Below are positions 1 to 64,000 of a stretch of DNA of 64,000 nucleotides, one piece after another. A program made the position numbers and the translations under genes. The stretch spans positions 62,001 through 126,000 of the forward strand of contig CDMY01000241.1 of NCBI GenBank assembly GCA_001179505.1, in the 5' to 3' direction. The notes under the pieces were generated by a model, which saw only the letters and a list, made by a program, of their open reading frames with translations, searched no databases and was not told the origin of the DNA. Origin of the DNA: Vitrella brassicaformis CCMP3155. Its lineage: Eukaryota > Protista > Chromerida. Every line of letters begins with the position of its first letter. The stretch's first letter is position 1.

Positions 1-3000
1 GTAGAGCCAGGCAAAATATTGACACCGGTTGATGTCATGCTGCGCTACCCACCCAGCGGGTCGGGCGACAGACATCCAGTGAAATCCTGATTCGCACCGG
101 TGGTTAATCTGTGCAAACCCTGACACCTCTGAATCACACAGACACACAGACACACAGACACGCAGACACACGCACGCAACGGAGAACACAGCGAACAGCG
201 AAGAAAATGATCAGCACAACGAGCAGAAGGGCCTTCTCTCATTCTCTCACCTTAATGTCGGGAAAACTGATGCATATCGGGGTCTGCCCACTTCTCAGGT
301 CTGGGTTGTTCGTCAACCTCGCGTTACGATACGGCTGGACGGTTAGTGATTTCCAGAGGTCCGAAGGCGCAGCCACTCTCACCAGTGAATTGTTGTCGAA
401 GTCCACTTGAAAGAGCGGTGACCGCATCAATCCGTACAAATCGATTGAACTAATATTGTTGTCACTTAAAATGAACCGCAAGTTGTCCACTGTTAAGGGT
501 GTGAGCTGTTCACACAACCAAAACTAATCTATATAGACAAAAGCTTTCCTGTGCCCTACTATTTGTCTTCTGCGTGTCTAGCTGTGTGCTTACCGTGTTC
601 GCGGTCAGCGCCAGGGCCTCACGGTCGACTGCGAAGAAGGCCTCACAATGTAGCTCGCCATGGATGCTGCAATTCGATGCCAAAAGGACATCCAAACTGT
701 CAGATACATGAAGAGACAAAGCAGGAATGAACTGGATAAAAAGCCGTAATGTTTAGCTACTTGCTCTGCCACTTGAGGGGCATGAAGAACCCGATCACGT
801 CGACATGGATTGGATTATTCGATACATCCAGCTGTTGCAGGCTGCCCCAGTCAGGTGGGGGTGGTAAAAGGCTCGCATCCGAAAGTGTCCTCACTAGACC
901 GTCAAATCCTCCTTTCCTTATGGCTATCATTTCATTACACACGCATTCACGCAGACAAAATATCCATACATACGGCTGCCTGCCTCTTGCTTCCTCGCGT
1001 GTGTGCTGTATGTATGCATATCAGCTTACTCAGTATTCCTGTGTGTGGCATGTAGCAGACTCCTTCCGAGGTGGAGCCCCAGTCGGGCCACTTGCTAATA
1101 CGATTATTAGCGAGGGCTAAAACCTCTAGCTTGGGCATTGAGCGGAAGCTCTCCGGCAGGGCGCTTAACAGGTTCCCGCTCAAATTTAGGTAAACCAGTC
1201 TGATGCACACATATAACACACACATGCACACATCTTTCTGGATTTCGGGAATGGCCTCACTGACACTGACGATTCTGGTATCGAGCCGTTGTCGGCGAAT
1301 CCCGTGATGCGATTCTTGTAGAGAACGATTCTCTCGAGGTTGGGAAAGGCAGACAGGTCGATGGACCCATTCAGACGGTTGGATGAGAGGTCCAAGCGAC
1401 GAAGGCTGTGGTACCTCAGACCACTATGACTGCGATCCACCAATCCGTCCAGCCTAAGAATTGACGGGCCCAACAATGATGTGCGTGCCATCTGTCTACT
1501 GTGCAGCGTACCGGTTGTTTGCTGCGTAGATTTCGGTGAGACGCTTTAAAGTCTGAAAGCCGACGGGCAAGTGACCCTCGAACTAACACGTGATCATCAG
1601 AGCACACACAAACTGTTGCCAAAGGTCGCTTACTCGTCGTGGTTCTCACCGACTTGTTGGCCACCCGTAGTTGCCTGAGCGACGTGAGGTTGCTTAGCGG
1701 CTTTAGAGTGCCGGTAAACTTGTTGTTGTCCAAATCAAGAGTCTCAACCGACTTCCAGCCACTCAGCGTATCCGGGAGGTTGCCAGAGAGCTGCAGGCAC
1801 GAGTATGGGTAGACACAGCAATGCGTCTGGCGCCATGCATCTATTGGGTCCTCACCCGATTGTCATAGAAGTCTGCTTTGCGGAGCTTGGCCAGCTTCCC
1901 AAGCTCGGCTGGTATTGGGCCGCTTAAGTTGTTGTTTTCCAAATGGAGTTCCTCCATGGACTTCAACCCCCCCAGCGTGACCGGCAGGGCGCCCGATAGC
2001 TGGACATCCCATGGGTAAGCACAACAATGTCCGTAGCGACATGTATGAATGTGTAGATATACCTGATTGTTGGCAAGGTCTAGACTCCATAGCTCAGCCA
2101 GCTGCCCCAGCTGTGAGGGTATGGTGCCGCTGAATCCGGAATTATGCATTTCTAGTGCTCTCAGATCGCCCGCATTGCCCAAGGAAACTGGCAGTGGACC
2201 AGAAAACTGATACCAGAGAAAGAGACGTGACAAATTGTTATTCACACTTGCGTTTGTGTTGGTTGGCTTATCTGTTTACATACATTGTTAGATGAAACGT
2301 CCAACCATTGAAGGCTATCCATGTTATTACCCAGCCCATCCGGCAACGAGCCGGTATAGCTACTGTTCCTTAAATTCAAACGTATCAGCCGGCTCAGCTG
2401 TACCACGGCAGCTCTCCAGTCAGCCGATTACTCGGTAGCTCCAGCGCGACCAAGCGAGACAGGGAGCCCAGATCGCCAGGCAAAGGGCCTGTCAGGCCGG
2501 TGGCCTCGAGGACTAGGTGGGTAAGGTTGCGGCAATGAGTGATACTGGCCGGGAAGGGTCCCTCCATCCGCTTATTATCAGACATAGTCAGGATCCGCAG
2601 TCGGTGAAGCCTGCCGATGTCTTCAGGGATAGGTCCTGAGAGGTCTGTCCTTATGAGCTCGAGAGCCTCGAGGCGGGATAGATTGGCGAGGGAGGACGGG
2701 ATTGGACCGCTTAGTAAATCGACGATGTACAGGCCCTTCAGATAAGGCAGCTGGCCAATTGTAGTTGGAAGCGGACCGGTCATCCCATCCTGCAATACCG
2801 CCACGCGCATGAGCATACGTGTGCATGAATGTGTGCGTTAGATGTAACTGACCACTCCAGAAAGGTCGATGACGCGAAGAGAGGTCACTTTGGCGATGTC
2901 ATCGTCCAAGCTTCCCTGTATGGGCATTTCATCAGCGAGGAAACATACCAGGTGCCGCAACCGATTGAACGACGCCGAGAATACCAAAGCGTTCCGGCCT

Positions 3001-3473
3001 CGCTGCTGTAAGATCAGCGGCACATCCGATACCTCCATGTGCCTACGATCCGCTGTCAGAGCAAGAATATATCCCTCCCGCGGGCCGCCATCCGCCAGCG
3101 CCTCACTCAGCCGCACACACGTGATGAAGGGGACGACGCACAGATTGTCTTCAAAGGTGGACTTGGTCTCGTTGCCGACCAATCCGGCCTCATAAGACCA
3201 CTCGAACAGAGCTGCAGCATCCTCCTGACACGAATCGCACCGCATGAGCTCCTCCATTTCGGTATAGGGAAGAATATTGTGGCCATATTCGTATGCCGGG
3301 AGAAAGGGGTCAAAGCGTTGCAGGAACTTCAGCCGCCTGGCATCATGCCAGCCGGGAGGGAGGGGAAGGGAGAGATCCGAACCATTGGCGGGCTGAAGGG
3401 TGCGCCGGAAGGGCGAGCAAGCCACGAGCGACGATGAGAGGGCAAGAAACGCCGCACATAGAAGAATCACCAT
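1..3473 (-). CDS. Secreted/receptor-like leucine-rich-repeat protein (plant-type GxIP LRRs), multi-exon, runs off the left edge, apparent frameshift near 2400
   Basis: ATG at 3473 followed by a hydrophobic signal (MVILLCAAFLALSSSLVAC). Many LxxLxLxxNxLxGxIP repeats in successive GT-AG exons (e.g. LLSGPIPSSLANLSRLEALEL, LHLENNNLSGPIPAELGKL). The frame breaks at GELP-TGG-TA-CAG-CTG (QLSRL...). Confidence 0.8.
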
Positions 3474-3814
3474 CGGATACTCATCGACCAAGCCCTTCGC
3501 ATTCCATAAACGACATCTGATGCTGTGGATGAGCGATGCATAGCAATGCTGATCTGGCAGGGGAAGGCGCGCTGATGGTGGCTCCGTGAAACCGCTGCTA
3601 CTGTAGCGTATGAGTGGATAGCGCGGTGCACAGCTTGTTTGGCGCCCACTGCCTCACTGTGAGTGCTTGGCGATGATGAAGAGCCTCAACTGAGAGCCTG
3701 AATCAATCGGTGAGCATGATCGTCGGTGAGGATGAGATGAGGGATGGCCGGAAGATGGGATGCACTGTACGCCTCTGCACTTCAGTTTCAGGTGTGTTCG
3801 GCCAGCGCGGCGGC

Positions 3815-4652
3815 ATGGCAGCTGCAGCGTCATCTTCATCCGCTGCCGGCGACCTCCCGCAGCCACAGGTACGTGTGACGCTGCAATTGACGCTGCACCG
3901 CGTCAATGGCGAGGAGCGGCTGGGCGGAGATCGGCTGACCATCCACACCCTGCAGACACTGCCGGCCAACCACCCCTTCCGCAATGGATTCGACGAGGCC
4001 AACCCCGTGTGAGAGTTTGGAGGGAATTTGTTTGGAGGTAAGGGAGGGAGGGAGGGAGGGAGGGAGGGCTATGGACAATCGATCATCTGGTTGCGTGTGT
4101 GTGTGTGTACAGCTTATGACTATGCTTCAGTCCGCGACGCTGTGTTGTATGAGTGAGAAAGATGAGCAGAATGATGCACATTTTGGCTGCACCGCTCTGC
4201 CATGATGTGTCTGGTCAGCATGCGCTTTGGATGGTCATGGAGGGTCGCGTACCAGGAGGTCGACCCGTACGTCAATGCCACACGCTGGTACCGAGTGGTC
4301 AGCCACACACCCACGCACACACGGTTGCCGCACCAGCTGCCCCACTCCCTCATTGTCATATCCCTCTCTTCAGCGTCAGCTCTCCACCCAGCAGCTGCCT
4401 GTGCTGGACCGCACCACCATCAGCACCGGCCACCGTCCAGCAGCAGCAGTCTTCCGGCGCATCATAGTGCTGCACGGCGACCAGGCCGATCACACATTAT
4501 TCGAGGCCCACATCTACATCTACAGCAACCCCGACTCTGCCGATGCCTTCCTGTTCACGACGGAGCCTCCGGTGGCCGGCAAGGAGGGAGCAGCCAGATT
4601 CCCCCAGCAGGGGAGGACGCGAGCACAGGTCGCCGTTAGTGGATGCATCTGA
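3815..4652 (+). CDS. Hypothetical protein, 3 exons, resembles a Vitrella-type lineage-specific domain
   Basis: Exons join in frame through GT-AG introns (MAAAASS...EANPV|MRFGWSWRV...WYR|RQLSTQQ...FTTEPPVAG...). High GC3. No recognisable function. Confidence 0.6.
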
Positions 4653-4669
4653 CGTTGTCAGAAACGCGA

Positions 4670-6807
4670 ATGGAGGATCATCATGATGCATCGGAGGGAG
4701 CTCCTGCTAGCATCAGCGAGGTCCACACAGCAGCAGACACACGCACGCGCGATGCTGCATTCGTTTTTGCTGTGTGTTCCGTGTGGTGGCATTTGTTCGT
4801 GCAGCTGCGTGCCGACGCTGACCTGTTGTGTGAGGGCATCCAGCAGCTGCAGAAAAAGATCGAGGTAAGCTTACGGAAGGTGCACGCACTGAAGCGCCCT
4901 GTGTCTTTCTTGTTCGTCTGTGCAATGCGTGCAGCGGAGTTGTGATGTGTGTCCAAGCGGCGGCGAGTTGTATGCGCTAGTTCGGAGTCACTTCGGAGCC
5001 GCCAAATCTGCCGTGTCAGCGCTCGAGGCCGTCATCACGGCGGCCTCGCTAGATTCGACACAGCAGGCGGACGACGCCGCCTCACCCGCTGCTGCTGCCG
5101 CTGCTGCCGGTGGCGGTGGGAGCGATTGTGGGTTCGCCGATTCACCGCCGGAAGAAGCCACCGCTCAGGTAGAGAGTCCTCAAAAGAGAAGGTGGAAGGA
5201 TCTGTGTGTATGTCATCCTTGTTCTCCTGTCTGTGTGTCCGCTTCACTCAGATGGCCGTAGCTGATGCCGATTTGAGTGCCGCTGCCTCACCCCAGCCGT
5301 CGTATCGAATCAAGCATAGATCGGGACTACCGCCACCCGACCAGCCGCTGGTCAGAACACAAAACCAACGACCCGCCACCTCTGCACACCGAATCGTTTC
5401 TGTCTGTGTCGATGTGTGTGTTTGTGTCTAATCCGCAGGCCCGGCTTCGTCTCTCTGCTGACGAGCTCGCCCGTGTGTTCGGCTTCACTCACCCCTGGGA
5501 GCTGACACGTCGCCGCCGCGTCCTCGGCAAGACCATCTTCACCGGGGCGGCCGCCAACTACACACACCTGACCATCGACGCGTCGAAGAAAGGCGGCGTG
5601 CGCCGTCTGTGGGAGAGGATGCCCCTCAAGACAGCCTTCAAGTGGGGGCAGCGTGCGATCCATCTGACGCATCTGCACCTCACCAGGCCTCACGTCTTCG
5701 CCAGCCGCTGGTGCCGCGGAGTCTGGGTGGCCTTGCTCGAGGGCAACGCAGCGGCCCGCAAGGCCATTAACGACAATGAGAAGAAGAAGAGGCGAAAGGG
5801 GCAGGCAGAGAAGCGGGAGGAGGGGGGAGAGGAGGGGTCGGCACGGCCGGCACACCATGTGCCACAGCCCGCTTCGTCCATCAAGGTCCTCAGCTTCGAC
5901 TCGCCCGGAGAGGAACAAGAGGAACAACAGGGCGGCAGGGACACGTCGGCGGACCCGCTGCCCGCCTCCCCCTCCCCCGTCGACCTGTCGCAGCTGGAGG
6001 AGGTGCACAAGATGCCTTGGCGGTATGCGGGCGTCCGCACGGGCAGTCGAGTGTGGCACACGCCGCATCTGCGTGTGCTGACATTATGGCGGGACAATAT
6101 CTATATGCCGGAGGTGACACATAGCTGGACGCAGACCTGCGGCCACCTACAGGAGTTCGACGAGGACAGCTATCTCTTGAGAGACAAGCAAGACCTGTTG
6201 TCCAAGGCCCCCTCTCTGCCCAGCCTCCAGTCCATCGGCCCCATCGATTTGTTCCGAGGTGAGAGCGGGACGGTGGCCGAGCTGCGTGAGACCCTCCCTC
6301 GTTAGTCGGGGCTGTCACGATAGATCGGGACTCACGATTGTCTTCTTCCGCTCTGTATCTAGCCTAGCTCCGGGATGTGAGCTGCTATCGTATGTCTCTG
6401 TAAAGCGCTTGGAGGACGTCTCTTTTGAGCGGCCTCCTGCGTCGAGTGCATTGCCCGACAATGTGCCGGCGGCGTGGCGTCTGCGCTGCCCGCTCATTTT
6501 GCGGCTGGGGGACTCTTTCGACGAGGTTAGCAAGGCAGATGTGCGCTCGTATGTGCAGTTCATATCGATATGCCGCCCAGTGCATGTCCACTTTTCTGGA
6601 TGGGTAGATGAGGATGAGTTGGAGGGGGAGGATCAGATAGATGCGCTCAGGGACCTCAGGTCACTGGCGTGGGAGTGCTTTGAAGACCTCAAGGCACTCT
6701 ACACCATGGCCGGTGGGTCGTGTGAGCTGAATTTGATGGGAGAGTACTGGCTGAGGGCCGACCTGGTGGCCAAATGGGCAGACGGGCACACAAGGTATAA
6801 GGTATAG
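4670..6807 (+). pseudogene. Paralog 1 of a lineage-specific F-box-like family (ARLRLSADELAxVFGFxHPWEL motif), frameshifted by a 4-bp duplication
   Basis: Homologous to the loci at 30.6-33.4 kb and 60.9-63.7 kb. At 6293-6300, CCTC is duplicated (ACC CTC CCTC GTT AGT CGG GGC TGT). This stops the frame, whereas the paralogs read TLxSRGC. Confidence 0.7.
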
Positions 6808-6984
6808 CGGTTCTTTCACGGTTTGACTTCCTGCATGAACGAACCGTTGTGCGTGGATGAATGTACAGCTGAGCCATATATATGATCCATGATTGAACGA
6901 ATCAACCAACCAACCAACCAACCATTTCAGTGGTCCGCCTGCTACAATAAAGCACAAGCCCCCCGCAAATCCTCTTCACCACTC

Positions 6985-7060
6985 AGTATATACGTATATA
7001 CGTATACGGATACGTATGTACGTTTGTACGTATATATGTATGTATGGATGGGTACGTATG
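6985..7060. repeat. AT-rich TACGTA/TATACG low-complexity tract
   Basis: GTATATACGTATATACGTATACGGATACGTATGTACG... lies between two convergent genes. Confidence 0.7.
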
Positions 7061-7065
7061 AGTGA

Positions 7066-9254
7066 TCACACGGTCGACGTCGACATCGGCGGGCAAAACG
7101 AGACTCGCGTCACAGATAAACAAAGTCTCGATTGCTCATCGATGTGACACGCATCGACTGAGGGCGGCTGGCACGTGTGTATGTGTAGGTACGTACAGAT
7201 AAAGGCCATCCGTGAGGACCTCACTGCTCCATGATACAGCTCACACGCAAACTCAGTGAGCTGGGTAAGCCTTAAACTACAGCACACCCAACACAACGCA
7301 CCGCACGCACACACACACACACACACACAGCAATCGAAGAGATGAAAATGCCTTCACTTCTCGGCTTCATCTGAAGTGATAGGGGACAGCTCTCCCTCCG
7401 GGGACAGCTCTCCCTCCGCACGAGCGACCGGCACACCCGTCTCCATCGGCACGTCAGCCTCACCACCAGCACGCATACGCACCTGAGCCAAGGAGGGGAG
7501 GGGAGAGGGAGGCCAGAATGAACCGATCGACGTGCATAAGTTCTGTGCTGTGAGTGTTTACCCCGCCATCGTCCACGGCCTGCTGGATCCACTTCTGCAG
7601 GGCCAGCTGCTCAGGCGCGGTCGTGATACGGAGAGTGTCCCTCATGAAAACCACCCTGTCCTTCATTTCCAGCCGGCCAAAGCTCGCCAAGTCGTCGCCG
7701 TCAATCTCATGCTGCAGCCACACACACACACTCACACGGGGCTTTGACGAGACCCAACTATCTGCCTTTGGGCGGCCTAATATCTGTCTCCTCACCCACC
7801 TGCTTGATGACGTCGGCGAGCTTCTGTAGCTTCTTCGAAGGGTGGTGCCCCAACACACTGACGATGTCGTCATGGGTCAGCTGCTCGAGGGCAGTCAGCT
7901 GCCCGCCGTCGCCTGCAATACCGCCTTGCTGCCCACCTGACACACCTGATGACACGCAGCCAGCGCCATAAGCACACACACAGATCACTCGGTGCTGGTC
8001 TGTCTGTCGTCGTGTCACCTGACGCTCGAAGTGTCTTAGCTGCAGGTTCCTCCCCGCCCCCACTCTCCGCCGCCGTCTTGGTGCCACTCTTGTGCTGCTT
8101 CGGTGCCGTCTTTTGCGGCCGCTGCCGGGTCGCATTCTTGTCCTGCTTGCTCTGGCCTGACCCACACGCACCACCACCAGCCGCACCACCACCACCACCA
8201 CCTGCAAGTGCCGACAGACACACAAACGGGGATGAAGCATCAGACCATTTGCCCGTCGTTACTAAGTACCTGCAGAAGGGCGCGGCGCAGAAGCGGCACT
8301 GGCACTCACGGTGTCGTTGTTGTGCTTGACGATCTTCCTGCCTTGGGTATCCGGCACGATCCTGTGCGTGGTGTCGAGCAGGTCGGTCAGAGTCTTGCCT
8401 CCAATGCGGCGAAGCATATTGATCAGGCTGTCGAACCGCCAGCTGCGATTGGATGTCTCTACACACGCCGGCCCTAACGTAGATCCCGTCCCGATCCTCA
8501 TCGGGCGTGGCTGGGTATCATGCAGCGGGGCGGTCTCGGGGATGGGATCCTCATCGGGCGTGGCTGGGTATCATGCAGCGGGGCGGTCTCGGGGATGGGA
8601 TTGAGGGCAGGGACGGGCGCATTCGTCACGGCATGACGGTCGGTGCGCGAATGGCCAGGGGTGGGCAAGAGTGGAGGCAACAGGGGCGGCTCGATCACAC
8701 TCTGCGGAACACGTAAAGAGCGGCCTCACCGTGAGATGGAAGCTGACGGTGCTGTTGTTGGTGTCCCCGTGCACTTCTTGGTGAAAGAAGCACGCAGCTC
8801 TGCCTCCAATTCATCGGACGGGCGGCAGCCGTCATCGGTCGCTGCGTCGGCGGCTGGCTGGTTGGCCTGCTGGCCATCACTGTTGACCTCTTCCTGCTCC
8901 ACTTGGGCACCTGCACGCAATGAAGAACAGAAAGATACACATGCTGCGGGGGGGAGAGCATTCGTGTGTGTTCTCACCACCAGCCCCTGCGGTCGGGGCT
9001 CCCTCCTCCTGCTTCACCCGCACCTCTGCCTTGATCATGCTAGCAGCAGTCTGCCTTGACCTGGCCCTGCGGTCGCGCACTCGGGACGCACGTCGCCAGG
9101 GATAGGAGGGATGAGGGTGGAGGTGAAAGCAGAGTTTCGGATGCAGATCTCCGTCAAGGTGCGAGCTTAGCCCGAGAAGGAGAGGGCTTCCATTTTTTGC
9201 CACGGAGCGGTTCCAGGCGGCCTTCTGGTAAGCGCAAAGCATGCGGGAAAGCAT
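7066..9254 (-). CDS. Multi-exon hypothetical protein with a SAM-like domain, interrupted by a 53-bp duplication; ends approximate
   Basis: Spliced segment LTHDDIVSVLG...LADVIKQ|HEIDGDDLASF...RDTLRIT...LQKWIQQ follows the SAM-domain pattern. The other exons join through GT-AG introns. Confidence 0.55.
8493..8598. repeat. Perfect 2 x 53 bp tandem duplication
   Basis: GATCCTCATCGGGCGTGGCTGGGTATCATGCAGCGGGGCGGTCTCGGGGATGG begins at 8493 and again at 8546. Confidence 0.95.
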
Positions 9255-9528
9255 GACCCCTCAGTTTTGGTGGCCACCTCGACTTTTTTTGTCTGGCGCT
9301 GTGTGCAGGCAGATGGGAAGCGCTGAGAGGCAGCAAACGTGCTGCATGGTGACGGCAGCTGACTGAAGACCCTCATCAAGGCATCCCCAGCAGGTGAGCT
9401 TCGCACTCCTGGGGAGGGCAAAGGCAGGCGAAGGGCATGCGATTTGACAGATCTCTGACGTGTCTGCCTTTTCCTGTGTGTGGTACAGGCACGTCTCAGT
9501 GCCAGTCATCACTGCCATCGCTCCCCCA

Positions 9529-10319
9529 ATGTCGCGTTCCCTCGCCACCCACCACCGTCTGCTCACCCGAGCCCTCACAGCCCATCCTCGCGCAGCATGT
9601 GTGCCCTCAGCCCACCTGCTGGGCGCTCGCTTCGCCTCGTCCGAAGTGAGCAAGGGGGAGCTGACCCGCACACTGAGTCAGCAGTATGGGCGGGAGGTCG
9701 AGCGCTTGCAGTCGCAAGGCATCACGCGCACAACCATCCTGCGAAGGACGGCGACGGGCGAGGGCTTCGATGCGTCGAAAATCAACACTTCCAAGGTCTT
9801 TTCACACACACAGACAGGAGTGGGGATGCGCCGGCTCATGTGTTGGTGTGTGGTTTCTTTGTTCAGTCGAGTGACACGGCATACGCGTACCCGAGTGGCG
9901 AGAGCTCCATCATCCACACGTCGACCCAGACGCTGGGCGTGACGGTCAAGGAGCTGTTCAATGTGATCGTGCTGCTGCAGTGCAACAACCTCCACGAGAT
10001 CTGCCTGGGCAGCGAGTTCACCTGGAACGGCACACACATGCTGGGCCGGTCCAACAACTCCATCAGCACCACCACCGTCTTCCCCAACAGCTACGGCATC
10101 ACCTCAGCCCACTCGGGAGCGGACTCGCTGCTGTCCCGCTCGCAGATGCTCGACACGTCCGTCGACAGCAACCGCGCACAGCCGCTGGTGGCGACAGGCA
10201 AGAAGCTGACGAGCACCAAGGGCGAGACGACGGCGCACACCTTCTTCACCACCACGCTGAGCACCACCCTGCTGTACTTCATCAACGCCCGGAGCTACCT
10301 CTTCCGCACCATGAAGTGA
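9529..10319 (+). CDS. Probable mitochondrion-targeted protein of unknown function, 2 exons
   Basis: Arg-rich N-terminus with no acidic residues, ending in ...ARFAS. One GT-AG intron at about 9797-9867. Strong GC3 bias. Stop TGA at 10317-10319. Confidence 0.7.
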
Positions 10320-11135
10320 CCAAGCGATGGGCGAGGTTTACGGCTGGGATGGGTGCATTGTGTGGGACCGACAGGGAGGTGGAGGGGCTTGGATATAACT
10401 GCTTCTCGTAGTTGCGTCTGTGGTCGTGCTACTGCTCAGCTTTCATGCCGCATCTCATAGAGTACGGCCATGACACGCATGGCCTCCGGGTCACGAACGG
10501 ACCCGTGGCTTCTGGCTGTCATGTGTCGCTGCGATGAGGAAGGTGTGTTAGTGAGTCAGCAGTCGGTCGCGTTTTGACGTGTGCAGCAGGCACCGGTCGC
10601 TGTATCGATTCTCATGCTGGATTCAATTGTTGCGATGCCATTCCGTCTGCTAGCCTGTGTTGTTGGCGGATGATGCAATGGCCCGGGGTCATTAGCCGCC
10701 CTTGGTTTTTGCGTCTTCCTCACGCCACACAGGCCAGCAGGACGATTGGCGCGTGACATGCGGATGGAGTATGGTGTTTGTCTCGCTAGGTACGGCGAGA
10801 ACAGAAAATGCATTGGTCTTCTTGTCACGACTTGCACTTCTGTCACGACCTGCACACGAGCGCATGAATGCTTGTGTTGTCATAGCGTAAGGAGGCAGCT
10901 GCGTGAGGTGAATCGAAGGGACTGCAACACGCGTGACAGCATGGTGCTCTGTGGTAATGTTCGTTAGACGCAAGCGTCCTGTGAAGTTCTTTGCGCTCTC
11001 CGAGCGCCGCTGTTTCTAGGCCATAACAGCGCCCTGGGCTGCAGACCCTGTCTCGCATAGATCTCAACTCGGTGATGGCTGTAGATCTATCCAAGCTCGC
11101 ACTGTTTTGGGGGGTAATCGAAGCCACCGCAGGCC

Positions 11136-11566
11136 ATGCAGCCGTACAGAGTGACGCTGACGCTCCCCCCTGCGTTCCTCATCGATGCCGTCACCGCCAC
11201 AATGGAGGGCTCCCCGCCCTCCTGGCTCGTCAGCCTCGCATTCACTGTGGGCACTGCCGGTCAGTCGCGCAAACGACAGATCTATCCATCGTCCACACAG
11301 GACGTTGACATCCTTGCTGTGTCTGTGTGTGCGCGTGTGCAGGTGCCTTGATTGGAGGTCTTGCCTTGTGGAGTGCGGCAAGGAGGAGGGCTGCGCGCGC
11401 GGCTGAGCTGAAGGAGAGCAACAGCAGGGTCATCCTGCATCACTTCGGGCGTGGGACGTCGCCGCCGTGTGTCTCGTCTTCTCCGCCATGCCTCAAACTG
11501 GAGGCCTTCTGCAGACTCGCGCAAGTGAGAATGGTGCACCCACCAAGATCAAGCCAACACATGCGC

Positions 11567-11601
<35 letters not shown>

Positions 11602-12814
11602 TTGTGCAGATACCGTACAGAATCGAGACGAGGGGCGGCCCATCGGCGAAGGTGAGTCATCACAGCTGAGACGAGTCGACTGGCGGCGTTGATCGATCTG
11701 TCTGCCGCTTGCCCATGTGCGCGTGTGCAGGGAAAGTGGCCCTGGATGACATGGCGCGGGGAAACCATCGCTGACTCCGGTCAGCGAGCAGGACCGAACA
11801 TACACACACACGCCCGCCCGCCTCCCTCGCTTCTGATCTGATTCCTTTCCGTTTGGTGTTTGTCAGCCTTCTGCATCGAGCGGCTGACGAAGGACCTCGG
11901 CGTCAGGCTGGATGAGGGCCTTTCTCTCGAGCAGCAGGCGGCCGCATACGCCATCAGAAAGATGGTCGAGGAGAGCACCTACTGGTCAGCAGGAATCACA
12001 CACTCACACCCACACCCACACCCACACCCACTCTCTGTCTGTCTGTCCCTCTCTCTCTCAGGACGGTTGCCTATGCGCGGTGGGTGGAGCACTTCGGTGT
12101 TTGCCGTAAGCAGGTCCTTCTCGAGTCGTCGGTCTTCATGGGTGGCGACCTGCCCTACTCCGTATGGCGGCCGCTGCATGGTCTGCTCATGCGCATGGCC
12201 CAGCCCGCCATCAAGAAGGCCCTACACGCACAGGTGGGTGGGGGAGGGAGGGAGGGAAGAAGATTGAGTCACTTCCATCCATCCACCGATTGCATGTCGT
12301 CTGTCTGTGTGTGTGTTGACAGGGGTTTGGTCGGTTCGATCGCCAGGAGCGCCAGCACATCATTGAGCAGGACCTCCTGGCGCTGGCCAACTACCTAGGT
12401 GAGTGAGCGGACCACGCTAGCTACACCCTCACACACAGACATGGTCAGCTACGTGAATCTGTCAATTGCTTGCTGGCCGGTTGATTGCAGGGGGCAAGCC
12501 CTTCATGATGGGCGACAAGCCGACAACGGTCGACGCGTGTGTGTTTGGAGAGCTGGCCCTCTGCGTGTGGCAACTGCCAGGCTCACACCACGAGCACCTG
12601 CTCACCAAAGACAAACGGTACGCACAGAGACACATCCACCCAGCGCAGCGCACAGCAAGCCTTCTCATGACTTGACAAGGAAGGACACATAACTGCCCTC
12701 CTCTGTGTGTTCATCAGGTTTGAGGCGCTGTATCACTACACTTTGCGGCTGAAGAACTTACTCTTTCCCGAGTGCTGGCCCAGGCCGCCCAAGACATACG
12801 ACCCGCCAACGTGA
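11136..12814 (+). CDS. Failed-axon-connections (FAX)/metaxin-like GST-fold protein
   Basis: The spliced product contains SSSPPCLKLEAFCRL, GKWPWM, IADS, RKMVEESTYW and GKPFMMGDKPTTVDACVFGEL. All exon phases join. An N-terminal hydrophobic segment is present. Confidence 0.85.
11568..11599. repeat. (GT)n intronic microsatellite, representative of many (CA)n, (GA)n, (GGAT)n, (GACA)n and (GGCA)n tracts in the window
   Basis: Direct reading. Confidence 0.95.
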
Positions 12815-13245
12815 TAAATGTATGGGCGGATGCTTGTGTGCATCTAGAGTGTGAGGCAGAGCTGAGCAGCTCGCCGTGTGTCGGGTGGGTGTCTATGTGG
12901 GCGGCTGTCTGTCTGTCTGTCTGTGGACGGCGCGTGCGATGAATGGAATGAGATGACTGACTACTGTAGCGACCAGCAAATGTTGTAATCTGTCTGTCTG
13001 TCTGTCTGTGTGTCCGTCTGTCTCCCTGAGTACATGTATGTATTTGTGAAGACCCATCCAATTACACACGGGGGGCTGGACTGACACAATTTCTGGAAGA
13101 CTGACTGACTGGGTTTTTTGCTTGCTTGGACTGTTGGTACTTTTATTGCACACTAAGTGGCTTTTGCATGAGGACAGCACGATAGATGGCAAATCTCGCC
13201 AACACACACACGCGCACACACCCGCCCGTCCACCCTGACATGCAC

Positions 13246-14333
13246 TCATTGGGAGACACGAAACAGAAACGACAGCAAGGGCCCGGTTTCGGTGAAAAGC
13301 ACGTCAAGCCTGTCGCCATGCTGCAAGGACAGCCGCTTGTCGGCCCCAACCGTCAACGGCTGATGCCCCTGCCTCAGTAGCCACACCTTCCTCCCTGCAG
13401 GGGCACTCGCATCTACTGCAAATGGCTGACCGGGGGCAGAGCATGTGAATACAAGGTGCTCTCGACTGATGGCCGTCACCACCTGAGCACACACACGCAC
13501 AGAGACACGGGGGCGGGATCCATGAGTCAATAAGACAAGGAGACGCTTCCTTCACACCTATGGGACGAGGCAAGAAGTGAGGACATGCTCGTATGCGTCG
13601 CCCCCCCTGCCAAAAGGGGGAGGTGCCACGTGAGATCCGTCCTTCTTCCTCCTGAACAGGAGGAGCCGCTCCAGCTTGCGCGTGAAGTCCGTGTCCCTGC
13701 ATCCCGCCTTGACGATGGCCGGCTCCACCAGCACCTTCATCATTGCCACAACCTTCTCCTCATCCATGAAGGCCACAAAGCTGCCGTGACGAGACCGCCG
13801 CTCGAGTGCATGTGCAGCATGGTTTGTGGAAGGCGCTGCTTCCGGAGCCTGAGTCTCATTGTGTGGGCTTGTTGTTGCTCTGGGAGGCCGAAAGACGGCG
13901 GCGATTGCGATGCCATTGCTGCTTGGAACGACTGGAGAGTACTCTGGAGCTGGCTGTGGAGGTCCTCTAGCCTCACAGCTGAAAGCGACCTCTCCGGCGA
14001 CCTCTCTGTCTTGCGGTCTTGTCGCGGCGCAGGGCCTTCACCCACTGCAAAGCCAGTGTCTTGGGGCGGTGGCTCGTCGCCTTGCGAATATCCCCGATGA
14101 CTTGCTTTGCTTTCGTCGTCTCTGATGATGGCCCCACGGCCGCTCATTTTGTCCTCGGAATGCGTCCGCCGCTTGTCTGGCTTTGCAGAAATGTCAGCCT
14201 CTTCCCTCTTGTCGTGGTCCTCTTGGCTCTCTTGCTCGGACAGGGAAGAATCCGCTGAGTACTCCGCTTCGGCCGCGTGTTGAAGGGAGCTGAACAGCGG
14301 AAGTGGGGCGCAGAAGGAATGCGAGCAGCCCAT
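13246..14333 (-). CDS. FHA-domain protein with an MGCS N-terminus; apparent frameshift near 13860
   Basis: The C-terminal exons carry the FHA motifs FGRG and ISREH. The N-terminal ORF starts MGCSHSFC and contains a coiled-coil-like stretch. The two parts are in different frames with no intervening GT-AG intron. Confidence 0.6.
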
Positions 14334-14388
14334 GGCTGGCGGTGGGACAGCACTACCGGGGAAAAAGTAGATTGTTTCCCCGGGTAGA

Positions 14389-14414
14389 GAGCGGTTTTCA
14401 GGCAGCGGTTTCAC
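14389..14414 (+). promoter_or_regulatory. Candidate AGCGGTTT(T)CA cis-element, two adjacent copies between divergent genes
   Basis: GCAGCGGTTTCAC (14402-14414) is identical to the reverse complement of 3586-3598. CAGCGGTTTCAG occurs at 21110-21121. Confidence 0.35.
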
Positions 14415-14627
14415 GGAATGCGAGCTCCGCCTTTTTCGATCCTGTGGGGGGATGAGTTCAGCGGACTGATGTTGACTTCTGCTGGAGAGCCGCAGCCAGC
14501 GCCTGTAGCAGCGCGTAGCAGCGCACATGGGTCAAGTGCCTCGGGCTGGACCCATGGCAATGACCGATTCTTGGGCCGATTTGGCTACCGAAACGGTACA
14601 CATACATGCCCAGACAAGAAGCGAATA

Positions 14628-16340
14628 ATGGCCAGCATCCCTCATCTCCATCACCATCTGCTGCTTCATGTGTGGCCCATTGAATGGCAGGTCTTTGAGT
14701 GTGTCTGCGAGCGCGCCAGGCCGGGCGACGAGCTGTTCGTCGTTGGCGAGAGTAAGAACCTTGGCGGATGGGAGGTCGACAAGGGTGTGCGGCTGGACGG
14801 CACGAACCACCCTTTGTGGCGAAGCGCTAAGGTGCCTCTGCCGGTCGATCTGCCCATCTGGTTCAAGCTTGTACGACGAGTGCGCAATGGACGGCATGAC
14901 TGGGAGCCAATCGATGGTGTGTGGAGATGACAGACGACGATGTCTTCTGGATGGATGGATGGATGCTTCTTTGTGGCGATGCATGGTCAGGCAACCGGCT
15001 CATGAAACTCTCCGAGGTGCACAGTAAGTTGGTCACCGTCAAATGTGTATTCGGTGAGTGGGGATACAGCCAGCCAGCCAGCCAGCCACACCTCACACAC
15101 GCGAAGACCCTGTACGTTGGTTGCGTCGATGTGTGTGGCCACACCTGTTGCTGCTTTATAGGCGAGGAAGGTGTGACACTTGAGTCCGTCGCTGGCGATG
15201 GCGGGCGGGAGGCGTCCGCCATGGCTGCATCTGCATCTGTGACGGCTGGCCGCGCGAGTAGCACATACACACGACGGCAGCAGCAAACAGACCACGACGG
15301 TGCGTGGCATCGAGCGGACACATGTCGAGTGACAGAGAGGTTCTATGGTGGTGCGGTGTGTGTGTTGTTGCTTGCCTTGTTCAGGCGGTGCACGCCACAC
15401 GGCGTCACCCGCTGCTGGAAGGACTACTGCAGAATCTGTTGTCGCACAGAAGGTGAGCAAAGTAGGAAACACAGTCACACACTCATCGCAGCCTGACATA
15501 CTGACTCTGTATGTGCAGACGAATGTGGGTGAGGATAGGCATGACACTACAATGGACCGTCACACACACACCGAAGGTAAGACCCTCCACGCCACAACCA
15601 GGCAGACAGTACACGTAGCTGTATGCATCATCCCTGCGTGTTTGCCTGCAGGGCCGCTGGCTGAGGGCTTTTCAGCCATTCCGACTCTTCCGGCCACCGA
15701 CAACGCCGCACACTGCGTCGCCAGGACCTACTGGAAGTCCCCCCCAGCAGACCCGCAATCGCCGCCGATGAGCCAGTCGCCACTTACACATCAACAGCCG
15801 CAGCAGCAGGAGGCTGGGGGCGCGAGGGTCAAGAAGAAGAACAAAGTCAACAACGTGGGGATTCAGCCCACGCAGCCACACCCTGGACCCCTGATGCCGC
15901 CCCACCACCAGCACCCACAGAATAAGGATCATTACCGTCCTGCTGCATCCATCGTCCCCACCGGCAGCCCCATCCCCCGCAGCACCGACCAGCCACAGCC
16001 CCCCTCCCCTGCAGCACTCACACGCCCAGCTGGGAGCGGTATCGATGTCACAACCCCCTCCTCGTCTTCATTCGACCTGGACGCCATGTACCGATTCGCC
16101 ATCGACGGCGAGAACGTCTTGGATGCCTACAACGGATGGCTGCAGTGCCTGAAGGCCAATGTAGGCGGCCGGGGCGGCGGTATGTTGGCTGTGGAGGCCA
16201 AAGAGAGTGTCGAGAAGGGGCCGAGGGGCGGCTTTGAGCATACCATCGAGTGGACGATGACGGGGCGGGTCAACCAGACGATTGCGGTGAGTGAATGGAA
16301 GAGCGGATGAGAGGTGTAGGAAAGGGTGATGTATTCTTTG

Positions 16341-16375
<35 letters not shown>

Positions 16376-18869
16376 TGTGGTAAGTGCAGGTGGTTGGCGA
16401 GGGCGCCAACGAGTACGAGGCGCGTCGTGATGCGGCGAGGCAGGTGCTGCAGAGGACATGGCGCATGCAGGGGTGCGAGCCCGACACCGAGGAGCTACCC
16501 CTGCTGACCCGCCGTATGGCCAACCGCCTCCGTAATCGGCTGAGGGCAAAGGGCAGCATTGCCCTCAGCCACACCAGCAGAGGGCAGCACGAGTGTCGTG
16601 TCCAGTGGCGCATCCCCACGGCAGACGAAGAGCTGGAGCTGGAGGGGCGCGGCCATGGTCCGGCGGCGGAAGATGCCGCGGTGCAGGCGCTCATGAACGT
16701 CTACATGCAGGCTTGCCAGGTGGCTGAGTGGGTGGCTGACTGGGAGAGGCCCAAGATCCCCCACCCAAGGCCCCCAAGGAGCCTGTGGCGCCACAGCCAC
16801 AGCCCGCGTCGCAGCGTTCGAGTATAGGCATGGGCGGAGGGCATGTCGAAGAGGGGCAAAAGCAGAGCGGGCCCAAACCTGCAGCAGCAGCAGCAGCAGC
16901 AGCGGAGGGAGAGGGCGACATTGACGAGTTTGCCGAGTTGGAGGTGGCATGGAGGAGCGGCGCTGGGGGTGGCGACGGGGAGAGTAACAAGGAGGAGAGG
17001 AAGAAGATCGAGGCCGATCGCCTGTCAGACGAAATGTGTGACAAGAATCGCATTCGGGAGGCGCTTTCGCGTCACAGAGAGGTCCGTCAGACAGCCAGCC
17101 AGCCGGCTACCAAAGGAGGCCAGCAGATGATGGCACACATACAGAGATGATGGTGTCTTTCTCTCTTTCTCTCCCTGTATGTGTGTGCAGGTGCAAGAGG
17201 AGGGGCGCAAGGCCAAGGTCGAGACGGCAGGGGCGTGCCGGCTGGCCAAGGTGTCCTCTCTGGGCGCTCGCAGTGTCCCTACAGCGGGGCTGGACGAGAG
17301 GGCACTTCGCTTCACGCCACCACCTGACGGTCTGCCGCCCACACCCCCTCCCAAATCATCGTCTCCGTCAACACCTGGCATCCCCTTCCCGGGCCCTCTC
17401 CCCCGTGTGTCATCCGCCGCCCCACGCATCCCATCGGCCGGCAGCCATCCGGAGGCCGTCTTGGTCAGGCGCCCACAGGGCCCAGTGGAAGGAGCGACGG
17501 CGCACACCAGCCTCGAGGGATTTACCCTCTATCCCAGAAGCGGCGCGTACCACATCGAGTGGTGCGGCAGGGCAGGGGGGAGAAATGTCCGACGAGAACT
17601 GACCTGGTCAGAATCGACCTCTTCACTTGGAAGGATGACTTCTACGGGAATGACGCGAGAGCCAAGTGCCCTGGGCTGGAGTGTTTTGTGGGGGTACAAC
17701 CTCAGTTCGTCTCTGAGGCCCTTGAGGAGATGCGTGAGGACGGCCTAAGGTGGATCTACATGCCGTCGCTGAGCCTCTACCTGGAGCTCCGGCTGCTGGC
17801 CATCCTGCCAGCTGCCGACCCTTTGCCAGCGGTGCCACTTCTGCACCCTTCCCGTCCCCCACCCCCTCCGCCCCACACGCCCCACGGACAACACCACGGA
17901 TCCCACGCTGCAGCCCCGAATGCAGCCGGTTGGAGGGGCGGTGCTGTGGCCGTCTCAAGCGCAGTGCACACGGCTACCCCCTGGCGAACAGGCCCGCCCC
18001 AGCCACCTACCGTCCCACCACCATCTCTCCCTCCACAGTTTCGTGGGCTGACGGAGGGGGCCAGGCCAGCTGGCCGGTGGGGCGATGCCGGCAAGGGCAG
18101 GCACCCACCGCCCCCACCTCCACCACCCCCTCCGCCCCCGCCAGATACCGCGCACAATGCCACGGCTGCTCGTGGGTAAGCGAAGGAAGAGGTGCATGCC
18201 GCCCTTCGATGCCCCACACTCCTTGGTGCTGTCCGTGTGGTGTGCAGGCCTGCGGACCCGTATCTCGAGTCTGAGCTGAAGCGCGAGAGAGAGGCGCACC
18301 GGAGGGAGCGAGAGGAGCTGAGGCAGCGGCTCCAGCAGCTCGAGGAGACTAATCGCAGGTGAGAAAGAAAGACACACAAGCATCATGTCATAGTAGAACC
18401 AGACCATGGCGGCTGTGGTTGGTTCAGGCTATCTGCGCTGGGTATCCAACAGCACCAGCCGTCCTCAAGGGGCCCTCCTCCACCCAATCACCCACAATCA
18501 CAGCCACAGCCACTGCAGCCGGCCGGCATCAGTGGGGCTGACACCATCGTGGCAGGCGGGTGCATCATCTGTTTCGGCGAGCACGGCCCCGCGTCCATCA
18601 TGTACGTCCCCTGCAGACACATGCACATCTGCCCCAAGTGCTACGACGACCGCAAGGACGCCTGGCAGCGGGGCCTCCCCCGAGTGAAGGCCGACAACGC
18701 CCGTCGTCAGGAGGAGAACAGGGCGCGGATCAAGCGAGATCAGGAGCCGCTGGAGCTGCGGCCGGAGGGCTACCTGTGCGAGCAGTGCCAGGGGGAGGTC
18801 GTGTTTGCCGGGTCGATGGAAGAAGTGAGTCGCTGGATGCGCCCGTTCGTGTCCCATGCACAGGACTGA
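14628..18869 (+). CDS. CBM20 + two dsRBD-like domains + Pro-rich linker + coiled coil + C-terminal RING finger; two single-base frame breaks
   Basis: CBM20 pattern: GDELFVVGESKNLGGW...LWR...FKLV...WE...NRL. dsRBD-like tails: GEGANEYEARRDAARQVL and GRGHGPAAEDAAVQAL. RING: CIIC...PCRH...CPKC...CEQC. Exons join in frame except at C5 (16771-16775) and G6 (17575-17580), where one extra base would restore each frame. Confidence 0.65.
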
Positions 18870-19553
18870 CTGACTGACTAAGGATAGCAGGCGGGCAGTA
18901 AGTAATCAGACAGTGGGGAAGGGCATGTACATAATCCTCCATATATATCTGTGGGTGTGAGTACTGAATACGTTTGGCTGGTTTCTGTGTCACGTATCGA
19001 TGGGCTGCGGCTCAGCCAGACTCTCGTGGCTGCGCTGATACCCCACGACAGCCACGAGAGAGAGAGAGAGAGAGAGTAGACGGTGGTGGGCACTGAGTGA
19101 GTTGAAGGTGGGTGCTGTGTTCGCCTGTATAGATCGGCTGTTTCCGCATCATGTAGTTCATCAGCAGGTGCCGGTCCAGTCACGAGCAATGTGGCTGCGT
19201 GCTGCCGCCTGGCGACGAGTGGCATGATGCAGAGACAGCGATAAAAGACAGATTGGGTGGCTTGCTATGAGAGAGAGAGAGGCAACCACATACCATTGCC
19301 GGGTTGGTTTTCGTCTGCATGGCTGTTTCTGCTTCAAGTAGTTGGTCGTTGCGAGGCTGTGGGTCAGCCACATTCTCGTGGCTGTTTGCTGCCGCGTCGC
19401 AACGAGCGACCCGATGAAGGATCAGCCATTCAGGCGGACTCGTCCTAGCAAAACAAGACCGACAAGTGTGTCTGTCTTGATCGAGCCGAGAGAGTCTGTG
19501 CATGTCTATCGTTAACCTTAGGGGGTCGCTGAGAAGGCGAAAAGGGGTGAGGG

Positions 19554-19853
19554 NNNNNNNNNNNNNNNNNNNNNNNNNNNNNNNNNNNNNNNNNNNNNNN
19601 NNNNNNNNNNNNNNNNNNNNNNNNNNNNNNNNNNNNNNNNNNNNNNNNNNNNNNNNNNNNNNNNNNNNNNNNNNNNNNNNNNNNNNNNNNNNNNNNNNNN
19701 NNNNNNNNNNNNNNNNNNNNNNNNNNNNNNNNNNNNNNNNNNNNNNNNNNNNNNNNNNNNNNNNNNNNNNNNNNNNNNNNNNNNNNNNNNNNNNNNNNNN
19801 NNNNNNNNNNNNNNNNNNNNNNNNNNNNNNNNNNNNNNNNNNNNNNNNNNNNN
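19554..19853. other. Assembly gap (300 N) flanked by poly-G
   Basis: N run followed by a long G homopolymer. Confidence 0.99.
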
Positions 19854-19892
<39 letters not shown>

Positions 19893-20559
19893 CCTCTGCA
19901 AACTGGCTGTGCGTGGGTGGGCTGTATATACCACGCAATGCAGCGACATCGGTGTGTTGGCTGGGCTGACCAGTCAGTCGTACCGGTGTGTGTCCATTGG
20001 TGATCGATGTTGACTGACGATGATTCATTCACTGGAACGGTCTGTCTGTCTGAAACAGTTCGTCTGATCTACTAGCTAGCTCATGTACACGCTGCAAGAA
20101 GCCAAGAGGGCTCTTCCACAGCCGGCCGTCCTTCCCTACCCTACCCTACAGACACGACGTCACGACGTCACTCCACCCCACCCCACTCCACACAGCGCTG
20201 ACCCATCACAACCCACACCCAGCCAGCCAGACCGCATGAAACACTCGGTTGCTCATCCTGACTGAACCCCAGACAGGCAGGCAGGCGGAGATCAGGCAGG
20301 CACGACAGCACCACGATAAGCGCTGCTTTTGTGTGTTTGGATGGGCAGAGGAAAAACACAACCCTCCTCACACTTACATACATACCCCTACACCCCCCGC
20401 AGCCAAGCACTGCCGACTCGCACCAAGCACTTGTACACGGCCTGAGGTGAGAGAAGCAAAGCCAACGTTGAGGAAGGGAAGGGATTCGCGCCTGTCTGCC
20501 GGGTGAGCTGGTCTATCTGACACACGCACCCTGTTGTGTATGTGTTTAGATGGGGAGTC

Positions 20560-21080
20560 CCTCGCGTGAGGGGATCAGGATGGGCTCGGGCACATGCTCG
20601 GTGTTCCACGCGTACTGCAGGTCGCAGTAGTGGTATTTCGACCACACCGTGTCGTAGTACTTCTGGTGCTGCAGCAGCCACACACACACACAGACACACA
20701 CCCCACAGATCCATCGCGAGACGCAGCCGACACGGTGGTCTCCCCTGTGCCCTGCTGCCTTCCGCCACTCTCTCTCTCCCTGCCTGCCTGCCTGCCCGCT
20801 CTGCCTGCCTGATGCTCTCGCCCACCTTGCTGTAGTAGTGGTTGAGTTCCCACTTGGTCATGACGACGCCAAATCCGGCCGAGAAGAGCATGAAGTTGAG
20901 CAGCCACCAGTGCGTCATGAGGGGCGTCCCCTTGGGCAGCGTCGTGGGCGGCCCTGTGTGCACTATGGCGGCGTGCTTGCCATGCGCCAGATGCGGGTCG
21001 AACTCCGGCGTCGACTGCGGGAAACGAGCTCCCACACGAGCATTGGTCGTTAGGAGGGGACGCGTCAGCCGCAGCAACAT
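20560..21080 (-). CDS. Small single-pass, probably mitochondrial protein (possible apicomplexan-type complex IV accessory subunit); 3' end unresolved
   Basis: Presequence-like MLLRLTRPLLTTNARVGARF, then FDPHLAHGKHAA and one TM segment (WWLLNFMLFSAGFGVVM). Second exon reads HQKYYDTVWSKYHYC. Confidence 0.6.
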
Positions 21081-21208
21081 CGCTGATCTTCCAACCTGCG
21101 AGCTCACACCAGCGGTTTCAGGGAGCACCCTAGGCAAGCTTAGCCCTGGGGACTCCGCAGTAGATCCAGGCTACACGGACTAGACAGACGAGAGAAAACC
21201 GCGCAAAT

Positions 21209-24196
21209 ATGGCCAACGAGGTGAGAAAAGAGATGCGCTCTCTGGTGCATTCACCGAGTAGCCGTTCCGTCGGCATCGCACACCGTGTGTCTGCCCGTGG
21301 CTGTGTGCTCAGATGAACGGTACTGTTGCCGTCGAGTCCCTTCCTGTCAGCGGCCTGCCTTTGGAAACTAGATTGTTCATCGACAATGAGTTTGTGGACG
21401 AGCATGATGGGACGCACTTCGACACCTCCGATCCCACCAACGCCAAAGTCATCGCACGTGTGCAGGAGGCTGGGTGAGCCAACGCGACGGGAGAAGGATG
21501 GCAAAGGTTCAGTGTGTGCGTGTGTGAGTGTGTGTTGTCAGGAAAGATGACGTTGATCGTGCTGTGAAGGCCGCCAGCAGAGGTGGGCACAGCACCGGAC
21601 ATAGACACAGGTGCATGAAGGGACTGTGTGCTGTGTCGTGTTGTGCCCGGTGTCAGCGTTCGAGGGATGGTCCCAGAGCAGTGGGGCCTTCCGCGCCCAG
21701 TGCCTCAACAGGCTCGCCGACCTGATGGACAAGCACATGGACCAGCTGGCTGAGATGGAATCGCTCGACAACGGCAAGCCACTCACCAAAGCCAAGTGAG
21801 CCCTCTGACACACGCACACAGAGAGAGAGAGAGAGAGATGCAGACACCAAAAGGCAGCAGCAGCAACAAACGGTCTCTATGTTGTGGTGCGCGATCGTGT
21901 GTGCACAGGGAGATTGACGTGCCCTTTTCGCTGGCGGTGTACCGCTACTACGCCGGGTGGGCGGACGGCAAGCTGGACGGCAAACAGATCCCCATCTCGG
22001 CGGGCAACGCCTCCGCCAACTGGCTGTGCTACCAACGCAGAGAGCCCATCGGCGTCTGTGGACAGATCATCCCATGGGTGAGCAAGCAAGTGGCCCACAC
22101 ACTCGCCCACACGCCGATCCATCATGTGTGCTGCAGAACTTTCCTTTGGCGATGTTTAGTTGGAAGGTGGCTCCGGCGGTTGCGGCGGGCTGCACGGTGG
22201 TGATCAAGACCAGCGAGAAGACGCCACTCACCGGGCTCATGATGGGACACCTATGCAAAGAAGCGGGGTAGGGTAGCCAGCAACAGACACACAAACACCG
22301 CACACCACGCCCACGTGTCCTGGGTGTGTGCAGGTTCCCACCTGGTGTGATCAACATCCTGAGCGGCCATGGCCCCACCACTGGCGAATATATCGTGCGG
22401 CATCCCATGGTTGACAAGGTGGCCTTCACCGGGTCCGTCGACACTGCTCAGAAGGTCCTCTTGGCTGCAGCTCAGAGTGGGATGAAGAAGGTCACCACTG
22501 AGGTAGGTGAGGAGGAAGGACACTGATGCGTCAATTTCCATCCACACAAGTGAAATGTGTCTCTTGTGTGTGGATGTGACGGATGTGTGAGTCAGTTGGG
22601 CCGCAAGAGCCCCTTGATAGTGTGCAAGGACGCCGATCTCGACCAGGCCCTCACGGTGGCGCACGAGGGCCTCTTCTTCAATGCGGTAAGTACGCGGGGG
22701 CTTAGTCGAGCTGACGGACCCCTCCCTCTTCATTTGTCCATCGAGCAGGGCCAGTCCTGCATTGCGAGCAGCCGCGTGTTCGTCGACGAGGCCATCTACG
22801 ACAAGTTCGTGGAGAAGGCCCTCAAACGCGCCAAGGAGGAGAAACTCTGCAGCCCGAACAGCCCAGAATGGTCCGTGAAGGGGGAGAGAGGAAGGCACGA
22901 AGGCCGCATCCATCAAGCATGCATCCGTTTCTTTGCTTTGGTGTTGCGCCTTTCTCCACTCATCAACAGCACACAGGGCCCAGTGGTCGACATGAAGCAA
23001 TTCGATCGCGTGTAGGCTCCCCCCCCCCCCCCCCCCCCNNNNNNNNNNNNNNNNNNNNNNNNNNNNNNNNNNNNNNNNNNNNNNNNNNNNNNNNNNNNNN
23101 NNNNNNNNNNNNNNNNNNNNNNNNNNNNNNNNNNNNNNNNNNNNNNNNNNNNNNNNNNNNNNNNNNNNNNNNNNNNNNNNNNNNNNNNNNNNNNNNNNNN
23201 NNNNNNNNNNNNNNNNNNNNNNNNNNNNNNNNNNNNNNNNNNNNNNNNNNNNNNNNNNNNNNNNNNNNNNNNNNNNNNNNNNNNNNNNNNNNNNNNNNNN
23301 NNNNNNNNNNNNNNNNNNNNNNNNNNNNNNNNNNNNNNCCCCCCCCCCCCCCCCAACACACACACACACGTGCACTCAAAAGCATCATTTCAGTGCCTGC
23401 CTCTGTGTGCGTGCGTGCGTGTGTGTGTGTGTGTGTATCAGGATGAACTACATCAGTTTGGGCAAGCAGGAGGGCGCCACGCTGCTCACAGGCGGCACAC
23501 GGCACGGCACACAGGGCTACTGGATCGAGCCCACCATCTTCACAGACGTCAAAGACGACATGCGCATCGCCAAAGAGGTACGTAACCACACCACACACAA
23601 CACCTCCACCCATCGTCGGCCATCCCCTGTGTGTGATCGCAGGAGATTTTCGGCCCCGTAATGACTGTACTGAAGTTCAAGACGCTCGAAGAGGCCATCG
23701 TGCGGGCGAATGCGACCTCATACGGCCTGGGTGCCGGCATCTGCTCGCGCGACATCGGCCGGGCGCTGTCTGTGGCGCACAAGCTGAGGGCGGGCACCAT
23801 CTACGTCAACTGCTGGAACGTCGTCAAGCCCAACACCCCTTTCGGCGGATACAAACAGTCGGGGGTCGGCAGGTGGGACGCCACACAACACAATACAATA
23901 CAGACAGACGCGTGAGCTCTCTCTCCCTCTGTGTGTGGTAATGTGTGTGCAGGGAGCTGGGTGAGGATGCGCTGGACAATTACCTGGAGAAGAAGACGGT
24001 CATTGTAGATCTCTCATACGAAGATGAGAAGGATGAAAAGGCTGCTGGCGATGCGACGGGTAAGACACCACACAAGGCACACACACACACAGGGAGGGGG
24101 GGGGCAGGGAAGGGCAGCAGACACACACCACAGCTGGCCTGCCTGTGTGGCTGTCCCTGTCCGTCCATCACCTTGCCAGCAGGGGGGCCCAACTGA
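21209..24196 (+). CDS. NAD-dependent aldehyde dehydrogenase (ALDH1/2-like), about 14 exons
   Basis: Motifs [42 protein letters not shown], catalytic GQSCIA, EEIFGPV and PFGGYKQSG. All splice phases join. Confidence 0.95.
23039..23338. other. Assembly gap (300 N) inside an ALDH intron, flanked by poly-C
   Basis: N run between two C homopolymers. Confidence 0.99.
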
Positions 24197-25033
24197 TTGC
24201 CAGTCGTCTGCAAATGAAGACGGGGCACTTTTTGTGGTGCCCATTTTTTCCATTTTTCGGGACAGTAGCAGTGCGTATGTGACGCTGCTCGCAATCATGC
24301 AGCTCTTTTTGCGAGGGCAGGTGCCGTTCATTGGGTCTTCCCAAAGCCCTGTGTGTGTGTGCATGTCGGTCTGTCTTTTTCCTAGACGCAAGCCATATGG
24401 CTGGCTGCTGGCGCCTTGATGATTTTACTTTTCGCAATAGCTCGACGAGAATGTGTGTGTCCTTCATGAGAATGAAAGCCGCCTTTTTCCCAGCTAGATG
24501 CATCGGCTCGTGTGTGTGCGTGAGACGTTTCCGTTCAGACGAAGTAGGTAACTCACTATGCCCTCTCCCCTCTCTGTCTTCCGGTATACGCACACACACA
24601 CACACACACACACACAGACAGAGAGAGAGAGAGGGGGGAGACAATCGACCCACCACTCACCCACCCACGCAGCCACACACACACACCTGCATATGGTCTA
24701 TCGACAGCCACGTACAAAACATACCAACCATTATCCACACATACATCAACACAGACGGACAAACAAATATGCACAACCGCCACCGTCCAGCTACTCGTCA
24801 TCATCGTCGTCTGCAGTCACACAGACACATCGACCCACATCATCATGTGAGCATTAATTGTCTGTGTGTGGCTGTCGTGCAGACTGCCGCTTGCCTGCCC
24901 CCCCTCCGGCTATATCCTCATACGTCAGCTGGTACCGCCCGCACAGCACGCGGCTCGCCCCTGTCAGCTCCCTTCACACACACAGCACAAAGGGCACCAT
25001 ATTGGATTGGACACACCCACGGCTGCAGTCACT

Positions 25034-25759
25034 TCACTGGCTGCTGGCGTACTCGACATCGCCGCCCTCGCGGAAATCGCACAGCTCGCCGTCGAGGAAG
25101 CCGTGCAGCTGCTCCATGAAATCGCGACGGGTGATGCCCCTCAGCTGCCACACACACCAAAGGATATGATGCACACGTCTGCTTGCTTGTGTATGGCTCC
25201 TACCGGGTCAGAAGCCCTTATGGGCAGCGAGTAGTAGCCAGTGGCGTCCTCGGTGCTCTCCGTGTTGACGCACCTCTCAAACAGCGTATCCACTGCATGC
25301 ACACAGCAACCATCGTGACGTCTGCCCCTCTGCCTGCCTTGGTATCTATCATCTCATCTCATCTCATCTCATCACACGCACTCAGTTCCTCCGGGCAGTC
25401 GAGCGCGTTGCACACTATCATGCTCGGATAAGGGTAAACCACCTGCAGGCACCAAGAACGAACCAGTGAACAAACGCACCGTCATCCAGGCCTGTGTGCG
25501 TCTTGCGGTACAGTACCTTGTTCATGAGTCTGTTGAACTCCCTCCTCTCCTCCCTGCTATCGTTCTCGTACATGTCTTGCTGCATGTCCGGCCGCCAGAT
25601 GTCGCCGAGATCAAACCCCTCAGGCTCGAAGGGCCTCGTGCCCTGCCTCTCAGCCGCTTTGACCTCCCGGAACACATCCTGAAGCAATCTTTCGTGCCCC
25701 GCCGTCGATGCACCCATCTGCCGAGGCACCTCACGCCCGCCTGCTGCCGACGAAGTCAT
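25034..25759 (-). CDS. Hypothetical protein, about 4 exons
   Basis: Coding-like segments MTSSAAGG...FNRLMNK, VVYPYPSMIVCNALDCPEE, VDTLFERCVN...IRASDP and LRGITRRDFMEQLHGFLDGELCDF... separated by GT-AG introns. Confidence 0.6.
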
Positions 25760-25845
25760 AAGCCCGGCGCCCTTACGGGGTGCTGCAGACGTCTACCAAA
25801 GCTGGGATCTCCTTCGAATGGTTACGATCGCTAAATGCGAGCTTA

Positions 25846-27034
25846 ATGGCATCTCCAGGTGGTGCGGTTTTCGATAGTTTGGCGTGTTTGAGGAGCCGTC
25901 ACATGCTGCTCTCGTGCCGCAGGAAGAACGGCGAGTACGCCCTCGTGTCCAATTGCAAAGTTTGCGAGGCCAACACCATCACGGTGAGAGCGGACCACAC
26001 ACACCAATGCACAGCAGGCAAAAACACCGTGCATGACGTTTCTTCTCCCCCTGTTGAATGCATTCATCCATCCATCGGCAGAAATGTTCGGCGTGTCGCT
26101 TCATCTTCTACTGCAGCAAGGTCAGCGGGGGGTGACGGGCAAGGCAAAAGGGGTGCTGGGCTTATGCGTCGACTCCCTGCTGTGTGTGCTGTGTGTGTTG
26201 TGTGTGTTGTGTGTGCAGGCGTGCGAGCGGTCGGATTGGCAGGACCACAAGGCCAAGTGCCGTAGGGCGTGCGAGGCCATGGCCGCGGCCAAGGCGGACA
26301 ACCCCTTCCTGGACGAGATCCTCGGGGCTGCCGAGAAGAAGCTGGTCAGCGAGATCCGCTTCAGCTCCCGAGTCACCGGCCGCACACACCGGATATACTT
26401 GCCCGAGAAGTGGCTGGTGGTAGAGGTAACTCGTGGATGTGTGTGCGATGCTGAGAGTCTGCCTGCATCGGGGTTGGTCTTTTTTTCAGGGGAGCAACCC
26501 GGGCCTTCCGGTGGTCAGGGCGATGCCGGGGCCGCTGGAGGAGCCGATGCGCGAGTACGAGAGGGACACCATCAAGCCCTGGATCAGGGGCACCGAGGAC
26601 CATTACAGGGGCAGGAGGCCGCGGGGCGACGAGCACGTGGACGACGGCACCATGTCCGCAGATACTGCCAGGTCAGTAAGCAGTAGCACACACACAACAC
26701 GCCTCCAGACAGGCAGACAGGCAGGCAGACAGACATAGTGTGTATTTCTCTCTCTCTCTCTCTCTCTGTCTGTGTGTGTGTGTGTGTGCAGGACGCACTT
26801 CTCCTGGCCCTCGGTGGCCATCCCGGGTTCACCATCCGTCGCGGGGTGAGCCCATCGGATGTGCGGGCGGGCCTCACGTGTACCGTCAAGAAGGACGAGG
26901 TGTGCATGGCGATAGCCCACACGGACGAGTGGTGTGCGTGCCGCACCCCAGACTGGCTCACCGGTGCGCGGCAGCAGCTAGAGAGGGATGGGGGCATAGA
27001 GGGCACCCTTCGCGTCTTTCGCTGGGAGCAGTGA
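25846..27034 (+). CDS. MYND zinc-finger protein
   Basis: Spliced CKVC...KCSACRFIFYCSK|ACERSDWQDHKAKC matches the MYND ligand pattern. Confidence 0.8.
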
Positions 27035-27614
27035 TTGAGTAGGATCGACGATCGACTGATTGTACAGTGCACCTTAGCAACGGCGGGTGTGTGGTGAGTG
27101 AGGCAGAATGAATGCGTGTGTGTGTGTGTGTGCATAGTCGAGCGAGTATGTGTGTGGGGGGCATATGTGTGTCGGGTCTGAATGGACCCATCTACGTGCT
27201 CGTGGCCATTCATCGATTCATTCGCTGTGTCCCCTTCCGACGTACGTCCGGACAAAAACCCTTCGCTGGACGTGTCACGACAAAACCTGCCTCACACTCC
27301 CACCAATCACACACGACACAGATTACGTACGTACATTCTTCCTGTGAGCATGCAACAAACACATGGACATGACCTCGTGGCTGCGTGGGGCCCTCCCTCT
27401 CAGCCACCAGCCACCCATCGACCTGACCTAGCCGCAGCCGCGGACACACCCACCACACCCACCTAAGCACCCCTACGGAAAAAATGCCTACCTGACGCGT
27501 CGACACGACAATTCCGGACCGTCCTAAATGCGCACGTGCTTTCACAGCTCCCACCCGCTTCGGCCGCTCAGCGCCTGCCGATCGATGACGAATTAGTCCT
27601 GTTGCTCATTTTGC

Positions 27615-29855
27615 TCACGAGCAGTGTCTGAGTGAATGGACACACACGGCATCCACCGAATGGTCCGTTCTCCCTTTCGTGTCTGAATACGCACCTTTGT
27701 ATGCCTGGAAATACGCCAAGGCGTATTCAGTGGCCATGTCGTCCAGGGCCGTCTTGTTGCGGCCCACCAGCTCGAAGACAGTAGGAATCAGATACTGATG
27801 ACGGTCGACCTGCAGACGGACAAACATGGATGTCCACACACACCATGCCGATAAGTGGCTCATTCGGCCGACGTGTGTATCCAGTCTCTTCTGGCGGGGA
27901 TGTTGACACGATTGGGGCTGAACCACAGATACATCAGGTCATGCAGCACTTGCTGCGCGCACACATGGGCGCACACAAATGGGGATACACAAACACGCAT
28001 ATGCTCATCTGGTGGGCGGATCGCTGAAGATCATTCTGGTCTTGCTCTTGAGCGTACAAAGAGGATGGGTGTAGGCAGGTCGTCGAGGTCCTCCTTCTTG
28101 ATGTTTTCCATCCCAAATGCGACTGACAGTATGTCCCAGTGCTTCCGCAGCACCGCTTCCGTGAAAGCCTCCCGCAGCCACTGAATCTGCGGCAGCACCT
28201 CTCTCTCGGGCCCGTCGAGGGGCGCTGTCTCGTTGTAGCTCACAGACGCCAGGCCGGCCTTCATAAGGCCCTCTGAGAAACACACCTCTGTCTCGTCAGC
28301 GGACCATTCTCTCTCCAGACGGGGAATATCAACCTGCACGTTCAGAGAGGTGTCAATGGATGGGTGGGTGTGGATGCTCATGTCTTGCGATTGTGGCGAA
28401 TCCGTCCTTCTGGTGGTCGGCGTACACCTCGGCCAGCATGAGGAGCTTGTAAGCGAACACAGATAGAGACGCCGGCAAATCAGCCTCCTCTTCATCTGAA
28501 AGACAGACAGGCATGCACTCACTCATGGATGACACACGCAGATGAGTGCACATGCACGAACGTACCAGGGTCTGATGACCCTAAGCCAGCGTCGCTCATG
28601 CCCAGAACCTTGCCCGTACTGCGATCGACGGTGGGGCCGCCAGAGAAGCCCAGAGGGATGACAGCATCGTGCGACAGCATCAGACCATTCTCGATGTAGC
28701 TGGCTTCATCTGATGTGAGGACGATTTGCGATCGCTCTGTCTGTGCATCCCTCCCTCCGTCCCCTCGCTCCTCACCTTTCAGCGTGCCGTAGTTGGTTGC
28801 AGGTCCGTCGTAAGGGCTGTAGTTAAGCTTGTCCTCACCCACCTCGACATCAGCTGGGTACAAGGAGCCGCTGTTGGCCAGGTAGCCCATCGTCATGACT
28901 GGTGTGCCACCCGTGCCCTCGTTCGTGATGTTTCCCGCCACAAATGCCTCGGGAACAACGCCACCCAGCTTGTCGCTGACATACTGCTTATAGCGCTGCA
29001 TGGAGGAGGGAAGGCAATGCAGGCACACACATCCACATGGACAGGGGGAAGGCCCATGCTTACGTGCTTACGTCGAGTGTGTATGGCGGGTGGAGCTTCA
29101 CAAAGGCCACATCCCACCTGGGGCACTTCATGACCACCCGACCCAGCAGCTGTGTCCATCAAGTCACCAGAGAAGCAGCAGTAAGGTGTGCGTATGCCAT
29201 AACCCCTCTCTTTTTCTCTCTCTCTTTCAGTCCACTTACCGTGCTGTTGGTGATTGTCGACTGGAGGATCACATAGTCTGACAACCGCACAAATGCAGCC
29301 AGCTGACATCAGCAGCCGCCCTTCATCCCTGTCACCATGGCTGACCTGCATCGATCACCTTGTCGCTTCGCGTGACGAACAGCGGCTCACGAGGCCCGTC
29401 CAGCAGGAAGGTGGAGGCAAGGACATAGGCTGCATACACACACCAACCCAGGCCAAGAGGACAGCATGTATCCACCCATCGTCACTATCATTCGTGTGCT
29501 CACCTGCAGGGTCGCCGAGCAGCCCGTTCGGTGACTCAAATCGGTGGGCGGGGATCAGCCGGAAGATGGACGCCTGCAGGGGCAGCGGCACGTCATCCAG
29601 ACCCCTCTCGTACTTGTCGTAGAGGGACTCCAATCTCGGCCCTTTGACTACCGAGAAAGGGTAGCTGACCGAATCAAGCACATCCCCGGCGCTGCTCGTC
29701 GCCCGTCGCTCGACTGAGGATGGCCTCGGAGTCGGGCGATGAGTCGGGCGCTCCTCTTTGGGGCACTGCGAAGCCAGAGGAGCGCCAGACTGCCATGCTG
29801 ACGCCAAGCAAACACATGCGATGAGAGCAAGGCCGAGTCGGACGATGGACCACAT
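27615..29855 (-). CDS. Secreted trypsin-like (Trypsin_2-type) peptidase-domain protein, catalytic His apparently missing; 3' end approximate
   Basis: Signal peptide MWSIVRLGLALIACVCLASA. Motifs RVVMKCPRWDVAFVKL (Asp) and GFSGGP (Ser). A long C-terminal extension follows. Confidence 0.65.
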
Positions 29856-30616
29856 GGTTGGGAAGGGGATAAGGTGGATCTGCCAGGGGAAGATGAAATG
29901 CAATTCTCTGAGGGTTTTCGGGTCTAGGGTTTGGGTTCATAAGGGGTCGAGGCGAGATCTTCAAATAAGGGGGCCCCTCGCACAATCAATCAGACAGACA
30001 GCCAGTCAGGCGCCGGCAGGCAAGTGTGGCACGGCAGCACGCGTCAATGTGTGTGTCACGGCATGTGTGTATGTGTGACGGCGTGTGTGTGTCTGCGGTG
30101 TCCTCTCTTCTCGCATGCACGCGTCTATCTGCTGCCTTCCTGCCGGCCATGCCACGCGTCTTTCTGCTGCCATCCACTCCACTCCATGGACACACACACA
30201 CACATTAACAGACGGACGGGCAGGCAGACAGCGAAGCAGGCTCTGTACATCAATCAGCCACTCCCCTCGCCCTGCCCCTCCCTCCGGCCAGCAATGGCTA
30301 TGTGCTGGCAGCCGAATTGCACACAGGCATCATCCACTCATTATGACATGGCAGCGGACACTCGCACTCATCAACATGCACTCATCAACGTACGCTACCC
30401 GTCCAGTCCATGGCCAGCCAGTCAGCCATTCTACTCACAGCCAGTCTCTCTGTATGTGTGCCCTCCTTCTGCAATGCTGCCGGCAGCAGGCCGACAGGAG
30501 CTAACCCATGCGCCAACCTGACACCACACACACACACACACACACGCATTGACTGACAGAGGTGAGGCCTGTGTGCATCATCTCGCCCGCTTACCGGTTG
30601 GTGTGGCATGTGGTAT

Positions 30617-33390
30617 CTACGAGCGCCTTTCCACGATGACGCGTTTGTCCTGTATGCGCATGACGTATGGGGCGTCGCCGAACGCCCGGGCTGCGGCACA
30701 GAAGACGCTGACCGCCGAACCGGACAAGGCAGGCCCGTCCGTGAAGCTCGAAGTGGCGGCCTCGGACACGGCGGGGTTGCCGATGATGGCAACCAGCACA
30801 CCCACGAGCCATCCGTCGAAGTCGTCTTGCCACACACTATCAGGCACTGTCAAGTCTAGAGCCAGCAAATCACACGGGGCAGACAGACAGGCAGGCAGAT
30901 GCTACATGGCCGGCTTCCTCACTCTTGCCTCTCCCTTGTGTGCGTGTGCGTCCATGCGTGTGTCCGTCCGTGGTGGGGGCGGGGGACATACCGCCACTTA
31001 CCGGCGGGATCGATGGTCACTTCCTGGATGGCCGGCAAGTCGTGGTTCGCCCACTTCTGCAGACCGTCGATACCGTACTCGACGATGTCAAGCGCCGATA
31101 TGTCCATCGTCACTGTTAGCTTCTCGGATACCCCCTCGTCACCACCGCCCCCCTGGCCGCTGCCCAGCTGGCCCTTCAGCGCCTCGAGGAAGTACACGGC
31201 ATCATCAGGCCCCCGAAGACGGATGTGGCGGCATTTGGGCATCTGCTTGGCGACGGCCTTGGCGAGGCTGTCGAGCGTCTCCTGGGTGAAGGGGCCGGCG
31301 GCACATCTGAATGTGTGGGCGCGGGGGAAGATGGGGAAGGTGGTCGGGTCTGCGATTGAAATGGCGGGCGTCGCATCTCCACTGTACGTGACCTCGTCTG
31401 CTATGGCGGCAAACCCACGAACAACCCTCTGCACCTGATGCCATAGTACACACATAGACCACGCTTGCCCCACGGATGTCATGTGCGTGCAGGAGTGCCG
31501 TCATAGTGCGTGTAGCTAGGCTGACACACCTGACGTGACTTGTCCGCCATCCATGTGATCAGCTCTTATGTCCATCTTCGAGCGCCTCTGGGGCTCGTCA
31601 TCCAAAGGGTACGAGGCCTTAATGACGGTGAGCTGGTCGAGGGCCTGTGGCTGCATCACCGCCTCCGCCAGCCGCCCCACCTCACGCACCAGCTCCTTGT
31701 CCGATGCGTCGTCGGTCTGAATGTGCAGCTCGCGAAGGTGGTGGCTGCAGCCCCGACTAAAGAGGGTCTCACGCAGCTCGGCCACATACGTGGAGGACTG
31801 CCACCGCAAATCGATGGGACCGATGGACTGGAGGCGGGAGAGGGACTTGCCGTCCTTGGGCGCCATGGACAACAGGCCTTGCTTGACGCTCAAGAGAGTG
31901 GTGTTCACATCGAAGTTCTCCAGGTGCTCGCACGCCTCCATCCAGCGGCGAAGACTGCCCTCCATGTCCTCTAGGTCATAACCCAGCTCCCGCTTGAATG
32001 TCAGCACTCGCAGACGCGGCGTGTGCCACACCCCCCTGCCGGTGCGGACGGCCGCGTACTTGTAGGGCATCCTGTGCACCTCCTCCAGCTGCGACAGGTC
32101 GACGGGGGAGGGGAACGGGGGCAGCGGGTCCGCCGATGTGTCGTGGCGAAATCTGCTGTCGTGGTCGTCGTCGAAGCTGAGGACCTTGATGGACGAAGCG
32201 GGCTCTGTCACATGGTGTGCTGGCGGTGCTGTCCCCTCCTCTCCCCTCCTCTCCCCTCTCGTGCTGCACCTCCTCCTGCTCTTCGCTGATGGCCTTGCGG
32301 GCCGCCGCATTGCCCTCGATGATCGACACCCAAGTGCCGCGGCACCAGCAGCTTTCGTCGTAGGTGTAGCGGCGAGGGATGGTGAGGCGCAGGTGCGTCA
32401 GATGGATCGCGCGCTGCCCCCACTTGTAGGCTGTCTCGAGCGGCATCCTCTCCCACAGCTGGCGCACGCCGCCCTCGGCCGACCCGTCGATGTGCAGGTG
32501 CGTGTAATTGGCGGCCGCCTGGGTGAAGAGGGCCTTGCCGAGGAAGGGGAGACGACGCGTCAGCTCCCAGGGGTGATCGAAGCCGAACACACTGGCGAGC
32601 TCGTCAGCAGAGAGACGGAGTCGGGCCTGCGGATTAGACACAGACAGACACATCGACACAGACAGAAACGATTTGGTGTGCAGAGGTGGCGGGTCGTTGG
32701 CTTTGTGTTCTCACCAGCGGCTGGTCGGGCGGCGGTAGTCCCGATCTATGCTTGATTCGATACGATGGCTGCGGTGAGGCAGCGGCACTCAAATCGGAAT
32801 CAGCTGCGGCCGCCTGAGTGAAACCGAAAGACAACACCGAAGACAAAGAACGGTCTTCACCGCTCTCTCTTCAACTCATTGTTAATGTGCTTGTCTACCT
32901 CAGCGATGGGTTCTTCTGGCGATGCGTCGTCAACATCCGTCTCATCAGCACTCTCACCATCACCACCACCCGCAGCAGCAGCAGCGGGTGAGGCGGCGTC
33001 GTTCGTAAGCTGTGGGCCATCTGATGCGGCCGGTGCTCTGGTGGTGAGGGCTCCGACCATCTCACGCAAACTGGATTCGGCAGCAGAGGCGTGGACGGAC
33101 GCAGCTGTGAGGGAGCGCAGGGCATCACCAGAAGCACCGCCGTCGCGCCGACTCGCACCACAACTCATCTGCAGCAACAAAGCAGGCGCAGAGTGAAGGC
33201 AAGAGAGAGTGTGTGTGTGCGTATCTGTATATGTGTTTGATGCGGTGCGTCCCGATTACACGTGCTCACCTCGATGTCCATCTGTAGTTGCCGGATATCC
33301 TCTTCCAGCGCGGCCGCCCGGGAACGCAACTGCACGAATGAGGGGACCACACACATCCACAGCAAGCAGGTGCGTGTGGCTGTCCGAAGG
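30617..33390 (-). pseudogene. Paralog 2 of the F-box-like family, two frameshifts; start approximate
   Basis: Homologous to paralogs 1 and 3. A 10-bp tandem duplication lies at about 32233-32256. An extra A at about 31567 (ATA AGA GCT versus the homologous MDIELITWMADKSRQ frame) shifts the frame again. Confidence 0.75.
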
Positions 33391-33539
33391 CGTCATGCAC
33401 CGGTTGCAGTATCGATGACCTCCGGATATATGGCGGCGGCACGAGTAAATGGAATGGAGCGATGAGTCAGTCGGGCTGGTGGATAGCCACAAGCAATTCC
33501 ATCACTCTCAGCCACACTGAACCAAGGCACACGCCCGCT

Positions 33540-33720
33540 CAGCAGGGTTTCGAGTCAAGGGTTTCGCTTTGTTGTAAACGAAGCAAAGAGCCTCGTGTCT
33601 CACCATCGCTTGTGGCTTTGTGGTGGTCAGGCCAGGCGATGGTTCGTTGAGAGGAGGTGTAGCGCATCCCTGTTGGCCAGCAGATGGAGCGCGGCGGCGT
33701 GCCAGGCGGCCGCATGCGGT
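33540..33720. repeat. Block upstream of paralog 2, duplicated at 63800-64000
   Basis: Shared AGCAGGGTTTCG...GGTTCGTTGAGAGGAGGTGTAGCGCATCCCTG...GCGCGGCGGCGTGC. Confidence 0.85.
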
Positions 33721-34100
33721 TCCGAGATGACTCGTCGGGTGTCCCGAGCTCTTTGAGCGCCCGGAAGCGACAGACAGATACATGTAAAGACAGGCATCGG
33801 CCGACCGGCCCTGGGAGCAAGCCGGTGACCGGCCGCGTGAAGCGGATCCGCCTGTATGTGAACTGGTGTATGAGTAAAGTGGCTCCGCACAACACATATC
33901 ATGTGTGTAAGGTTGCTTCGATATCAGCACACACACAGGGCCGTCCGCCTTCGTCCACATCCCTAATCACTACCACGCAATGCGCTCGGCACCACGCAGT
34001 GCATGGCACGCAACGAACGAACAGAGGAGTCAGTCCATCGATCGTCATATTCACATATCTACAGGGATACTATAGGATATTAGAAAATGGTGGTGTCACC

Positions 34101-37100
34101 TCACCTGGCCACCAGCTGCATTTCAATCTCGTAGCTACCAGAGGGAAGGTTTAGCCAGAAGCTGTCGCCGTGGCCATCTACCTCCCCACACCTCCCCTCC
34201 GTCAGCACGTAGCCTTCCTTCACTCTCTCATAGCACTCCCACGCAAACGACCTCGGTTCGCTCGATCTGGCTTCGTCATCCTCGTCCTCCGACTCATCGT
34301 CCGGAGGCAAGGACGCGCACAGATCGAACTTGGCCGGTCGCAGCATCTGCACAAACTTCAAAAAGACCCTCACGGCCGCCTTGCTGCGTAGGCGGGGGCA
34401 GGCCAGGTGCTCTATCCTAGGTAAGCGCAGGCCCCACGCAGAAGGCATGCTGTATGGCCACCTGTCGGGCCACTCCCAACTGTATATATGAGCGCCAGGG
34501 GGGTGGGCAAAATCGACCTTGTCTAGCTGCTTGAGAGAGAGGTAGGAGATGAGCTCACAGCCTACGGCTAAGCTAGGCAGAAAGCGAAAAAAGACTCCCT
34601 TGAGTCTCGTCAAGCCCCCGACGAGGGCTCAGCTTGGATGGGGCAGAGGGCAGACCAGAGAGAGAGAAGTGGGCAGTCACCTCCACACTCAGTTGCTCGA
34701 CATGCGGGAAGGATCGGCTGGGCGCCGTCTGCCCCCCTCCCTCCCTCTCGGTCATCCACTCGGGGATGCTGTCCACCAGCCTCGTGGCAGTCACGCTGCT
34801 GTCGGCTTTGATGACGAGGGTCTTGGCCTTGGGGAAGACGAGCTTGTCACGCCACGAAGGGTGGAGCGCCATGCCACCGAGCTCTAACTCAACCTGAGGC
34901 ACACGCAGACAAAAAAGATGCTTCTCTGTCAGCTCCTCTCTCCCTCCCTCCCTCCGCTGTCTGCCCATTCCTACCTCTGTCGCCTCTGCTGGCAGCTGTG
35001 TGACGATCTCGCTGTAGGGACCGCCGGGAGCTGGCAGGGCGTTGGCACCTTCCCAGCTGCAGTTGATCGATAGCTCGCCGCGGTTAGGCCGCCACTCGAC
35101 CTGGCAGTTCACCTCTGCCGCCCACTTGTTGATCCCCTCTGCGCCGGCCGCGGCCGCCCCCTGCCCGAAGCTCACGTCGATCGACGCAAACTTCAAAACG
35201 AGGCCCAGCTTCTTGCCCACGTCTGCACACACAGAAGAGCAGAGAAGCAAATCAAAACACGTGATGGTCGTATACGGCTTGATCAAGTCACCCTTGCTCT
35301 CTGGTTTGGCCCAGTGTTGATTGAGCGTCTCTTTGAGCTGACTGACGCGGTCGATCTCGTCGGGCTCGAAGGCAATGCCGGTGATGGTGGTGATGTGGGG
35401 GCAGCCCGACAAGGCGGTGTTGAAGCTGGCCCACGCGCCGGTGATGAACTCGATGTGGCTGGCCTCTAGCCGCTCGATCTTGGGCGACCTCTCAACGAGG
35501 CGAGCGAGGGGCTCCGCGTCCTCAGAGCTACTCACGCTGTCGGCTCGGAGGCTCCTGAGGGCGGGGAAGGCCCAGCGACGTTCACTGCAGACAGGGAAGC
35601 ACAGGGATGCGGCAAGTGCGTCGTCGTTGCTCATTTGCTTGTATACACACCTGACGTGTTCAACGGATGCATGGTCTTGGATATCCATGTCCGTCAGTCG
35701 TGGGAAGGGGATCGGATCCCCTGGGGAGCGCTGGGTTGGAATGTGCCTGTCACATGACCAGTTCTCCCACACCCGCAGCTCCTTGAGTGTCGCTCTCGAC
35801 TCCTCAAGGAACTCAGATACACACGGCAGAATGTCAAATGGGGGCACGTCAGCCGTCTGGATCTTGCTCTGCACACACACACACATGAGTGTACACAGAT
35901 GGCCATCAAACCGACCATCTCCCGCAGCACCTTGGCTCCCATCTCACCAGGTGACGTAAGTCATCGAGCTTCTGTATCCTCTTGTAACTGTTGATCTCGT
36001 CCGCCGTTATAGTGAACCGCCGGAACACGCCGAAGGTCTCGTCGGTGGCCTTCTGTCTGGTCTCCCTGTTGACTTTGGCCATCCGGGAACAGGTGTAGGT
36101 GGTGAGGAACGACCCCAGATGGTCACCCATGACGCCTCAGGCAGACCCGGCAGACACGGACGGCCATAACCCTGACACAAGGGACACAAAAAGATGATGA
36201 GGCACCTACGGCAGCAGACAGAAATGGTGATGTGGGCCACCTGTGAGCTGCCTCTTTGCTGCTGTGTCCCTCCCGCAGCGCCGCCAACACTAATCGATCC
36301 ACCTGAAGGCACCACACACCACAAGGCAGCACAGCCGTCGTCACGATGTGTGTCAGTCCATCGATGGGCGGCCGGGGTTGTGTGCACCTTCACTACTTGA
36401 AGCAACAGCTGCAGCAGCCGGGCTGGTGTCAACACGCGAGCGCTTCCCGTCACCAGTTGACACCTGAGCACATGAGCCGGTCCGCCTGTGGATGCACTGA
36501 CGTGTGTGTCTTTCCACTGACCGCTTTGCTGTGCTGTGCCGCCTTGTCGGTCTCATTTGAACTCTCAGACAGGCCGGGGGGACGGTCGTTGACATTGTAC
36601 AGCCACCGGAAGCCCTTGCCGTTGCTATCCTTGCGCTGACATCCACGCAAATGCACAGACACAAGGACGTGATTGCTTTGTTTGCGCCGTCTATTGGTCG
36701 CGCGCCTCTCTGCTGGTCACTCCATCCTTACATGTGTTACTTGTTCGCTGGGGATTTGCGTCAGCTCGGTACTGAGTGTGGCGTTGGCGTCGGTGAGGGT
36801 CTTGAGCACATCGGACAATCGGCCTGCCAGCGATGCACAGGCCTGCAAACAGACATACGGACACAGACGGACACAAATCGGTGCTGCTCGACGGTTGCTG
36901 AACGTGTTCGTGCTGACCTCTTTGTTTTTGTCGGTCTGTGGTATCCTCAGCTTCGCCGCCTCACTACTCGCGGCCATCTGACAGCTCACCTGCACAAGGC
37001 AGCAGAGCCACCAGCAGCTGCGGCATGTGCCAGCAAGCTCTCTCCTTTGCCCTTTTCGTTCACCGCATAGATTTGGTCGATGACATCGCGCAGACTGCCA

Positions 37101-37150
37101 TCGCCACTCGCCCCGCCACCACGCCCCTCTGCAGCACATCATCAGACACA
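34101..37150 (-). pseudogene. Lineage-specific F-box-like/solenoid protein gene with two apparent -1 frameshifts; ends approximate
   Basis: F-box-like LPGLPEASWVTI/GSFLTTYTCSRMAKVNR is split across frames at about 36117. SKLSP/(L)VGGLTRLKGVFF is split across frames at 34625-34627. Long coding-like exons lie between. Confidence 0.55.
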
Positions 37151-37748
37151 CACGTGGGTCGCATCCGCTGTGTGCTTTGATGCGTCATGACCTCCGGGGT
37201 CAGTTGGGCCGCTATCACTGCTGTCCATTGGCGGGAGGACACGATCAACCATCTGCACAAAGGAAGGTTATCATAGAGAGGGAGCTGCAGCCATCCTTGT
37301 GTGTCTGGTTTGTCAGTTTGCTGGCTCACTGCTCAGGTAGTTTCCGGCGGCCATCGATGCAGCAGCCATCGCAGAGACCCCCGCTGCCCTCAACACGCCC
37401 GACCGCCGCGGACGAACCTCAGTCGGATCTGAAAGCATTGATGCCACACAGCCGTCCAGGAAGGGTGCATTCACACGTTTCTGCTGTCGCTGTCCTGCCA
37501 GATCTGCCTGCCTGTCTGCCTTTTGTTTTGGCAGTGAGGTACTAGTACGCTAGATGGACGTTCGATGAATTGATCTGACGAAAGGAAACCGCCAGTGCTT
37601 TGCCCAGCCGCTCCCCCAAGCATCTGAGGGGTTCAAAGAAGGCGAGAACTGCTCCACCTCTTGCGAGCGTTGAGTGGGTCGACAGGGCCCGGAGAAAGTC
37701 CTTTGAACCATCTCGTTGCGATGATGCCATGATAGCCGACTCCCCACA

Positions 37749-40700
37749 ATGCCCGCTGACGAGAAAACCGCCGCTCCCCGGCATGGGCAGCACCCCGACT
37801 CATCGTCGCTGTCCGTTGGCGATGCCGTGTGGGTATCGGACCAAGAGGAGGGCTTCGTGAGATGCGTGGTGAGGGAGATCCATGGAGAGGGCACGGACGA
37901 GGCCAAAGTGGTGGTCGAGGTCGACGGCAGCCGTGGCCCTGACCAGCACACAGGTGGGGAGGGAGGAGGGATGGTCCATGGCTTTTTTCTGTTGTTGCTT
38001 TGATGCATTCATAGGTCCGAGGCTGCACACCATCGCTCTGCGTGAGTTGTGCCCGCCGCACCGCGTGTATGAGCCTCTCGACGTGGATGACACCACTAAG
38101 CTCATCTCGCTCGACACGCCGAGCATCCTCGCGAACCTGCGGAATAGATACGGCCTCGACAAGGTCAGAGAAAGAGGGACAGAGAAGCCCCCAGTCCATT
38201 GCCCCTCTTGTGTGTCGTGCGATGGTCATCCAGATATACACGTACGTAGCCAACGTGTTGATAGCTGTCAACCCCTACCACGAGATGCACGGCCTGTACG
38301 GCGACGCCACGTGCGGGCGCTATCGCAACCAGCCCCTCGGCTCCCTCCCACCACACCCATTCGCCATCGCAGACACGGCCTACCGCGCCATGCGGTTCGA
38401 CAAACAGTCACAGGTATGTGTGTGTGTGTGTGTGTGTATGTACGTCCCGACACACCACCCAATGCGTTCAGGCGCCCACACACGGAGTGTGTTGTGTGTG
38501 TTGTGTCACTGTCAGGCGATTGTAGTGTCTGGTGAGTCGGGTGCGGGCAAGACCGAGACGGCCAAGTACCTCATGAGATACCTCGCCTTCCTGGGCGGCT
38601 CGCCCGCATCCGAGGCGGCCGGCCGCCCGTCCATCGACCCCTCCGGCTCGTCCAAACGCCCTTCCCCTCTCCCCACTCGGCTCGACAGCCACCACCAGCA
38701 GGCATACAGACCGCCTAAGGGTCGCTCGGGCACCCCAGCGCCCATGCGCTGCGTGCCATCGGTGCAGGAGAAGATCCTGGGGGCCAACCCGATACTGGAG
38801 AGCATCGGCAACGCCGTGACGACGCGCAACGTCAACAGCTCCCGGTTCGGGCGGCTGAACAAGCTGTACTTCGACGCCAAGGGGCGGCTGGTGGGGGCGG
38901 GCATCACGACGTATTTGCTGGAGAGCAGCCGCGTGGTGCTGCACGGCAAGGGCGAGAGGAACTACCACATCTTCTATGAGATGCTCGCAGGCCTGGAGGA
39001 AAGTAAGCAGAAGAAAATCCGAGCACAATGCGAAACAGCCCTTCCCTCCCTCTCTCCTTCGGTGTGTGCAGGTGAGCTGCGCAAGTTGGATTTGGAGAAG
39101 GACTGGCGCCGATACAACCTCCTCAACCAGGGAGGCACCACAACCACGCCAGCAGCTGCAGACGAGCAGGCCCCTCCCTCTTCATCTTCATCGCGCCCCT
39201 CTCACCCCCACCCCGCCAGCAACGCCCAGACGCGCCGCGACCGTGAGAACTGGGCCAACTTCCGTCGCGCGCTGCGGTCCTACGGCATCACGGCCAGGGA
39301 GGAGGAGGGCATACGGGAGATACTTGCAGGTCCGTGGGGAGGAGGGATGAGACGCGGGAGCTGTCCATGTGTGTGTCTGTGTTCTTATCATGTGCAGCGA
39401 TCCTGATCCTGGGCAATCTGCAGATAACTCAGGTCGGTCAGCACAGGGGAGCTGTGGCAAATGGGATGGCTCCATTGATCGATTTGGCGTCCTGTGTGCC
39501 TGTCTGCCTGCCGCTGGTTGGCTCAGGAGGAGGACCCGGAGGATGGTGTGTGTGGTGGCGATAGCGAGGGCACGGGTGAAGATGGCGGCAGGAGCAGCGT
39601 GGCGGAGTCGGCCAGCGATGCTAACAAGAGCGGAGCGGGCAGAGAGGGGCAGGTGCGTATGTGACGGACGGATGCAACACACACAAAGAGATGGCCACAC
39701 CGGTGTGATGGATGCATCTGGGGATCTGTCTATCTGTATGTGCGTGTGTGTGTGTAGGGTGGTGACGCGAGGAGGATATCTGTGGGCCCCGCAAACCAGA
39801 TTCAGTCGGCTGCTCAGAAACTAGGTCGGCCAGAAAGGCAGATGGTCCATCCACTCCACACAACTGCACGGAAGCTATTCCGTCCATGTGGCCTTGTGTG
39901 CAATCAATAGGTATGGACCCTCCCTGCCTCTTCGACATCCTCACCAGACGGTTAGCTAGTCGGTTCAGCCACCATCAACCACGTGTGTCTGTGTGNNNNN
40001 NNNNNNNNNNNNNNNNNNNNNNNNNNNNNNNNNNNNNNNNNNNNNNNNNNNNNNNNNNNNNNNNNNNNNNNNNNNNNNNNNNNNNNNNNNNNNNNNNNNN
40101 NNNNNNNNNNNNNNNNNNNNNNNNNNNNNNNNNNNNNNNNNNNNNNNNNNNNNNNNNNNNNNNNNNNNNNNNNNNNNNNNNNNNNNNNNNNNNNNNNNNN
40201 NNNNNNNNNNNNNNNNNNNNNNNNNNNNNNNNNNNNNNNNNNNNNNNNNNNNNNNNNNNNNNNNNNNNNNNNNNNNNNNNNNNNNNNNNNNNNNNGGGGC
40301 GTGCTGGACGGGTGCATGCAGGAAGATCAAGAGCGGCAGCAAAGGGGGCCGGTCGATGCGCCAGACCGAAGTTATGATCGAGAGAACGATCATCGAGGCA
40401 AGATCCATACAGCGAGGGCGCCAATAGCCAGACTCACAGACACGTGTGTCTTGGTGTGGTGTGTGTGGTCTGTTAGGCCCGTGCCATCCTGCACTCGTTG
40501 ATCAAGACGCTCTACACCCGTCTCTTTGACTACATCGTCGACCGCATCAACGACAAGAACAAGGCAACAGAGAAACGCCACACACCCACGCATGAGTCCA
40601 TCCATCCATTCGTGCGCACGTCTGTGTGTATGTGTGTGTCGGTGTGTGTGAGCAGCCTGCTGGCTCTCGGTCGCTGGAGGAGGACTACCGCTACATCGGC

Positions 40701-43700
40701 AGTATGGCAGACAAGGGAGAGCCTGTGCATCGCGTGTATGTGTATATGTGTGTGTGTGTGTGTGGATGGATGGATGGATGGATGTGTCAGTCCTGGACAT
40801 ATACGGCTTCGAGTGTCTGGGCATCAACTCGTTCGAGCAGCTCTGCATCAACCTCGCAAACGAGAAGCTCCAGCAGTTCTTCGTTGAGAAGGTACCACAC
40901 ACAAGTTTGAGCTGCTGACTTGACGGGAATGTGCCACGTGTGTCGACCAACCAATCGTTATTGTCTGTCTGCAGGTGCTGGTGAACGAGCAGCGGATGTA
41001 CAAGAATGACGGCCTCAAGTGGGAAGACATTGACATTCAACCTACGGTAGGTCTCTCTCCATCCATCCATCCATCCAGCCATCCATCCAGCCAGCCAGCC
41101 ATCTGTCTGTGTTGTGTGTTATGGGTGCTTTGATGCAGTGTCCGGTGATCGAGGCCATCACGGCCTCCCAGGGCATCTTCGCACTGCTCGATGACGCATC
41201 CAGGCTCGCCGCACTCAACAAAGCCGAGAAGCAGAATGTCACCGACTCAACATTCTGCGAACAAATCAAGGAGGTCAGACCGACACGCCCACCATCTCCG
41301 AGACACACCAGAGACATATGCCTGTGTGTCGATGTGTGTGTGCATCTGCAGAAGGTGCACAAGCGCGAGATGCCCATCAGCGGAGCGGTGGAGATGCCCC
41401 GCACCGATCGCAATGCGGCCAAGGGCGCAGCAGCCGATAGAAAAGGCGTAAGCAACGCTCTCACACAGACGGACACACCTCTCTCTGTCCCGATGTATCT
41501 GTGTGTTTGCACATCCATCCATCCATCCATCCATCAGAGGGGCGGCGGCTGGGAGGACTTCATCGTCCGCCACTATGCCGGCAAGGTCACCTACAACACA
41601 CAGGAATGGCTCCACAAGAACAATGACCGGGTCGGTGCAACACATCACTCACAATCACACACACACACACACACAGATTGACAGGTGTGTCCATCCATCC
41701 ATCCATCCACCCTCAGGTAGAGAAGGAGATAGAGGAGCTGCTCGATTCGTCGGAGCGGTCGCTGGTCAAGTCGTTCGCCCGGCGTCTGAGCGATGCCGAC
41801 GCCGGCAAGGCCGCCAACCAGTTCAGATCCGTCTCCAAAAAGTAGATAGATACCACACACACGACACCGACACCAACAACCACACAAACTTACAAACCTG
41901 TGCTTCCCTTTGACAGGTTTCGCATCAGCTTGGACGCCATGATAGCCGACCTCAACCGGGCTAACCTGCAGTTCATACGGTCCATTTGACATGACAAACA
42001 CACAGGCCACCGAGAGACACACCCGACCGACCTGCCGGTCTGTGTGTGTGGGGTGGGGGATGCAGGTGTTTCCTGCCCAACCGTGAGCAGTGTAGCGGCC
42101 ACTTTGTGGGGTCCCTGGTGCTGGAGCAGCTCAAGCACACCGGCACCCTGGAGCTGGTCGCCATCATGCACAAGGGATACCCCAGCAGGTACGTCTGTCT
42201 GCACTGCACACAGCCGGCCATGTGTGAGTGTGTGTGTGCGTGTGTGTGTGCAGGGTGTCGATAAGTGAGTTGGAGGAGCGTTACCGGTCGCTGCTGCCGT
42301 TCGGCAGCCACTGGGACTCGCGAACCATCAGTACGGGACACACAGGCCTGCCTGCCTGCCTGCCTGGCTCCTCAAATGTCTCAAATGTCTGATGCATTTG
42401 TTCGTTCAGTCGAGTGCATTCTGCTGGCCTACGGCATGGAATCATCATGCTGGCAGATCGGTGTGCACCGTGTGTACTTCAAGGCTGGCCAGGTGGCGAT
42501 GCTCGAGGCCATCAGACAGCGGGGCCCATCACACCTCTCACTCCCGAGGGAAGAGCTCCTCAAGATCAGAGCCAAGCTGCAACTCAAGTACCTACCTTAC
42601 ACCTACAGCCAGACAGACACCGACACAATTGGGTGTGTGTGTGTCGTCCTGTGTTGGCCGTGTGTATGTGTGTGCGTGTAGGCGTCTTCGCCGCGCTGCC
42701 CGAGCAGTGCAGGCGCACAATGCGGTGCTGTGGATGATGCACCGACTGCGCATGCGCAAACAGCGATTCAAGAAACTCCGGGCATGGGTACACCACACAC
42801 ACACACACACCACACACACACACACACACACAGACAGACGAGAGACCCCCTGTTTATCTCATCCATGCCGCTCTCCCTTTGCAGCTGAAGTTGTTTGTGG
42901 CCTTTGTGCCTCTATTCCGGTCGGTGCGTCACGCCCGCATCCTGCGCGCCTTCCAGGCCGTCAAGCGGGCCCGTGAGAGACAGCTCATGAGCTCTCTCCT
43001 CGACGCATGGAAGCGGCGGCCCATCCCACCTGCACCCGAGCCACCTGCGCCTGCACCAGCACCAGCAGCAGCAGCAGCAGCGGACATCTCACCATCCACA
43101 CGTGAGCAGCCTCAATGACGGCGGGGGAAAGGGGCTGGCTCATTCATTCTGTGTGTCCCCCCAATGTCTCGGTCAGGTGTGTTGTCATGCCCCGGGACGA
43201 CGCCCATCGGTGCGTCCGATCGGGCGTTGTTCCCCGTGGTGCCACGGCCGGCCGTCTTCTCTGTCCGGCCACCGGCAGCCGAAGCCCGCGACCTCGACAG
43301 ACACATGTGCGCCATGCACTGGCCCTTCATCCGACAAACAGCCATATGTGTGTGCGTGTGTGGGTGTGTGTGTGCGTGTCAGGCCTGAGTCGATAGTGAT
43401 ATTGGATGGCGGCTTGTCGGTGGTGCAGTGGCGGGTGGACATGGTGGACGACGCAGAGGCTAGCCAGGCGCCCCTGCAGGCGCTCAACAAGGCCGAGAGG
43501 CGCGAGAGGCTGCACGAGGGTGGGAGCGGTGGCAGGCCCCCCTGTCTGCCGATGTGGGAGCTGGACATCAACCGCCTGGCCATCGCACACAAAAAGAGCA
43601 GCAGCAGCACTGGGGAAGAGGCGATAGAAGGCATGGTCGAGATCGTCACTGGATGCCAGCATCCCGTAAGACACCCGAGGCATCTGCTGAATCGCTATGC

Positions 43701-46700
43701 TCATGCTCATGTCTTTGTGTGTCTGCGCATCGGCCGTGACAGGACCGCTGCACTTATCTGGCCTTCATAGATGTGAGCGGGACCCTGGCGCTGCTGCATG
43801 GCGTGGCGGCGCCGTCTGCGGGCGACAGGGTCGAGCTGGGCGGCATCAAAAGACCCGACATCATACCTGCCGATGAGTACCTCCCACCAGACCTCTGGAA
43901 GGACGACATGATCGTGAGTGTGCTCCACACACATTCCCACATCCACACCACACCGACAGTGACAGTTCTCTGCTCCTGTCTCCGTGTCCGTGTCAGCCGT
44001 TGTCGATGTGCTGGGTGCCCCGGCGGCTGCAGCTGGGCATTCTGTGGCTTGTCCTGCGACCGAACCACGACAGCAGCCAGCAGCAGCAGCAGCAGCCTGG
44101 GAGCGGCGTGGAGGTCAGCGGCTGCAGGGCCATGCTCAGACTCACCATATTCAACGAAGAAGGTATTACCAGCTAGCTCGCGCGGTAGCCTGCACACACC
44201 TGCCTTTGTGTGCTTGGGTGTGGGCGCAGACATGCTGTTCAAGAGTGTAGATGGCGGTCGTCGGACGCTCATGAGCCGAGACATCGAAATGCCCGACCCT
44301 TTGCCCGTAAGAACGAACAGACCACACCAGCACCNNNNNNNNNNNNNNNNNNNNNNNNNNNNNNNNNNNNNNNNNNNNNNNNNNNNNNNNNNNNNNNNNN
44401 NNNNNNNNNNNNNNNNNNNNNNNNNNNNNNNNNNNNNNNNNNNNNNNNNNNNNNNNNNNNNNNNNNNNNNNNNNNNNNNNNNNNNNNNNNNNNNNNNNNN
44501 NNNNNNNNNNNNNNNNNNNNNNNNNNNNNNNNNNNNNNNNNNNNNNNNNNNNNNNNNNNNNNNNNNNNNNNNNNNNNNNNNNNNNNNNNNNNNNNNNNNN
44601 NNNNNNNNNNNNNNNNNNNNNNNNNNNNNNNNNNCCCCCCCCCCCCCCCCCCCCCCCCCAACACACACCATCGATCCTTTCGTCCATCCAACAGGCCCTG
44701 GAGAAGTACTGCGGCACGATGGAGGAGGCCAGGGCCATAATGGAAGAGACCGTCTTCACGTCTTACCGGCTGACGGCTCTGGCGTCGGGCAAGGGGTTCG
44801 TCATCGCGGGGCCGGGCATGCTTACCGCACTGCGGGTGAGTCGACCTGGGCAGGCAGACAGGCAGGCAGGCGCACAGAGGCCGCCTGATATCGGACCCTC
44901 TGTCTGTGTCTGTGTCCGGGTGCCCACAGGTGTGTGAAGACCCTTATGTTTTTGGTGCGTCGACCGAGCCCGTCACCCTGCGCACGCTAGAGATCCACTG
45001 GCAGGGGCACAAGGTGAGAGAGCCATCGGGGAACGGGGAGGAGAGAGACCTTCACAAGCACCAAACGAGTGTCTCTGCCTGGTCCAGGAGAGCCCTGTGA
45101 CGACCAGCAAGGGCGACATCGACATTCGGCAGCAGTTCTTCACCTCATGCGCCACGCTCTACCATCCCACAGAGGTGAGAAAGGTGGCCACCACACCAAG
45201 ACAGGCAGGCAGGCGCTCTCAGACACGCGCAGCCCTGTGTATGCGGTTATCAGCAGGAGAGGTCGCAGCTCGCCATCCCGCCTGCATCTCGCCTGCCACA
45301 CCCCAAGCCCACCTCCAAGCACACGAGGGACTCACGCGAGACCAACACCAACACCGTCTTGCGCCAGCAGCACCACCCCGGCACGTCCATCCCACGGCAC
45401 CCGAAGGCATCCGGATGGCGACCGCCTCGCGAGCCCTCAGGTGGCTACACACATGGGCGATCTCGAGTGGTGCAGACTCCGGGGAGTTTGCACTCTCTGT
45501 GTGTGTGTCAGGCGAGCGTGTTGGTTCTCGGCTGGTTAGCGGGCGGGAGTGTGAGGTCCGCGAGAGGAAGGAGGGCTGGCGAAAGGAGGCGAAGGTGTTT
45601 GAGGAGGGCGTCGAGCAGCTCTTGCTGGGCGAGGGCAGGTCGGTCGGTCACACGCACACAACACAACACAAGACACGCCTATTATCTATCCCCCTCTCCC
45701 CATTTGTGGACCTGTATGTGTGTTGTGTGTTGTGTGCAGGAGCAATCTCTACAGCTTCTCGTTCCAGTACATGCCAGCGCCTCACTCGCCCCTCAACCCC
45801 AAGCGCACCCCTGGCACCACCGGCACCACACGAGGCCGCCCGCCCTCGCCATCGCCCCCGCCCGCCTCGCGAGTGCTGCCCCGGAAGAAGCTGCAGCTGT
45901 TGTCCGTCGACTCAATGCCCGACTGGCACAAGACATTTATGCAAGCCCGTAAGTCCCTCCCGCTGATGAGAGGACCGCGGGACCCATGGCTCGTGTGTGT
46001 GTGTGTGTGTGTGTGTTGGCCAGCCGATGACGAGGAGCAGACGCGGTTCCATCTGGTGAAGGTGCGTGGGGTGGGCCCGGCGGCCGACCCTCTGGCGCCC
46101 AGCACGGAGCCCCTCTCCCTGCCAGCACACATATGCAGCATCTCACACAGGGCCGACATCGTCAGCCTCCCACCATTCTCATTCAAGGCACTCCCGCCCC
46201 CACCACCAGCACCCCCAGCACCCCCGGCAGCAGCAGCAGCAGCAGCTGCTGCTGGGGCGTCCAGCAGCAGCAACGGCAACAGCAGCAGTAGCAGGGGGGA
46301 GGGCGGGCGATGGCGTCGTCGTCTGTCGATGTCGACTGTGGTGCCCCAGTCGATGGAGACCATCGACTCGTGCTACTGGCCCGTCTACCCATCCGAGCGG
46401 AAGGAATTCCTGTAAGTAAACCGAAAGAGCGACCAGCAGAGAGAGGCGTGTGACTGGGTGTGTATGTGTGTGTGTGTGTGTTTGGGGGGATTGTCAGGTT
46501 CCACGAAGACGTGAATGTGTTGGCCGCGGAGCCGTGCCACGCTGCCCACTCGATGGTGCTATGGGTACGAGTGTTCAGGCAAACAGAGGACGAGACCATT
46601 TGATCTACACTCACTTTCCTCTGCGATGCGATGCAGGCTGCTGGTGGCCGGGGATTGGTGTATCACGTGCCGAGCCGCTGTGTGGTGTGCACGTTCATCA

Positions 46701-46740
46701 AGCCCGACCACACGGGCAGCACGGAGGGTCGTCGTAGTTA
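37749..46740 (+). CDS. Unconventional myosin, class VI-like (apicomplexan MyoJ/K-type), long non-coiled tail; 3' end uncertain
   Basis: N-terminal SH3-like segment ([10 protein letters not shown]), [16 protein letters not shown]-loop GESGAGKTE, switch I NVNSSRFG, switch [40 protein letters not shown] and VYFKAG, followed by IQ-like helices. Confidence 0.9.
39996..40295. other. Assembly gap (300 N) within the myosin gene
   Basis: N run. Confidence 0.99.
44335..44634. other. Assembly gap (300 N) within the myosin gene, poly-C on the right
   Basis: N run followed by a C homopolymer. Confidence 0.99.
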
Positions 46741-46798
46741 GACAGACACACGGATGCATAGACGAGAGAGAGAGAGAGCGCATGTGTGGTGGGGGGGG

Positions 46799-47098
46799 NN
46801 NNNNNNNNNNNNNNNNNNNNNNNNNNNNNNNNNNNNNNNNNNNNNNNNNNNNNNNNNNNNNNNNNNNNNNNNNNNNNNNNNNNNNNNNNNNNNNNNNNNN
46901 NNNNNNNNNNNNNNNNNNNNNNNNNNNNNNNNNNNNNNNNNNNNNNNNNNNNNNNNNNNNNNNNNNNNNNNNNNNNNNNNNNNNNNNNNNNNNNNNNNNN
47001 NNNNNNNNNNNNNNNNNNNNNNNNNNNNNNNNNNNNNNNNNNNNNNNNNNNNNNNNNNNNNNNNNNNNNNNNNNNNNNNNNNNNNNNNNNNNNNNNNN
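46799..47098. other. Assembly gap (300 N) flanked by G runs
   Basis: N run between G tracts. Confidence 0.99.
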
Positions 47099-47491
47099 GG
47101 GGGAGTGGGGGGGGAACACAGCAGATACGAGGATAGATATCATGCTTTGTGTTTTCTATGATGGATAAATGGGTGGGTGAAGGGGCTTTGTGAATAGTGA
47201 ACGGATGGATGGGGGCATTTGCATTGCACGCACGTCATCAATTTACCGGGTAAAGACTCTGTTAACGCGCCAAAAGACGTCAGCCAAAATTGTCGCACTC
47301 ATCCTCGTGTCCATCCATCCATTCATCCACAAGCGAGACGCCCCACGGGCCCTTGATGCATGAGAAAGGCACGCATACGGCGGGGGCGGAAACAAAAGCC
47401 AATCAGGCGGAGCAATAGGGACGAAAAAGACTATATGTGCACCCCTCCCTCCCTCCCTCCCTCCCCCTGTCGTCGGTCAGTCAGCGTCTGT

Positions 47492-49936
<2,445 letters not shown>

Positions 49937-51250
49937 TCACAGCCCTGGCTTCTTGCTTAGTGTGTGGCCCTGTTGCTAACCCCGGCGCACCGGAGACGCT
50001 CTTGTGAGTCAAGAACAGCTTTTCCTTTCGTTAGCTCGCAGATCCTTGGGTCCTGCCGGGAAACATGGGGCCCTTCCAAAGGATTGAATCCATTGCAAGC
50101 GTGTGTGTCATTGCCGTTGCTTTTGACTTGCAGGAAATGCACCAAATAGCATCAACAAGCAGCGTTTTCGTTGAGTCATCCACGACGCCTGGCAAGTTCT
50201 GTGCAGACATGTGTCACGTACATTCACCCCTTCTTTGGTAGGACAGCTGGTGTGTGCATGTGTGTGGGTGTTAGTGCTCGGTGTGTGTGGGTTCCGGGCA
50301 CACACGTACGAGTGTGTACGAGAAGCCGGAGAATGCACACCATCCCCGTCCCTCAGCGTGGAAACACGACAGCCAAAATGGCAGGTGGAATGCATAGGAT
50401 AGCCCACTCACTCCACATTGGCCGGCCAGACCAACAGAATTGGACACACAAATGTACACGTCTCATTGAGGAATGTTTTGATGTGCGGCATGGCGTTCGA
50501 GGGAGACGGAGGGAGAGGGCGACGTCAACGATGCCCCCACCCTGGAAGTGTTGGTGTGGTGCCCCACTTGTGCAGCATCGGCTGCAGGAATGGCTTGAGG
50601 TTTTTGCTGGGGAGCGGGATGGAACTGCAGGCACACTGCCTGCCGCCCAGCCCTCAATAGACGTCCGCACCTGCACGCAGAAATCCACACACACCCATAG
50701 CAGCCAGCCAGGACGCTTCACCATCCCTCACACTCCCCGCACCCACCTGTTGCACTGTGGGTATGACGATGTGCATGCATCGGCACACTCGGACGGGCAG
50801 GGCGGCGGTGGGAAGAGCTAGACACCATCGTACCTGACACTGGCAGACAGACAGAGGCGGGGAGAGAGAGAGACTGGGGGCGGTGCGTCAGCGAGAGGAA
50901 GCCAAGTCGAGAGAAGGTGCACGCCAGAAGACCACTGTCGGGGAATTTATGGAAGGATGATCCATTCACGCAGTAAGTCGAATCAAAAGACTTGAATGAA
51001 TGTCCATCACACAGTAAGGCAAAACCAAACTTTGCCAAAATGGTCACCAACACCGTGCAGCCCACACAGAAAAACCGTGCATCCATCTATCCCTCTCTGG
51101 TCCATAATGACAGCACTCAGCTGCTGCACGACAACACTCAGCAGCTTGAAGTGCCCCCCACCATCCCGGCTGCTGCCAACAGCACACGGCAACACTCAGT
51201 GGCTTAACACGCCCCCCATCCACCCCACAGCCCTCCCTCCCCCCTCCCTC

Positions 51251-53077
51251 TCAGTTGATGCTGAGTGTCACCCACTGCCCCCATTCGTCTATGCGGCCCA
51301 GCTGCTGCCACCCACCGAACTGGCAATCGGTATTGCCCAAATGCTCGTTGAAGCCCTTGTTGATGGCCCCCTCCTCAATGCCGTGTCGGGCCGCCTCGTC
51401 CAGCCGGGCCCTGTGGATCACCTCACGCACACCCAGACGGCCATGGGTGTGCACCACCTGGTGTGGGCGGCTCTCGGCCCTGATGGCGAAGCACTGCAGC
51501 GGCACCCGCACCGTCACGCCGCCCACATCGGCCGTGCCGCCCACCACCTCCCTGTTGCTGCTGGCCGCAAACACCGCTGACTTGACGAAGTGCTCAGCAG
51601 CAGCTTGCACACGGCGGGCAAGGTCGCTGTTGCGAATGGTCAGGGTGGCAGTGATGGTCTCGTTGGCGGCGTGTTGGTCGAAGCACATGGCTGCGATGCG
51701 CCAGCCGATGGCCTCTGCCTCGTGTGGGCCGTATCCAGCGGCGGCGGGGAGGGGGGCGGCGGGTGGATTGGCCAGAGATGTGCCGGGGGGCTGCAGCAGG
51801 TGGGGCAGGAGGGTGGGGAGGGACCTCATCAGGAAGGCAGCCAGCGACCGCTGAGGGGCGAGGGCCGCATTCACAGCCGCCATCGCCCCCGTGTGCACGT
51901 CGCTGTTGAGCATTCTCGTGCACTGGGGCAGCACCAACTGGCGACGACAGCGGTGCCTATCGCTGTCTGTGGGGATCCGGCCGATGTCTGCCCCACCTCG
52001 CAGCAAGCTGCGGATGAACGCCTCGCAAAGGGGAATCCTCCTAATGGCTCGGTCCCTGTCTTGTGGCGGCCTGTTGGTGTCCTGCGAAACCTCAGTCACT
52101 TCATTGAGACTGCTGGCAACCCAGACGAGCGGCGTCACGTTCGGATTGCCCGTCGTGCCTCTGTTGATGTCCGCTGGTGGAACATGGCGGCACAGGTAGT
52201 CCGCCACAAAGAGAGCACTGGCAGCTGCCGCCCAGTGCAGAGGCGTCAATGCCAAGGGGGTCAGTGCCGTCAGGTCGGCGCCGTTCTCCACCAGTAGGTC
52301 CAGATATGAATCGACGAAGCGCTGCGAGAAGCGCTGCGAGAAGCGGCTCCGCTCGTCGAAAAGTGCCAAGTGGATCAGATTCCGGCCACCTATGTCTCGT
52401 TCGGTTGCGAGTGTGGCGTCGCGCTGGATGAGCCGCCGATAGATCGCCAGCAGCCGCCCCTCATAGGCGGCGGGCACCTGATGGCCCAATCGGCCGGCGA
52501 TCGGCAGTGGCAGCCGCATGACAAGGAGAGGGTCGTTCAGGGGACGGCCATGACGACTGCGCACCGCTTGGCGCACCGCAGCACCGCGCGCCAGAAGGAC
52601 CCCCACAGCACTGTCGTTGCCCCCACAGACTGCCATCCTGATGGGCCACTCGTCCCAGTGGCCCAGCGGGCGGTCCGCATCCAAGTGGGCGCCTCCGTCG
52701 ATCAGGGCGTTGATGATGTCTGCCTCCAACTCGCGTGACGACCACTGAGGCAATGCGAGTGAACCCGGGAAAACATGGGAGTCTCGGGCAAAGATTGTCG
52801 GCATGGCGCCGTCACTCAGGTTGTCGATAGCAAGAGTGAGCAGTCGATACCGAAGCCCAGGAGAGCCGCTGCCCCGCACACGGAGCCGTGGCAGACTATT
52901 TGGGTCAGCGCCATCGCGTATGAGCTGTGTGACCTGCTGCTTTCGAGTGAGGGTCCGCTGAATGACGCCCCTGGCCAGCCAGATGGTTGCATTGCTGCTG
53001 CCGTCATCCAGCAGTGTGTCGACGTCCTCGAGCCGCAGACCGCCATCAGGCTGCTGACCTTGCCCATCTGCCGCCAT
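51251..53077 (-). CDS. Intronless ankyrin-repeat protein (608 aa), lineage-expanded type
   Basis: Uninterrupted ORF with ankyrin-like motifs: WPIRMAVCGGNDSAVGVLLARGA, GRNLIHLA, GADLTA...TPLHWAA and TPLVWVA. Confidence 0.75.
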   Translation of the reverse strand: MAADGQGQQPDGGLRLEDVDTLLDDGSSNATIWLARGVIQRTLTRKQQVTQLIRDGADPNSLPRLRVRGSGSPGLRYRLLTLAIDNLSDGAMPTIFARDSHVFPGSLALPQWSSRELEADIINALIDGGAHLDADRPLGHWDEWPIRMAVCGGNDSAVGVLLARGAAVRQAVRSRHGRPLNDPLLVMRLPLPIAGRLGHQVPAAYEGRLLAIYRRLIQRDATLATERDIGGRNLIHLALFDERSRFSQRFSQRFVDSYLDLLVENGADLTALTPLALTPLHWAAAASALFVADYLCRHVPPADINRGTTGNPNVTPLVWVASSLNEVTEVSQDTNRPPQDRDRAIRRIPLCEAFIRSLLRGGADIGRIPTDSDRHRCRRQLVLPQCTRMLNSDVHTGAMAAVNAALAPQRSLAAFLMRSLPTLLPHLLQPPGTSLANPPAAPLPAAAGYGPHEAEAIGWRIAAMCFDQHAANETITATLTIRNSDLARRVQAAAEHFVKSAVFAASSNREVVGGTADVGGVTVRVPLQCFAIRAESRPHQVVHTHGRLGVREVIHRARLDEAARHGIEEGAINKGFNEHLGNTDCQFGGWQQLGRIDEWGQWVTLSIN

Positions 53078-55277
53078 GGGTCGACCTCACCCCATCATCC
53101 TGAGCTGCATGCATCGTCACACACACGCAGACATGCATCGGTTCTCCCTTCACACTCTCTCGGTCTCTGTGCATCCATTCGCACCTTATTGTGTGTGTGA
53201 TGCATCGAGTCAGTCTTCCTTGCCGTCACTACCCGCGCCGTGATGAAGGAAGGCAAGCCCACGGGTAAGATGTCGTGCAAAGCACACAGAACAACACACA
53301 GTGTCGCACCAATGCCCGCAGACCCCACGGCGCAGACCTCCTGCCTTCACTCCTCGCACCTCGTTGGTCGGTGCAGAGTCTGGGCTTTGAGTCCAACGGG
53401 GACGCTGGAGATGGTGTGATCGACAGTATCTTGGCAGTGCCTGGCACGTCAAGCGGACAGTTTGCTGAAAACTCGGGAGGCACCAATCGCGCCTGTTGAC
53501 CCACAGCTCGCGAACGGTGCCGCCGACAGGCCTTTCCATCACTCAGAGCATTCGAGCGAGCGACCGGGCGACGCACTGGCGTTTCGCTTCGTCAGATCAA
53601 TTCATAACTACTCATAACTACTTCGGTTTGAAGCTGTCCACTAGATGATGCGGGAGTGAAAGCCTTTCCTGTGGCTTTCTGCCCCACTATCATTCGAGGG
53701 AGCGGCTGGATTGACTAATCAATTCATTTATTCATCGCATCGCCTGTCCGTGCACGCACACGAAAAAGAGACTATCGTCCTGTCGGCTTGCTCGCCTTTG
53801 CCTGTGGTAGCAATGCCGGCGGACAACCCGCCGCCAAAAACTCAAAAAGGCCGAGACGAACAAGTCACGCCACGCGCGAGGTCCTCTTTCCTCCTTGGAT
53901 GGGTGCACGACAGGCTGGCTGCCGGCGTGTCCACTCTGCTCTGTGAAGCCTCAGCCGTCCGAGTTGATCGACGGCGGCTGAAAAAGTCAGTCACAGTAGA
54001 CAGATGGGACGCCGGCCGGCAGCCAGCATGAATGCACCCTCACAGCAGAGACAGCAGAAAGGAACCCCCGGCCGATACCCCCATGCACACGCACGTCGGT
54101 CCACGGAGGTCAAGACAAATTGATCCCTCACACAGACACACCACACACGATACAGATGAGCTATACAGAACGCCCCTCCACATCTCTCCCCTCTCTCTCT
54201 CTCTCCCCTCTCCCTCCCCTCTCTCGCACCCATAGGGCATGCAGGCACTCGTGTAGAAGTTTGTGTGCAATAAAAGGCATGTCTGGGTGGATAAAGAGCC
54301 ATGTGGGGCATTGCGGTCAGTGTCTGCATGAAGAGGGCTCATAAAGAGCAGCGATCTCGTATGCGTGTGTGGACGGCAAGGCGAGAGAATACACACCCCT
54401 GACGGATCCCTTCATGGCAGCAATCCATCCCGCGACCTCATCATTCACTCATCAGCCAGCATCCTGCCCCTCCGGCGTGTACACCGTGTGAACAGGATGC
54501 TGCTCCACGTGGGACAGATGCGGCCACAGGCGAATCACTTGAAAGGACAGAGATAGGTTGTCATGGCGCCAGGAAAGAAAAGGCGGTTGAGTGGACCAGC
54601 ATCCTACCTGCGTCACGCGCCCTGTCACAGGCTGCCCGCCCCAGACGACGCTCGCACGATGGTTTCGGCCAACGTGCTCACAGCGTCAGGAGAAGCAATT
54701 AAAGACAAGGACGCGTGGCGCAAACAAGAACCGGAAGTAAAAAGTGAAAAACTCAATGATTGTCCAATATCCAAAACGTTCACCACATCGTGTGGGCTCC
54801 TGCACCACGTGTCATCCATCATCCAGCCACTCATTTGTGTGTCGACTAAACTCGCCCATGTGTCCCCCGTGTACGTCACGTCGACAGCAGATGTGCCCCA
54901 ATCTCAACCCCACCCTCTCGAATAAAGCGTCATCATGCATTCAAGCAGGCAGGCAGGCAGGCAGGCACAGAGCGAGTCAAAGTGGAGTCAGTCTGGATGT
55001 AAGTATGTGTGTGGGAGAGGGCGGGCAGCATGCGGCACAAGCAGCGGCTTTTCTCGCTGCCGCACGCACCAATTCGTCTCGTGTGGGCAGGTGGGCGGGC
55101 GAAAAGGAAAGAGACGCCGGCCGGATGCATGAAAGGCCCAGGCAGTCCGAATAAAGGAGGCAAACGGAACATTGACAACCGAGACAGGCAGCACAGCACA
55201 GCATCCACGCACCAGGAGGTCGATCGCATTCGCGAAGACCTCCCTAGTGACTACACTGCGCCCTGCGTCGTCCTCAC

Positions 55278-58200
55278 TTAAGACGTCTGGACAGTCGGCT
55301 CCTTGAGCATCACAACACCCTCGGGCGTCAGACCTAGCACCACACAGAGACACGAGACACATTAACGATGCACGAAAGCATCATGGAATGGGTAAGTGTT
55401 TCTTTGTGTCTGACATACGCACATACCCGAGTTGTGGAGGACGATTTCGAGTTTGCCTGACTCGGGGTTCCGCCTGTAGAGGTAGGTGAACTTGGCGTGG
55501 GCCCTCTTCTCGCTGCCGTCCTTCTCCCAGAAGAGAAAGTCGTAGTAGCCGTTGTACGCCACCTTGCCGTTGCCCAGCTGGATCAGGTCCTCATCGGTCA
55601 CCTTGGGCGGGAACTCCGGCTTGATCTGATTGATTGATTGATGCACACACGCAGCGGGAGAAATGTTCGAGCCGCCATCAACCATGTGTCTGTCTCTGTG
55701 TCTGCCGGTGCGTGTCAGTCAGTGTGTCTGGCGTGTCTGTCTGGGTGACCTGTTTCCTGTCGAGGAAGCTCTTGAAGTAGTCGAGGATGGTCTCGCCGGT
55801 CTGGCGCGCGCCGATGCTGCCCGTGTCGACAGTGCCGAGCAGGTTGCCGGGGAGAGACGCGTCGTTGCTGTAAAGACCCACCACTGTGTCGGGATTCAGT
55901 GATTGAACTGAACACACACACACACACACACATACACACACAGAGAGAGAGAGAGAGAGAGAAGGAGATGAGCGAGCCGTTCACGTCTTAGTTGGTCATG
56001 TCGCTCACCGGCGGCGATCCACTGGTCCCTGGCGGTCTCGACCTCGGCGGCAGAGACCTTGTTGGGCGAGGGGAGCTCGATGACGCCCTCGGGTGTGAGG
56101 CCCGAGTTGTGGAGGACGATCTCGAGCTGGTTGTTCTTGGCGGGGTTGCGCTTGAAGACGTACGTGAACTTGGCGTGCGCCTTGGTGTGCGAGGCATCCT
56201 TGTTCCAGAAGAGGAACTCGTAGTAGCCTGACACACACAGACAGAAAAACAGAGCACACACATGGACCGAAGGCTCTTCTGTCTGCCCGTCGATGTGCGG
56301 TTTGCTCTCTCACCGTTGTAAGCGACCATTCCGTTGTCGAGCTGGATGAGGTCGTCGTCAGAGATGGCTTCGGGGAAGCAGGGCTGGATCTTCTCCTTGT
56401 CAAGGAAGCTCTTGAAGTAGTCCAGGATCGTCTCACCAGACTTGCGCGCACCAGTGGCCATTGTGTCAACGGTGCCTGACACAACCAACCACACACATAC
56501 ACGCCGAGCGATAGTACACGTTTGTCTACACGGCGGCTCACTCACCGAGGAGGGCGCCGGGGAGCGTGGCGTCGGCCGAGTAGAGGGAGGCGACCTTCTC
56601 GGGGTTGAGCGACTTGACTGCGGCCACCCAGTTGTCCCTGGCCGTCTCGACCTCCTTGATCGACACCTTCTCGGGGCGGGGCAGCTCGATCACGCCCTGG
56701 GGCGTCAGACCTGAGCAGGCCACACACGCGACAAAGCAACAATCGGTACACACATGGGTCAGGAGGCGGTGTGTGTGTGTGTGTGTGTCGCCATACCCGA
56801 GTTGTGGAGGACGATCTCGAGCTTGCCGGTCTCAGGGTTGCGTCTGTAGATGTAGGTGAACTTGGCGTGGGCCTTGAGGTGGCGGCCGTCGTGCTCCCTG
56901 CACACAAACAAACAGGACACAGCAATCAAGGTCATCGCTGTACGTCGCTGCACATGTCTGTCCTGTGCTTCTTAGGTACTGACTGACCAGAAGTAGAAAT
57001 CGTAGTAGCCGTTGTAGGCGACCATGCCGGGGCCCACAGGGATGATGTCCGCCTGAGTCACCTCGGGAGGGAAGGCAGGCTTGATCTGCACACAGAGGCA
57101 GAGGAAAGAACATTACATGTTGGCTCGTGTGTCGACGGTCCCTCCGGACGCACCTTCTCCTTGTTGAGGAATCCGACGAAGTACTCCCTGATGGTCGAGG
57201 GCGACTGGCGTCTCTTGGTCTCCATGGTGTCGACGGTGCCGAGGAGGTTGCCGGGGAGGCTGGCGTCGGCCGAGTACTGAGCCACCACTGTGTCGGGGTC
57301 CAGAGTCCGCACCGCGGCGATCCATGCGTCACGCGCCTCCTTCACCTCGGCAGGCGTGATGGGCTTCTCGGGCGACTCCAGCTCAACCAGGCCCTGGGGC
57401 GTCAGACCTGACATCACGAGAACAGCCGCAATGGGCATGGTGTGTCTGGGCGAGTGGAATGAGTGTGTCGTCGTGTGTTTTGATGATGCCCACCAGAGTT
57501 GTGCAGGGCGATCTCGAGCTTGCCGGTCTGGGGGTTGCGACGGTACACATAAGTGAACTTGGCGTGGGCCTTGAGCTGACGGCCATCCTTCTCGGTGAAA
57601 TAGAAGTCATAATAACCTTCACACACAAATAGAGCACCAGGGAAACCACCATGTGCATTGATTTGTTTCGAGCCATCTGTCTGTCAATCTGCTAACCGTT
57701 GTAGGCGACGGAGCCTGGGCCAACGTGAGCACCGACACGACAGACAGACAGAAACAAATGACCTGTCCTGAGGCGTGTTTGTCTTCTCATTGCCAAACCG
57801 ACCCTTGTCCAGCTGGATGAGGTCGTCCATCGTCACCTCAGGGGGGAAGGCGGGCTTGATCTGCACCACACCAGGCCCACCACACACAGAGGCATAGAGG
57901 GAGGGATGCACCATTCCGCTGTGTGCGTAGTAGATCACCTACCGCTGCCTTATTGCAGAAGACCTTGAAGTACTCGAGGATCGATGTGCGGCACTGACGG
58001 GCGCCGATCTCGACGGTATCAACGGTACCTGCACGCATGCCCAGCATCAAGTGAATGAATTGGCATGGACGAATGGGTGTGTCGCTGGTGTCCTACCAAG
58101 GAGCGCTCCCGGGAGAGCGGCATCAGCCGAGTACAGAGCGACGATCTTCTCGGGATCGAGCGACTCAACTGATCGCAACACAATCACGACACAACACATG

Positions 58201-58707
58201 GCAAGACAGAAAGTGAGACAGGAAATGAGACAACAAGCGCTCATGGATGTGATCAGCAGTGAGCACCACCCACACACTTGCTCGGACGCATTCCCCGATC
58301 ACTCGGTTGCATGCATGCACACACGGACGCCCTCCCTCCCTCCACCCACCTGCAGCGACCCATTCGTCGCGGACGGTCTTGACCTCAACTGGCGAGACGA
58401 AGCCCTTATAAGGGGTCTCACCGGGATGCGGCATCCCCACCTCAGCCTCAATGGCCGCCGCCTCGTCTTCAGTCACGCCGCTGCCGCTCTTGGTGAAGAT
58501 CCTGTCAAGGAAACCAGTGCTGGTCTTCTCAGCAGTGGCGGCCTCCTGGATGGCGAAATGCCTCGGCAGGGTGTGGCGGAGGTTTTTGGCCACGCGGCTG
58601 GCGAGAGGGCGGAAGGTGAACTGGAAGGCCGATGGCGCATCGCGGCTGACTGCAGCTGATGCTGTTGCTGCCGCGAGGCAGACAAGAGCGCAGATCCGAG
58701 CGGTCAT
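55278..58707 (-). CDS. Iota-class carbonic anhydrase-like protein (LCIP63/COG4875, SnoaL/CaMKII-AD fold), four tandem domains, bipartite targeting peptide
   Basis: Four repeats of W..AV.xLxPxxxVxxYSxDA.LPG.LLGTVDT...I.xYF..F..K...AYNGYYxF.F...KAHAKFTY.Y...xLEIxLHNSG. The N-terminus has a hydrophobic signal followed by AFQF and an Arg/Lys-rich stretch. All exon phases join. Confidence 0.8.
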
Positions 58708-58953
58708 CTTGTAGATCCTTCTCAAATAAGACCGGCAGTGGCGGCGGTCTGTGCGCAAAGTGTCAGAGGGGGGATGCCGGGGCAGGCGCGGGCGAGCCAG
58801 GCGGGCAGTGATCGCGCTGGGCCACTGGCACAGATTTTAGCCTCGTCCTTGTAAATGCTGATAGCTCAAAGGCGCTCTAGCCCAAACCATTCATGGGTCC
58901 TCGCCTCGTGATGACGGAGAAGAGATCTGATGTAATGCAGGCTGCATGAGAAG

Positions 58954-60046
58954 ATGCAACCCATCCGACTCACGCGGAATCGCCCTCCGCCTCCTCTTTC
59001 GGCACCCTCTGACTCCCCTCTCCCTCCCTCGTCAGCTGCCGCCTGCATCCATGTCCGCCCTCTCCGCACTCTCCGATTCTCCCCGTCTTTCCAGCGGCGG
59101 CGGCCTTTCGACCGCATGGGCGGCACTGAGCTCCGACACCTGGCTCTCAAATTCGTCGCCTGCAAGCTGCACAATGCCGAGCTGTGGCGGGGTCTGGCCA
59201 GCCGGACAGTCGCCATCGGCCGTGAGAGGCGGCTGATGAGTCCGCGCGACCTCGCCCTCATCATGAATGCCTTCAAGCGGATGGGCATCTCCGAGCCGGC
59301 GCTGCTCAGCGAGTGCGAGCGCATCGTCACCGACCGGCTGCACGAGTTCTCGGGTGAGGACCTGGCTTTAGTTGCGCTGAGCTACGCGGCCATGGAAGGG
59401 TCGACGGTGGGCTTGTTGATGACGGTGGCTGACCGGGTGTGTCAGCAGGCGGACGAGGGGCGGCCGCCACAGCAGGTCTTATCGTGGGTGCATTTGGTGG
59501 GCGCTCTCGCAAAGGCAGGGGTGCCGCATCAGGTGAGAGAAGCATTCACACACAGACAGACAGACAGACAGACGCATCACACGGCCTTCTTGATGCGGTC
59601 ATTCGGTTCCATCCAGGAGTGTTTCCAGTTCGCGGCTCCGCCCATCTGTGACGCGCTGGAGGGGAGGGAGCGCTTCGCCGGCAGGCTCATCGCCAAGATA
59701 GCCGCGTCATATGCACGGTCAGACGGGCGTACAGCGGGGAATAGGACGGACGGCTCAGACGTTGATACGTGCTCTCGTATGTGTGTCGTGATTGCAGGTT
59801 TGGGTACAAGCATGACCGGCTGCTGGAGCTGCTGGCCAAACGCATCCCTACTGTGTACCTCAGCGACGCTGAAATACTGGTAAGGACAGCACAAGTCCTG
59901 GTGCACTGTGATGACTGCGGCAACCACACCGTGTGCCCTCTTCCTGTGCCTGTGTGTGTGTGTGCAGCTGCTGCAGCGAAGCTTCAAGGCGCTGCAATTC
60001 GAAGACGGCACTCTCGACCGCATCGTGCAGCTGAGGCTGAATGGGT
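58954..60046 (+). CDS. Helical-repeat (heptatricopeptide/FASTK-like) organellar RNA-binding protein; 3' end unresolved
   Basis: Repeats about 37 aa apart: SPRDLALIMNAFKRMG, SGEDLALVALSYAAM, WVHLVGALAKAG and LIAKIAASYAR. N-terminus is Arg/Pro/Ser-rich. Confidence 0.6.
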
Positions 60047-60849
60047 GATGGAGGGCAGGAAAGGCGATGCCTTCCTCCCTTCCCTACGCCTTCAGCGTCG
60101 CCTTCACGATGCGGAGGGCAGAGAGGCGGACGGGTGGGATGGCTCCCGTCTTGATCAGACTACATTGGGTATGTATCTGTCTGTCGGATTGTCCATTGTG
60201 TACATACGGAACACTACATGAGGGGGTTGGTATGATGAGGTCTCAGCGTCTCCCATGTCATGGCTTGTCTCCTTCGCGGGGTTGACCTCTGGGAGACGAC
60301 ACACATGTGCGGCCGTCTCACACAAGTCGACTTTGGCGGGGAGACAAATCGTGAGATGATGAGAGAATGATCGGAGAGACCGATAAGATTCGATGCATTT
60401 GCAATATGCGTTCAATCATGGCTGCATCCGAGAGTCTCCAAACTGAGCCTCGAAGGTGTTCTTCCTTTGACACACATGCAATGCCACGTCATTAACCTTC
60501 CTTTCGTTCCTCTACATATCACTTCCATTCGTTCAGCATGGCTATCCATCCCGTCTACCACAGCGATATGTAGACAGCCATGCTGAAAGTCAGTGTGGCC
60601 AGCCAGAGTGATCGGCTCCACACACATGCACTCCGGCCCACCAGACGCCCACCCACCAGTCAGTTAGCCGATTGCAATCAGCTATTCTACTTACAGCAAG
60701 TGTGTGTGTGCGTGTGTGCTTCCTCCACACCGCTGCCGGCAGAGCAGGCCAGCTATGTGACATCGATACGCCGACCTGACGCCGCACACATTGACAAAAG
60801 GCGGGTCTCTCCGCCACGTGCTGACCAGCTGAGTGCGGCATGTTGGTAC

Positions 60850-63666
60850 CTATGTGCGTGTCTCGATGCTCAGGCCGATATGTTGACGTATGTGTCGTCT
60901 GCGTTTGGTGTAGGGGGCGTCGCTGAGCAGGCTGGTGACCACCACACTCCCACCACGAAACTGCGACTCCAGCTCATCCCTCAACGACCGAGATGGGCTG
61001 ACGGCCACCGGGCGGAGACCGGGGGTTTGGATGACGACCTGAGGCCACATGACGGCGGCCTTGGGCACGGCGGGGCTGCGGATGATGGCCACAAGCATCC
61101 CCAAGAGCCGTCCGAAGAAGTCGTCGACAGCCACACCAGGAGGCAGGTAGCCTAGAAATTGCACATCACACCAGGCAGACAGGCAGGCAGGCAGGCAGGC
61201 AGGGTCTTCCACTCCCCCAGTCTCGTGTGTGTATGTCCCCTACCGATCACATGGACAGTGACCTCCTTGATGGTCGGCAGGTCGTGGGTCGCCCACTCTT
61301 GCAACAGATGCCGGCTGTGCTCGACGATTCTCGACACCGACGTAGTAATCGTCACTGATTCGAACACCGTCTCCCCCTCACCGCCCCCCTCGCCCCCGCC
61401 CAGCTGGCCCTGCAACGCCTCGAGGAATGAGACGGCCACACTGAATGGCGCATCATCAAGAGCACGGAAGCGGAAATGGCGGCATTTGGGCATCTGCTTG
61501 GCGACGGCCTGGGCGAGGCAGTCGAGGGTGTCCTGGGAGAGGGGAGCCCTGGCGTCAATTTGGCTGGGGTCGCATGCGAATGTGCGGACGCGGGGGAAGA
61601 TGTTGGGGTCTGCAACTCCGTTGGTTGACGTCAGCTGTCCACCATTGTACCACACCACGTCAGCTATGGCGGCGAGCTTGCGCACGATGTCTTGAACCTG
61701 ATGACAGACAGACAGCCACGACCACGCCATGACCCGGTGCTGCGCTCTGTCGGTGGTCACCAGACGCACCTGCCGCGACTTGTCGACCATCCACCCGATC
61801 AGCGCTAGGTCCATGTGACACTCGCCGCAGGGCTTGGTGACCGTCAGCTGCTCGAGGGCCTGTGGCTGCATCACCGCCTCCACCAGTGACCCCACCTCAA
61901 GCAGCACCTCCTTGGTGAGACTGTCTGCACGATCAATGTATGGAGCCCAAAAGTGCAGGTCGCGAAGGTGTTTGCGGCAGCCCCGACTGACGAGGGTCTC
62001 ACGCAGCGCTGCCACCGTCCCGCTGCTAGCTCCTCGCAAATCAATGTGGCCGATGGACTGGAGGCTGGGCAGGGAAGGGGCCTTGGACAACAGGCCTTGC
62101 TTGTCGCTCACGGAAGTGGTGTCCTCGTCGAGCTTCTCTAGGCGGCCGCAGGTCTCCACCCATCTGGACGTCCCCTCCAGTCTGTGCAGGTCTAGGTGCA
62201 GGTCTCCATCCCTGTAAATCCACCCGAACGTCAGCACCCGCAGATGCGGCGTGTGCCACACCCGCCCGCCGGTGCGGACGGCCGCATACCGCCACGGCAT
62301 GTTGTGCACCTCCTCCAGCTGCGACAGGTCGATGGGCGAGGGGGAGGCGGGCAGCGGGTCCGCCGACACGCGAGTCGGTGGGTCGAAAGCTCCGTCCCTG
62401 TCGTCGTTGAAGCTGATGACTTTGATGGACGAAGCGGGCCTCTTATGCGCCGGCGTTGTGGCCTCGCGCGCCGCTGCGTTGCCCTCGATGATTGACACCC
62501 ACGTGCCACGTCACCAGCAGCGCACGGTGCCCAATGCGGCGTACTCGCGGGGCAGGATGGCGTGTAGGTGTGTGATGTTGGTCGCGCGCTGCCCCCACTT
62601 GTAGGCTGTTCTGAGGGGCATCCTCTCCCACAGACGGCGCACGCCGCCCTTCTTCGACGCATCGATGGTGAGGTGTGTGTAGTTGGCGGCCGCCTCGGTG
62701 AAGATGGTCTTGCCGAGGATGCGGCGACGACGCGTCAGCTCCCAGGGGTGAGTGAAGGCGAACACACTGGCGAGCTCGTCGGCAGAGAGACGGAGTCGGG
62801 CCTGCGGATTAGACACAGACAGACACATCGACACAGACAGATACGATTCGGTGTGCAGAGGTGGCGGGTCGTTGGCTTTGTGTTCTCACCGGCGGCTGGT
62901 TGGGTGGCTGTTGTCCTGATCTAGAGGTGATTCGATACCGCGGCTGCGGTGGGGCAGCGGCACTCAAATCGGAATCAGCTACGGCCGCCTGAGTGAAACC
63001 GAAAGACAACACCGAAGACAAAGAACGGTCTTCACCGCTCTCTCTTCAACTCATTGTCAATGTGCTTGTGCACCTGAGCGATGGGTTCTTCTGGCGATGC
63101 GTCGTCAACATCCATCTCACCACCACCATCACCACCACCACCATTCGCAGCAGCAGCAGCAGCAGCGGATGAGCCGGCGTCGTTCGTGTGTTGTGGGCCG
63201 TGTGAAGCGGCCGGTGCTGTGGTGGTGAGGGCTCCGACCATCTCACGCAAGGCAGACTCTGCAGCGGAGGCGTGGACGGACGCTGCTGTGAGGGACGGCA
63301 GGGCATCACCAGAAGCACTGCCGTCGCAGTGACTCGCACCACAACTTAGCTGCAGCAATGTTAAGGACGGGCAGAAGACGTTCTTCTGTCCTTTAGTGCC
63401 GAGCACGTCTCACATGCACTCACTCACCATGACTTTGTCCTGCAGCAGCCGAATCCTTTCGCGCAATGCATCCGCCTCGGCACGCAGCTGAGACCAGAAT
63501 CACAGAACCGCACGCAAGAACACTGCAAACAGGAAAGCCGTGTGTGACGTGAGCAAACGCGCAGAGCATCACGTGTGTGCGGTTGGGCTTGTTGGCTGTC
63601 TGTGTGTACCTCGCTGATGGTAGCAGCAGCTATGACCGCACCGGCCGCCTCACCCGACGCCGCCAT
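60850..63666 (-). pseudogene. Paralog 3 of the F-box-like family with an in-frame TGA
   Basis: Homologous to paralogs 1 and 2. It reads TGG TGA CGT GGC at 62511-62513, where both paralogs have TGG TGC CGC GG. Confidence 0.75.
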
Positions 63667-63799
63667 GCCGTCCTCCGATGCATTACGGTGATCCTCCAAT
63701 GCCGACACACAAGTTGAGCTACTGGATCAGTCAGCCGCCCCTCGCTGATGCCCTTTCGAACGGTGCAGGGTGGAAGGTGGAATGAAGCAATGAGTCAGA

Positions 63800-64000
63800 G
63801 CAGCAGGGTTTCGGGTCAAAGGGTTTCGCTTGTGTAAACGGAGTGCCCGCCTGGGGAGCCATCGCGTTTGTGGCTGCTGTGCTGTGTCTATGTGGTCAGG
63901 TCAGGTCAGCTCACCGTGATGGTTCGTTGAGAGGAGGTGTAGCGCATCCCTGCTGGTGGCCAGCAGCTGGAGCGCGGCGGCGTGCTAGGCGGCCACATGC
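63800..64000. repeat. Block upstream of paralog 3, duplicated at 33540-33720
   Basis: Near-identical to 33540-33720; continues to the window edge. Confidence 0.85.

What the first reader, a model, noticed from the sequence alone, without database searches (positions are those of the whole stretch)
14628..18869. Starch-binding CBM20 fused to dsRBD-like domains and a RING finger
Exon phases link an N-terminal CBM20 through two dsRBD-like folds, a Pro-rich region and a coiled coil to a C-terminal RING. This requires adding one base at each of two homopolymers. The first frame's TAG (16827) lies 2 nt before the next ATG (16830), which argues for one ancestral ORF. Established: CBM20 targets proteins to alpha-glucans, animals use laforin (CBM20) with the RING ligase malin, and myzozoans store amylopectin. 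Inference: this is a one-chain glucan-granule-targeted E3 ligase, an architecture I do not know to be described.
Basis: partly seen in the sequence, partly recalled or inferred. Interest (0 to 1): 0.75.

Follow-up and report, generated by a model that had tools for sequence, protein, structure and literature searches.

The report
Frame-broken starch-binding RING ligase gene
In the alga Vitrella, one transcribed and correctly spliced gene carries a starch-binding domain at the front and a ubiquitin-ligase RING finger at the back, but two real frame breaks, seen in both DNA and RNA, mean it can no longer make them as one protein, so it is most likely a young decaying gene.

Summary
The domains are real. 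CBM20 scores Pfam E 2.3e-13. An IAP-type RING has all eight zinc ligands. Two short coiled coils and Pro-rich linkers are also present.

The claimed single protein is not encoded. Spliced RNA contigs from two studies and unspliced DNA contigs from two studies match the window with no gap at either break, so these are not homopolymer assembly errors.

RNA also shows:
The start is ATG 14527.
- The mRNA holds three successive frames: ORF1 (564 aa, CBM20 plus two unproven dsRBD-like units, TAG at 16827), ORF2, and ORF3 (ending in the RING).
- Break 2 is not at the G6 run. That domain is a divergent FKBP-like cassette found only in Vitrella proteins.

Neither break has a slippery site. Codon usage supports one ancestral ORF of about 1,160 codons.

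Best reading: a young pseudogene, or truncated gene, of Vitrella's shuffled FKBP-like/coiled-coil/RING ligase family.

CBM20 plus RING in one chain is already known in human RNF213. Unchecked scan notes list other CBM20-RING loci on other DNA of this genome.

The parts
14446..14595 (+). Exon 1: 5' leader with two upstream ATGs (14452, 14469) and the start of the main ORF at ATG 14527, coding 23 residues before the splice.
   Evidence: RNA contigs X4 and X5 start at 14446 and 14454 and splice from 14595 to 14691. Frames were read.
14596..14690 (+). Intron 1 (GT..AG, 95 nt).
   Evidence: Joint 14594>14690 in both RNA runs and in neither DNA run.
14691..15053 (+). CBM20 starch-binding domain, on exons 2 (14691-14916) and 3 (14991-15053), split by intron 14917-14990.
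   Evidence: Pfam CBM_20 E 2.3e-13. Aligns to PDB 7CZJ and 1AC0 with the LGGW, PLW, FK and DWE motifs aligned. Joints.
15162..15576 (+). Three small linker exons (15162-15299, 15385-15452, 15519-15576).
   Evidence: RNA joints. No Pfam hit.
15652..16286 (+). Exon 7: Pro/Gln-rich linker, then the first part of alpha/beta unit 1 ('dsRBD-like 1', from 16071).
   Evidence: RNA contig covers 15650-16285. No Pfam hit. No relative of 179-569 aa.
16390..16739 (+). Start of exon 8: the last helix of unit 1 (to 16461) and alpha/beta unit 2 ('dsRBD-like 2', 16495-16713).
   Evidence: AF2 single sequence, pLDDT 53, order H-E-E-E-H. dsRBDs lead the Foldseek list at E >= 0.07. VIA Z about 5, not distinctive.
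16740..16829 (+). Break 1 window. It is bounded by the TGA of the next frame (16737-16739) and the TAG that ends ORF1 (16825-16827), and holds two C5 runs (16758-16762, 16771-16775). A net -1 frame change is needed here.
   Evidence: DNA and RNA contigs cover 16455-16870 with 0 gaps. No X XXY YYZ heptamer. Codon log-odds switch frame here.
16830..17081 (+). ORF2 first part: ATG 16830, an (Ala)8 tract from a GCA repeat, an acidic stretch, and coiled coil 1.
   Evidence: Codon log-odds of +5 to +13 in this frame, which was not used for training. Splice 17081>17191 in RNA.
17191..17508 (+). ORF2 second part: end of coiled coil 1 and a Pro/Ser-rich linker.
   Evidence: RNA contigs cover 17189-18174 with no gaps.
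17509..17807 (+). Divergent FKBP-type (PPIase-fold) domain, cut by break 2.
   Evidence: The first strand, in ORF2's frame, matches P0001 residues 584-598. The rest, in ORF3's frame, aligns to 19 Vitrella repeat units. Paralogues hit Pfam FKBP_C at 1.1e-9. The family profile hits Mip/FKBP structures at 1.1e-7.
17550..17555 (+). Break 2: two extra bases at a CACA/AT site, between the His codon (17551-17553, ORF2 frame) and the Arg codon (17556-17558, ORF3 frame).
   Evidence: Homology register. Identical in DNA and RNA contigs. Not a homopolymer and not a slippery site.
17808..18175 (+). Pro-rich linker at the end of exon 9, including a (Pro)12 tract.
   Evidence: Direct reading.
18248..18358 (+). 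Exon 10: coiled coil 2.
   Evidence: RNA joints 18175>18248 and 18358>18428. Charged heptad-like sequence read.
18428..18869 (+). Exon 11: linker, then an IAP/MGRN1-type RING-HC (18561-18788) with a 45-residue loop before the last Cys pair. Stop TGA at 18867-18869.
   Evidence: Pfam zf-C3HC4_3 E 1.6e-6, covering ligands 1-6. Weak alignments to the cIAP1, CGRRF1 and MGRN1 RINGs. RNA contigs reach about 18585 from upstream.

Best explanation
This is a lineage-specific Vitrella brassicaformis gene. It once encoded a modular RING ubiquitin ligase of about 1,160 residues, ordered as follows: CBM20 starch-binding head, two small alpha/beta units of unproven (possibly dsRBD-like) fold, coiled coil, one FKBP-like recognition cassette, Pro-rich linker, coiled coil, IAP-type RING.

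In the sequenced strain two small indels split the ORF into three frames. One base is missing somewhere in 16740-16827. Two bases are extra at 17550-17555, inside the FKBP-like domain.

Shown: the gene is still transcribed from a divergent promoter and all introns are still removed.

Inferred: ordinary translation stops at TAG 16827 and yields at most a 564-residue CBM20 protein with no RING. The locus is then a young pseudogene, or a truncated survivor. While intact, the protein would have been tethered to cytosolic starch by CBM20 site 1, dimerised through its coiled coils, and passed ubiquitin from an E2 (through the RING) onto granule-associated proteins picked by the other modules, or possibly onto the glucan itself.
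For: - Four data sets from three studies match the window at both breaks: unspliced DNA contigs X1 and X2, and spliced RNA contigs X4 and X5, with 0 gaps and 0 other letters over 16455-16870 and 17189/17228-18174.
- Nine GT..AG introns are seen only in X4 and X5.
- The spliced mRNA has three successive open frames.
- A codon log-odds model trained outside ORF2 scores ORF2's own frame best (+4 to +13). The frame switches near 16740-16815 and near 17500-17560.
- Break 2 is fixed by homology. The frame-1 motif EGFTLYPRSGAYH and the frame-0 motif RVVRQGRGEKCPT together match the paralogue motif.
- There is no slippery heptamer at either break.
- CBM20 and RING are both recognised by Pfam. The FKBP fold is supported.
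- Relatives of the cassette are found only in Vitrella (9 hits among 1.84 billion representatives). One of them is a RING protein with four cassettes (P0010).
Against: - Apart from the two indels there is no in-frame stop in about 600 codons of ORF2 plus ORF3, all splice sites are intact, and all eight RING ligands are kept. Decay is therefore very recent, or the downstream part is still used in some way.
- Contigs drop rare variants, so a minor intact allele or isoform is not excluded.
- No single contig or long read spans from CBM20 to RING.
- Break 1 lies in low-complexity sequence with no homologue to fix its position. The ancestral continuity of ORF1 and ORF2 rests only on codon usage and on the lack of intergenic space.
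Confidence: 0.55

Rival explanations
1. These are two neighbouring genes with overlapping transcripts, never one ORF. Gene A (CBM20 plus two alpha/beta units, 564 aa) ends properly at TAG 16827. Gene B starts at ATG 16830 (coiled coil, FKBP-like, coiled coil, RING) and is itself broken at 17550-17555.
For: ORF1 ends at a normal stop and an ATG follows 2 nt later. No relative shows the joint architecture. RNA contigs cannot tell one transcript from overlapping ones.
Against: There is no room for a promoter or UTRs between the ORFs. The RNA contig 16455-16870 is continuous across the boundary, and contig depths are similar on both sides. Coding-like codon usage in ORF2's frame begins near 16740-16760, upstream of the ATG. 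The tail of ORF1's frame is rich in Trp, His, Arg and Ser, as out-of-frame Pro-rich sequence usually is.
Confidence: 0.15
2. An intact copy exists but was not seen. It could be a second allele, a minor variant in the culture, or a rare splice isoform that skips each break with an intron of 3n+2 nt. The full-length CBM20-RING ligase would then still be made.
For: Logan contigs drop rare variants (tool note). The downstream ORFs are otherwise undamaged. Word searches found no protein of 179-569, 92-294 or 99-315 aa containing these exons. This would fit a long public gene model that bridges the breaks with introns.
Against: No variant, gap or extra joint appears at either site in any of the four runs. 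The reads give no sign of a second haplotype in the unique parts of the gene.
Confidence: 0.1
3. Programmed recoding: two -1 ribosomal frameshifts, or polymerase slippage, produce some full-length ligase from the mRNA as it stands.
For: Both breaks need the same -1 shift, and the downstream frames are clean. Per an earlier scan follow-up that I did not check, the genome has an antizyme gene with a +1 frameshift site.
Against: There is no X XXY YYZ heptamer in the break 1 window. Break 2 sits at a TAC CAC ATC context with no slippery sequence or homopolymer. RNA contigs show no inserted base. Two independent recoding events in one cellular gene would be without precedent, to my knowledge.
Confidence: 0.05
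4. Sequencing or assembly artefact at homopolymers.
For: C5 runs lie in the break 1 window and a G6 run lies near break 2.
Against: DNA and RNA contigs from three studies agree with the window with 0 gaps. Break 2 is not at a homopolymer at all.
Confidence: 0.03

Closest known systems
Vitrella FKBP-like cassette proteins, e.g. CEM38779.1 (P0010: RING plus four cassettes) and CEM32327.1 (P0001: cassette array)
   Same: They share the divergent FKBP-fold unit, with the motifs GF..PSG..H.VV..G.G..PT and MR.GE.R (27-41% identity to the unit here). Some copies are combined with a RING. The units are separated by Pro-rich linkers. Hits came only from Vitrella.
   Different: P0010 has an N-terminal RING of another type and no CBM20 or coiled coil. 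The unit here is single, is cut by a 2-base insertion, and deviates at the conserved MREGEVR motif (here MREDGLR).
Human RNF213 (mysterin)
   Same: It is one polypeptide that holds a CBM20-fold carbohydrate-binding domain and a RING, and it is thought to ubiquitinate non-protein or surface targets (PMC11549300).
   Different: RNF213 is a giant dynein-like AAA protein of about 5,200 aa with an RZ finger. Its CBM20 was recognised by structure, not by sequence. There is no detectable homology beyond the two domain types, and here the two domains are no longer in one frame.
Laforin (CBM20 + DSP phosphatase) with malin (RING + NHL); TgLaforin in Toxoplasma
   Same: CBM20 brings a regulator to a storage glucan, and a RING ligase acts on glucan-associated proteins. 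Alveolates have CBM20 regulators of amylopectin (PMC9254107, listed).
   Different: These are two separate proteins. No DSP or NHL domain is found here. The resemblance is in working logic only.
HOIL-1/RBCK1 glycogen ubiquitination, and the engineered CBM20-HOIL-1L tether
   Same: Bringing an E3 to glycogen through a CBM20 is enough to ubiquitinate the glucan and send it to lysosomes (PMC13345935). That is the activity an intact version of this gene could have had.
   Different: HOIL-1 is an RBR ligase that forms ester bonds, and the CBM20 link was artificial. This gene has a RING-HC.
IAP / MGRN1 / CGRRF1-type RING fingers (Pfam zf-C3HC4_3)
   Same: The spacing C-x2-C...PC-x-H-x3-C-x2-C and the hydrophobic pattern match. 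The best PDB alignments are cIAP1, CGRRF1 and MGRN1.
   Different: A 45-residue charged loop precedes the last Cys pair, against about 6-10 residues in IAPs. The Pfam match stops before that pair. The fold prediction failed (pLDDT 39).

Membership tests
CBM20 starch-binding module (Pfam PF00686 / CAZy CBM20) | Sequence matches the family HMM above the curated cut-off. | tested here: met
   50.2 bits against a cut-off of 23.3, E 2.3e-13, profile positions 6-79 of 97, for exon 2 alone.
CBM20 starch-binding module (Pfam PF00686 / CAZy CBM20) | Binding site 1 aromatic and Lys residues (the Trp543, Lys578 and Trp590 equivalents of A. niger glucoamylase). | tested here: met
   The alignment to 1AC0 puts LGGW under LGDW, FK under YK and DWE under EWE. 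The residue numbering is from my own knowledge.
CBM20 starch-binding module (Pfam PF00686 / CAZy CBM20) | Binding site 2 tyrosines. | tested here: inconclusive
   The PLW Trp is kept, but the two Tyr positions are not matched in the 1AC0 alignment.
CBM20 starch-binding module (Pfam PF00686 / CAZy CBM20) | Binds starch or amylopectin. | not testable with these tools
   Needs a pull-down assay.
RING-HC E3 ligase (IAP-type, Pfam PF13920) | Family HMM match above the cut-off. | tested here: met
   28.3 bits against a cut-off of 27, E 1.6e-6, covering only profile positions 5-33 of 49. Marginal.
RING-HC E3 ligase (IAP-type, Pfam PF13920) | Eight zinc ligands within the canonical RING spacing. | tested here: met
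   Direct reading of 18561-18788 gives C-x2-C-x13-C-x-H-x3-C-x2-C-x45-C-x2-C. The consensus ranges are from my own knowledge.
RING-HC E3 ligase (IAP-type, Pfam PF13920) | Cross-brace fold. | tested here: inconclusive
   The single-sequence AF2 model has pLDDT 39 and is unusable.
   The spliced mRNA has three frames, a TAG at 16827 and a second break at 17550-17555, confirmed in DNA and RNA.
   None was retrieved, but the word searches see only proteins of 0.55-1.75 times the query length. Unchecked scan notes list other CBM20-RING loci in this genome.
dsRBD (Pfam PF00035) | Family HMM match. | tested here: not met
   No dsrm hit at E <= 1 for either exon. No PDB sequence hit.
dsRBD (Pfam PF00035) | Alpha-beta-beta-beta-alpha fold. 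| tested here: inconclusive
   The predicted order of elements fits, but pLDDT is 53. The best Foldseek E is 0.07 and VIA Z is about 5, among unrelated folds.
FKBP-type PPIase fold (Pfam PF00254) | Family HMM or profile match. | tested here: met
   Not by the window piece alone. Its Vitrella paralogues hit FKBP_C at 1.1e-9, and the profile that includes it hits Mip/FKBP structures at 1.1e-7.
FKBP-type PPIase fold (Pfam PF00254) | The whole domain is encoded in one frame. | tested here: not met
   The first strand is in ORF2's frame and the rest is in ORF3's frame.
Programmed -1 ribosomal frameshift | Slippery X XXY YYZ heptamer at the shift site. | tested here: not met
   None in 16735-16830. 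The three formal heptamers in ORF2 lie upstream of the homology-defined break 2.
Laforin-malin system | DSP phosphatase domain (laforin) or NHL repeats (malin). | tested here: not met
   No such Pfam hit in any exon.

The most novel reading that the evidence does not exclude
Vitrella may run a whole ubiquitin toolkit aimed at its cytosolic starch granules, with CBM20 fused to RING, F-box and deubiquitinase modules at several loci. This locus could still make a small amount of a full-length CBM20-FKBP-like-RING ligase, through a minor intact allele, a rare isoform or recoding, beside a default RING-less CBM20 protein. That would be a natural single-chain counterpart of laforin-malin, or of the engineered CBM20-HOIL-1 tether.
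Probability: 0.12. Interest if true: 0.7.

Novelty: new variant of a known kind. Interest (0 to 1): 0.35.

Why it matters
If it had been intact, a CBM20-RING ligase would suggest that chromerid algae regulate starch granules by ubiquitination. That idea is timely, now that glycogen itself is known to be ubiquitinated in mammals.

This locus shows something more modest. Vitrella builds E3 ligases by shuffling a few cassettes (CBM20, FKBP-like, coiled coil, RING), and some of these chimeras are caught in the act of decaying while still transcribed.

It also warns that gene models for this genome can hide real frameshifts, and that the right place to test the starch-ubiquitin idea is one of the other, possibly intact, CBM20-RING loci.

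Tried and rejected
- **Assembly error at homopolymers.** Rejected. Four read sets agree with the window.
- **Hidden introns at the breaks.** Rejected for the main RNA form, which has no joints there.
- **-1 programmed frameshifting.** No slippery heptamers.
Rejected. It is intronic.
- **Pfam on all exons.** Only CBM_20 and zf-C3HC4_3 were found. There was no dsrm and no direct FKBP_C hit.
- **dsRBD test.** PDB sequence search, ESM Atlas features, AF2, Foldseek, VIA wide and unit 1 against unit 2 by BLASTP (no similarity). All weak or blank.
- **RING fold by AF2.** Unusable, pLDDT 39.
- **Word searches for relatives or the public gene model.** Tried with exon 7, the RING exon and CBM20. No hits in the allowed length ranges.
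- **JGI metagenome scan with unit 2.** None.
- **Other copies of the FKBP cassette in the window.** None.
- **Literature.** No paper on a CBM20-RING protein in alveolates.
Full report
**Organism and setting.** The window is GC-rich (about 59%) and intron-rich. Earlier notes of this scan call the genome a chromerid, Vitrella brassicaformis. Consistent with this, every relative I retrieved for one domain of this gene is a protein of V. brassicaformis CCMP3155. Vitrella stores starch in its cytosol (bioRxiv 10.64898/2026.09.25.754361).

**Gene model from RNA.** I laid the contigs of four public runs on 14200-19400.
- X1 and X2 give unspliced contigs, so I take them as DNA.
- X4 and X5, from two different studies, give contigs with GT..AG joints, so I take them as RNA.
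- The joints define these introns: 14596-14690, 14917-14990, 15054-15161, 15300-15384, 15453-15518, 15577-15651, 17082-17190, 18176-18247 and 18359-18427.
- A tenth intron (16287-16389, GT..AG) lies in a (GT)n repeat that the tool skips.
The first long ORF of the mRNA starts at ATG 14527, after an in-frame stop and two upstream ATGs.
- Three RNA contigs tile 14446 to about 16447, 16455-16870, and 16892 to about 18585. Their depths are similar (X4: 37, 35, 34). The only gaps are 7 nt and a GCA repeat.
- One transcript from CBM20 to the first RING cysteines is therefore a strong inference. It is not proven by any single molecule.

**The two breaks are real.** Both DNA and both RNA runs cover 16455-16870 and 17189/17228-18174 with no gap and no differing letter. 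The spliced mRNA therefore carries three successive frames.
- ORF1 runs from 14527 to TAG 16827 and codes 564 aa.
- ORF2 opens at 16740, has an ATG at 16830, and ends at TAA 17748.
- ORF3 opens at 17328 and ends at TGA 18869.
- Each change of frame needs a net -1.

I trained a codon log-odds model on ORF1 and ORF3 only. It scores the untouched ORF2 segment best in its own frame (+4 to +13 per 25 codons). The preferred frame changes near 16740-16815 and again near 17500-17560. This supports one ancestral ORF of about 1,160 codons.

**Where break 2 is.** I searched the stretch after the second break against 1.84 billion representative proteins. It found nine proteins, eight of them Vitrella proteins made of tandem copies of a unit of about 100 residues.
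- The units hit Pfam FKBP_C (1.1e-9).
- A profile of 19 units plus the window piece hits Mip/FKBP structures (1.1e-7).
- In every unit the motif GF..PSG..H is followed directly by .VV..G.G..PT.
- In the window, EGFTLYPRSGAYH is in ORF2's frame and RVVRQGRGEKCPT is in ORF3's frame.

The break therefore lies at 17550-17555 and amounts to two extra bases at a CACA/AT site. It cuts a conserved domain at a place that is neither a homopolymer nor a slippery site.

**Where break 1 is.** It must lie between the TGA of the next frame (16737-16739) and TAG 16825-16827. This is a Pro/Lys-rich stretch with two C5 runs and no X XXY YYZ heptamer. No homologue fixes the position.

**Domains.**
- CBM20 is solid: Pfam E 2.3e-13, with site-1 Trp/Lys/Trp positions aligned to glucoamylase 1AC0.
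- The RING is a marginal Pfam match to zf-C3HC4_3 (28.3 bits against a cut-off of 27). All eight ligands are present at permitted spacing, with a 45-residue charged loop before the last pair. Its nearest solved relatives are the cIAP1, CGRRF1 and MGRN1 RINGs. AF2 gave no usable model.
- The two 'dsRBD-like' units have no Pfam, PDB-sequence or Atlas match and no detectable similarity to each other. A low-confidence model (pLDDT 53) has alpha-beta-beta-beta-alpha order. dsRBDs head the Foldseek list only at E >= 0.07, and VIA gives Z about 5 among unrelated alpha/beta folds. I treat them as small alpha/beta units of unproven fold.

**Relatives.** Word searches with exon 7, the RING exon and CBM20 found nothing within their length limits. 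A JGI metagenome scan found nothing either. These blanks do not show absence of longer kin. They do suggest that no short public model of this locus exists, so the public model may bridge the breaks with introns.

One retrieved Vitrella protein (P0010, CEM38779.1) joins a RING to four FKBP-like cassettes. Earlier notes of this scan, mostly unchecked, describe three things on other DNA of this genome:
- the same FKBP-like cassette grafted onto many genes;
- many genes ending in a coiled coil and a RING, one of them (SRA-SET-RING) also with two frame breaks;
- several other CBM20-RING, CBM20-F-box and CBM20-DUB loci.

I confirmed only the cassette family myself.

**Mechanism and rivals.**
- Most likely (0.55): a recently broken member of this shuffled ligase family. 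Transcription and splicing persist, and translation ends at TAG 16827, leaving at most a RING-less CBM20 protein.
- Two adjacent genes with overlapping transcripts (0.15).
- An unseen intact allele or isoform (0.10).
- Double -1 recoding (0.05).
- Artefact (0.03).

The cleanness of the downstream frames argues that the damage is young. It does not by itself show function.

**Comparison with what is known.** The working logic resembles laforin-malin. It also resembles the recent demonstration that tethering HOIL-1L to glycogen through a CBM20 causes glucan ubiquitination and lysosomal clearance (PMC13345935). A CBM20-fold domain and a RING already coexist in one chain in human RNF213 (PMC11549300), so the combination is not undescribed. 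The particular set here (CBM20, FKBP-like cassette, coiled coil, IAP-type RING) is. I found no paper on such a protein in alveolates.

**Limits.** I did not send a joined or frame-corrected protein to any search or folding tool. Exons were joined only inside local scripts, to read frames and codon usage. Only contigs, not raw reads, were available, so rare variants, transcript ends and expression levels cannot be judged.

**Verdict.** It is a new variant of a known kind. Interest is 0.35.

Noticed in passing
window 18585-18797: The RING-coding stretch behaves as multi-copy. Summed contig depth is about 5 times the flanks in the DNA runs, and contigs fragment into pieces of 42-168 nt. Position 18597 reads G (Ile to Val) in all DNA contigs that cover it. 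One RNA contig (X4) joins a version with 20 differences and compensating 1-nt indels over 18707-18794 to the unique 3' flank. This suggests close RING paralogues or gene conversion. The exact sequence of this exon at this locus is somewhat uncertain, but both versions keep the frame.
   Followed up: partly
window 13740-14370, minus strand: A head-to-head neighbour gene has a likely start at 14333 and a product beginning MGCSHSF, a myristoylation/palmitoylation-type N-terminus. An RNA contig reaches 14370, only about 75 nt from the start of this gene's RNA contig (14446). This points to a short divergent promoter.
   Followed up: no
window 14452-14595: The 5' leader has two upstream ATGs. One opens a 5-codon uORF in the main frame (14452). 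The other opens a uORF of about 44 codons (14469) that overlaps the main ATG 14527 and ends after the first splice.
   Followed up: partly
window 14948-14966, 15067-15088, 16332-16387, 16871-16918: Short tandem repeats, (GGAT)n, (CCAG)n and (CT)n(GT)n in introns and (GCA)n in the coding exon, attract hundreds of unrelated contigs and break the read-based contigs. Runs of N interrupt the scaffold near 19.55-19.9 kb and 22.3-23.3 kb.
   Followed up: no
P0001-P0010 (Vitrella proteins, not in the window): The FKBP-like unit forms tandem arrays of 3-6 copies behind a shared N-terminal region that looks like a signal peptide (MVVWLF...). Outside Vitrella it gave no hit among 1.84 billion representative proteins. 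P0008 is an unrelated repeat protein and probably a spurious hit.
   Followed up: partly

What the first reader, a model, noticed from the sequence alone, without database searches (positions are those of the whole stretch)
55278..58707. Four-domain iota-carbonic-anhydrase-like protein, probably plastid-targeted, in a chromerid
Each of the four repeats follows the LCIP63/COG4875 pattern: W..A+..LD...V...Y...A.L..TV...R...I..YF..FL.K, then G.Y.F, KA++T+VY and a terminal +I..H.S..PE/Q. The diatom low-CO2-inducible iota-CA LCIP63 is also multi-repeat and plastid-located (established). The N-terminus is a signal peptide plus AF and a basic transit-like region. Inference: this is a component of a CO2-concentrating mechanism in a photosynthetic relative of apicomplexans, where I know of no characterised iota-CA.
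Basis: partly seen in the sequence, partly recalled or inferred. Interest (0 to 1): 0.8.

Follow-up and report, generated by a model that had tools for sequence, protein, structure and literature searches.

The report
Four-domain HNSG-type iota-carbonic-anhydrase-like protein
The alga Vitrella brassicaformis expresses a gene for a secretory-pathway protein with four copies of a domain related to iota-class carbonic anhydrases; the domain keeps the four known catalytic residues but lacks the class's hallmark HHSS motif, and it belongs to a previously undescribed, unassayed sister branch of that enzyme class.

Summary
Window 58707..55278 (minus strand) holds a 15-exon GT-AG gene. Its 708-aa product is identical to the public protein CEL95942.1 / A0A0G4EHH2 of Vitrella brassicaformis CCMP3155, which carries no functional name. 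Transcript contigs confirm all 14 introns. The protein has a signal peptide, a basic presequence of about 70 aa and four repeats of about 150 aa (59-71% identical).

The repeats are specific homologues of iota-carbonic-anhydrase domains: profile E 2.5e-21 to 3H51 and 1.6e-13 to 7C5X, against at least 0.03 for other NTF2-like proteins. The AF2 model (pLDDT 93.5) matches 3H51 at Z 18.1. They are not LCIP63/COG4875-type. In a tree of 140 domains they fall in a separate clade (SH-aLRT 99) whose motif is HNSG, not HHSS.

Sequence and structure alignment place the His and Ser of HNSG on catalytic His197/Ser199 of Anabaena all2909. Thr and Tyr are also kept, with the same spacing (18/73/2). Only the two non-catalytic motif residues differ.

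The best reading is a probably metal-independent CO2 hydratase, possibly plastid-targeted. Activity, localisation and CO2 regulation are untested. The scan noted this stretch once before (s1-201870).

The parts
55278..58707 (-). Whole coding region: 15 exons, 14 GT-AG introns, 708 aa. Exons in + coordinates (high..low): 58707-58350, 58168-58097, 58028-57943, 57860-57803, 57714-57697 (18-nt microexon), 57616-57494, 57407-57154, 57085-56988, 56897-56797, 56710-56546, 56475-56314, 56227-56009, 55907-55750, 55625-55427, 55333-55278.
   Evidence: Gene model. It is identical to public protein P0001. Splice joints are seen in transcript contigs.
58654..58707 (-). Residues 1-18, signal-peptide-like hydrophobic N-terminus ending in ASA.
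   Evidence: Kyte-Doolittle window means of 1.2-2.3 over residues 1-21. The cleavage site was not predicted with a dedicated tool.
58438..58653 (-). Residues 19-90, the presequence or spacer. The first 42 aa are basic (6 K/R, 3 D/E), rich in Ser/Thr/Ala and contain 'PSAFQF'. The last ~30 aa are acidic.
   Evidence: Composition. Its reading as a transit peptide is inference.
57495..58437 (-). Repeat 1 (aa 91-238). Predicted catalytic residues: Thr145, Tyr163, His236, Ser238.
56798..57494 (-). Repeat 2 (aa 239-389). Predicted catalytic residues: Thr296, Tyr314, His387, Ser389. This repeat was modelled by AF2.
56103..56797 (-). Repeat 3 (aa 390-540). Predicted catalytic residues: Thr446, Tyr464, His538, Ser540.
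55428..56102 (-). Repeat 4 (aa 541-690). Predicted catalytic residues: Thr597, Tyr615, His688, Ser690.
55278..55427 (-). C-terminal tail (aa 691-708, beginning GLTPEG as each inter-repeat linker does), the last intron and the stop codon TAA at 55280-55278.

Best explanation
The gene encodes a soluble four-domain member of an uncharacterised 'HNSG-type' branch of the iota-carbonic-anhydrase superfamily. Each ~150-aa domain is an NTF2-like cone-shaped barrel. In the solved iota-CAs the barrel's internal cavity holds the catalytic Thr, Tyr, His and Ser and two Phe, and all of these residues are retained here. The most likely mechanism is the metal-free one shown for Anabaena all2909 and Bigelowiella Bn86287: the Thr and Tyr hydroxyls, assisted by Ser and His, activate a water molecule that attacks CO2 held against the Phe/Trp wall. 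Only two motif residues differ from HHSS, namely the second His (to Asn) and the second Ser (to Gly). Neither was among the residues mutated in that study. The second His is the one proposed to bind Mn at domain interfaces in diatom LCIP63, so I predict activity without a metal. The N-terminal signal peptide takes the protein into the ER. The basic, hydroxylated presequence probably carries it on into the four-membrane plastid, where interconversion of HCO3- and CO2 could feed the form II Rubisco reported for the related chromerid Chromera (PMC3468483). The four domains arose by tandem duplication of an intron-containing unit within the chromerid/apicomonad lineage. Shown here: the gene model, its transcription, the repeats, the homology, the fold, the residue conservation and the clade separation. 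Inferred: CA activity, metal independence, plastid location and a role in carbon supply.
For: The gene model and transcription rest. Homology is specific to iota-CAs: the profile of 30 HNSG-type domains finds 3H51 (Xanthomonas COG4875, 'apparent iota-CA') at E 2.5e-21 over the full length and 7C5X (B. natans iota-CA) at 1.6e-13. The next hits are yybH at 0.028, and ketosteroid isomerase (KSI) and the CaMKII association domain above 0.1. hhalign of the HNSG profile against the HHSS profile gives 99.8% probability and E 3e-30 over 134 columns. The AF2 model of repeat 2 has pLDDT 93.5 and pTM 0.86. VIA-align puts 3H51 first (Z 18.1, rmsd 1.9 A, 30% identity), with 7C5Y/7C5V/7C5X at Z 16 and 22-24% identity; other NTF2-like entries show 5-18% identity. 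For the catalytic residues, the all2909 sequence in Hirakawa's supplement ends ...ITHHSSLPYEQ at residue 205, so His197 and Ser199 are the FIRST His and the FIRST Ser of the motif. HMMER aligns HNSG column for column with HHSS. The end points of the structural alignments (model 156 = 7C5V 204 = 7C5Y 591) put model His149/Ser151 on His197/Ser199 and His584/Ser586. Thr-Tyr-His-Ser spacing is 18/73/2 in repeats 1, 2 and 4 and 18/74/2 in repeat 3, which matches all2909. W29, Y45, L56, Y76, F80, Y113, H149, S151 and P155 are invariant, and T58, F77 and F115 are at least 90% conserved, across 39 HNSG- and HHSS-type domains. Of 211 near-complete-ended domains, 143 carry HNSG and only 4 have lost the His.
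Against: No member of the HNSG clade has been assayed. The motif that the literature treats as diagnostic of iota-CAs, (H)HHSS, is absent (PMC6776030, PMC8425729). NTF2-like enzymes with similar folds catalyse many different reactions. The clade has its own invariant residues whose role is unknown: an Asp two positions after the catalytic Thr (where HHSS-type has Ser), the Asn, the Gly and the TP.G tail. Relatives occur in Piridium (non-photosynthetic as far as I know, not checked here) and in bacteria (a Bradymonadales MAG and planctomycete-like contigs), and the bacterial genes have no carbon-metabolism neighbours. The closest paralogue is tail-anchored and has no leader. Plastid targeting could not be predicted with the tools on hand.
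Confidence: 0.55

Rival explanations
1. The HNSG-type domain has the iota-CA fold and ancestry but a different activity. It could be another small-molecule hydratase, lyase or isomerase, or a ligand-binding protein, that uses the same cavity.
For: The hallmark HHSS motif is not met, and the clade is separated from HHSS-type domains by a 99-supported branch. The clade has invariants of its own (Asp60, Asn150, Gly152, Thr154, Gly157). It occurs in Piridium (non-photosynthetic as far as I know) and in heterotrophic-looking bacterial contigs. The NTF2-like fold is functionally promiscuous: KSI, dehydratases and epoxide hydrolases all score Z 15-17 against the model.
Against: All four residues whose mutation reduced or abolished CA activity in all2909/Bn86287, plus the two Phe, are conserved in more than 90% of the clade's domains and with identical spacing. 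The changed motif residues are not the catalytic ones. Carbonic anhydrases are themselves common in non-photosynthetic organisms.
Confidence: 0.3
2. This is an ordinary member of the LCIP63/COG4875 (metal-dependent) iota-CA family.
For: The best solved match by sequence and by structure is the COG4875 protein 3H51. The whole protein reaches 31.4 bits on Pfam CaMKII_AD against a cut-off of 22.1. It has four repeats, as T. pseudonana LCIP63 does (PMC6776030).
Against: It has HNSG instead of HHSS. The Thr-Tyr spacing is 18, not 15. There are a 3-aa and a ~7-aa insertion relative to COG4875 domains. No single repeat passes any Pfam model. The clade is reciprocally separated from HHSS-type domains. 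The His proposed as the Mn ligand in LCIP63 (His140, PMC8395977) is Asn here.
Confidence: 0.1
3. The protein is a non-catalytic oligomerisation or scaffold protein built from CaMKII-association-domain-like hubs.
For: Pfam labels the domain CaMKII_AD, and 21 of 30 clade members hit that model. LCIP63 and all2909 form oligomers.
Against: The HNSG profile scores genuine CaMKII association domains only at E 0.3-0.6, against 2.5e-21 for 3H51. The strongest conservation is at the residues that line the cavity in the solved iota-CAs rather than elsewhere.
Confidence: 0.05

Closest known systems
COG4875-type iota-carbonic anhydrases (Thalassiosira pseudonana LCIP63; Burkholderia territorii BteCA-iota; Xanthomonas campestris 3H51)
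   Same: It shares the NTF2-like barrel. 3H51 is the best sequence and structure match (E 2.5e-21; Z 18.1, rmsd 1.9 A, 30% identity). The Thr, Tyr, His, Ser and two Phe of the cavity are conserved. Like the diatom proteins, it has two to four tandem domains behind an N-terminal targeting leader.
   Different: The motif is HNSG, not (H)HHSS. The outward-facing His proposed as the Mn ligand is Asn. An Asp replaces the Ser two residues after the catalytic Thr. There are 3-aa and ~7-aa insertions, so the Thr-Tyr spacing is 18 rather than 15. The clade is separate (SH-aLRT 99). No activity data exist.
COG4337-type metal-free iota-carbonic anhydrases (Anabaena all2909, PDB 7C5V; Bigelowiella natans Bn86287, PDB 7C5X/7C5Y)
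   Same: The spacing of the four catalytic residues is identical to all2909 (Thr-18-Tyr-73-His-2-Ser). The 'YFVG' stretch around the Tyr is shared. Structural Z is about 16 with 22-24% identity. Eukaryotic members are multi-domain, and Bn86287 is located in the plastid stroma.
   Different: Sequence similarity is weaker than to COG4875. Only the N- and C-terminal parts align to 7C5X by HMMER, and 7C5V was not found with the clade profile at E<=1. The motif is HNSG rather than HHSS.
CaMKII association domain (Pfam PF08332) and SgcJ/EcaC family (TIGR02246)
   Same: These are the database labels under which iota-CA domains, and most HNSG-clade members, are currently filed: 21 of 30 members hit PF08332 and 11 of 30 hit TIGR02246.
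   Different: Genuine CaMKII hubs score only E 0.3-0.6 with the clade profile. The labels reflect shared fold and not function.

Membership tests
iota-carbonic anhydrase class (COG4875 + COG4337) | NTF2-like cone-shaped alpha+beta barrel domain of about 130-160 aa | tested here: met
   AF2 model of repeat 2 has pLDDT 93.5. The Foldseek top hit is 3H51. VIA-align gives Z 18.1 to 3H51 and Z 16 to 7C5V/7C5X/7C5Y.
iota-carbonic anhydrase class (COG4875 + COG4337) | Sequence homology to iota-CA domains clearly above other NTF2-like families | tested here: met
   Profile E is 2.5e-21 (3H51) and 1.6e-13 (7C5X), against at least 0.028 for all other PDB chains. hhalign gives 99.8% probability and E 3e-30.
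iota-carbonic anhydrase class (COG4875 + COG4337) | C-terminal (H)HHSS motif, called the specific signature of the class (PMC6776030, PMC8425729) | tested here: not met
   All four repeats read (A/V)LHNSG. HNSG aligns column for column with HHSS. The first His and the first Ser are kept; the second His is Asn and the second Ser is Gly.
iota-carbonic anhydrase class (COG4875 + COG4337) | Catalytic Thr, Tyr, His and Ser (all2909 T106, Y124, H197, S199) plus cavity Phe residues | tested here: met
   The residues are T145/Y163/H236/S238, T296/Y314/H387/S389, T446/Y464/H538/S540 and T597/Y615/H688/S690, with YF..F in every repeat. The assignment of H197/S199 to the first His and first Ser comes from the all2909 sequence and from the end points of the structural alignments.
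iota-carbonic anhydrase class (COG4875 + COG4337) | Measured CO2 hydration activity | not testable with these tools
   This needs recombinant protein and a Wilbur-Anderson, stopped-flow or 18O-exchange assay.
LCIP63 / COG4875 subtype | Groups with HHSS-type COG4875 domains in a domain tree | tested here: not met
   The tree has 140 domains, with the motif columns left out. 94 HNSG-type domains are separated from 46 HHSS-type domains by one branch with SH-aLRT 99. Caveats: the tree is unrooted, the search was quick, and it contains no COG4337 sequences.
LCIP63 / COG4875 subtype | Each domain recognised by Pfam CaMKII_AD (PF08332) | tested here: inconclusive
   The whole protein sums to 31.4 bits against a cut-off of 22.1, but no single stretch passes. 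Repeat 2 alone hits nothing at E<=0.001, while 21 of 30 clade members do.
LCIP63 / COG4875 subtype | Bipartite plastid-targeting leader and stromal location | tested here: inconclusive
   A hydrophobic N-terminus, a basic Ser/Thr/Ala-rich stretch and 'PSAFQF' are present. SignalP and ASAFind were not available, and the Phe motif is weak in Vitrella.
LCIP63 / COG4875 subtype | Induction at low CO2 | not tested
   The only evidence is presence in transcript contigs. No CO2-contrast data were at hand.
CaMKII association domain (hub) | Significant similarity to genuine CaMKII hub domains | tested here: not met
   With the clade profile, 2UX0 scores E 0.31 and 1HKX scores E 0.58.

The most novel reading that the evidence does not exclude
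HNSG-type domains form a third, metal-independent subclass of iota-carbonic anhydrase. It would be spread over chromerids and apicomonads, small green algae and some bacteria. In Vitrella the four-domain form would be the stromal CA that supplies CO2 to form II Rubisco. Activity in this subclass would show that the second His and second Ser of the 'diagnostic' HHSS motif are dispensable, and that current motif- or Pfam-based CA surveys miss a whole branch.
Probability: 0.3. Interest if true: 0.7.

Novelty: new variant of a known kind. Interest (0 to 1): 0.5.

Why it matters
Iota-CAs are counted in ocean surveys and genome annotations by the HHSS motif or by generic NTF2-like labels. A branch with about 140 domains in public data that keeps the catalytic tetrad but not the motif would be invisible to those surveys. 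It also gives a natural experiment on the unresolved metal question, since COG4875-type enzymes are reported as Mn- or Zn-dependent and COG4337-type as metal-free. Here the His proposed as the metal ligand is Asn in almost every member. Chromerids are reported to fix carbon with a low-specificity form II Rubisco (shown for Chromera in PMC3468483), and no carbon-concentrating component has been characterised in them in the papers I could search. For these organisms the gene is a concrete, expressed candidate to test.

Tried and rejected
- Pfam and NCBIfam scans of single exon translations gave nothing usable because the pieces are too short.
- The word-indexed homologue search with the full-length protein returned only the protein itself. 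Relatives came from the exhaustive phmmer run on one exon, a single-repeat search and a profile search.
A 6-sequence alignment matched only one of 185,579 species genomes, a Bradymonadales MAG, because the single pattern used was narrow. This says little about the true bacterial range.
- I looked at the gene neighbourhoods of five clade members. The bacterial neighbourhoods show no transporters, carboxylases or other carbon-metabolism genes. Two of the five contigs are eukaryotic (Copine-RING, kinases, DEAD helicases).
- Literature searches for HNSG, for the accession numbers and for Vitrella or Chromera in the two founding iota-CA papers and their held supplements found nothing. The chromerid localisation paper's supplements do not list the protein.
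- I first considered that HNSG replaces the catalytic His and Ser. I rejected this after reading the all2909 sequence and the mutagenesis primers.
- I considered that the domain is COG4337-type because the catalytic spacing is identical to all2909. I did not adopt this, because sequence and structure scores favour 3H51.
- The second structure-prediction job was not used, because the tool returns no coordinates and inter-domain contacts could not have been read.
Full report
**Gene and transcript**

Reading the reverse strand, I assembled 15 exons joined by 14 canonical GT-AG introns of 68-181 nt. They run from the first in-frame ATG at 58707 to TAA at 55280-55278 and give 2127 nt and 708 aa. 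An exhaustive phmmer search with the 84-aa translation of exon 7 returned a 708-aa protein, P0001. P0001 is identical to my model at every residue. It is CEL95942.1 / UniRef100_A0A0G4EHH2 of Vitrella brassicaformis CCMP3155. NCBI calls it 'unnamed protein product' and UniRef calls it 'DUF4440 domain-containing protein'.

Logan contigs of three runs (X1 and X2 of one study, X7 of another) carry only about half of the genomic words. When laid on the window they show CT..AC joints at 12 of the 14 introns, including both sides of the 18-nt microexon 57714-57697. The other two introns lie in microsatellite stretches that the tool skipped. They are accounted for by the 199 and 3 record letters between the flanking pieces. 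A DNA run (X3) is contiguous across the region and shows none of these intron joints; its only listed joint is an 810-base skip of another kind. The gene is therefore transcribed and spliced as modelled. Contigs cannot say how strongly it is expressed.

**Architecture**

Residues 1-18 are hydrophobic and end in ASA. Residues 19-60 are Ser/Thr/Ala-rich with 6 K/R against 3 D/E and contain PSAFQF. Residues 61-90 are acidic. Four repeats follow: aa 91-238, 239-389, 390-540 and 541-690. They are 59-71% identical. Each ends in (A/V)LHNS and is linked to the next by GLTP(Q/E)G. An 18-aa tail closes the protein.

Twelve of the 14 introns sit at five homologous alignment columns with the same phase in different repeats:

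| Alignment column | Phase | Repeats |
|---|---|---|
| 35 | 1 | 1, 4 |
| 59 | 1 | 1, 3 |
| 88 | 0 | 1, 2, 4 |
| 113 | 1 | 1, 3 |
| 155 | 1 | 1, 2, 4 |

The repeats therefore arose by duplication of a unit that already had at least five introns, and introns were later lost differentially.

**What the domain is**

Single exon pieces were too short for Pfam. The whole protein gives only summed, sub-threshold-per-domain hits to DUF4440, SnoaL_2 and CaMKII_AD. I therefore used relatives. The phmmer run, a single-repeat search and a profile search gave about 160 proteins.

Aligned domains fall into two kinds:
- One kind has LLPTVS ... DYF..FL ... G.Y.F ... ARYSF.Y ... HHHSS.MPE. This is the COG4875/LCIP63 pattern. 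JGI labels several of these proteins 'TIGR02246 family'.
- The other kind has ARD.W.AAV ... LLGTVD ... YF..FL ... P.FP ... YSGYY.F ... AKFTY ... HNSG.TP.G. All four Vitrella repeats belong to this kind.

Among 211 domains with a complete C-terminus, 143 carry HNSG and 54 carry HHSS. The remaining 14 are rare variants such as HISG, HTSG, HNSL and LNSG.

I built a maximum-likelihood tree of 140 near-complete domains with the four motif columns left out. It splits the two kinds by a single branch with SH-aLRT 99. The one apparent exception is an HQHSS variant of the HHSS kind. The four Vitrella repeats form one clade (support 87). That clade joins the single-domain Vitrella paralogue P0004 and the Piridium sociabile protein P0013 (support 97). 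The tree is unrooted and came from a quick search. The alignment was fitted to the HNSG-type model, and COG4337 sequences could not be included.

**Relation to known iota-CAs**

A profile of 30 HNSG-type domains (A1) was searched against all PDB sequences:

| PDB entry | Protein | E-value |
|---|---|---|
| 3H51 | Xanthomonas COG4875 protein, treated by Hirakawa et al. as an apparent iota-CA | 2.5e-21, full length |
| 7C5X | B. natans iota-CA | 1.6e-13 |
| 2GXF | yybH | 0.028 |
| several | ketosteroid isomerases, CaMKII hubs | 0.2-0.6 |

hhalign of the HNSG profile against the HHSS profile gives 99.8% probability and E 3e-30 over 134 columns. AlphaFold2 on repeat 2 with that alignment gives pLDDT 93.5 and pTM 0.86, with the helix-helix-helix-sheet order of an NTF2-like barrel. 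Foldseek ranks 3H51 first. VIA-align gives 3H51 Z 18.1 (rmsd 1.9 A, 126 residues, 30% identity) and 7C5Y/7C5V/7C5X Z 15.9-16.1 at 22-24% identity. Many unrelated NTF2-like enzymes also score Z 15-17, but at 5-18% identity. The fold alone is therefore not diagnostic. The sequence profile and the identities are.

**The motif question**

The literature calls (H)HHSS the signature of the class (PMC6776030; PMC8425729). By that test the Vitrella protein fails.

Which motif residues matter can be settled. In all2909, alanine substitution of Thr106, Tyr124, His197 or Ser199 abolished activity (PMC8132391). The all2909 sequence printed in that paper's supplement is 205 aa and ends ...RIITHHSSLPYEQ. 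His197 is therefore the first His and Ser199 the first Ser. The H197A primer confirms this. For LCIP63 the corresponding residues are His139 and Ser141, with His140 between them. His140 faces a domain interface and was proposed as a Mn ligand (PMC8395977).

HMMER aligns HNSG with HHSS column for column, both against 7C5X and against 3H51. The structural alignments end at model 156 = 7C5V 204 = 7C5Y 591. Provided there is no gap in the last strand, this puts model His149 and Ser151 on His197/Ser199 and on His584/Ser586.

The Thr of LLGTVD and the Tyr of (E/D)YF..F align with the catalytic Thr and Tyr of 3H51. They lie 18 residues apart, and the Tyr-to-His distance is 73 (74 in repeat 3). These are the same distances as in all2909 (106, 124, 197, 199). 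COG4875 domains have a Thr-Tyr distance of 15.

Across 39 domains of both kinds, W29, Y45, L56, Y76, F80, Y113, H149, S151 and P155 are invariant. T58, R67, F77, G111 and F115 are at least 90% conserved.

So the HNSG branch keeps every residue shown to matter for catalysis, and it changes only the two motif residues that were not tested. It also has invariants of its own whose role I cannot assign: Asp two residues after the Thr, Asn150, Gly152, Thr154 and Gly157.

**Distribution and context**

Named members are few:
- Vitrella: this gene, and a paralogue P0004 = CEM02078.1 that has no leader but ends in a hydrophobic 20-residue segment (tail anchor).
- Piridium sociabile: P0013, with an N-terminal hydrophobic anchor and the motif HTSG.
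- Chloropicon primus: P0045, with an ~85-aa N-terminal extension.

Two members lie on compact eukaryotic contigs beside Copine-RING, kinase and DEAD-helicase genes. Bacterial members lie in a Bradymonadales MAG and on planctomycete-like contigs. The bacterial genes have no carbon-metabolism neighbours.

Several eukaryotic members have two domains (P0003, P0010, P0066, P0067). I saw none with four other than Vitrella's.

No paper in the searchable library mentions the HNSG variant, these accession numbers or a chromerid iota-CA.

**Function**

The best-supported reading is that each domain hydrates CO2 by the metal-free Thr/Tyr/Ser/His mechanism described for COG4337 enzymes. The protein enters the ER through its signal peptide. 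Whether it goes on to the plastid is open. The leader looks bipartite, but in Vitrella the Phe at +1 is weakly conserved (PMC6668581), and I had no predictor. The related chromerid Chromera uses a form II Rubisco (PMC3468483 abstract). That makes a stromal CA plausible, but it is context and not evidence.

The main rival is a different activity in the same cavity. The hub-scaffold and plain-LCIP63 readings are weak.

**Verdict**

The protein is public but functionally unannotated. Its clade is an undescribed variant of a known enzyme class.

Read laying was given 3601 letters.

Noticed in passing
window 55905-55973 and 56760-56796 (introns 12 and 9): These are CA/GT and CT microsatellite runs inside introns. 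The reads tool skipped them as repeats, which is why two of the 14 splice joints were not listed directly.
   Followed up: partly
window 58954-59883 (+): A 309-aa open reading frame starts 247 bp from the ATG of the iota-CA-like gene on the opposite strand (head-to-head). It has no Pfam hit at E<=0.01 and may be one exon of a larger gene.
   Followed up: partly
window 56245, 56902-56925, 57735-57760, 58318-58350 (DNA run X3): Contigs of the DNA run break or fork at several points inside the gene, including a joint 56925->57736 with 556 foreign letters. These are probably assembly-graph forks caused by the ~65%-identical internal repeats or by short shared words. They are not structural variants.
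   Followed up: no
P0004 (Vitrella paralogue CEM02078.1, another contig): This is a single HNSG-type domain with no N-terminal leader. It has a C-terminal hydrophobic segment followed by KK, so it looks like a tail-anchored form. The Piridium homologue P0013 instead has an N-terminal hydrophobic anchor.
   Followed up: partly
P0005 (metagenomic protein, 427 aa, JGI contig of 1.7 kb): One protein combines an HNSG-type first domain, whose end is replaced by a Pro/His-rich stretch, with two HHHSS-type domains. It could be a natural fusion of the two subtypes, a frameshift or a chimeric assembly.
   Followed up: no
P0001 database record: The precomputed Pfam list for this protein includes PF27546.1. 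That accession is absent from the Pfam copy I could scan, so I could not find out what it is.
   Followed up: no
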